The notes beneath the pieces are model-generated. The model made no database searches and was not told where the DNA came from. It saw nothing but the letters and a program-made list of their open reading frames with translations. Shown piece after piece: positions 1-32,000 of a stretch of DNA of 32,000 bases. Each line of letters opens with the position of its first letter. Position 1 is the first letter of the stretch. A program made the translations under genes and the position numbers. The stretch is from Geotalea uraniireducens Rf4 (GTDB taxonomy: Bacteria; Desulfobacterota; Desulfuromonadia; Geobacterales; Geobacteraceae), in the NCBI RefSeq assembly GCF_000016745.1, contig NC_009483.1, positions 390,001 through 422,000 on the forward strand, given 5' to 3'.

Positions 1-624
1 ATCTTCACTGCGCACCCCTTTTTTCAACTCCTGTGCTGCCAGCTGAATGAAGTGATCCCCGGCGGAATGGCCCAATGTGTCATTGATATTCTTGAGACCG
101 TCAACATCTGCAACCAGGATACTGATCGGAAAGCGCCTGCTTTGTTCCAGCCGGGCCATTTCTTCGCTGAAAAAGCCGCGGTTGTAGAGATTGGTCAATG
201 CATCGTGGTTGCTGACATAGCGGAGCTTATCCTCTGCCAGTTTTTTTTCACGCAGGGACGCAATCAAAGAATTGAAGGCGCCGGAAAATGCGCCGAGAAA
301 ATCCACCTGCTGGTTAAGGTCGCCGGCGGCAATCTGCTGGGTCTGCCAGGTAAGGTGAAGCAGATTGGCATGCAACTGTTTAAACGGCGCGATCAAATGG
401 TTGCGGTGCGGTGGATAGATTTCCAGCTTACCCTCTGAAAGCGCGGCAATGAACGACTGTGCCTCGACAATGGATTGAATCAATGCCGTAATGTTCCGGC
501 ACAATGAATTCAGTGCCGGGTCTGAGAACCCTTCAGCGGGCAGGCTCTCGGGCATCACCCCTTTGAGCATTGCGGCTAAGGTGTCAGTCAGGTATTGTAA
601 AAGCTGCTCGTCATGGAGGTCCAT
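1..624 (-). CDS. Diguanylate cyclase (HAMP-like linker plus GGDEF domain). Only the 5' part is present; the C-terminus lies beyond the window start.
   Basis: Absent from the ORF track because there is no stop in the window. My minus-strand translation from ATG 624-622 reads MDLHDEQLLQYL...QIAAGDLNQQVDFLGAFSGAFNSL...HDALTNLYNRGFFSEEMARLEQSRRFPISILVADVDGLKNINDTLGHSAGDHFIQLAAQELKKGVRSED. The frame stays open to position 1. The ATG lies 1 nt after the V4R stop. Confidence 0.8.
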   Translation of the reverse strand, partial: MDLHDEQLLQYLTDTLAAMLKGVMPESLPAEGFSDPALNSLCRNITALIQSIVEAQSFIAALSEGKLEIYPPHRNHLIAPFKQLHANLLHLTWQTQQIAAGDLNQQVDFLGAFSGAFNSLIASLREKKLAEDKLRYVSNHDALTNLYNRGFFSEEMARLEQSRRFPISILVADVDGLKNINDTLGHSAGDHFIQLAAQELKKGVRSED

Positions 625-625
625 T

Positions 626-1159
626 CTATGCCTTATGTGCCAGGGTGGCGGAGAACCTGCACGTCCTGTTGCCGGTCGTCCAGCAATCGATCTCTTTGAC
701 TGATAATTCCTTGCCGGTATAGGTGTTCAATATTCCGGCCAGGAAGCCTTCGTCATAGCCGCAGAACGTCTCTGCACTCTCTGGTAATCCCGAACAATCG
801 AGGTCCTCCGAGACTGTAAGCACAAGTTCCAGCTTCTCCAGGTCGGCTTTTTCGATACGCAGGATACCGATATTGAGTTCCCTGAGCTTTTCCTGGAGGT
901 TGGCGATAAAGCCGTTAAAGTCGAGGGTTCTGTCCAGGAGATTGTTACAGAACTCGGTTCCTGCCAGTCTGCCGGCTTCGCGCAAAATATCGTTCGCCGT
1001 TTCCACGTTGTAGCGGGCAATCAGTACATCCCGCAACGTATACTGCATCAGGCGATAGACGGCGATGTCGGTGGTGTGTCCGAGATTCGGGCGGCCCAGA
1101 TCTATGTTGCCGAGGTCTTTCCACTTGAACCTGCAAGCCTGCTGTCCGTTGTTGAGCAT
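626..1159 (-). CDS. V4R (4-vinyl reductase-like) domain protein
   Basis: ORF 626..1171. The C-terminal half (CGYDEGFLAGILNTYTGKELSVKEIDCWTTGNRTCRF) is typical of V4R small-ligand-binding domains. I prefer ATG 1159 (MLNNGQQ...) because GGGAGGG sits 3 nt upstream. ATG 1171 has no Shine-Dalgarno (SD) sequence. Confidence 0.75.
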   Translation of the reverse strand: MLNNGQQACRFKWKDLGNIDLGRPNLGHTTDIAVYRLMQYTLRDVLIARYNVETANDILREAGRLAGTEFCNNLLDRTLDFNGFIANLQEKLRELNIGILRIEKADLEKLELVLTVSEDLDCSGLPESAETFCGYDEGFLAGILNTYTGKELSVKEIDCWTTGNRTCRFSATLAHKA

Positions 1160-1189
1160 GTTCCCTCCCATGGCAGGTTTGTCCGTACA

Positions 1190-2491
1190 TCAATTGTTGC
1201 CCCTGCTGAACGGGCAACGCCGCTTTATAATGTGCTCGCGAATCTCTTCCTCGAACAGCCGCAACAGCCCCTCAACCGGCCCCATGGCGCCTGGCGCCAG
1301 GGCGCAGAAAGCGAGATTGAGGTATTTCACGTGCTCACGGAGGATGTCGATGTCTTCCGTTTCTCCCTTGCCCGCTTCGAGCCTGGCCAGGACATCCACC
1401 ACGAAGGGGAGCCCTTCGCGACAGGGGGTGCACCAGCCGCACGACTCGCGGGCGTAGAATTTGACCAGGTTCAGGGTTGCGCCGACCAGACAGGTCTCTT
1501 CGTCGAAGACGATGATCCCCCCGGTTCCGAGGCGCGAACCGGCCTTGGCCACGGTGTCGAAGTCCATCGGCACGCCACGGTGCTCTTCCGTGAAGAAGGG
1601 GGTCGACGCTCCGCCCGGGATGCAGGCCTTGAAACGCTTTCCCGGCAGCATGCCGCCGCACGGGCCGTCGATAATGTCGCCAAGGGGCATTCCCAGCGGC
1701 AGTTCCATGCAAACCGTATTCTGCACGTGGCCGCTGATACAGAACAGCTTGGTTCCCGCAGCCTCGGGGATTTTTGCCAGCCCTTTGAACCAGGCCGGGC
1801 CGTTGGCAATGATGTACGGGATGTTGGCAAGAGTTTCCACGTTGTTCACTACCGTCGGTCCTCCCCAAAGTCCTTTGACCGCCGGGAAGGGGGGTTTGGA
1901 GCGGGGATTGGCCCGCTTTCCCTCCAATGCATTCATGAGGGCCGTCTCTTCGCCGCAGATGTAGCGGCCGGCCGAGACGTGCAGATCGATGTCGCAGGAA
2001 AAGCCGCTGCCGAGAATGTTGTCGCCGATTAACCCGGCCCCCTTCGCCTCGGCGATGGCCCGCCGGACGTTTCCTGCCGCCGTCTCATAGCCGCGCCGGA
2101 TGAAGATGAAGGCGTGGCTGACGCCGATGGCGTAGCAGGCGAGGATTATCCCCTCCACCAGCGACCAGGGGTTCGCCTCCAGAAGGACCCGGTCCTTGTA
2201 AGTCCCCGGTTCCATCTCGTCGCAGTTGCAGATCAGCCAGCGCGGCCCTGGCAGGTCGCGGGGGACGAAGGACCACTTTTTGCCAGTCGGAAAGCCGGCG
2301 CCGCCGCGACCGCGCAGGTTGGCATCAATCACCAGTTGCTGCACGTCATTGGGCGAGAGCTCCTTGAGCGCCTTTTTCAGGGCGTCAAATCCCCCTTCAC
2401 CGCAATATTCGGTGAAGGTGACCGCCCGGCCGGGCCGGTTATGTTGGAAGAGGACCTGTTCCATGATTACCTGGCGGTAAAGTCCCGGCAT
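1190..2491 (-). CDS. nuoF: NADH-quinone oxidoreductase subunit F (51 kDa, FMN/NADH-binding, 4Fe-4S)
   Basis: 433 aa. Motifs seen: LRGRGGAGFPTGKKWSF, GEETALMNALEG and ESCGWCTPCREG. The start may instead be ATG 2464 (MEQVLFQ...). Confidence 0.9.
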   Translation of the reverse strand: MPGLYRQVIMEQVLFQHNRPGRAVTFTEYCGEGGFDALKKALKELSPNDVQQLVIDANLRGRGGAGFPTGKKWSFVPRDLPGPRWLICNCDEMEPGTYKDRVLLEANPWSLVEGIILACYAIGVSHAFIFIRRGYETAAGNVRRAIAEAKGAGLIGDNILGSGFSCDIDLHVSAGRYICGEETALMNALEGKRANPRSKPPFPAVKGLWGGPTVVNNVETLANIPYIIANGPAWFKGLAKIPEAAGTKLFCISGHVQNTVCMELPLGMPLGDIIDGPCGGMLPGKRFKACIPGGASTPFFTEEHRGVPMDFDTVAKAGSRLGTGGIIVFDEETCLVGATLNLVKFYARESCGWCTPCREGLPFVVDVLARLEAGKGETEDIDILREHVKYLNLAFCALAPGAMGPVEGLLRLFEEEIREHIIKRRCPFSRGNN

Positions 2492-2500
2492 GCCGTGACC

Positions 2501-2839
2501 CTACTCCAGCATCTCCTTTAATACCACGGCGTTGTTGTGCTCCGTATCCCTGGCTGCAAAGAGAAGGGTGATGGTCCCTTTTTTCGCCTCGGCACGGAGC
2601 TTTGCCAGAAGGTCTGCCTTGGCCTGCAATTCTTCCTTGTAGCGGGCCTTGAACTCATCCCACCTGGCAGGGTCGTGTCCGAACCATGTGCGCAACTCCG
2701 TGCTCGGCGCCAGTTCCTTGATCCAGTCATCGATACGTGCGGCTTCCTTTGTCATACCCCGCGGCCAGAGACGGTCTGTCAGCAGCCGCCGGCCGTCGCC
2801 CGGCTCCGGCGGGTCGTACATCCTTTTTATCCTGACCAT
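2501..2839 (-). CDS. DUF488 family protein (YeaO-like)
   Basis: 112 aa. MVRIKRMYDPPEPGDGRRLLTDRLWPRGMTKE...WIKELAPSTELRTWF...LLFAARDTEHNNAVVLKEML aligns along its full length with my memory of E. coli YeaO. Confidence 0.8.
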   Translation of the reverse strand: MVRIKRMYDPPEPGDGRRLLTDRLWPRGMTKEAARIDDWIKELAPSTELRTWFGHDPARWDEFKARYKEELQAKADLLAKLRAEAKKGTITLLFAARDTEHNNAVVLKEMLE

Positions 2840-2864
2840 ACCCTGCTCCAGCGAAGAGAGTCAA

Positions 2865-2886
2865 GGGGGCAGCCCATGCCGCCCCC
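2865..2886 (-). terminator. GC-rich hairpin after the cytochrome c stop (weak terminator or attenuator candidate)
   Basis: The minus-strand RNA reads GGGGGCGGCAUGGGCUGCCCCC, followed by UUGACUCUCUUC. The stem is 6+2 bp with one mismatch. The U-tract is poor. Confidence 0.3.
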
Positions 2887-2895
2887 GTTTGCGAT

Positions 2896-3228
2896 CTACT
2901 TGAACGTCTTCAGGATGTAATTGGCGATCGCCTTTGCTTCCTTGTCGGAGATGGTCTTCTTGTCGAACTTGTTCATCCCCGGGCCAGGATTGCGCATCTT
3001 GGCGATGATGTCCCTGGCGGTCTTTACGCCGTTGGCTTCCCGTTCCTTCTTGTGCAGGGGCTTGGCCGGGTTGATGATGTTGCCTCCGTTTGCGTGGCAG
3101 GCAGTGCAGTGCTCTTCGAATTCCTTTTTGCCGTCGATTTTCTCCCCCTTCTTGGTGTCCGCGAAACAGGCGGTGGAGAATGCTGCCAGGGCGAAAAGGG
3201 AAAAGGCAGCTATCCGGGCTTTTTTCAT
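2896..3228 (-). CDS. Periplasmic mono-haem class I c-type cytochrome
   Basis: Single CxxCH (CTACH), a signal peptide (MKKARIAAFSLFALAAFSTACFA), and a distal Met candidate (PGPGMNKF). Start set at ATG 3228 because AAGGAGGAAAACAA precedes it. The ORF-track start at 3258 has no SD. Confidence 0.85.
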   Translation of the reverse strand: MKKARIAAFSLFALAAFSTACFADTKKGEKIDGKKEFEEHCTACHANGGNIINPAKPLHKKEREANGVKTARDIIAKMRNPGPGMNKFDKKTISDKEAKAIANYILKTFK

Positions 3229-3298
3229 TTGTTTTCCTCCTTTTTGGTAGGGGCGCATGGCATGCGCCCTGTTGGAACAGCAATGCAGATTGGGTAAA

Positions 3299-3317
3299 GG
3301 GCGAACGCCGTTCGCCC
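3299..3317 (-). terminator. Stem-loop abutting the nuoE stop codon (partial terminator or stabiliser candidate)
   Basis: The minus-strand RNA reads UAG-GGGCGAAC-GGC-GUUCGCCC-UUUACCCAAU. The stem is 8 bp and GC-rich, the loop is 3 nt, and the U run is short. nuoF lies downstream, so termination cannot be complete. Confidence 0.35.
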
Positions 3318-3791
3318 CTACAGTGTCTTTTTCTCCTGCGCCAGAATCTCTTCCAGCTTCTCTGCCGTCAGCCGGCCATAGAGGGTGTCACCGATCATCA
3401 TGGCCGGCCCATCGCCGCAGTTCCCCAGGCAGCAGCAGGGGAGCAGGGTGAACATTCCGTCTTTGGTGGTCTCTCCAGGCTCGATACCGAGGTGCCGGGC
3501 AAGCTGAGCCATCATGTGTTCCCCCCCGACCGCCCAGCAGGAGATGGAGTCGCAGGCATGGATAACCCGCCTCCCCACAGGTCTGCGGTAAATCATCTCG
3601 TAGAAGGTGGCAAGCTCTTCAACCTGGAGGGTTGAGAGACCCAGCAATGCAGCGGCTTCCTCAACCGCCTCATCGGTCAGCCAGCCGTAATGCCTTTGCA
3701 GCTCCTTCATCACATCCACCGCCGCTTCGCGGGAGGTGACGGCTGCTGCGATGCGGGTTCGCAATTCTTGTCGCAGATCGTCAGTCAGCAT
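3318..3791 (-). CDS. nuoE: NADH-quinone oxidoreductase subunit E (24 kDa, 2Fe-2S)
   Basis: Conserved NuoE core: ...LQRHYGWLTDEAV...ATFYEMIYRRPVGRRVIHACDSISCW...LLPCCCLGNCGDGPAMMIGD. The true start is taken as ATG 3791 (MLTDDLRQEL). The 40 aa the ORF caller adds upstream are translation of the heptamer repeat. Confidence 0.88.
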   Translation of the reverse strand: MLTDDLRQELRTRIAAAVTSREAAVDVMKELQRHYGWLTDEAVEEAAALLGLSTLQVEELATFYEMIYRRPVGRRVIHACDSISCWAVGGEHMMAQLARHLGIEPGETTKDGMFTLLPCCCLGNCGDGPAMMIGDTLYGRLTAEKLEEILAQEKKTL

Positions 3792-3800
3792 TTGATTCTC

Positions 3801-3899
3801 GTTCGAAGTTTGAAGTTCGAAGTTTGAAGTTCGATGTTCGAAGTTCGAAGTTCGAAGTTCGAAGTAATAACATCGAACCTCGAACTTAGAACATTGAAC
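3801..3899 (-). repeat. Inverted array of GTTCGAA heptamers (9 forward units, AT loop, 4 inverted units) filling the nuoBCD-nuoE spacer
   Basis: Read directly. Positions 3801-3863 are gttcgaa gtttgaa gttcgaa gtttgaa gttcgat followed by gttcgaa x4. The loop is gtaataac (3864-3871). Positions 3872-3899 are atcgaac ctcgaac ttagaac attgaac. Confidence 0.9.
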
Positions 3900-3907
3900 T
3901 TGCGTTT

Positions 3908-6771
<2,864 letters not shown>

Positions 6772-6813
6772 GGTGGCCTTGTAACAATAGTGTTTGAATG
6801 GGAAAGCATTTCA

Positions 6814-6841
6814 ATGGTAGCGCAATAACCGCGCATGTCAA
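6814..6841 (-). promoter_or_regulatory. Sigma70-like promoter candidate for the nuoA operon
   Basis: The minus strand reads TTGACA-N16-TACCAT, about 45 nt upstream of the nuoA ATG. Confidence 0.4.
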
Positions 6842-6876
6842 CGGCTCGGACGGGTTTCACGGCGCTAAAACAGAGT

Positions 6877-7329
6877 TCAGAGCGCGTTTTGTCTGAACCA
6901 GGCGAGAACGGCCCGTTTTTCCTGCGCCCCGCTCAGTGTGGCCAGCACTGTTCCCTTCTTCAGGATGAGCAGGGCCGGGATGCTGCGGATGCCAAACCTG
7001 TTTGACAGAAGGGGGTTTTCCTCGGTATTGACCTGTACGACTGCTGCCTTGCCGGCAAGCTCTCTGGCAATTTCACGCACCGCCGGTGCGAAGTTTCGGC
7101 AGTGCGGTCACCAGGGAGCCCAGAACTCGGCGAGAACCGGGCCCGGGTAGCGGGAAACGAAGGAATCGAAGCTTCTGTCGGTCAGTTCTACCGGCTGAAG
7201 GTAAAGAGGGGGGAGCGATGCACGGCAATTGCCGCATTTGCCCGATTGGCCTTCTTTGGTGGAGGGTATGCGGTTGGCTGCGCCGCAGGCGGGGCAGCCA
7301 ACCAGATAGGTGGAAGCGGCTTCGTTCAT
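6877..7329 (-). CDS. trxC: Thioredoxin 2 (TrxC-like, N-terminal Zn-finger) with an in-frame TGA at the first active-site Cys. Candidate selenoprotein (U-P-H-C); alternatively a nonsense pseudogene.
   Basis: ORFs 7108..7329 and 6877..7080 share one frame. They are separated by TGA (7110-7108) plus 9 sense codons. The joined product reads ...CPACGAANRIP...CGNC...VLAEFWAPW-U-PHCRNFAPAVREIA...VNTEENPLLSNRFGIRSIPALLILKKG... and matches E. coli Trx2 (FWAPWCGPCRNFAP...RFGIRSIP). GGAGG lies 7 nt before ATG 7329. Confidence 0.65.
7076..7106 (-). promoter_or_regulatory. Candidate bacterial SECIS stem-loop immediately 3' of the in-frame UGA
   Basis: The mRNA reads UGA-C-CGCACUGCCG-AAACUUCGCAC-CGGCGGUGCG. 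The stem is 10 bp (9 Watson-Crick plus 1 G-U), starts 1 nt after the UGA, and closes an 11-nt loop. The loop lacks the G usually seen at its 5' side, so this needs a proper SECIS model. Confidence 0.45.
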
Positions 7330-7380
7330 GATTCATCCTCCATGCGATTGGGCGGACAAAACGACTCGAAAACCTGGGTA

Positions 7381-7413
7381 CGCCGCCTCCGCAAGACTTT
7401 TCCGGCGGCGGCG
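7381..7413 (-). terminator. Hairpin after gcvPB (terminator or attenuator candidate)
   Basis: The minus-strand RNA reads CGCCGCCGCCG-GAAAAGUCUUG-CGGAGGCGGCG. The stem is 11 bp with one mismatch. U runs (UUUUCGAGUCGUUUUG) begin 8 nt downstream. Confidence 0.35.
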
Positions 7414-7428
7414 TCATTTAGCCGATGA

Positions 7429-8870
<1,442 letters not shown>

Positions 8871-8874
<4 letters not shown>

Positions 8875-10199
8875 AACGCCCCCTCCAGCTCTTTTGCCAA
8901 AGCGTCTATCTCGTCCCTGGTCCGTTTCTCCGTCACCGTTACCACCAGGCAGTTGTCCATTCCGTGGTAGTAGGCGCCGAGCGGCACGCCGGCTGCAACC
9001 CCTTTGCCGAGGAGCCTTTCTGCGACTTCTGCGGCGTCTTTGGGGAGAACAATGGTGAACTCGTTGAAGGTCGGTGCCGTGTTGAGGAGTTTGACACCCT
9101 TGATCGAGCCGAGGAGCCCCTTGGCATATTCCGCCTTGTCGCGGTTGAGGCGGGCCAGATCAACCAGCCCCTCCTTGCCGACGCTGGCAAGGAAGATCAT
9201 GCCGCGCAGGGCGCAGAGGCTCTGGTTGCTGCAGATGTTGGAGGTCGCCTTGTGTCTTTTTATGTGCTGCTCGCGGGCCTGGAGGGTGAGGACGAAGCCG
9301 CGCCGGCCGCTCTTGTCCACGGTCTCGCCGATGATCCTGCCGGGAAGGTTGCGGATGTATTTCTTGGTCGTGGCGATAAAGCCGAAGGACGGGCCGCCGA
9401 AAGAGAGCGGGTTCCCCAGGCTCTGGCCGTCGCCGACGACGATATCGGCCCCCATGGCGCCGGGGCTTTTCACCAGCCCGAGGCTGATCGGATAGACCGA
9501 TGCGATGAGGAGCGCGCCGTTGGCATGGGCGGTCAGGGCGATGTCGCTCAGGTCCTCTACCGAGCCGAAGAAGTTGGGGTTTTGCAGGATAACCGCGGCG
9601 GTCAGGTCGGTCAGGGCGGCGGTAAGGGCCGGCCGGTCGGCCAGGCCGTCCCGTGCGGGAATCTCGACTATCTCCACCCCCAGGTTCGTCAGGTAGGTCC
9701 TGACGATTTCACGGCTGAACGGATTGACCGAGCCGTCGATCACCAGCCGGTTCCGACCGGTGACGCGCAGGGCCATCATCGCCGCCTCGGCCAGGGCAGT
9801 ACCGCCATCGTAAAGGGAGGCGTTGCTGACTTCCATGCCGGTCAGCCGGCAGATGGCGGTCTGGTACTCGAAGAGCGCCTGGAGGGTCCCCTGGGAACAT
9901 TCCGGCTGATAGGGGGTGTAGGCGGTATAGAACTCGGCGCGGCCGGAAAGGTGATCCACCACCGCCGGGATATAATGGTCGTAATAGCCGCCGCCGATAA
10001 AGCCGGTTACCGGTCGGTCGGTTCCGGCCAGTTGTTTCATCTGTCGGAGCAGTTCCTGCTCGGACGTGCCGTCGGGCAGGGCGAACGACCGGGCCCTTAG
10101 CCCTGCCGGAATCGGCGCGAACAGCGCATCGACACTCGCCACGCCAATGGCGGCAAGCATTTCCCGGATATCCTCCGGAGTATTGGGACAGTAGCTCAT
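8871..10199 (-). CDS. gcvPA: Glycine dehydrogenase (decarboxylating) subunit 1
   Basis: 442 aa. Typical GcvPA sequence: [24 protein letters not shown]...[18 protein letters not shown]. The start overlaps the gcvH stop (TAATG). Confidence 0.93.
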
Positions 10200-10576
10200 T
10201 ATTCCAGCCCTTTCAGGTACTCGTCGTATTCCGCTTTGCTCAGCAGATTTTTTACTTCGGATATGTCGGACGGCTCAAGCCAGGCTATCCAGCCTGCGTC
10301 CTCGGCAGCTTCGTTGACGATCTCGGGGGTGTCGTTGAGCGCCTCATTCACTTTTGTCACCTTGCCCGAAAGCGGGGCGTAGATGTCGCTCGCCGCCTTT
10401 ACCGACTCGATGCCGGCCAGAACCTCGAACTGCTTGACCGTCTTGCCCACCTGCGGAAGTTCGACAAAGGTGATGTCCCCCAGTTCGTGGGCCGCATGTT
10501 CGCTGATGCCGATGCTGGCGACCCCGTCCTTGATCTTTACCCACTCGTGTTCCTTGGTGAAATAGGTTTCCGTCAT
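10199..10576 (-). CDS. gcvH: Glycine cleavage system H protein (lipoyl carrier)
   Basis: 125 aa. Lipoyl-lysine motif context: [28 protein letters not shown]. Confidence 0.93.
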
Positions 10577-10639
10577 GATGTTCCCTCCCGATTTTGAATT
10601 TGAAAAAAGATAGATATGAAATGCAAAAAGCCTTTACGC

Positions 10640-11731
10640 CTACGATCGTAGCGATCCGCCCTTGTAGAAGGGGAGTTCCACAACGGTTGCCTCCATGCTG
10701 ACATTGTCGTGCCTGATGGTGAGGGGCGCGCCGACAGTCGCCACTGCCGGTTTGACGAAGCCGATACCTACGCCGCAGCCGAGCATGGGCGAAAAGACCC
10801 CGCTGGTCACCGTGCCGACGGCTGCCCCCTCGGAGCATATCTCGTAATGGTGGCGCGGTGCACGGCGCGAACTCACCTGAAACGCTGCCTTGGCTTTTGT
10901 CAGACCAGTCTGTTGCTGCTTCAGCAGAGCCTCGCGACCGACGAATTGCTTGTCGAAGTTGACGAATGCGCCGAGGCCCGCTTCCAGTGGCGTGGTGACT
11001 TCGTCGATGTCGCTGCCGTAAAGACTGTACCCCACCTCCAGTCGCAGCACGTCCCGAGCGCCGAGCCCGGCCGGTTTTACCCGTTCGTCGCCGAGGAGCA
11101 GGTCCCACAGCTCGACAACCTTCTGTGCCGGCAGGAATATTTCGTAGCCCAACTCGCCGGTGTAGCCGGTGCGGCTGACAATTGCCTCGACGCCGAGGAT
11201 GTTCATCCTGATGAATTTAAAGTAAGGGATTTTGCCGATTTCCGGGCCGAAGGCCTGTACCAGCACGTCGCGGGAGAGCGGTCCCTGAATGTCCAGCTTG
11301 CCGGTGTCGGCCGACGTGTTGGAAAAGACCCCACCCGGTTTGAGGCGCGATTGAATCACGCTAAAGTCGTTGTCGATGGTGGCTGCGTTGACGACGATCA
11401 TCACCGCGTCCTCTGCGAGACGGAAGACGATCAGGTCGTCGATGATGCCGCCGTTTTCGTTGAGGAGGAAGCCGTAACGGGAGCGCCCCACCGGTATGGA
11501 TTTGACGGAGAATGTGAAGACGTTTTCGAGGCCGCTTGCCTCGATGTCTCCCTGGAAAAGGAATTCCCCCATGTGGCAGATGTCGAACAGGCTGGCCTTT
11601 TGCCGGCACCATTTGTGCTCGGCGATGATTCCTTCGTACTGGATCGGCATGTTCCAGCCGCCAAACGGTGCAAGTAGTGCCTTCATTTGCTGGTGCCGTG
11701 ATAAAAGAGGCGTATTCTTGAGAGATTCCAT
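10640..11731 (-). CDS. gcvT: Glycine cleavage system aminomethyltransferase T
   Basis: 363 aa. First gene of the gcv operon. Sequence includes GGWNMPIQYEG...HKWCRQKASLFDICHMGEF...RTGYTGELGYEIF. Confidence 0.93.
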   Translation of the reverse strand: MESLKNTPLLSRHQQMKALLAPFGGWNMPIQYEGIIAEHKWCRQKASLFDICHMGEFLFQGDIEASGLENVFTFSVKSIPVGRSRYGFLLNENGGIIDDLIVFRLAEDAVMIVVNAATIDNDFSVIQSRLKPGGVFSNTSADTGKLDIQGPLSRDVLVQAFGPEIGKIPYFKFIRMNILGVEAIVSRTGYTGELGYEIFLPAQKVVELWDLLLGDERVKPAGLGARDVLRLEVGYSLYGSDIDEVTTPLEAGLGAFVNFDKQFVGREALLKQQQTGLTKAKAAFQVSSRRAPRHHYEICSEGAAVGTVTSGVFSPMLGCGVGIGFVKPAVATVGAPLTIRHDNVSMEATVVELPFYKGGSLRS

Positions 11732-11917
11732 GATTTTCTCCGTGAGAGGAAATTGAAAAAATGGCGCCTAAATTTAAAGAATTTATTTCATTTTGTAAAC
11801 AGGTTTCTGGTGGATTTCACATCCTTGTTGACAGCCGTCCGTGGTATCCACAGATCGCCGCAGGCAAAGCCGGAACCAAAATATTTTATTTCACGCACCA
11901 AAAGTAGGCGCTTTTAA

Positions 11918-11992
11918 GCGACGACGCAACGACACAACGTTTTAAAACCATGAACCAATAATTTGTTTAAAAGCATTTCGTTGCGTCGTCGC
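11918..11992. repeat. Perfect 15-bp inverted repeat (GCGACGACGCAACGA / TCGTTGCGTCGTCGC) around a 45-nt AT-rich loop
   Basis: Read directly. The arms are built from GACGCAAC-like octamers, and the right arm carries an extra partial copy (to 12003). It lies between the deaminase stop and the gcvT upstream region. Confidence 0.8.
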
Positions 11993-12046
11993 GTCGTTGC
12001 GTGAGACATGTCTTGCTTGAACATTTTGCTCACACATTGTAACGAC

Positions 12047-12637
12047 TCAAGTTGTAAGCGCCTGATGCCCGGTGTTGTAAACGAGGCCCCCTGCTGCTGC
12101 ATATTCTTGAAGCACCGCTACTGCCTCATTGCGGAGTACGTCGCGCAGGACGGTGATGCCGCGGGCATTGAGGGCCGCCACCCAGTCTGCAAGTTTCGGC
12201 CCCTCGTCGAAACCGATGGCACGGGCGTCTGCGTCTCGTGCTCCACAAACCAGTCGGCGCACCCCGGACCAGGGAATGGCGCCAAAGCACATGGCGCACG
12301 GTTCAGTAGTGGCGAAGAGGTCGTATCGGAGCCTTCCCCCGTTGCCGATATCATAGCGTCCCAGTGCCTTTTGAGCACATGCCAGCGCCACTGTCTCCGC
12401 ATGGAGGAGAGAGCAGTTCGAGATGACAACCATGTTGATCCCCGGAGCTATCAGCTGCCCATCACTGTCGAAGACTGCGGCCCCGAATGGTCCCCCGGTT
12501 CCGTGCCGCACGTTCTGGCGGGAAAGCTCAATCACAAAACGCATTCGGTCGTCTGTTCCTGGGAATATCCGGGGTGATTGTTCCAGAAATCGCTCTACCC
12601 AATCGGGCAGCTGAATGCTTACTACGGGCATGGTCAT
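12047..12637 (-). CDS. CDA-fold zinc deaminase (guanine/nucleoside deaminase-like)
   Basis: 196 aa. Motifs seen: GGPFGAAV, HAE (LLHAETVAL) and PCxxC (EPCAMC). It resembles Bacillus GuaD-type guanine deaminase. Confidence 0.8.
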   Translation of the reverse strand: MTMPVVSIQLPDWVERFLEQSPRIFPGTDDRMRFVIELSRQNVRHGTGGPFGAAVFDSDGQLIAPGINMVVISNCSLLHAETVALACAQKALGRYDIGNGGRLRYDLFATTEPCAMCFGAIPWSGVRRLVCGARDADARAIGFDEGPKLADWVAALNARGITVLRDVLRNEAVAVLQEYAAAGGLVYNTGHQALTT

Positions 12638-12802
12638 CGCCGATCTCCTGCAATACCGGGAATTAAGCTGGGTGATTCAGCACCGTCTGTATGACGACGG
12701 ATAAAAGGCATGGTTGATACAGACTGTCACTGTACAATAATACAACTTCTTTTTGGGGAGGGTAGCGAGAAGCGATGCGAGGGATAAAAAGGGGTAACGG
12801 TA

Positions 12803-12838
12803 AAATAAAAAAAGGCTTCACGGAAAACCCGCGAAGCC
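12803..12838 (-). terminator. Rho-independent terminator downstream of tRNA-Phe
   Basis: The minus-strand RNA reads AAGGCUUCGCGGG-UUUU-CCGUGAAGCCUU, followed by UUUUUAUUUU. Confidence 0.8.
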
Positions 12839-12848
12839 TTGATTTTTA

Positions 12849-12924
12849 TGGTGCCCAGAGACGGAATCGAACCGCCGACACGAGGATTTTCAATCCTCTG
12901 CTCTACCGACTGAGCTATCTGGGC
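12849..12924 (-). tRNA. tRNA-Phe (anticodon GAA), CCA encoded
   Basis: The reverse complement is GCCCAGATAGCTCAGTCGGTAGAGCAGAGGATTGAAAATCCTCGTGTCGGCGGTTCGATTCCGTCTCTGGGCACCA. It has a cloverleaf with a GAA anticodon loop and is near-identical in architecture to E. coli tRNA-Phe. Confidence 0.95.
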
Positions 12925-12938
12925 GAAAAGGAATAAAC

Positions 12939-12967
12939 TGTATAGCGTTATTTATGTTCTATGTCAA
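12939..12967 (-). promoter_or_regulatory. Sigma70-type promoter for tRNA-Phe
   Basis: The minus strand reads TTGACA-N17-TATACA, ending about 14 nt upstream of the mature tRNA 5' end. Confidence 0.6.
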
Positions 12968-13050
12968 CAGATTTTTCGGCTATTCAGCAAAATTTCCGAC
13001 TTTACGGCTCGTCGTTTTCTCGTTGGGAAAGGAGCGGCTTGGGCATCATG

Positions 13051-13614
13051 TTATGCCCTGGAGATGAATTTGCCGTCCCTGGTGTCGACCTTGATTTTTT
13101 CCCCGCTGTTGAGGTAGGGGGGGACCTGGAGCTTGTGACCGGTTTCCAGGATCGCCTCCTTAGTCTGGGCGGTGGCCGTGGCGTTTTTCAGGACCGGTGC
13201 GGTGTCGGTAACGGTCAGTTCCACGGTCATCGGAAGATCGACATTGACCATCCTTCCCTGAAACAGCCCCAGTTGAACTTCAGTTCCTTCCAGGAGAAAG
13301 GGGGCAATCGGCTCGAACCCGTCCGACTCCAGTTCGAACTGCTCGTAGGTTTCCAGGTCCATGAAAACCCCCTTGTCGCCGTCGGTGTAAAGGAACTGCC
13401 CCTTATGTCGTTCGAAGTCGGCCTCGTCTACCTTGTCGCCGGAGCGGAAGGTCTTTTCCAGCACCTGGGCTGTGATAAGGTTGCGATACTTGGTTTTGAC
13501 CATGGTGTTGGAGCCGCGGGCCGTAGGGGACTGGAAGGTTACGTCGACTAGTATGCATGGCGCCCCGTCGAGCTGGATGACAAGGCCCCGCTTGAAGTCT
13601 GATGTTGTGTACAT
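13051..13614 (-). CDS. efp: Elongation factor P family protein with a YeiP/EfpL-type loop
   Basis: 187 aa with the EF-P three-domain pattern. The beta3-beta4 loop reads FQSPTARGSNTMVKTKY. This matches E. coli YeiP/EfpL (IQSPTARGAATLYKMRF) rather than canonical EF-P (KPGKGQA). Confidence 0.85.
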   Translation of the reverse strand: MYTTSDFKRGLVIQLDGAPCILVDVTFQSPTARGSNTMVKTKYRNLITAQVLEKTFRSGDKVDEADFERHKGQFLYTDGDKGVFMDLETYEQFELESDGFEPIAPFLLEGTEVQLGLFQGRMVNVDLPMTVELTVTDTAPVLKNATATAQTKEAILETGHKLQVPPYLNSGEKIKVDTRDGKFISRA

Positions 13615-13765
13615 TGTGTATTCTCCTTGGCAAATATTCTCCTATGTTTAGCAGAAAAACGTGATAAATTCAACCGGCGGCTTGAGAGCAAATTCGACTT
13701 GCGGCATTTGGGCCTGAGTAAGGCATGCTCGCAACGGGTCGAGAGAAAACTACGGAGGAGAACAA

Positions 13766-13963
13766 ATGAAGATAGATACGGAATACATCAAGCTTGACAG
13801 TTTTTTGAAGGCGGTAAATGCCGTTTGCTCAGGCGGTGAGGCGAAGATGATTATCGGTGAAGGTTTGGTGGCGGTGAACGGCGAGGTGGAGCTGCGCCGC
13901 GGCAGGAAACTCAGACCCGGTGACCGAGTGACGCTCGGCGGGGAGAATTTTCCGGTTGAATAG
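13766..13963 (+). CDS. S4-domain RNA-binding protein (YbcJ-like)
   Basis: 65 aa. IKLDSFLKAVNAVCSGGEAKMIIGEGLVAVNGEVELRRGRKLRPGDRV is a typical small S4-fold protein. GGAGGAG SD. Confidence 0.8.
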   Translation: MKIDTEYIKLDSFLKAVNAVCSGGEAKMIIGEGLVAVNGEVELRRGRKLRPGDRVTLGGENFPVE

Positions 13964-13971
13964 GGACCGCT

Positions 13972-14337
13972 TTACCCCCCTGCCTTTTTCACCCGATAGC
14001 CGCGTTTCTCCAGTTCAATCACCAGCAGCTCGCGGTGGTCTCCCTGGATTTCTATGCTTCCCTCCTTCAATGTGCCGCCGGTGCCGCAGCGGCGCTTCAA
14101 CTCGCCGGCCAGCGCTTTAAGAGCCTCGTCATTGAGCGGTACGCCGGTGATGACCGTCACCGTTTTGCCGCCCCGCCCCTTGCTTTCCCGCAGTACCCGA
14201 ACGATGCCGTCTCCTGCGGTCTGCGCCGGTTTCCGGCGGCAGATGCATCCTGCCGTGGACTTGCCGCAGTCAGGGCAGATCCGTCCCAGTTCCGAAGAGT
14301 AGACGAGGCGTGAATTTTGGGATTGATCTCGTTTCAT
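13972..14337 (-). CDS. yciH: SUI1/eIF1-family translation initiation factor (YciH-like)
   Basis: 121 aa. N-terminal Cys cluster (CPDCGKSTAGCIC) followed by the SUI1 core: VRVLRESKGRGGKTVTVITG...LKRRCGTGGTLKEGSIEIQGDHRE. Confidence 0.85.
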   Translation of the reverse strand: MKRDQSQNSRLVYSSELGRICPDCGKSTAGCICRRKPAQTAGDGIVRVLRESKGRGGKTVTVITGVPLNDEALKALAGELKRRCGTGGTLKEGSIEIQGDHRELLVIELEKRGYRVKKAGG

Positions 14338-14429
14338 GGATATCTTTTTAGCAGAAAACGCCGGTCATTGCCACGACAAATGCTTCGATACCAGACAGAT
14401 TATTGTTTTAGTTTGTAGCCGCTTTTGTA

Positions 14430-14457
14430 TTGACACTGTACCTTGTAAAAGTATATT
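14430..14457 (+). promoter_or_regulatory. Sigma70-type promoter for the histidine kinase gene
   Basis: TTGACA-N16-TATATT on the + strand, about 55 nt upstream of the first ATG candidates. Confidence 0.55.
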
Positions 14458-14486
14458 TTAATGTGCGTTGACTTAATGCGGCCGGT

Positions 14487-16706
14487 TTGCTCGGGAGGAT
14501 GGATGGGGTCTTCATGAACGAACTTATTGAAATACTCGTGCAATTCGGCGGCGACAAGGGGGGAGGGCCGGGCAATGTGGCCGTCCGCTTCCTGTTGCCG
14601 ACATTTTTCTGGTGCGCCCTTACGGGGGTGGCGTTCAGACAATGGCGCAGGACCAGCGAAAATAAAGACCTCTATGTGGGGATCGCCGCGAGCATGGGGA
14701 TGGCGCGGGAACTTCTGATGTTCACCGCCGAGTACGGCGCCTGGCGCAATATGGTGCCGTTCGAATTCATGTACAATTACTACCCGCCGTTGGAACACGC
14801 CGCGACCATGCTGTCATGCATCTTCATCGGTTACGCCTTTCTCAACTACCAGCTCAAATGCCGGAGGTTCTCGCGCCTCTTCGTCGTCGGCGCCACGACC
14901 ATCACCCTCATGCTCTACGTGGTAACGGCCGTTGCATGGCATGACTTTCAGGCCCGTAATGCCGGCGCCCCATTCGGCACATTCTGGGGCGATATGGTTT
15001 TCAGGACCACTGCCTCCGTCTTCATGGGACTGGTGCTCGGTACCTTCATCCATGCCGCCGCCCGGGGCAAGAAGGTTTCCACGGCACTGATGTGCGGTTT
15101 CACATTCCTGTTCCTCGACGAATTCCTGATGATCATCAACCTCCTCAGTAATGAGCGCCACATCGACATCTACGCTCCCATCAGGCATAACCTGCACATC
15201 TGGGCCATCCCGCAGTTTCTGTGGACCTACTGGGCCGATCTCAGCAAGCGGATGTGCGAAGCCGAACAGGTGATCAAAAGCGTTTTCAATCTCAGCCCCG
15301 GCATGCTCTGTCTCATCGATTTCGAGGGTGCGTTCCGGGTCGTGAGCCCGGCATCGAGCCAGGTGCTCGGCATCCCTCCCGAAGAGCTCACCGGACGCCG
15401 GTTGACGGAGTTCGGATTTGAAGTGCGACGGGACGGCAACCTGTCGTTCGTGTCCGAAGACGGCATTATGGAACCGCTCCAGTTCGAGAAGAAATATCTT
15501 CCGGCGAACGGTCCCGGCCGCTGGCTGCATTGGAACCTCCAGCCGGTTGCAAAGGAGAATATCTTCTATGCGGTGGTTTCCGACGTCACCGAGCAAAAGG
15601 CGCTCGCCGAGGAGCTTTTGGAGGAGAGGAACAAGCTGGATGCGATTATTTCCTGCCTGGGGGACGGCCTGAGCATCCAGGATACCGACTACCGGATCGT
15701 CTACCAGAACCAGATCCATAAAAATATGCTCGGTGACCACGTCGGCGAATATTGTTACCGGGGCTACGGGAGTGATGCCCGGGTCTGCCCGGATTGCCCG
15801 GTTGCCGATGCGTTCCTGGACTTGCAGGTGCACCACGCGGTACGGACGGTCAAGCAGGGCGATGATGCGAAATACGTTGAAATCGCCGCCTCGCCGCTTA
15901 AAGACGGGAGCGGGGCCGTCATTGGGGCGATCGAGCTGGTGCGGGACATTACCGCGCGCAAGGAAGCGGAAGAAGAAATCCGCAGGCTGAACAGCGACCT
16001 GGAACGGCGGGTGACGGAGCGAACCGCGCGGCTCACCGAGGCTTGCAGGGAGCTGGAATCATTCAGCTTCTCCGTTTCCCATGACCTGCGCTCCCCGCTG
16101 CGGAGTATTTGCGGCTACAGCGAGCAGTTGCTGGAAGACTACGGCGAGAACCTTGACGACCAAGGGCGGCTTTACGTGGAAAATATCCTCAATGGGGGGC
16201 GGCGCATGGCGCAGATCATCGAGGCCATGCTCGACTTTTCCACCATAAGCCGCAACGAGCTGCACAGGGAAAACGTCGACTTGAGCGAGCTTGCCGTCGT
16301 GGTGATGGCCGAACTCCGGCTCAGCGACCCCGAACGCATGGTCTCTTTCACCATCTCGAAGGGGCTGGTGGTCAACGGCGATGCAAGGTTATTAAGGTCG
16401 GTGATGGAGAACCTGTTCGGCAACGCCTGGAAGTACAGCGGAAACGTGCCGCACTCCTGCATCGAATTCGGCAAAATGGAGGAAGGGGGCGCATCCGTCT
16501 TTTTTGTCCGCGACAACGGAGCCGGCTTCGACATGGCGCACTCCGGCAAGCTTTTTGCCCCGTTCCAGCGACTGCACCTTGAACGGGAATTCCCGGGAAA
16601 TGGCATCGGGCTCGCCACCGTGCAGCGGATCATTCAGAGGCATGGCGGGCGAATCTGGGCGGAAAGCGCGCCGGCCAGGGGAGCGACGTTTTACTTCACC
16701 CTATGA
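14487..16706 (+). CDS. Membrane-bound sensor histidine kinase (polytopic N-terminal domain, two PAS-like domains, HisKA, HATPase_c)
   Basis: H-box FSFSVSHDLRSPLRSI, N-box NAWKY, and G-boxes DNGAGF and GNGIGLATV. About 6 TM helices lie in the first 250 aa. The ORF-track start is TTG 14487; ATG 14514 (MNELIEIL) or ATG 14499 is more likely. Confidence 0.88.
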   Translation: MLGRMDGVFMNELIEILVQFGGDKGGGPGNVAVRFLLPTFFWCALTGVAFRQWRRTSENKDLYVGIAASMGMARELLMFTAEYGAWRNMVPFEFMYNYYPPLEHAATMLSCIFIGYAFLNYQLKCRRFSRLFVVGATTITLMLYVVTAVAWHDFQARNAGAPFGTFWGDMVFRTTASVFMGLVLGTFIHAAARGKKVSTALMCGFTFLFLDEFLMIINLLSNERHIDIYAPIRHNLHIWAIPQFLWTYWADLSKRMCEAEQVIKSVFNLSPGMLCLIDFEGAFRVVSPASSQVLGIPPEELTGRRLTEFGFEVRRDGNLSFVSEDGIMEPLQFEKKYLPANGPGRWLHWNLQPVAKENIFYAVVSDVTEQKALAEELLEERNKLDAIISCLGDGLSIQDTDYRIVYQNQIHKNMLGDHVGEYCYRGYGSDARVCPDCPVADAFLDLQVHHAVRTVKQGDDAKYVEIAASPLKDGSGAVIGAIELVRDITARKEAEEEIRRLNSDLERRVTERTARLTEACRELESFSFSVSHDLRSPLRSICGYSEQLLEDYGENLDDQGRLYVENILNGGRRMAQIIEAMLDFSTISRNELHRENVDLSELAVVVMAELRLSDPERMVSFTISKGLVVNGDARLLRSVMENLFGNAWKYSGNVPHSCIEFGKMEEGGASVFFVRDNGAGFDMAHSGKLFAPFQRLHLEREFPGNGIGLATVQRIIQRHGGRIWAESAPARGATFYFTL

Positions 16707-16802
16707 GCCCGTCGGTCCCCTCCCTCTCCCGCCTTTCAAGGCCCATTCCCGCCCCTATCTCGTTAACCAGCCACGAGCAAACGTCAGTCGTAATTTCCAT
16801 GG

Positions 16803-17888
16803 TTAAAAAAGCCGCGGCACCTCACTTGCCAGAAGCGGCCGTGGCGTCAGGTGATCCGGGATTTGCAGCAGGGTTACCCCCGGTGGCGCTTCGAGTTGCT
16901 CATAGAGCAGATGGCTGCGCTCCTGGTAGGATTTGGACAGGTGCATGGGGAGGACGAAACTGGGGCGGAGCCTGTCCATGAGGAGATTGAGGTCGCTTGT
17001 GCAGAGGTGATGGGAAACACGGGCCTTGTCACGCTCTTCGGCGAGAAAGGAGCATTCGCAGACGAGGAGCGTCACCCCCTCCATCAGGGGGACGATCCTC
17101 TCCAGGTTCTCCGCGCTGAAGCCGATGTCGGTCATGTAGCCGACGCTGCCCGGCTTCTGCTCCTTGCGAATTGCCTCGTAGAGAGCTCCCGCATCTTCAA
17201 CGGTGCGGTTTTCGATGATCTCACCCCGGCGCCCGAGGACCGTCAGCGGTTCTGTACCGAATTCGCCGTTATGAAAACGTTTCTTCAAAAGCCTCAGCCA
17301 GTCTCCCCTTACCAGCCCCGCCTCTTCGATCTTCCCCTCATTCACGGCAAAGGATTTCCGTTCCGTGACCCGGAAGGCGAGCGATGGGATTTTATGGTCG
17401 CACAGCGCGGCATCGACCTTGAGCCAGGCGTTGCGGTAAATGGTCGCATCGATGCGCAGCTCTTCTCCTGCCGCGCGGCGGGTAAATCCTTCTGCGCCGG
17501 TGAAAAGCGACGTTGCGATGCGGCCGGGTGCGACCTCGTGAACCCGGAAGGTGCACCAGCAGGGCTCGGCCAGGTTCCAGTCGTAGCTTGCCAGCTTGCT
17601 CGCCATCTTGTCGCCGATACCAGGCGGGCCGAAGATGTCCACCGTTTTAGGCGACACGTGGTTGTGGCGGATAAAGGTGTCGACCCCCATGAAATGGTCC
17701 ATGTGGGCGTGGCTTATGAACAGGGCGTTTATGGATTTCAAGACCCGTTTGGCCAGGTGATGAAGCTGGCCGCAGTCGAAGAGGAGGCTTTTCCCCAGCG
17801 GGCGGGCATGGAGGAGCAACAGCGGGTCATCCAACAGACCGGCGAAGAAGGTCGGCTCGATAAAACGGAACGGCAGTCGCTGTTTCAT
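16803..17888 (-). CDS. MBL-fold metallo-hydrolase (RNase Z/phosphodiesterase-like)
   Basis: 361 aa. HxHxDH motif (ISHAHMDHFMG), with later H and D ligands (CDHK, HHLC). Confidence 0.75.
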   Translation of the reverse strand: MKQRLPFRFIEPTFFAGLLDDPLLLLHARPLGKSLLFDCGQLHHLAKRVLKSINALFISHAHMDHFMGVDTFIRHNHVSPKTVDIFGPPGIGDKMASKLASYDWNLAEPCWCTFRVHEVAPGRIATSLFTGAEGFTRRAAGEELRIDATIYRNAWLKVDAALCDHKIPSLAFRVTERKSFAVNEGKIEEAGLVRGDWLRLLKKRFHNGEFGTEPLTVLGRRGEIIENRTVEDAGALYEAIRKEQKPGSVGYMTDIGFSAENLERIVPLMEGVTLLVCECSFLAEERDKARVSHHLCTSDLNLLMDRLRPSFVLPMHLSKSYQERSHLLYEQLEAPPGVTLLQIPDHLTPRPLLASEVPRLF

Positions 17889-17979
17889 GGTCTAATAGTA
17901 TCATACCTTGACCTGCGTCAATTGCATTACATGGAGAAAAAGGTAATGTTGTATTTAACCTAAAAGCGACAGTTATTTA

Positions 17980-18105
17980 CCGCAAAGGCGCGAAGGGCGC
18001 AAAGAAATTCAAATACTTGTGAGGATAAAGAACCGAACCAATGAGGTGAAAGACTATAGTTAAATAAATGCCTGATTTTCCTTTGCGTTCTTAGCGTCTT
18101 TGCGG
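17980..18105. repeat. MITE/REP-like element: 28-bp imperfect inverted repeats made of GCGCAAAG-type octamers, flanking a 69-bp AT-rich core
   Basis: The left arm is ccgcaaaggcgcgaagggcgcaaagaaa (17980-18007). The right arm is tttcctttgcgttcttagcgtctttgcgg (18077-18105). 23 of 28 positions are complementary. Confidence 0.7.
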
Positions 18106-18182
18106 TTCAAATGCTTTTTCTAGGTTTAAGGAAGCGGTTAAAACTACGACGGACGGGACACGACCCGGCAAGGAGGGGGAAT

Positions 18183-18515
18183 ATGGGCGAAAAAAAAGGA
18201 ACGGTTATCGGAGAGGCGCTGACATTGGCCGCGTTGGTTTCCTACCAGGACGGAACGGTGGCCAGCAGGACCCTTATTGACAAGCAGGTCGGCACCGTCA
18301 CGGTTTTTGCTTTCGACGAAGGGCAGGGGCTGAGCGAGCACACCGTTCCCTATGATGCCTTCGTCCAGATTCTCGATGGCGAGGCGGAGATCACCATCGC
18401 CGGAGAGCCGCACCATCTGTCTGCCGGGCAGATGATCATCATGCCGGCCAACAAGCCCCATCTCCTGAGAGCGGTGAAGCAGTTTAAAATGCTTTTGGTC
18501 ATGATCCGTTCCTGA
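18183..18515 (+). CDS. Cupin domain protein
   Basis: 110 aa from ATG 18183, preceded by AGGAGGGGG. Cupin motifs: GLSEHTVPYDAFVQILDGEAEITI...GQMIIMPANKPH. The ORF-track start at 18111 lies inside the repeat element. Confidence 0.8.
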   Translation: MGEKKGTVIGEALTLAALVSYQDGTVASRTLIDKQVGTVTVFAFDEGQGLSEHTVPYDAFVQILDGEAEITIAGEPHHLSAGQMIIMPANKPHLLRAVKQFKMLLVMIRS

Positions 18516-18536
18516 CGTTACTTTGGTATTCATGAA

Positions 18537-18566
18537 ACAAAAAAGGCCTGCGTTTGCAGGCCTTTT
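18537..18566. terminator. Bidirectional rho-independent terminator between the cupin gene and hemB
   Basis: AAAAAA-GGCCTGC-gttt-GCAGGCC-TTTT. The hairpin is flanked by an A-tract and a T-tract, so it reads as a terminator on both strands. Confidence 0.8.
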
Positions 18567-18586
18567 GCGTCAATCTGAAGGTTTCT

Positions 18587-19600
18587 TTACGGACAGCCGC
18601 AGCGGCCTGCTCTGCCTGCCTCGTACCCCTTGTGGAGGAGCCTCGCCACTTCCATGGCGTGGTAGGTGAGGATCAGGTCTGCGCCGGCGCGCTTGAAGGA
18701 CATCATGGTCTCCATGATCACCCGCTCTTCGTCGATCCACCCCATCTTGCCTGCTGCCTTGATCATGCTGTATTCGCCGGAAACGTTGTAGACCGCCACG
18801 GGGAGGTTGAATTCGTTGCGCATCTCGCGGACGATGTCCAGGTAGGGGAGGCCGGGCTTGACCATGATGATGTCCGCCCCTTCCTCGACGTCCATCTGTG
18901 CCTCGCGCACGGCTTCCAGGCGGTTGGCCGGGTCCATCTGATAGGAACGTCGATCGCCGAACTGGGGGGTGGACTCGGCCGCCTCGCGGAATGGGCCGTA
19001 GTAGCCCGAGGCGTACTTGACCGCATAGCTCATTACCGGGATATGGTCGAAACCGTTGCCGTCGAGGCTTTCGCGGATCGCCGCCACCCGGCCGTCCATC
19101 ATGTCCGAAGGGGCGACCATGTCGGCGCCGGCCCGGGCATGGGAAAGGGCCTCCTTGGCCAGGAGTTCCAGGGTCTCGTCGTTGTCTACGTCGCCGTTTC
19201 TGATGATGCCGCAGTGGCCGTGGTCCGTGTACTCGCACATGCAGACATCGGTGATCACCACCAGCTTTGGCACATCTTTTTTCAGCGCCCGGATCGTCTC
19301 CTGGATGATGCCGTGTTCGGCGTAGGCGTCGCTCCCCACCGCGTCCTTTTTTTCCGGGATGCCGAAGAGGATCACCGCCGGTACGCCCAGTTCGTAGGCT
19401 TCCTGGGCCTCGGCAACGATGTTCTCGATGGACTGCTGGTAGATTCCGGGCATGGAGGAAATTTCCTTCCTGATCCCCTTGCCGAAGGCGGAAAACATCG
19501 GGTAGATCAGGTCGTTGGTGGAGAGGGAGGTCTCGCGGACCATGTTGCGGAACACTTCCTTGCCTCTGATGCGGCGGGCTCTGAATTGGGGAAAGAACAT
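18587..19600 (-). CDS. hemB: Porphobilinogen synthase (delta-aminolevulinate dehydratase), Zn-type
   Basis: 337 aa. Zn Cys cluster [14 protein letters not shown]. Active-site Lys contexts are MVKPG and SGEYSMIK. Confidence 0.93.
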
Positions 19601-19734
19601 GGGATTTCTCCTTTATGTTGAAATTGTCGATTTTATTCGCTCAGGCTAAATATCATACAACAAGTAACGCCAACTGCCCAAACCATTTTGCGCCGTTGCC
19701 CGATTTTTTGTAGATAGTCCCTCACCGTCCCCCG

Positions 19735-20253
19735 TCACCTGCCGACAAAGCTGTTTTCCAACAGCCCCGACAGAAGCCCCTGCAATTCCTCCCCCGCCAC
19801 GGTCTCCTTTTTCATGAGTATCCCGGCCAGTTCTTCCACCGTCCGCCAGGTGGCGGGAGCGTTGAAGATCTCGTGAAGCTTCCGCATGACGTTCAGCCCC
19901 ACGAGGCGCGTCTGCCGCCCGTCCGGATAGAGCCGGCGGCAGGCGTTTTCCCACTCGTCGATGTCGCTCGCGGCGCCCCAGCGCTTGTCCTCATCCGCAG
20001 GCGCATTGTCCTCGAAATAGCGGTTCTCGGCGGCAATGCCGGCCAGTGTTGCCAGACCGAGCTCATAGAGGTTCAGGTCCGCGTTGCCGCCGAGGAGGGA
20101 GTGCCCCTGCTTCCGGAGGAGAGTCCCCACGCATGAAGTCCCATCAGCGATGGAGACCTCGGCAACGGCAAACCGCCCCCGGCCGAGCAGGGTCTGCATC
20201 ACTGCGTGTCCCGCCTCATGGTAGGCGAGGCGTTGCCGGTTCGGCATCATCAT
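19735..20253 (-). CDS. Stand-alone FtsH-like (M41) zinc-metallopeptidase domain protein, with no AAA+ module and no TM segment
   Basis: 172 aa. LAYHEAGHAVM (HEXXH in the FtsH-type context), then LAGIAAENRYF and GAASDIDEW, parallel to FtsH GGRAAEE and GASNDL. GGGAGA SD. Confidence 0.65.
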   Translation of the reverse strand: MMMPNRQRLAYHEAGHAVMQTLLGRGRFAVAEVSIADGTSCVGTLLRKQGHSLLGGNADLNLYELGLATLAGIAAENRYFEDNAPADEDKRWGAASDIDEWENACRRLYPDGRQTRLVGLNVMRKLHEIFNAPATWRTVEELAGILMKKETVAGEELQGLLSGLLENSFVGR

Positions 20254-20333
20254 GACCTGTCTCCCTTTTGCGGCTATTTTTCGGTTGTTGAGAGAAAGTG
20301 GTTAGAGCGGACGGCTGATGCCCGTTGCCCGCA

Positions 20334-20361
20334 ATTATACAGGATTGATCCGGTAAATCAA
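20334..20361 (-). promoter_or_regulatory. Sigma70 promoter for the M41-like gene
   Basis: The minus strand reads TTGATT-N16-TATAAT, about 80 nt upstream of ATG 20253. Confidence 0.55.
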
Positions 20362-20476
20362 CGGACCGGTGGAAGTATGGGGGGTGAGGACAATCTTCCT
20401 GAATACGAAGCTGGAATGAGAGAAAAGCGGGGCAATAGTTGTCATGTATACAACGCGATACCGGGGAGGTTCGTTA

Positions 20477-22564
20477 TCAGACCTTGAAAACCTTCATCTG
20501 TTCTCTAAGTACCCCAATCTGCATAAAGAGGTTAGTGACCACTTTATCCATGACCTTTGTTGCATCCAGATTAATGGAGGCAGAGGACTGGATGTCCTCT
20601 ACAGCATGGGCAATCTGGTCGCTACCGCGGGACTGCTCTCCTGAGGCACGGCTAATAGTGGAGATCATGCTGGTGATATTCTCGGTGGACTGTGCGATAA
20701 AATTGGCCACCTTGCTCTGTTCAAGGGTAGAATTCCGCACCTGCTCGGTCAGTTGCTTCATATGTTCCGCCGAAGACATGATAAGCTCGCTTCCCTGCGA
20801 CTGCTCCTTGGTGGCTTTCGCAATTTGACCGACCATCTCGGATACCTGCTCCATCGCCTCACGGATCATCTGGCTTCCCTTGGACTGTTCGAGGGTGGTT
20901 AGTGCAATCTCGCGCATCTGGTCGGTAGCCTTCTGCACCCCTTCATATATCTTCTTCAGGGCTTCACCCGATTTTTCGGAAAGATCTTTTCCATCGGCAA
21001 TGCTCTTCTCTGCGATATGAATCGCTTCAACTGCCCGTGCCGTCTCGTTCTGTACAGCACTTATCACCTTTGTTATCTCTTGGGTGGAGGCGCTGGTTCG
21101 CTCAGCCAGTTCCTTTATCTCGTCGGCGACGACTGCAAAGCCTTTACCGTGTTCTCCCGCCTGGGCGGCAATAATGGCTGCATTGAGGGCAAGAAGATTG
21201 GTTTGGCCCGCCACTTCGTCGATGACCGAGAGGATGACGCCGATTGCGCTTGCTCGCTCGGAGAGCGAGTTAATAACCTCAGAGGTAATATCCGATGCGC
21301 GTTTAATCTCGCTTATTCCAACAATGGAAGCTTCAACGGCAGAGCGACCGAATTCCGCATCACCGCGCACCTCGTCGGAAATTGCCGCAGCGGCGGCTGC
21401 ACTCCGTTCGACCTGTTTTATGCTGGTATCCATCTGCATGACCGAGGAAGAGGTGCTGGCAGCCGCTTCCTGAAGGTTTCCAACGCTGCTTCCCACCCGC
21501 TTGATGGAAGCTGTCATCTGCACTATGGATGAACTCACTTCACCTACGGATTTGTTGAGAGTTTCAGCATTATGGGCAACTTCGGTGACACTGGCAGTCA
21601 TCTCCAGGATTGACGATGAGCTTTCGGAAGCAGACAGTGACAAGTGATCGATGCTCTGAGCCACACCCTTGATGGATGCATTGATCTCGATAACCGCCGA
21701 CGAGGTATTACTGACCCCCTCGGACTGGAGCTGTGCGGCATTTACCACCTTGCCGGTCGTTCCAGCCAAATTCTCGGTGATGTGGTTCAGTTCTCCCGCT
21801 GCAGCATTGACCTGGGTAACTATCTGATTCAGGTTCTGGATCATGCCGTTAAGAGACTCTGTCAAATGTCCGAACTCGTCATTTGAAACAACCTCAAGAG
21901 TCCTTGACAGGTCCCCGTTGGCCACCTGCTCCGTCACCTGGCACAGTGATACTATCGGTCTGATAATCAGTCGCTTCATGGTAAAGAAAAGAATTACACC
22001 GAGAATCAACGCCATGGCAAGATTTACAGCTATGACATAAAAGACGGTCTTCGTTAACTGATTTTTGACCTTTGCATCTGAAAGACCGATATAGACCGTG
22101 CCGTGGTCGCTTGAATCAATAGTCACCTTGTGTGAAATCTCGATGGCCAGTCCCGACTTCCTGATTGCCGTAAGGATCGCACCAGTATCGCTGTCCTGTG
22201 GTAACCCGGCGATGATTTTTTTTGCAATGGGAGATTTTTCGGAGAAGCTCGCAAGGTGGGTGGTCAGGTATGCATTTTCGTTGTCCTGGATAAGTGCATA
22301 TATCACATCTTCGTCTTTGGTGATGTCACCGACAATGGCGTCAAGCTGAATGTTGTCCTTGAGCAGAATCGGGTCCTTGCTGATGTTGGCGATATATGTT
22401 CCAAGGCTGCGCCCTTTATCGATAAGAAATCTGTTGAGAGTTGCCCGCTCATTGAAAATTATCAGCGCTGTCCCCACAACGGTCGAAAAGATGAGGATTC
22501 CCACAACGATAAGAAGTAATTTGGCGCGGATACTGCCTTTGAACTTCAGCATTCTACCTGACAT
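20477..22564 (-). CDS. Methyl-accepting chemotaxis protein (periplasmic sensor domain, HAMP, long signalling domain)
   Basis: 695 aa. Two TM segments flank a sensor domain of ~150 aa. HAMP region: [19 protein letters not shown]. Conserved tip: [41 protein letters not shown]. Confidence 0.92.
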
Positions 22565-22617
22565 TTGAGCGTGCTCCTTAAGAGACTCGATAAAAGTTGG
22601 TGAATCTCACCTGCGCT

Positions 22618-22656
22618 GTCATGCCGTCCGCGGTTTACACCGCCGGACGGCATGAC
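22618..22656 (-). other. Long perfect hairpin between the PhnD-like gene and the MCP gene
   Basis: GTCATGCCGTCCG-CGG-tttaca-CCG-c-CGGACGGCATGAC. It has 13 perfect bp plus 3 more. No U-tract follows on the minus-strand RNA, so it is not a classic terminator. Confidence 0.7.
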
Positions 22657-22673
22657 AATGTTGGATCAAAATA

Positions 22674-23531
22674 TTACAGATGTTTTTTCAGCCAGCTGTC
22701 CATCTCCCTTACCGAGTTGTAATCGGCATCCTTGGGTACGATGAACTTGTCGACCATTATACCGTCGAGAATGGCTTTCCCTTCCGCATCCTTGTGCATG
22801 TTGAGGAAAATGTCCCTGATCTTCGCCTTCAGAGTCGGATCGGTGTCTTTCCTGACAACCACTGGCGGAATGCCATATTTGGGTGATTTACGGATAATCT
22901 TGGTTTGGGAGGTAAATGCGGGGTTTTTCTTTGCTGCATAATCGTAGATAAGGCTGTCTACGCTCGCCCCGTCCACCAGTTTCTTGGCAACCGCCTCGAT
23001 GGATTTGTCATGACTCTTTGTATAGAGCACCTTGCTGAAAAATTTCTCGGGAGTGGTGTTGAAATCCTTGCCAATCATATAGGTGGGAACGATCTTGCCG
23101 GTATTGGACTTGGGATCGGTAAAGGCGAATTTCTTCCCTTTCAGATCCCCCAGGTTCTTGGCCGGACTATTCTTGTGCGCAATTATATAGGCATAATAAA
23201 AGGGCTGTCCGTAGGATTGAGGAGCGACGACCAACTCCGCCCCGAACTTGTCATGATCCTTCACGTAAGGGCCGGAACAGACGAAAGCAAAATTGAGGTC
23301 GCCGCTTTCAAGCATCTTGTCGGTTTCGTCGTAGTTTTCCTTCTGTACCATTTCCACGGGCTGGCCGAGCTTGGCACCCACATAATCGATCATTTTTTTG
23401 TAATACTTGACCGTTTCCTTAGGCGAAATCATTGCCGCCACGCCGATCTTGACCGGTCCTCCGGCCGCCATTGCAGCTGCTGCGTTCAACCAGAGAACTG
23501 CCGCACAGATACCAACCCATCTTTTCATCAT
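22674..23531 (-). CDS. PhnD-family periplasmic substrate-binding protein (phosphonate/phosphite ABC-type SBP fold)
   Basis: Signal peptide MMKRWVGICAAVLWLNAAAAMA, then PVKIGVAAMISPKE...FAFVCSGPYV...YYAYIIAHKNSPAKNLGDLKGKKFAFTDPKSNTG. Start set at ATG 23531 (AGGAGGG SD). No ABC permease or ATPase gene is adjacent. Confidence 0.8.
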   Translation of the reverse strand: MMKRWVGICAAVLWLNAAAAMAAGGPVKIGVAAMISPKETVKYYKKMIDYVGAKLGQPVEMVQKENYDETDKMLESGDLNFAFVCSGPYVKDHDKFGAELVVAPQSYGQPFYYAYIIAHKNSPAKNLGDLKGKKFAFTDPKSNTGKIVPTYMIGKDFNTTPEKFFSKVLYTKSHDKSIEAVAKKLVDGASVDSLIYDYAAKKNPAFTSQTKIIRKSPKYGIPPVVVRKDTDPTLKAKIRDIFLNMHKDAEGKAILDGIMVDKFIVPKDADYNSVREMDSWLKKHL

Positions 23532-23769
23532 TGAACCCTCCTTGTATTTTATGAACTCTCCCTTGAACCCCATCTTCCGATTCTTCGCCTCCGGCGTGTC
23601 ATCAACTGCCGGATGACTCGTGCAACGTCTCGACCCTCAGCACCTTCCGGCCGGGTCGCGTCCGGCGCCAAACATTAATGAACGTTAGTCGTTTCTACAC
23701 AAGAAAGCGCATAAAATCAATAAAATATCGTGGGGTTAGGCAGGAATGGGTGCAAATAAAATTTACACA

Positions 23770-23810
23770 TTGGGAAAAGGTAAAGATTAAGAGGGGATAG
23801 CGGTCAGGGC
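23770..23810 (+). repeat. Purine-rich direct repeat, copy 1
   Basis: ttgggaaaaggtaaagattaagaggggatagcggtcagggc. It matches 27316-27356 at 37 of 41 positions, and all four differences are transitions. Weaker similarity extends ~9 nt further 5' (atttacaca / atttaacaag). Confidence 0.85.
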
Positions 23811-23958
23811 GTGTACCAAGCCGGAGTCGGAAAGATGTAATCCGCAGGAATCACCGGACGCAAGGCCATGACCCCATGGATTCCTTGCCAGTGGAGCAGG
23901 ATTAGATAATATTAAAAGATAAGCCGGGATACAGACAGGCTACCGAGGGGAGGGAAGC

Positions 23959-24960
23959 ATGAACCGACGACAATTCATGCAGAGCGTAGTTGCCGGGACC
24001 GTGGGGTTGATGTCCGGCGAGGTGCTGGCCGGTAACACGACCGGTCACGGTCTGCCAAGGGCCGCCGGTCCAACCAGGACCCGGGTTGCCCTGGTCAGAA
24101 CCGACAACCGGGCAACCGGCATCAAGCGGGCGATCAGGCTGCTGGGAGCCAACCCTGTGGCTGGTAAGCGAGTGCTGCTAAAGCCTAACTTCAATACCGC
24201 CGATCTCTTTCCCGCCTCCACCCACAACGACACCCTGGTCCAGCTCATCGCCGAGCTGCGGGGGATGGGGGCCAAAGCCGTTACCATCGGCGAGCGGAGC
24301 GGTCCGCCGGACACCGCTGACGTGCTGCGCGACAAAGGGATCATTGAGCTCTGCAAACGTCTCGACGTGGGGCTCATCAACTTCGAGGAGTTGACACCGG
24401 AAAGCTGGACGAAGGTGATCCCGCCGGCGAGCCACTGGAACGACGGCTTCCTGATGGCGAGGCCGGTTCTTGATGCCGAGTGCGTGGTTGTCACCTGCTG
24501 CCTCAAGACTCACGGCTATGGTGGGGTCTTCACCATGTCCCTGAAGAACTCCATCGGCTTCGTCCACAAGAAGAACATGCGCGAGCTGCACACCTCGTTT
24601 CTCAGCCAGCGCAAAATGATCGCCGAGGTGAACGTCTCTTACCGGCCGGCCCTTATCTTGCTGGATGGCATTGAAGCTTTCGTCGACAAGGGGCCCATGG
24701 AGGGGCCGAAAAAGCGTGCCGATGTGATCCTGGCCGGCACCGACAGGATTGCCATTGATGCGGTGGGGCTGGCGGTTCTCAAGGAACTTGGGAGCAACCG
24801 GGCGATCATGGACACCACCATCTTCGCCCAGGAACAGATCGCCAGGGCCGTGGAGCTTGGGTTGGGGGTCAAGGGCCCCGGCGCCATCGAGATCGTCAGT
24901 GACGACGAGGCCGGCCGGAGTTATTCAGAGAAGCTCCGGCAGATCCTGGCCAAGGGCTAG
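23959..24960 (+). CDS. DUF362 domain protein with a twin-arginine signal peptide
   Basis: 333 aa. MNRRQFMQSVVAGTVGLMSGEVLA (Tat motif RRQF). DUF362-type core: RVLLKPNFNT...VVTCCLKTHGYGG...DRIAIDAVG. Confidence 0.75.
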   Translation: MNRRQFMQSVVAGTVGLMSGEVLAGNTTGHGLPRAAGPTRTRVALVRTDNRATGIKRAIRLLGANPVAGKRVLLKPNFNTADLFPASTHNDTLVQLIAELRGMGAKAVTIGERSGPPDTADVLRDKGIIELCKRLDVGLINFEELTPESWTKVIPPASHWNDGFLMARPVLDAECVVVTCCLKTHGYGGVFTMSLKNSIGFVHKKNMRELHTSFLSQRKMIAEVNVSYRPALILLDGIEAFVDKGPMEGPKKRADVILAGTDRIAIDAVGLAVLKELGSNRAIMDTTIFAQEQIARAVELGLGVKGPGAIEIVSDDEAGRSYSEKLRQILAKG

Positions 24961-25077
24961 GCTGTGGGTTGACAGATATATATTTCCTGAATGGAGAGAA
25001 TTCGGTAGACACAATACGTATTCGCGCTCATGGCATATTCCTTGTGGTAGGTTTACTGTCGCCAGTATACAGGGTTT

Positions 25078-25116
25078 ATTGGGAAAATCAATGGGTTGCG
25101 AGGGGCGAGAAAGGGC
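25078..25116 (+). repeat. Possible degenerate third copy of the purine-rich repeat
   Basis: attgggaaaatcaatgggttgcgaggggcgagaaagggc. It shares attgggaaaa, tt..gagggg and agggc blocks in the same order with copies 1 and 2 (about 60% identity by my hand alignment). Confidence 0.35.
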
Positions 25117-25196
25117 CGGGTTGGAAGTTGAAAAGCGATAGATGAACTCGTCGGTGATCGGGAGCTATCTGGATCGCAAGAGGATTGTCGGTGGGG

Positions 25197-25511
25197 TCAA
25201 GCGTCCCCCACGGTTTCCCTTGTGGGTCTGTCATGCCAGTACATCGGTTCACGGTGCAAATGGGCAACGGCAACGATTACAACTGTCTTGTTATCAATGC
25301 CGTAGACCAGCATATAAGGGAATCTTCTTGTTATGCAACGCCGCAACCCAGGAGCAATAGTCGCACAGCTTTCAGGAAAGTTGGTAATCCGCTTCAAGGC
25401 AAAACGAACTTCATCAAGAAAAAGCCACCCAAGATTTTCCTGCTCTATCTCATACCAGGAAATCGCGTCATCAAGCTCGATCCGGGCAGGCTCAAGGAAG
25501 CGAATATTCAT
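25197..25511 (-). CDS. ParE/RelE-superfamily type II toxin
   Basis: 104 aa. The pattern FLEPARIELDDAISWY...FPESCATI...RRCITRRFPYMLVYGIDNKTVVIVAVAHLHREP is typical of plasmid-stabilisation ParE-like toxins. A 4-nt ATGA overlap joins it to the upstream antitoxin gene. Confidence 0.8.
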   Translation of the reverse strand: MNIRFLEPARIELDDAISWYEIEQENLGWLFLDEVRFALKRITNFPESCATIAPGLRRCITRRFPYMLVYGIDNKTVVIVAVAHLHREPMYWHDRPTRETVGDA

Positions 25512-25726
25512 GGTTTGTACTTCTCGAACACTTCAGCGGCAGAAAGGGTTTTGATTTTTCCAGCCTTATACCCTTCCCAGCGCCGTGATGCTTCATCAGC
25601 CCAGAGTTTCTCGATCTCCTTATCCGGCATATCCAGCGATTCAAGAATATAGTCAACTAACTGGAGTCGTTCAAGTGGAGGAAGAGCAGTTGCTTGATGA
25701 ATAAGAGGATTGTTACGTTCGAGCAT
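25508..25726 (-). CDS. Addiction-module antitoxin (short helical 'putative addiction module component' type)
   Basis: 72 aa. LPPLERLQLVDYILESLD...EIEKLWADEASRRWEGYKAGKIKTLSAAEVF is characteristic of the antitoxin family paired with ParE/RelE-like toxins. Confidence 0.75.
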   Translation of the reverse strand: MLERNNPLIHQATALPPLERLQLVDYILESLDMPDKEIEKLWADEASRRWEGYKAGKIKTLSAAEVFEKYKP

Positions 25727-25768
25727 GGTGGCACCTCATCTCTATCCAGGTAAGCCGGACGTTCCGAA

Positions 25769-25839
25769 TTACACTTAGAAATTGTGTAAAACTTACTGTT
25801 GATGCAGGGAGTATATCAGCACGGTTGAGCGGTAGTCAA
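25769..25839 (-). promoter_or_regulatory. Promoter plus inverted-repeat operator candidate for the antitoxin/ParE operon
   Basis: The minus strand reads TTGACT-N18-TATACT (25839-25810). Downstream lies TTACAC-N9-GTGTAA (25789-25769), between the promoter and ATG 25726. Confidence 0.45.
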
Positions 25840-25907
25840 GGCGACAGGGAATGACCTGCAAAGGACCTCGTCGTCGTCGGCATTTTTTCACCAGGAGCAT
25901 GGCCTGC

Positions 25908-26225
25908 TCATGCTGCCTCATAAACTACCTTTCCTTCCGTTTTTGCCTGGTAATATACATTGCCCGGAGTTTCAGCCCAATATTCGAAGGTCTCCCGGCT
26001 GACCACCAGCAGATCGACGGGAATGCGAAGCGGACTCAGGGTCCGGTTAAGGCGCACCATTTCGGCAATACGAACCTTTACCTCATTTTCAATAACGAGT
26101 ATATCGACATCGCTGTCTTCGCGCGCTTCTTTCCGGGCATGGGAGCCAAACAGGATGATTTTTTGCGGATGGGCGGTTTCCTTGAGCAGTTCGGTTGCCC
26201 TGTCCAGAAGAGCTTGATCTATCAT
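25908..26225 (-). CDS. Minimal nucleotidyltransferase (MNT/MntA-type antitoxin-like), with no intact HEPN partner
   Basis: 105 aa. Pol-beta NTase motif: LFGSHARKEAREDSDVDILV. Confidence 0.85.
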   Translation of the reverse strand: MIDQALLDRATELLKETAHPQKIILFGSHARKEAREDSDVDILVIENEVKVRIAEMVRLNRTLSPLRIPVDLLVVSRETFEYWAETPGNVYYQAKTEGKVVYEAA

Positions 26226-26354
26226 GGTGCGACTCCATGCATGATAAGGGTCATCTTGGAAGCCTGGCCCTGCGCTCTGTTTGTGGCCGAGCTCAATTTA
26301 TTTTTGCTTATGACCCGGCACTTTGTTATTATTGCCTCAACAAAGGAGTTCCCC

Positions 26355-26561
26355 ATGAACGAAATCTTTTTCCTTGTTGAAGAAGCCTCAGAAGGCGGCT
26401 ACGCGGCCAAAGCACTCGGGGAATCGATTTTCACCGAGGCAGATACCCTTGAAGAACTCCATGCCAATGTACGGGATGCGGTTCGGTGCCACTTCGATGA
26501 AGGGAAAGCGCCGAAGATGATCCGCCTGCACTTTGTCCACGAAGAAGTCCTCGCCGTATGA
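26355..26561 (+). CDS. hicB: HicB-like antitoxin (small N-terminal-domain-only form)
   Basis: 68 aa from ATG 26355 (AAGGAG 6 nt upstream). MNEIFFLVEEASEGGYAAKALGESIFTEADTLEELHANVRDAVRCHF. The long ORF 25851..26561 is an artefact antisense to the MNT gene. Confidence 0.7.
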   Translation: MNEIFFLVEEASEGGYAAKALGESIFTEADTLEELHANVRDAVRCHFDEGKAPKMIRLHFVHEEVLAV

Positions 26562-26800
26562 AGCTGCCGCGTGACATCACCGGAAACGACCTGGCAAAAG
26601 CCCTCGTCAAACTCGGTTATCATGTCACCCGACAGACCGGCAGTCACATCAGGCTCTCTACGGTTGAAAACGGCGAGCATCACATTACCGTACCCGCCCA
26701 CAATCCCCTGAAAATAGGGACCCTGGCGGCAATTCTTTCCGATATCGAATCCCATCACAAGCTGACGCGAGAAGAGCTGTTGAAGCGCTTTTTCTCTTGA
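26558..26800 (+). CDS. hicA: HicA-family (YcfA-like) mRNA interferase toxin
   Basis: 80 aa. LAKALVKLGYHVTRQTGSHIRL...HHITVPAHNPLKIGTLAAILSDI. ATGA overlap with hicB. Confidence 0.8.
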   Translation: MKLPRDITGNDLAKALVKLGYHVTRQTGSHIRLSTVENGEHHITVPAHNPLKIGTLAAILSDIESHHKLTREELLKRFFS

Positions 26801-26939
26801 AATGATGTAAAAGTGTCCCTGCTTTCCCGCAGACTTTAAGTATCTTTAAGTTTGCATGTTTGCACTTCTGACCCGAAATGTCCCCCTGTTGATGCTGTCA
26901 TAATGAAGTAGGCGGCTATTTGGGCTGAATCAAAAGTCA

Positions 26940-27149
26940 CTATGAGTTGGAGGCAAGTTTGTCTATAACTCGATCTGAATTTCTATAATGCTCCAAAAAG
27001 GCGAGTAGCTTTGGGTCTGTCACACGTATAGGCAGACTATTCATATGATTAGATTCGATTATTGGTAAAACAATTTTTCTTTGTTGCTCGGTAAGTGACC
27101 TGAAAAGATCTAACCATTCTTGAGTAGTGCCGTTATGCTTGTAGTGCAT
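26940..27149 (-). CDS. Hypothetical 69-aa ORF in the AT-rich remnant. Doubtful; it may be part of a decayed gene.
   Basis: It is an open frame only. There is no SD, a stop lies immediately upstream in frame, it overlaps the end of the radical-SAM fragment frame, and GC is very low relative to the flanks. Confidence 0.25.
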   Translation of the reverse strand: MHYKHNGTTQEWLDLFRSLTEQQRKIVLPIIESNHMNSLPIRVTDPKLLAFLEHYRNSDRVIDKLASNS

Positions 27150-27279
27150 TCAATATTGGTACAGCACAGAACTCACATTTTCTAACGCATCCCCGTGTCA
27201 TGTAACCGTAATATGCCCCAGATTCAGGATACTTATAGTCAGTTTCCTCCAAAATCGAATAGTCCAGAGGAAATGGTTG
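27133..27279 (-). pseudogene. N-terminal fragment of a radical SAM enzyme (CX3CX2C), lacking a start codon and truncated after ~48 codons
   Basis: My minus-strand translation reads QPFPLDYSILEETDYKYPESGAYYGYMTRGCVRKCEFCAVPILNALQA*. It contains the canonical radical-SAM cluster motif C-VRK-C-EF-C. Confidence 0.5.
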
Positions 27280-27315
27280 TCATATATACAACAAATTTGT
27301 GCGAGATTTAACAAG

Positions 27316-27356
27316 TTGGGAAAAGGTAAGGATTGAGAAAGGATAGCGGTCAGGGC
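27316..27356 (+). repeat. Purine-rich direct repeat, copy 2 (overlaps the stop codon of the minus-strand hypothetical gene)
   Basis: ttgggaaaaggtaaggattgagaaaggatagcggtcagggc. See copy 1. Confidence 0.85.
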
Positions 27357-27658
27357 ATATAGTAGGTTATCTCGTTATGGCCGACGAGGAGATAAAGTCC
27401 GATCATCGAAGGGCGTTCGCAGGGGACGCACCCCCACTCAGCTAAGAGCTCCGCCGCGTGCTCGCCGCACTCGGGGGTGAGGAAGAGATCCACTCCCCCA
27501 TCTTCGCGCCCTTGCTGAAAAAACGCCATCGAGCGCGGTGCGCGGGCAGCGGCAAAGGCTTCGGAAAAAGCTTCCTTGCGCTGCTGCACCTCCCCTGCTG
27601 CCACCTGCCCGGTGGTCAGGGGCAAATGATACCAGTTCATCTCATTCACATGCTCCAT
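27350..27658 (-). CDS. Hypothetical protein (102 aa)
   Basis: Start taken at ATG 27658 (MEHVNEMNWYHLPL...), 5 nt after the DUF1992 stop and preceded by GGAAGGGG. The 76-aa N-terminal extension in the ORF track overlaps DUF1992 out of frame. I recognise no motif. Confidence 0.55.
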   Translation of the reverse strand: MEHVNEMNWYHLPLTTGQVAAGEVQQRKEAFSEAFAAARAPRSMAFFQQGREDGGVDLFLTPECGEHAAELLAEWGCVPCERPSMIGLYLLVGHNEITYYMP

Positions 27659-27663
27659 CACGG

Positions 27664-28053
27664 TCACCCCTTCCGCTCCTCTCCCGCCAGCCGGTCGAGC
27701 ATCTTCTCCTGGTATGCCGGCAGGAGATCCAGGCTCATGGGGCGCCTGCGGGCCATCTCCAGCTTCATCAGCTTGTGGTTCAGCTCGCGCACCTTCCTGC
27801 TCCGTTCCTCGCCGTCGTCCATGGAGAGCACCAGCCGTCGCAGGGAGTGGACCTTGTTGGAAAGCTCCAGTTCGGGCGGCAGGCAACCGGCGTTTTTCAT
27901 CACCTTGTAGGCCATGCGCAGCTCCTCCGGCACGGCGGAAAGGTCCTCCTCGGCCAGCGGTTTCCCCTTGCCGGCAAGGTTGTCGAATTCCCCCCGCTCC
28001 ATGGCTTCCCTGATTCTGCGCTCGGCTATTGTTGCGAAAACGTCCATGCTCAT
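27664..28053 (-). CDS. DUF1992 (DnaJC28-like) domain protein
   Basis: 129 aa. IAERRIREAMERGEFDNLAGKGKPL is the signature N-terminus of DUF1992 proteins. Confidence 0.8.
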   Translation of the reverse strand: MSMDVFATIAERRIREAMERGEFDNLAGKGKPLAEEDLSAVPEELRMAYKVMKNAGCLPPELELSNKVHSLRRLVLSMDDGEERSRKVRELNHKLMKLEMARRRPMSLDLLPAYQEKMLDRLAGEERKG

Positions 28054-28084
28054 TCGTTGATTGTCGGCGGAAGATCGGTGCTCT

Positions 28085-29617
28085 TCAGGTAAAATGCCGG
28101 ACGATCTCCCCGGTCAGTGCTTCCAGGGTATATGCCGGGGGCTCGATATCCACCGGCAGTCCCAGTTCGCGGCAGGTCCGAGAAGTTATCGGGCCGATGG
28201 AGGCGATAGTCACCCCTTCCAGGAGGTTCAGCAGCCGGTTTTCACCGAGCATGGCGGCCAGGTTCTGGGCCGTTGATGAGGAGGTGAAGGTGATGCAGCG
28301 AATGCGCCGCTCTTCCAGTGCTTGCAGGGCTTCAGACGGCAGGGCCTCCGGGATGACGTTGCGGTAGGCGACGGGTGCTTCGATCTCCGCCCCCATCTTC
28401 TGCAGCTCCGTCGGGATGAGATCGCGCGCCCGGTCTGCCTTGGGGAAAAGGACCCGCTTGCCGTTCATGTCGAGGGATCTGAACGCTTCGATCACCCCTT
28501 CCGCCTTGTAATCGGCCGGCACCAGGTCTGCGATGATGCCGTACGTGGAGAGCGCAGCCGCTGTTTTGGGGCCCACGGCGCAGATGCGGCAGGGGCCGAT
28601 GGCCCTGCTGTCCAGCCCGCGATCGTGCAGGCGTGTGAAGAAGCTGCTGACGGCATTGCAGGAGGTGAAAATCAGCCAGGCGAAGGACGGCAGCGAGGCA
28701 ATGGCTCCGTCGAGCCCATCGAACGATTCCGGCGGCACGATCCGGATGGTGGGGCACTCGAAGACCTGGGCGCCGTAGCCCGCGAGGAGGCGGGAGAATT
28801 CGCCCGCCTGGTCGGCGGCCCGGGTTACCAGGACCCCCTTGCCGAAGAGGGGGCGGTTGTCGAACCAGCGCAGCTTGTCCCGAAGGGTGACCACGTTGCC
28901 GACGACGGTGATTGCCGGCGCCTTGAAGGCCGCCTTGCGCGCTTTGTCGGCGATGTCGGCCAGGGTGCCGACCAAAACCTCCTGCTCCGGCCTTGTCCCC
29001 CAGCGGATCAGGGCCACAGGCGTTTCTGCGCTTCTTCCGTGGGCCATCAGGTTTTGCGCGATCAAGGGCAGGTTCTTGATCCCCATGTAGAAGACCACCG
29101 TGCCGCTCCCGAGGGAAAGACGTTCCCAGTCGATGTCCGACGCTTCCTTGCCCGGGTTCTCGTGGCCGGTGACAAAGGCCACCGATGTGGTGAAGTCGCG
29201 GTGGGTAAGGGGTATCCCGGCGTAGGCGGCAGCGCCGATGCCGGCGGTCACCCCTGGTACGATCTCGAAGGGAATGCCTGACGCGACCAGGGTCTCGCAC
29301 TCTTCGCCGCCGCGGCCGAAGACAAAGGGGTCGCCCCCCTTGAGGCGGGCCACGACCTTTCCTTCGAGGGCCTTCTCCACCAACAGCTCATTGATCTGCC
29401 ACTGCTCGCGGTTATGGACACCCCCTACCTTGCCTGCATAGATCAGTTCTGCATGGGGTGCGGCGTAGGTGAGAAGGTGCTCGTTGGCCAGGTAATCGTA
29501 GAGGATGACGTCAGCCTTGCCGATGCAGTCGCGCCCCTTGACGGTTATCAGGCCGGGATCGCCGGGGCCGGCGCCGATGAGGTAGACAAAGCCGCGTTTT
29601 TTAGAAATTTCGGTCAT
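28085..29617 (-). CDS. cobA/hemD: Bifunctional uroporphyrinogen-III C-methyltransferase / uroporphyrinogen-III synthase
   Basis: 510 aa. The N-terminal half has SUMT motifs: VYLIGAGPGDPGLITVKG, VARLKGGDPFVFGRGGEE. The C-terminal half is HemD-like: VLVTRAADQAGEFSRLL... Confidence 0.9.
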   Translation of the reverse strand: MTEISKKRGFVYLIGAGPGDPGLITVKGRDCIGKADVILYDYLANEHLLTYAAPHAELIYAGKVGGVHNREQWQINELLVEKALEGKVVARLKGGDPFVFGRGGEECETLVASGIPFEIVPGVTAGIGAAAYAGIPLTHRDFTTSVAFVTGHENPGKEASDIDWERLSLGSGTVVFYMGIKNLPLIAQNLMAHGRSAETPVALIRWGTRPEQEVLVGTLADIADKARKAAFKAPAITVVGNVVTLRDKLRWFDNRPLFGKGVLVTRAADQAGEFSRLLAGYGAQVFECPTIRIVPPESFDGLDGAIASLPSFAWLIFTSCNAVSSFFTRLHDRGLDSRAIGPCRICAVGPKTAAALSTYGIIADLVPADYKAEGVIEAFRSLDMNGKRVLFPKADRARDLIPTELQKMGAEIEAPVAYRNVIPEALPSEALQALEERRIRCITFTSSSTAQNLAAMLGENRLLNLLEGVTIASIGPITSRTCRELGLPVDIEPPAYTLEALTGEIVRHFT

Positions 29618-29637
29618 GGATCAACGCCTGATTCAGT

Positions 29638-29698
29638 GGGAAATGGGAGCGCATGGGGAACAACGGGTAATGGGGGTATGGGTAAAGGGGCGGCTGGG
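29638..29698 (+). repeat. Array of eight G3-5 tracts with 3-7 nt loops (G-quadruplex-prone on the + strand; C-rich, G-poor on the mRNA)
   Basis: GGGaaatGGGagcgcatGGGGaacaacGGGtaatGGGGGtatGGGtaaaGGGGcggctGGG, in the hemC-cobA/hemD spacer. Confidence 0.8.
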
Positions 29699-29731
29699 CA
29701 CTCATACACCCATCCGCCCATCCACCGGTCC

Positions 29732-30688
29732 TTAAACGGGAATCTCTTTTTCCCGTGAAACTTCCCGCTGGTAGACTTCGGCAAGGATCTCGTGACCACC
29801 GTCCTTGAGCAGTTGCTCGGCAAGGGTGATGCCGAGTTTTTCGCACTCTTCAGCAGGTCCGCTGACGCTCCCCTTCACCGAGGTTTTGCCGTCCACCGAA
29901 GCGATGAAGCCGGTCAGCTTCAGCTGGTCGCCTTCAACCTCGCCGAATGCGGCAATGGGGACCTGGCAGCCCCCTTCGCAGCGCCAGAGAAGGGCGCGCT
30001 CGGCCCTGACCGCATAAGCGGTGGCGGGATGGTTGAAGAAGTCGATGGCGCTTTTCACCTCTTCGTTGTCGAGGCGGCATTCGATGCCGAGCGCCCCCTG
30101 GCCGATGGCCGGAATGGAAAGATCCGTGGGGAGGTACTCCGCCACCTTGTCGGTGAAGCCGAGTCGCTTCAGGCCGGCAGCGGCAAGGATTACGGCGTCG
30201 AGGTTCTCCGCCTCCAGCTTGTTGATGCGGGTTTCCACGTTGCCGCGGATGATGACCATCTCCATGTCCGGGCGGATTTTCAGCAGCTGGGCTTGGCGGC
30301 GCAGGGCGCTGGTGCCGATTTTCGCCCCTTTTGGCAGGTCGGCGAATTTTATGCCACGGGAAATGACCGCATCGCGCGGGTCTTCCCGCTCGGTAATGCA
30401 GTGCAGTCCCAGACCTTCGGGAAACTCGGTCGGCACATCCTTCATGCTGTGGACTGCAATGTCGATGTCGCCGCGCAGCATGGCCTCTTCGATCTCCTTG
30501 ACGAACAGCCCTTTCCCCCCCACCTGGGCCAGTGGCACGTCGAGGATCTTGTCGCCGATGGTCTTGATCTTGAGCAGGGATACTTCCAGCCCCGGATAAC
30601 GCTTTTCCAGCTCAGACTTCACCCAGTTGGCCTGCCAGAGCGCCAGCTGGCTGGCGCGTGTTCCTATGCGTAGAGTTTTCAGTGCCAT
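29732..30688 (-). CDS. hemC: Hydroxymethylbilane synthase (porphobilinogen deaminase)
   Basis: 318 aa. LRIGTRASQLALWQANWV...IAVHSMKDVPT...GTSALRRQAQL...RGNVETRINKL. AAAGGAGA SD. Confidence 0.93.
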   Translation of the reverse strand: MALKTLRIGTRASQLALWQANWVKSELEKRYPGLEVSLLKIKTIGDKILDVPLAQVGGKGLFVKEIEEAMLRGDIDIAVHSMKDVPTEFPEGLGLHCITEREDPRDAVISRGIKFADLPKGAKIGTSALRRQAQLLKIRPDMEMVIIRGNVETRINKLEAENLDAVILAAAGLKRLGFTDKVAEYLPTDLSIPAIGQGALGIECRLDNEEVKSAIDFFNHPATAYAVRAERALLWRCEGGCQVPIAAFGEVEGDQLKLTGFIASVDGKTSVKGSVSGPAEECEKLGITLAEQLLKDGGHEILAEVYQREVSREKEIPV

Positions 30689-30732
30689 TTATCCATATCT
30701 CCTTTAAAAAAAGTTAAAACCAGATCCATTTA

Positions 30733-32000
30733 TTATTCTTCCAGTTCTCCAAGTTCCTCAACTTCCGGCCTTGTCGTCTCCAGTTCAAAGAGGTTGCGCA
30801 GGGCATCGATGTAGAGATCGTTGCGATTGCCCTGCTCGGCACGCTTCAGTACGCTCGTCGGTTGGTGAAGCAGTTTGTTCATGATGGCGCTGGTCAATGC
30901 TTCCAGACGTTTTTCAGCGTCCGGCGGCAGCTCTTTCCAGTTGGCCAGGGTCTTTGCCAGTTCTGCGCGGCGGATCTCGTCAAATTTGCTGCGGAGCGCG
31001 ACGATGGTCGGAGTGACCTCCAGGGAGGAGAGCCATTTGAAAAACTGACCGATCTCCTGCTCGACAATTGCTTCCGCCTTCTCTGCCTCTTTGTTGCGCT
31101 GTTCCAGGTTTGTGGCGACAACGCCGTTCAGATCGTCAACGGTGTAGAGATAGATGTTTTCCACGTCGTTGACCTTGGGGTCGATGTCGCGGGGAACGGC
31201 GATGTCGATGAAAAACATCGGTTTCATCTTGCGTCGACGGATGACTTCTTCCACGTTCTTCGGCCCGATGATGAAGTGGGGGGCACCGGTGGAGGAGAGG
31301 ACGATGTCCGCCTTGTGCAGATGATCGAAGAGCTCTTCGTAATTGACCGCCTTGCCGTCGAACTCCTCCGCCAGCTTCACTGCCCGTTCAAAGGTGCGGT
31401 TGGTGACCATGACGCCGCGAACGCCGGTATTGATGAAGTGCTTGGCCGCCAGCTCGCACATCTCGCCGGCTCCGATGAGCATGACGGTCTTGTCGGAGAG
31501 GTCGCCGAAGATCTTCTTTGCCAGTTCGACGGCGGCAAATGCCACGGATACTGCGGACGAGGCGATCTTTGTTTCGGTGCGGACCCGTTTGGCAACGGAA
31601 AAGGCCTTGTGCAGGAAGCGGTTGAGGATGATGCCGGAGCTTTTGTATTCTGCGGCGTAACCGTAAGAGGTCTTGATCTGGCCCAGGATCTGCGGCTCGC
31701 CGACCACCATGGAGTCGAGGCTGGAGGCTACCCGGAACACGTGGCGGGTTGCTGCTTCACCGTGGTAACTGTAGAGGTGCGGCTCCAGAGTTTCCAGTGA
31801 AATGTTGTGGTAATCTGCCAGGAAACGCTTGAGCCGTGCGACACCGCCGGCAATGTCGCGAGTGGTGGCGTAAATCTCCACCCGGTTGCAGGTGGAAACG
31901 ATGACTGCTTCTGTGATGTCGGGTAGCGAGACAAGGGCGTGCAGAGGTTTTTCCATCTGCGTCGGGGCGAAGGCCACCTTTTCCCGTATCTCCACGGTGG
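30733..32000 (-). CDS. hemA: Glutamyl-tRNA reductase. The 5' end lies beyond the window end.
   Basis: Sequence includes ...[12 protein letters not shown]...[10 protein letters not shown]...[17 protein letters not shown]... The frame stays open to position 32000. The M at 31995 corresponds to the internal conserved (V)EIREKVAF, so the true start is upstream. Confidence 0.9.

What the first reader, a model, noticed from the sequence alone, without database searches (positions are those of the whole stretch)
3792..3907. Hairpin of inverted GTTCGAA heptamer arrays fills the nuoBCD-nuoE spacer and abuts the nuoE start codon
- Positions 3801-3863 are nine head-to-tail heptamers (gttcgaa / gtttgaa / gttcgat variants).
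- An AT loop (gtaataac) follows, then four heptamers in the opposite orientation (atcgaac ctcgaac ttagaac attgaac, 3872-3899).
- On the polycistronic minus-strand mRNA the four-unit arm can pair with four units of the nine-unit arm. By hand I count about 24 of 29 positions, including G-U pairs.
- TTCGAA is itself a palindrome, so many slipped registers are possible.
- The element occupies nearly the whole 116-nt gap between the nuoBCD stop (3908) and the nuoE ATG (3791).
- Its last unit ends 9 nt before the ATG, where an SD should be. Only GAGAA is there.
- All frames stay open through it. This is why the ORF caller adds a spurious 40-aa periodic extension (FELRTSNFEHRTSNFELQTSN) to NuoE.
- I do not know of a described function for such an element inside a complex I operon. 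Candidate roles are control of translational coupling or stoichiometry, an RNase processing or stability signal, or a protein-binding array.
Basis: partly seen in the sequence, partly recalled or inferred. Interest (0 to 1): 0.75.

Follow-up and report, generated by a model that had tools for sequence, protein, structure and literature searches.

The report
Heptamer-repeat hairpins between complex I genes
The spacer between two respiratory complex I genes of a Geobacter-type bacterium holds a real, non-coding hairpin made of 7-base repeats; it is one copy of a slippage-prone repeat class already catalogued in Geobacter, and its function has never been tested.

Summary
Window 3792-3907 holds nine GTTCGAA-type heptamers, a 4-nt loop and four inverted units. 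The minus-strand RNA folds at -41.6 kcal/mol (z = -4.9 against shuffles). Two independent assemblies reproduce it base for base.

It is not unique. A second element of the same build lies at 6297-6366 between nuoA and nuoBCD.

The organism is a Geobacteraceae member. Its closest relatives carry the same architecture at both junctions. There the start-proximal arm changes by whole units (9 vs 5 vs 6; 5 vs 9), while the distal arm aligns unit by unit.

The 40-aa NuoE extension is not coding. Homologues start at the position of ATG 3791.

There is no U-tract, so it is not an intrinsic terminator. No Rfam family matches.

Similar hairpins sit in unrelated operons of another Geobacteraceae genome. 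Paired arrays of five heptamers (MTYCTGA) between co-directional genes were listed in G. metallireducens in 2009 as untested "global regulator sites".

Most likely it is a slippage-prone intercistronic repeat hairpin. I infer that it affects translation initiation or coupling and segmental mRNA stability. A neutral repeat is a strong rival.

One unexplained point remains: paired arrays always run G-type arm first, then C-type arm (16:0).

The parts
3792..3907 (-). Element 1: the whole 116-nt nuoBCD-nuoE spacer (inverted heptamer-array hairpin plus ribosome-binding region).
   Evidence: Identical in independent assemblies L204 and L205.
3869..3899 (-). Element 1, 5' arm on the mRNA: GUUCAAU GUUCUAA GUUCGAG GUUCGAU GUU. 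Four 'G-type' units, each different.
   Evidence: Aligns unit by unit with L123 and L125.
3865..3868 (-). Element 1 loop (AUUA on the mRNA).
   Evidence: Sequence. In the MFE structure the unpaired apical loop is 9 nt, so it also takes in a few flanking bases.
3801..3864 (-). Element 1, 3' arm on the mRNA: nine 'C-type' units (CUUCGAA x4, CAUCGAA, CUUCAAA, CUUCGAA, CUUCAAA, CUUCGAAC). About four units pair with the 5' arm. The other five lie next to the ribosome-binding site.
   Evidence: Copy number is 9 here, 5 in L123 and 6 in L125.
3792..3800 (-). gagaaucaa: a weak Shine-Dalgarno-like GAG and the spacing to the nuoE AUG.
   Evidence: Relatives have GAAC-gagcauuu-AUG or GAAC-gggauugu-AUG.
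3318..3791 (-). nuoE (157 aa), true start at ATG 3791.
   Evidence: Pfam PF01257, homologues, exact product called on L204 and L205.
3908..6289 (-). Fused nuoBCD (793 aa from ATG 6289; stop TGA 3910-3908).
   Evidence: Pfam PF01058 + PF00329 + PF00346. Start by alignment with L123. The L121 homologue is 794 aa.
6336..6366 (-). Element 2, 5' arm: GUUCGAC GUUCAAA GUUCGAG GUUCGAA GUU. It lies inside the non-conserved C-terminal tail of nuoA (...[15 protein letters not shown]).
   Evidence: 100% identical in L123.
6331..6335 (-). Approximate apical loop of element 2. The nuoA stop codon UAA (6336-6334) sits at the end of the 5' arm and runs into this loop.
6297..6330 (-). Element 2, 3' arm: CC GAAC (CUCGAAC)x4, ending 7 nt before the nuoBCD AUG (ggauugu AUG).
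   Evidence: L123 has four more units at this place, a 28-nt indel.
6334..6771 (-). nuoA (145 aa as read through the repeat arm).
   Evidence: Pfam PF00507, residues 34-130.
6814..6841 (-). Sigma-70-like promoter match TTGACA-16-TACCAT upstream of nuoA. It supports reading nuoA-nuoBCD-nuoE as one transcript.
   Evidence: a consensus match only.

Best explanation
**What it is (well supported).** The element is non-coding and intercistronic. It consists of two arrays of a 7-nt unit (a TTCGAA core plus one spacer base) in inverted orientation. It belongs to a lineage-wide class of heptanucleotide simple-sequence-repeat hairpins in Geobacteraceae.
- The arm next to the downstream start codon is a near-perfect tandem array. 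It grows and shrinks by whole units through replication slippage, and its units are homogenised.
- The distal arm is degenerate and evolves like ordinary sequence.

**How it most likely works (inferred).** On the polycistronic nuo mRNA the arms form a stem of about 26-30 bp with no U-tract.
- The stem does not terminate transcription.
- (i) It breaks direct stop-start coupling.
- (ii) It leaves a G-poor single-stranded repeat tail and a weak GAG/GGA Shine-Dalgarno directly upstream of the AUG, where a 30S subunit could load.
- (iii) It provides a double-stranded segment that could block 3' exonucleases or be cut by RNase III, so that cistron segments get different stabilities.
- In element 2 the 5' arm is translated as the tail of nuoA and the stop codon lies in the loop. 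A ribosome finishing nuoA must therefore melt the stem and free the nuoBCD start region. That would couple the two genes.
- Changes in copy number would tune these effects.
For: **Shown**
- Arrays and hairpin statistics.
- Second copy in the same operon.
- Non-coding.
- No terminator-like site at either hairpin. No Rfam family.
- Relatives with 90% and 78% NuoE identity carry the same architecture at the same junctions, with hairpin z-scores of -5.2 to -6.3.
- Between the window and L123 the flanks are 90-97% identical, and the only large change is a 28-nt, four-unit indel in the start-proximal arm.
- Element 1 has 9, 5 and 6 units in three genomes, with homogenised unit types, while the distal arm aligns unit by unit.
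- In the nuo loci the arrays end 7-9 nt before the AUG, followed by GAG, GGA or GGG. L025 element 3 ends 16 nt before its AUG.
- In the oriented cases I could score (counted by eye) the start-proximal arm is never shorter than the distal arm.
- Similar hairpins lie after pyrB, upstream of a PyrR-like gene, and between an MFS transporter gene and an MCP gene in another Geobacteraceae genome.
- Hairpins of inverted heptamer arrays with unrelated units sit in nuo loci of other relatives (L129 before an AUG, L201, L139).
- Across 120 loci from many phyla, arrays lie just upstream of an ORF start 35 times when read as (CTTCGAA)n and 13 times when read as (GTTCGAA)n.

**Literature**
- G. metallireducens has eight pairs of five tandem heptanucleotides (MTYCTGA) between adjacent genes such as moaA/mosC, cbiG/cobQ and proB/proA: PMC2700814.
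- TAACTGA heptamer repeats lie directly upstream of start codons in Beggiatoaceae: PMC4679880.
Against: - No expression data exist, so every functional step is inference.
- Many relatives have only 3-19 nt at this junction. The element is therefore dispensable for complex I.
- L143 keeps the direct array but has no hairpin (z = +0.8).
- The same spacer in other relatives holds unrelated hairpin repeats or small ORFs. That fits a permissive hot spot as well as it fits selection.
- The antisense RNA usually folds more stably than the sense RNA (15 G.U pairs in sense against 34 in antisense). There is thus no sense-strand-specific signature of RNA selection.
- Pairing rests on the shared GTTC/GAAC core. 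I saw no arm-specific compensatory changes, so covariation cannot be used as evidence.
- The predicted unpaired probability of the SD region is only about 0.3.
- Composition-matched control heptamers are about as common as GTTCGAR in viral contigs (24 vs 16, 13 and 75). The unit itself is therefore not special.
Confidence: 0.5

Rival explanations
1. Neutral or selfish repeat. The arrays are by-products of replication slippage, plus intrastrand template switching that keeps the arms complementary. They accumulate in intercistronic spacers because those tolerate insertions, and they have no adaptive role in nuo expression.
For: - Whole-unit copy-number changes between near-identical relatives.
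- Spacer length ranges from 3 to 570 nt among relatives, and unrelated repeat families occupy the same site.
- Element-bearing loci are patchy on a NuoE tree.
- Period 7 is the commonest TRF period in 415 kb of Geobacteraceae nuo loci.
- Control heptamers are equally frequent in viral contigs.
- There is no sense-specific G.U signal.
- According to MacGregor's summary of earlier work, heptanucleotide repeats are the most abundant long SSR class in most prokaryotic genomes (PMC4679880).
Against: - The element is retained at the same two junctions down to 78% NuoE identity, with a constant 7-9 nt distance to the AUG.
- The longer, homogeneous arm is consistently on the start-codon side.
- Orientation relative to downstream ORFs is biased 35:13.
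- The arm order is invariant at 16:0, which slippage alone does not predict.
Confidence: 0.3
2. DNA-level array of protein-binding sites. TTCGAA palindromes every 7 bp (every third unit on the same helical face) recruit a nucleoid-associated or global regulator protein such as IHF or HU. This is what was proposed for the paired heptanucleotide sites of G. metallireducens. Alternatively the arrays relate to a TTCGAA-specific restriction-modification system.
For: - The hypothesis was stated for the analogous class-3 sites (PMC2700814).
- The core is a perfect 6-bp palindrome.
- TTCGAA outside the two elements is mildly under-represented in the window (5 observed against 11.8 expected).
- Most unit variants are CG to TG or CA transitions.
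Against: - No binding protein is known, and IHF/HU consensus sites look different (my own knowledge).
- Hairpins with unrelated units share the same architecture, which argues against one sequence-specific binder.
- The position is tied to start codons rather than to promoters.
- The under-representation rests on 32 kb only.
Confidence: 0.1
3. The repeat is coding. NuoE starts at ATG 3911, overlapping the nuoBCD stop as ATGA, and carries a 40-aa FELRTSN-type N-terminal extension.
For: - The frame is open and there is an ATGA overlap.
- GTTCGAA has no stop codon in any of the six frames.
Against: - The best 120 homologues cover only about 80% of the long ORF, and those I read align from the position of ATG 3791.
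- The Pfam domain begins at residue 55.
- L123 and L125 have a TAA stop with no overlapping ATG, and their spacers differ by 29 and 21 nt, so no common frame or length is kept.
- No gene with the 197-aa product is on record, whereas the 157-aa product is called on two contigs.
Confidence: 0.03
4. Intrinsic terminator or attenuator inside the operon.
For: - A strong hairpin is present.
- Two related hairpins in L025 are followed by U5-U6 runs on the sense strand.
Against: - No U-tract follows either window hairpin on the sense strand, and the terminator scan finds nothing there.
- Genes for essential complex I subunits follow downstream.
Confidence: 0.04

Closest known systems
Class 3 'putative global regulator binding sites' of Geobacter metallireducens (Gmet_I301-I308; Aklujkar et al. 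2009, PMC2700814)
   Same: - Same bacterial family.
- Two arrays of about five tandem heptanucleotides on opposite strands, within about 75-115 bp.
- Mostly between adjacent co-directional genes (moaA/mosC, cbiG/cobQ, proB/proA).
- The purine-rich arm comes first and the pyrimidine-rich arm second on either strand.
- Multicopy, with no tested function.
   Different: - The unit is MTYCTGA, not NTTCGAA, and has no palindromic core.
- No nuo copy is listed, and none of the window's heptamer strings occurs in that paper's supplements.
- The authors read them as DNA sites for IHF/HU-type proteins, not as RNA hairpins.
TAACTGA heptamer direct repeats of marine Beggiatoaceae, cyanobacteria and Bacteroidetes (MacGregor 2015, PMC4679880)
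   Same: - Intergenic tandem heptamers.
- A strong 'forward' orientation directly upstream of start codons.
- Weak or absent canonical ribosome-binding sites nearby.
- Found within operons for essential proteins.
- Lineage-specific proliferation.
- A role in translation was proposed (S1, Csp or CsrA binding) but not tested.
   Different: - Different unit. TAACTGA carries stop codons in the forward orientation.
- Almost always direct repeats (one inverted case in 170), so no hairpin forms.
[quoted passage not shown]
Heptanucleotide long simple-sequence repeats of prokaryotes, including cyanobacterial STRR sequences
   Same: - Period-7 tandem arrays, mostly non-coding, prone to slippage.
- The most abundant long-SSR class in many genomes, as summarised in PMC4679880. 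The STRR comparison rests on my own knowledge.
   Different: - These are defined as direct arrays.
- Inverted pairing, a fixed arm order and a fixed distance to a start codon are not part of their description.
REP/BIME and REPIN elements; Correia (NEMIS) and ERIC elements
   Same: - Multicopy intergenic or intercistronic hairpin-forming repeats.
- When co-transcribed they can stabilise upstream mRNA segments or be cut by RNase III or RNase E (my own knowledge; REP and REPIN reviews PMC3116915, PMC3479197, PMC3184786, seen only as search hits).
- This is the best functional analogy.
   Different: - Those are unique-sequence palindromes or MITEs, not tandem heptamers.
- REPs carry a conserved 5' GTAG and are mobilised by RAYT transposases. 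No such gene is in the window.
- They do not expand or contract by whole units.

Membership tests
Heptanucleotide simple-sequence repeat (long SSR / STRR-like) | Head-to-tail copies of a 7-nt unit, at least 3-4 copies | tested here: met
   9.3 and 4.4 copies in element 1; 4.7 and 4.7 copies in element 2.
Heptanucleotide simple-sequence repeat (long SSR / STRR-like) | Copy number differs by whole units between close relatives (slippage) | tested here: met
   A 28-nt indel in element 2 between the window and L123, with flanks 90-97% identical. Element 1 has 9, 5 and 6 units in three genomes.
Heptanucleotide simple-sequence repeat (long SSR / STRR-like) | Many copies dispersed through the genome | tested here: inconclusive
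   Only 2 copies in 32 kb, both in nuo. Another Geobacteraceae MAG has 3 in 8 kb plus one on a second contig. The complete source genome was not available.
G. metallireducens class 3 paired heptanucleotide sites | Two arrays of about five tandem heptamers on opposite strands within about 100 bp, between adjacent genes | tested here: met
   Element 1 is 4 + 9 units in 116 nt. Element 2 is 4 + 5 units in about 70 nt. Both lie between co-directional genes.
G. metallireducens class 3 paired heptanucleotide sites | Unit consensus MTYCTGA (the family was defined by BLAST similarity) | tested here: not met
   The units here are GTTCGAN and NTTCGAA. None of the window's heptamer strings is found in the paper's supplements.
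G. metallireducens class 3 paired heptanucleotide sites | Binding of a global regulator (IHF/HU), as hypothesised by the authors | not testable with these tools
   No binding data exist for either set.
REP / REPIN | Unique-sequence imperfect palindrome with a conserved 5' tetranucleotide, associated with a RAYT transposase | tested here: not met
   The arms are tandem heptamers. No Y1 transposase domain appears in any of the 30 window ORFs scanned. The rest of the genome was not seen.
Intrinsic (Rho-independent) terminator | G+C-rich stem-loop followed directly by a U-tract on the transcript | tested here: not met
   No terminator-like site at 3792-3907 or 6297-6366. The hairpins are followed by gagaaucaaAUG and ggauuguAUG.
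Any curated RNA family (Rfam 15) | Covariance-model score at or above the gathering threshold | tested here: not met
   Only sub-threshold matches to plant or animal miRNA-precursor models (35.7 bits against a threshold of 100), which are generic hairpin matches.
Coding tandem repeat (N-terminal extension of NuoE) | Extension conserved in frame in homologues | tested here: not met
   The best 120 homologues cover about 80% of the long ORF, and those I read lack the extension. The spacers of relatives differ by non-multiples of 3.
TAACTGA-type start-codon-proximal heptamer repeats | Direct repeats in one orientation ending a few nt upstream of start codons | tested here: met
   In the nuo loci the array ends 7-9 nt before the AUG. 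The orientation bias is 35:13 over 152 arrays. The unit sequence differs, so this is an analogy and not membership.

The most novel reading that the evidence does not exclude
Heptanucleotide-array hairpins form a widespread, polarity-constrained class of cis-elements found in at least 7 phyla. The G-type (purine-rich) arm is always 5' and the C-type (pyrimidine-rich) arm is always 3'. Surplus 3' units sit directly upstream of a weak Shine-Dalgarno sequence. They would act as slippage-tunable controls of translation initiation and intercistronic mRNA stability, possibly read in 7-nt register by a general RNA-binding protein such as S1 or a cold-shock protein. The two nuo copies would then set how nuoA, nuoBCD and nuoE are coupled.
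Probability: 0.15. Interest if true: 0.7.

Novelty: new variant of a known kind. Interest (0 to 1): 0.42.

Why it matters
**If the element is only a slippage-prone repeat**
- It matters mainly for annotation. It produces false N-terminal extensions (NuoE) and false C-terminal tails (NuoA).
- It breaks short-read contigs. L205 starts inside it.
- It gives a hypervariable marker for typing Geobacter strains.

**If the inferred RNA role is real**
- It would be a simple, evolvable way to tune translation and transcript stability inside a long respiratory operon.
- It would give a first function to the heptanucleotide repeats, which have been reported as the most abundant long-SSR class in most prokaryotic genomes, with no function shown for them in the papers I read.
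- The fixed arm order (16:0) and the orientation bias towards downstream start codons are concrete, testable regularities. I did not find them described in the papers I could search.

Tried and rejected
- **Source contig via NuoF.** Two look-ups failed because the service was busy. The 197-aa ORF is not on record. The 157-aa NuoE found L204 and L205.
- **Rfam.** Only sub-threshold miRNA-precursor hits.
- **Literature search for the repeat string.** One irrelevant plant paper. The PNAS paper on prokaryotic SSRs is not held, so I cite MacGregor's summary of it.
- **G.U asymmetry as a test for sense-strand RNA selection.** Negative. The antisense strand folds better in 8 of 10 elements.
- **RBS accessibility from partition functions.** Uninformative (about 0.3) and dependent on the context chosen.
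- **Is GTTCGAA a special unit?** No. Three composition-matched control heptamers give 16, 13 and 75 viral contigs against 24. The many hits across phyla are therefore likely independent SSRs in part, not one conserved family.
- **Single origin of the nuoE-proximal element.** An NJ tree of 157-aa NuoE shows a patchy distribution and cannot separate loss from regain.
- **A 30-codon uORF starting at the AUG just before the element 1 loop and ending at a UGA overlapping the nuoE start.** Read by hand. Not conserved: in L123 it stops after 5 codons. Rejected as chance.
- **TTCGAA avoidance (restriction-site hypothesis).** 5 observed against 11.8 expected in 32 kb, too little sequence to decide.
- **Promoter inside the array** (TTGAAC resembles a -35 box). 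The scan finds none.
Full report

Yes. On the + strand TRF reports 3801-3865 as 9.3 copies of GTTCGAA (89% matches, score 109). It reports 3869-3899 as 4.4 copies of the reverse-oriented unit. A two-unit pattern with up to 2 mismatches occurs 21 times in the window, against 1.1 expected from shuffles.

The genes run on the minus strand. The nuoBCD stop is TGA 3910-3908 and the nuoE ATG is 3791-3789, so the spacer is 3792-3907, 116 nt. On the mRNA the order is:
- aaacgcaa;
- the 5' arm, GUUCAAU GUUCUAA GUUCGAG GUUCGAU GUU;
- the loop, AUUA;
- the 3' arm, nine CUUCGAA-type units;
- gagaaucaa AUG.

RNA 3780-3915 folds at -41.6 kcal/mol against -25.2 +/- 3.4 for dinucleotide shuffles (z = -4.9; 0 of 200 shuffles do as well). 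The stem is about 30 bp and uses roughly four of the nine 3' units. Because TTCGAA is a palindrome, many registers are possible (19 inverted pairs).

Two independent Logan assemblies that encode the identical 157-aa NuoE (L204 from SRR9436596, L205 from SRR29904084) reproduce the element base for base. L205 begins inside it. It is therefore not an assembly artefact.

**2.

TRF also reports 6297-6329 (GTTCGAG x4.7) and 6336-6368 (x4.7, inverted). This is the nuoA-nuoBCD junction. On the mRNA it reads: GUUCGAC GUUCAAA GUUCGAG GUUCGAA GUU, then aaaugc, then CGAAC (CUCGAAC)x4, then ggauugu AUG. It folds at -41.4 kcal/mol, z = -5.3.

Here the 5' arm lies inside the nuoA reading frame. It encodes a non-conserved tail (...[18 protein letters not shown]), and the UAA stop (6336-6334) sits at the top of the hairpin. 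The Pfam NuoA domain ends at residue 130 of 145.

**3. Gene context and organism**

Pfam identifies these genes:
- nuoA, 6334-6771;
- a fused nuoBCD, 3908-6289;
- nuoE, 3318-3791;
- a small cytochrome c, 2896-3258;
- DUF488, 2501-2839;
- nuoF, 1190-2491;
- a V4R protein, 626-1171.

A sigma-70-like site lies before nuoA. No terminator-like site lies at either hairpin. The named NuoE homologues among the best 120 are nearly all Geobacter or Geobacteraceae, at 70-92% identity. The source is therefore a member of the Geobacteraceae.

**4. Coding or not?**

The long ORF (3318-3911) starts at an ATG that overlaps the nuoBCD TGA, which looks like a coupling signal. Four lines of evidence argue against it being coding.
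- The best 120 homologues cover only about 80% of the long ORF. The 12 I read align from the position of ATG 3791, and three of them carry their own unrelated N-terminal extensions.
- The Pfam domain starts at residue 55.
- Gene callers chose the 157-aa product on L204 and L205, and no 197-aa product is on record.
- The closest relatives have a TAA stop with no overlapping ATG, and spacers of 87 and 95 nt. Neither the frame nor the length is kept.

GTTCGAA has no stop codon in any of its six frames, which explains the open frames.

**5. Comparative evidence**

I fetched 80 metagenomic loci that encode NuoE relatives. The distance from the NuoD C-terminus to the NuoE start ranges from 3 to 570 nt.

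The closest relatives (L123 and L124, 90% NuoE identity) have the same architecture at both junctions.
- Element 1 has 5 + 5 units in 87 nt.
- Element 2 has a 5' arm identical to the window's and a 3' arm four units longer, a 28-nt indel. The flanks are 90-97% identical.

L125 (78%) has 4 + 6 units. A three-way alignment shows that the 5' arm is alignable unit by unit. The 3' arm differs in number (9, 5, 6) and in homogenised unit type (CUUCGAA here, CCUUGAA in the other two).

So the start-proximal arm evolves by slippage with concerted evolution, and the distal arm evolves like ordinary sequence. Hairpin z-scores in these relatives are -5.2 to -6.3.

More distant loci show other states.
- L143 (69%) keeps only a direct array (GAACAUA x6.6) before the AUG and has no hairpin (z = +0.8). 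It has a 2 + 6 version at nuoA-nuoBCD.
- L191 and L164 have degenerate versions.

In the nuo loci the array ends 7-9 nt before the AUG and is followed by GAG, GGA or GGG. In the oriented cases I could score, counted by eye, the start-proximal arm is never shorter than the distal one.

On an NJ tree of NuoE the element-bearing loci are patchy.

**6. The junction is a hot spot, and the architecture is generic**

Other relatives fill the same spacer with unrelated hairpin repeats.
- One group contains GCGACGUAGCG(C/U)UGCUACGUC. It closely resembles the 24-member short-RNA family of G. metallireducens described in PMC2700814.
- Another group is a long inverted repeat, gccacagaggcacagag... .
- Others have a small ORF.

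Hairpins built from inverted heptamer arrays with quite different units also occur in nuo loci:
- L129: GGCUGAG x3 and CCUUAGC x4, then cggauuauuuAUG;
- L201: GAACAGR and CCCUGYA, -63 kcal/mol;
- L139: CGAGGAN and CCUCGUA.

Period 7 is the commonest TRF period in these 415 kb.

**7. Distribution of the GTTCGAR unit**

My back-of-envelope chance expectation is about 2. The hits come from many phyla, and several genomes contribute 2-4 loci each. About ten loci are from Geobacterales. The source genome is not among them.

One Geobacteraceae MAG (L025) has three hairpins of the window's type within 8 kb: after pyrB, upstream of a PyrR-like gene, and between an MFS transporter gene and an MCP gene. 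Two of them are followed by U-runs. Nitrospirota loci share a near-identical GTTCGAG-type hairpin.

As a control, three composition-matched heptamers were about as frequent as GTTCGAR in viral contigs (16, 13 and 75 contigs against 24). The unit is therefore not special. The general phenomenon is the abundance of heptanucleotide SSRs.

**8. Two regularities I cannot explain away**

- (a) Among 152 arrays in those loci, and after removing arrays that may lie inside long ORFs, 35 lie within 30 nt upstream of an ORF start when read as (CTTCGAA)n. Only 13 do when read as (GTTCGAA)n. With ATG starts only the counts are 17 and 6, and the modal distance is 9 nt.
- (b) Where two arrays of opposite type lie within 40 nt of each other, the order is always G-type then C-type. 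That is 16 to 0 once the two window elements are included, and two within-array switches go the same way. The cases come from at least 7 phyla.

This arm order is its own reverse complement, so any transcript has the G-type arm 5'. The duplex is the same in either order, so thermodynamics does not explain it. By my reading, the G. metallireducens class 3 pairs and the L129, L201 and L139 hairpins show the same polarity, purine-rich arm first.

**9. Mechanism**

Shown:
- the element is non-coding;
- it forms a hairpin, is not a terminator and matches no known RNA family;
- it is slippage-prone;
- it keeps its position next to the start codon;
- its two arms are asymmetric.

Inferred:
- On the nuo mRNA the stem separates the cistrons.
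- It leaves a G-poor repeat tail plus a weak SD as the site where a ribosome loads.
- It offers a 26-30 bp duplex that could block 3' exonucleases or be an RNase III substrate, as is known for co-transcribed REP, ERIC and Correia elements (my own knowledge).
- In element 2 the ribosome finishing nuoA must unwind the stem, because the 5' arm is coding and the stop is in the loop. That would expose the nuoBCD start, a classical coupling arrangement.

Against a selected RNA role:
- many relatives do without any element;
- L143 lacks the hairpin;
- antisense folding is usually stronger, with 15 G.U pairs in sense and 34 in antisense;
- pairing relies on the shared GTTC/GAAC core, and I saw no arm-specific compensatory change.

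A neutral or selfish repeat therefore remains a strong rival. A DNA-level protein-binding array, the 2009 proposal, cannot be excluded.

**10. Comparison with what is known**

- The nearest described objects are the eight pairs of five tandem heptanucleotides (MTYCTGA) that lie between adjacent genes in G. metallireducens. They were annotated as putative IHF/HU-type global regulator sites and never tested (PMC2700814). The window's elements share the architecture, size, gene context and polarity, but not the unit sequence. They are not members of that BLAST-defined family.
- The TAACTGA repeats (PMC4679880) share the start-codon-proximal, oriented placement, but they are direct repeats.
- REP and REPIN elements share intercistronic hairpin behaviour, but not the tandem structure or the transposase association.

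**11. Verdict**

The element is real, reproducible and non-coding. It is one of two in this operon. It is a new sequence variant of an already noticed but functionally uncharacterised class of heptanucleotide-repeat hairpins.

Interest is moderate. The element itself is ordinary for a Geobacter genome. The conserved placement, the arm asymmetry and the invariant arm order are new, testable regularities.

Noticed in passing
window 6297-6366: A second inverted heptamer-array hairpin lies in the nuoA-nuoBCD junction. Its 5' arm is read as the last ~10 codons of nuoA, and the nuoA stop codon lies at the hairpin apex.
   Followed up: yes
L001-L120; window 3801-3899 and 6297-6366: When TTCGAA-core arrays of opposite type are adjacent, the order is always G-type arm then C-type arm (16:0, from at least 7 phyla). 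Hairpins with other heptamer units show the same purine-first polarity. Thermodynamics does not explain this.
   Followed up: partly
L129, L151, L182, L138, L148, L167, L198, L126, L150, L155 (about 100-240 nt upstream of the nuoE start): The nuoBCD-nuoE junction of other Geobacteraceae is a hot spot. It holds unrelated long inverted repeats, including a group with the palindrome GCGACGTAGCG(C/T)TGCTACGTC, which closely resembles a 24-member short-RNA family of G. metallireducens.
   Followed up: partly
L140, L166, L195, L203 (upstream of nuoE): Some relatives, including the 92%-identical L203, carry a small ORF between nuoBCD and nuoE. It ends ...HRFLH(R/H)FHMETD* in L140 and L203, and ...HRFLHRFxLESE* in L166 and L195.
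   Followed up: no
window 626-3283 (minus strand): The nuo operon is interrupted by accessory genes. A small cytochrome c (2896-3258) and DUF488 (2501-2839) lie between nuoE and nuoF. A V4R-domain protein (626-1171) follows nuoF. L204 also shows a GGDEF protein downstream.
   Followed up: partly
L025 1016-1074 and 2675-2730 (minus strand): Heptamer hairpins of the same type are followed by U5-U6 runs. One lies after pyrB and one lies upstream of a PyrR-like phosphoribosyltransferase gene. In these copies the hairpin could serve as a terminator or attenuator.
   Followed up: partly
L018, L036, L056, L095, L110: Different Nitrospirota genomes share a near-identical hairpin, GTTCGAGGTTCGAAGTTCGAGGT-TTTYGG-AACTTCGAACCCAGAACTTCGAAC. 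It looks like a dispersed REP-like family built on the same unit.
   Followed up: no
L071 2079-2160: An array of (GTTCGAG)4 runs straight into (GTTTTAG)7 in the same register. This shows how one heptamer array can turn into another.
   Followed up: no
window, whole: TTCGAA occurs 5 times outside the two elements, against 11.8 expected from a second-order Markov model. Most unit variants inside the arrays are CG to TG or CA transitions. Both hints would fit cytosine methylation or restriction avoidance at this palindrome, but the sample is too small.
   Followed up: partly
window 6814-6841 (minus strand): The only sigma-70-like promoter match in 3000-7200 (TTGACA-16-TACCAT) lies about 40 nt upstream of the nuoA start.
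   Followed up: no
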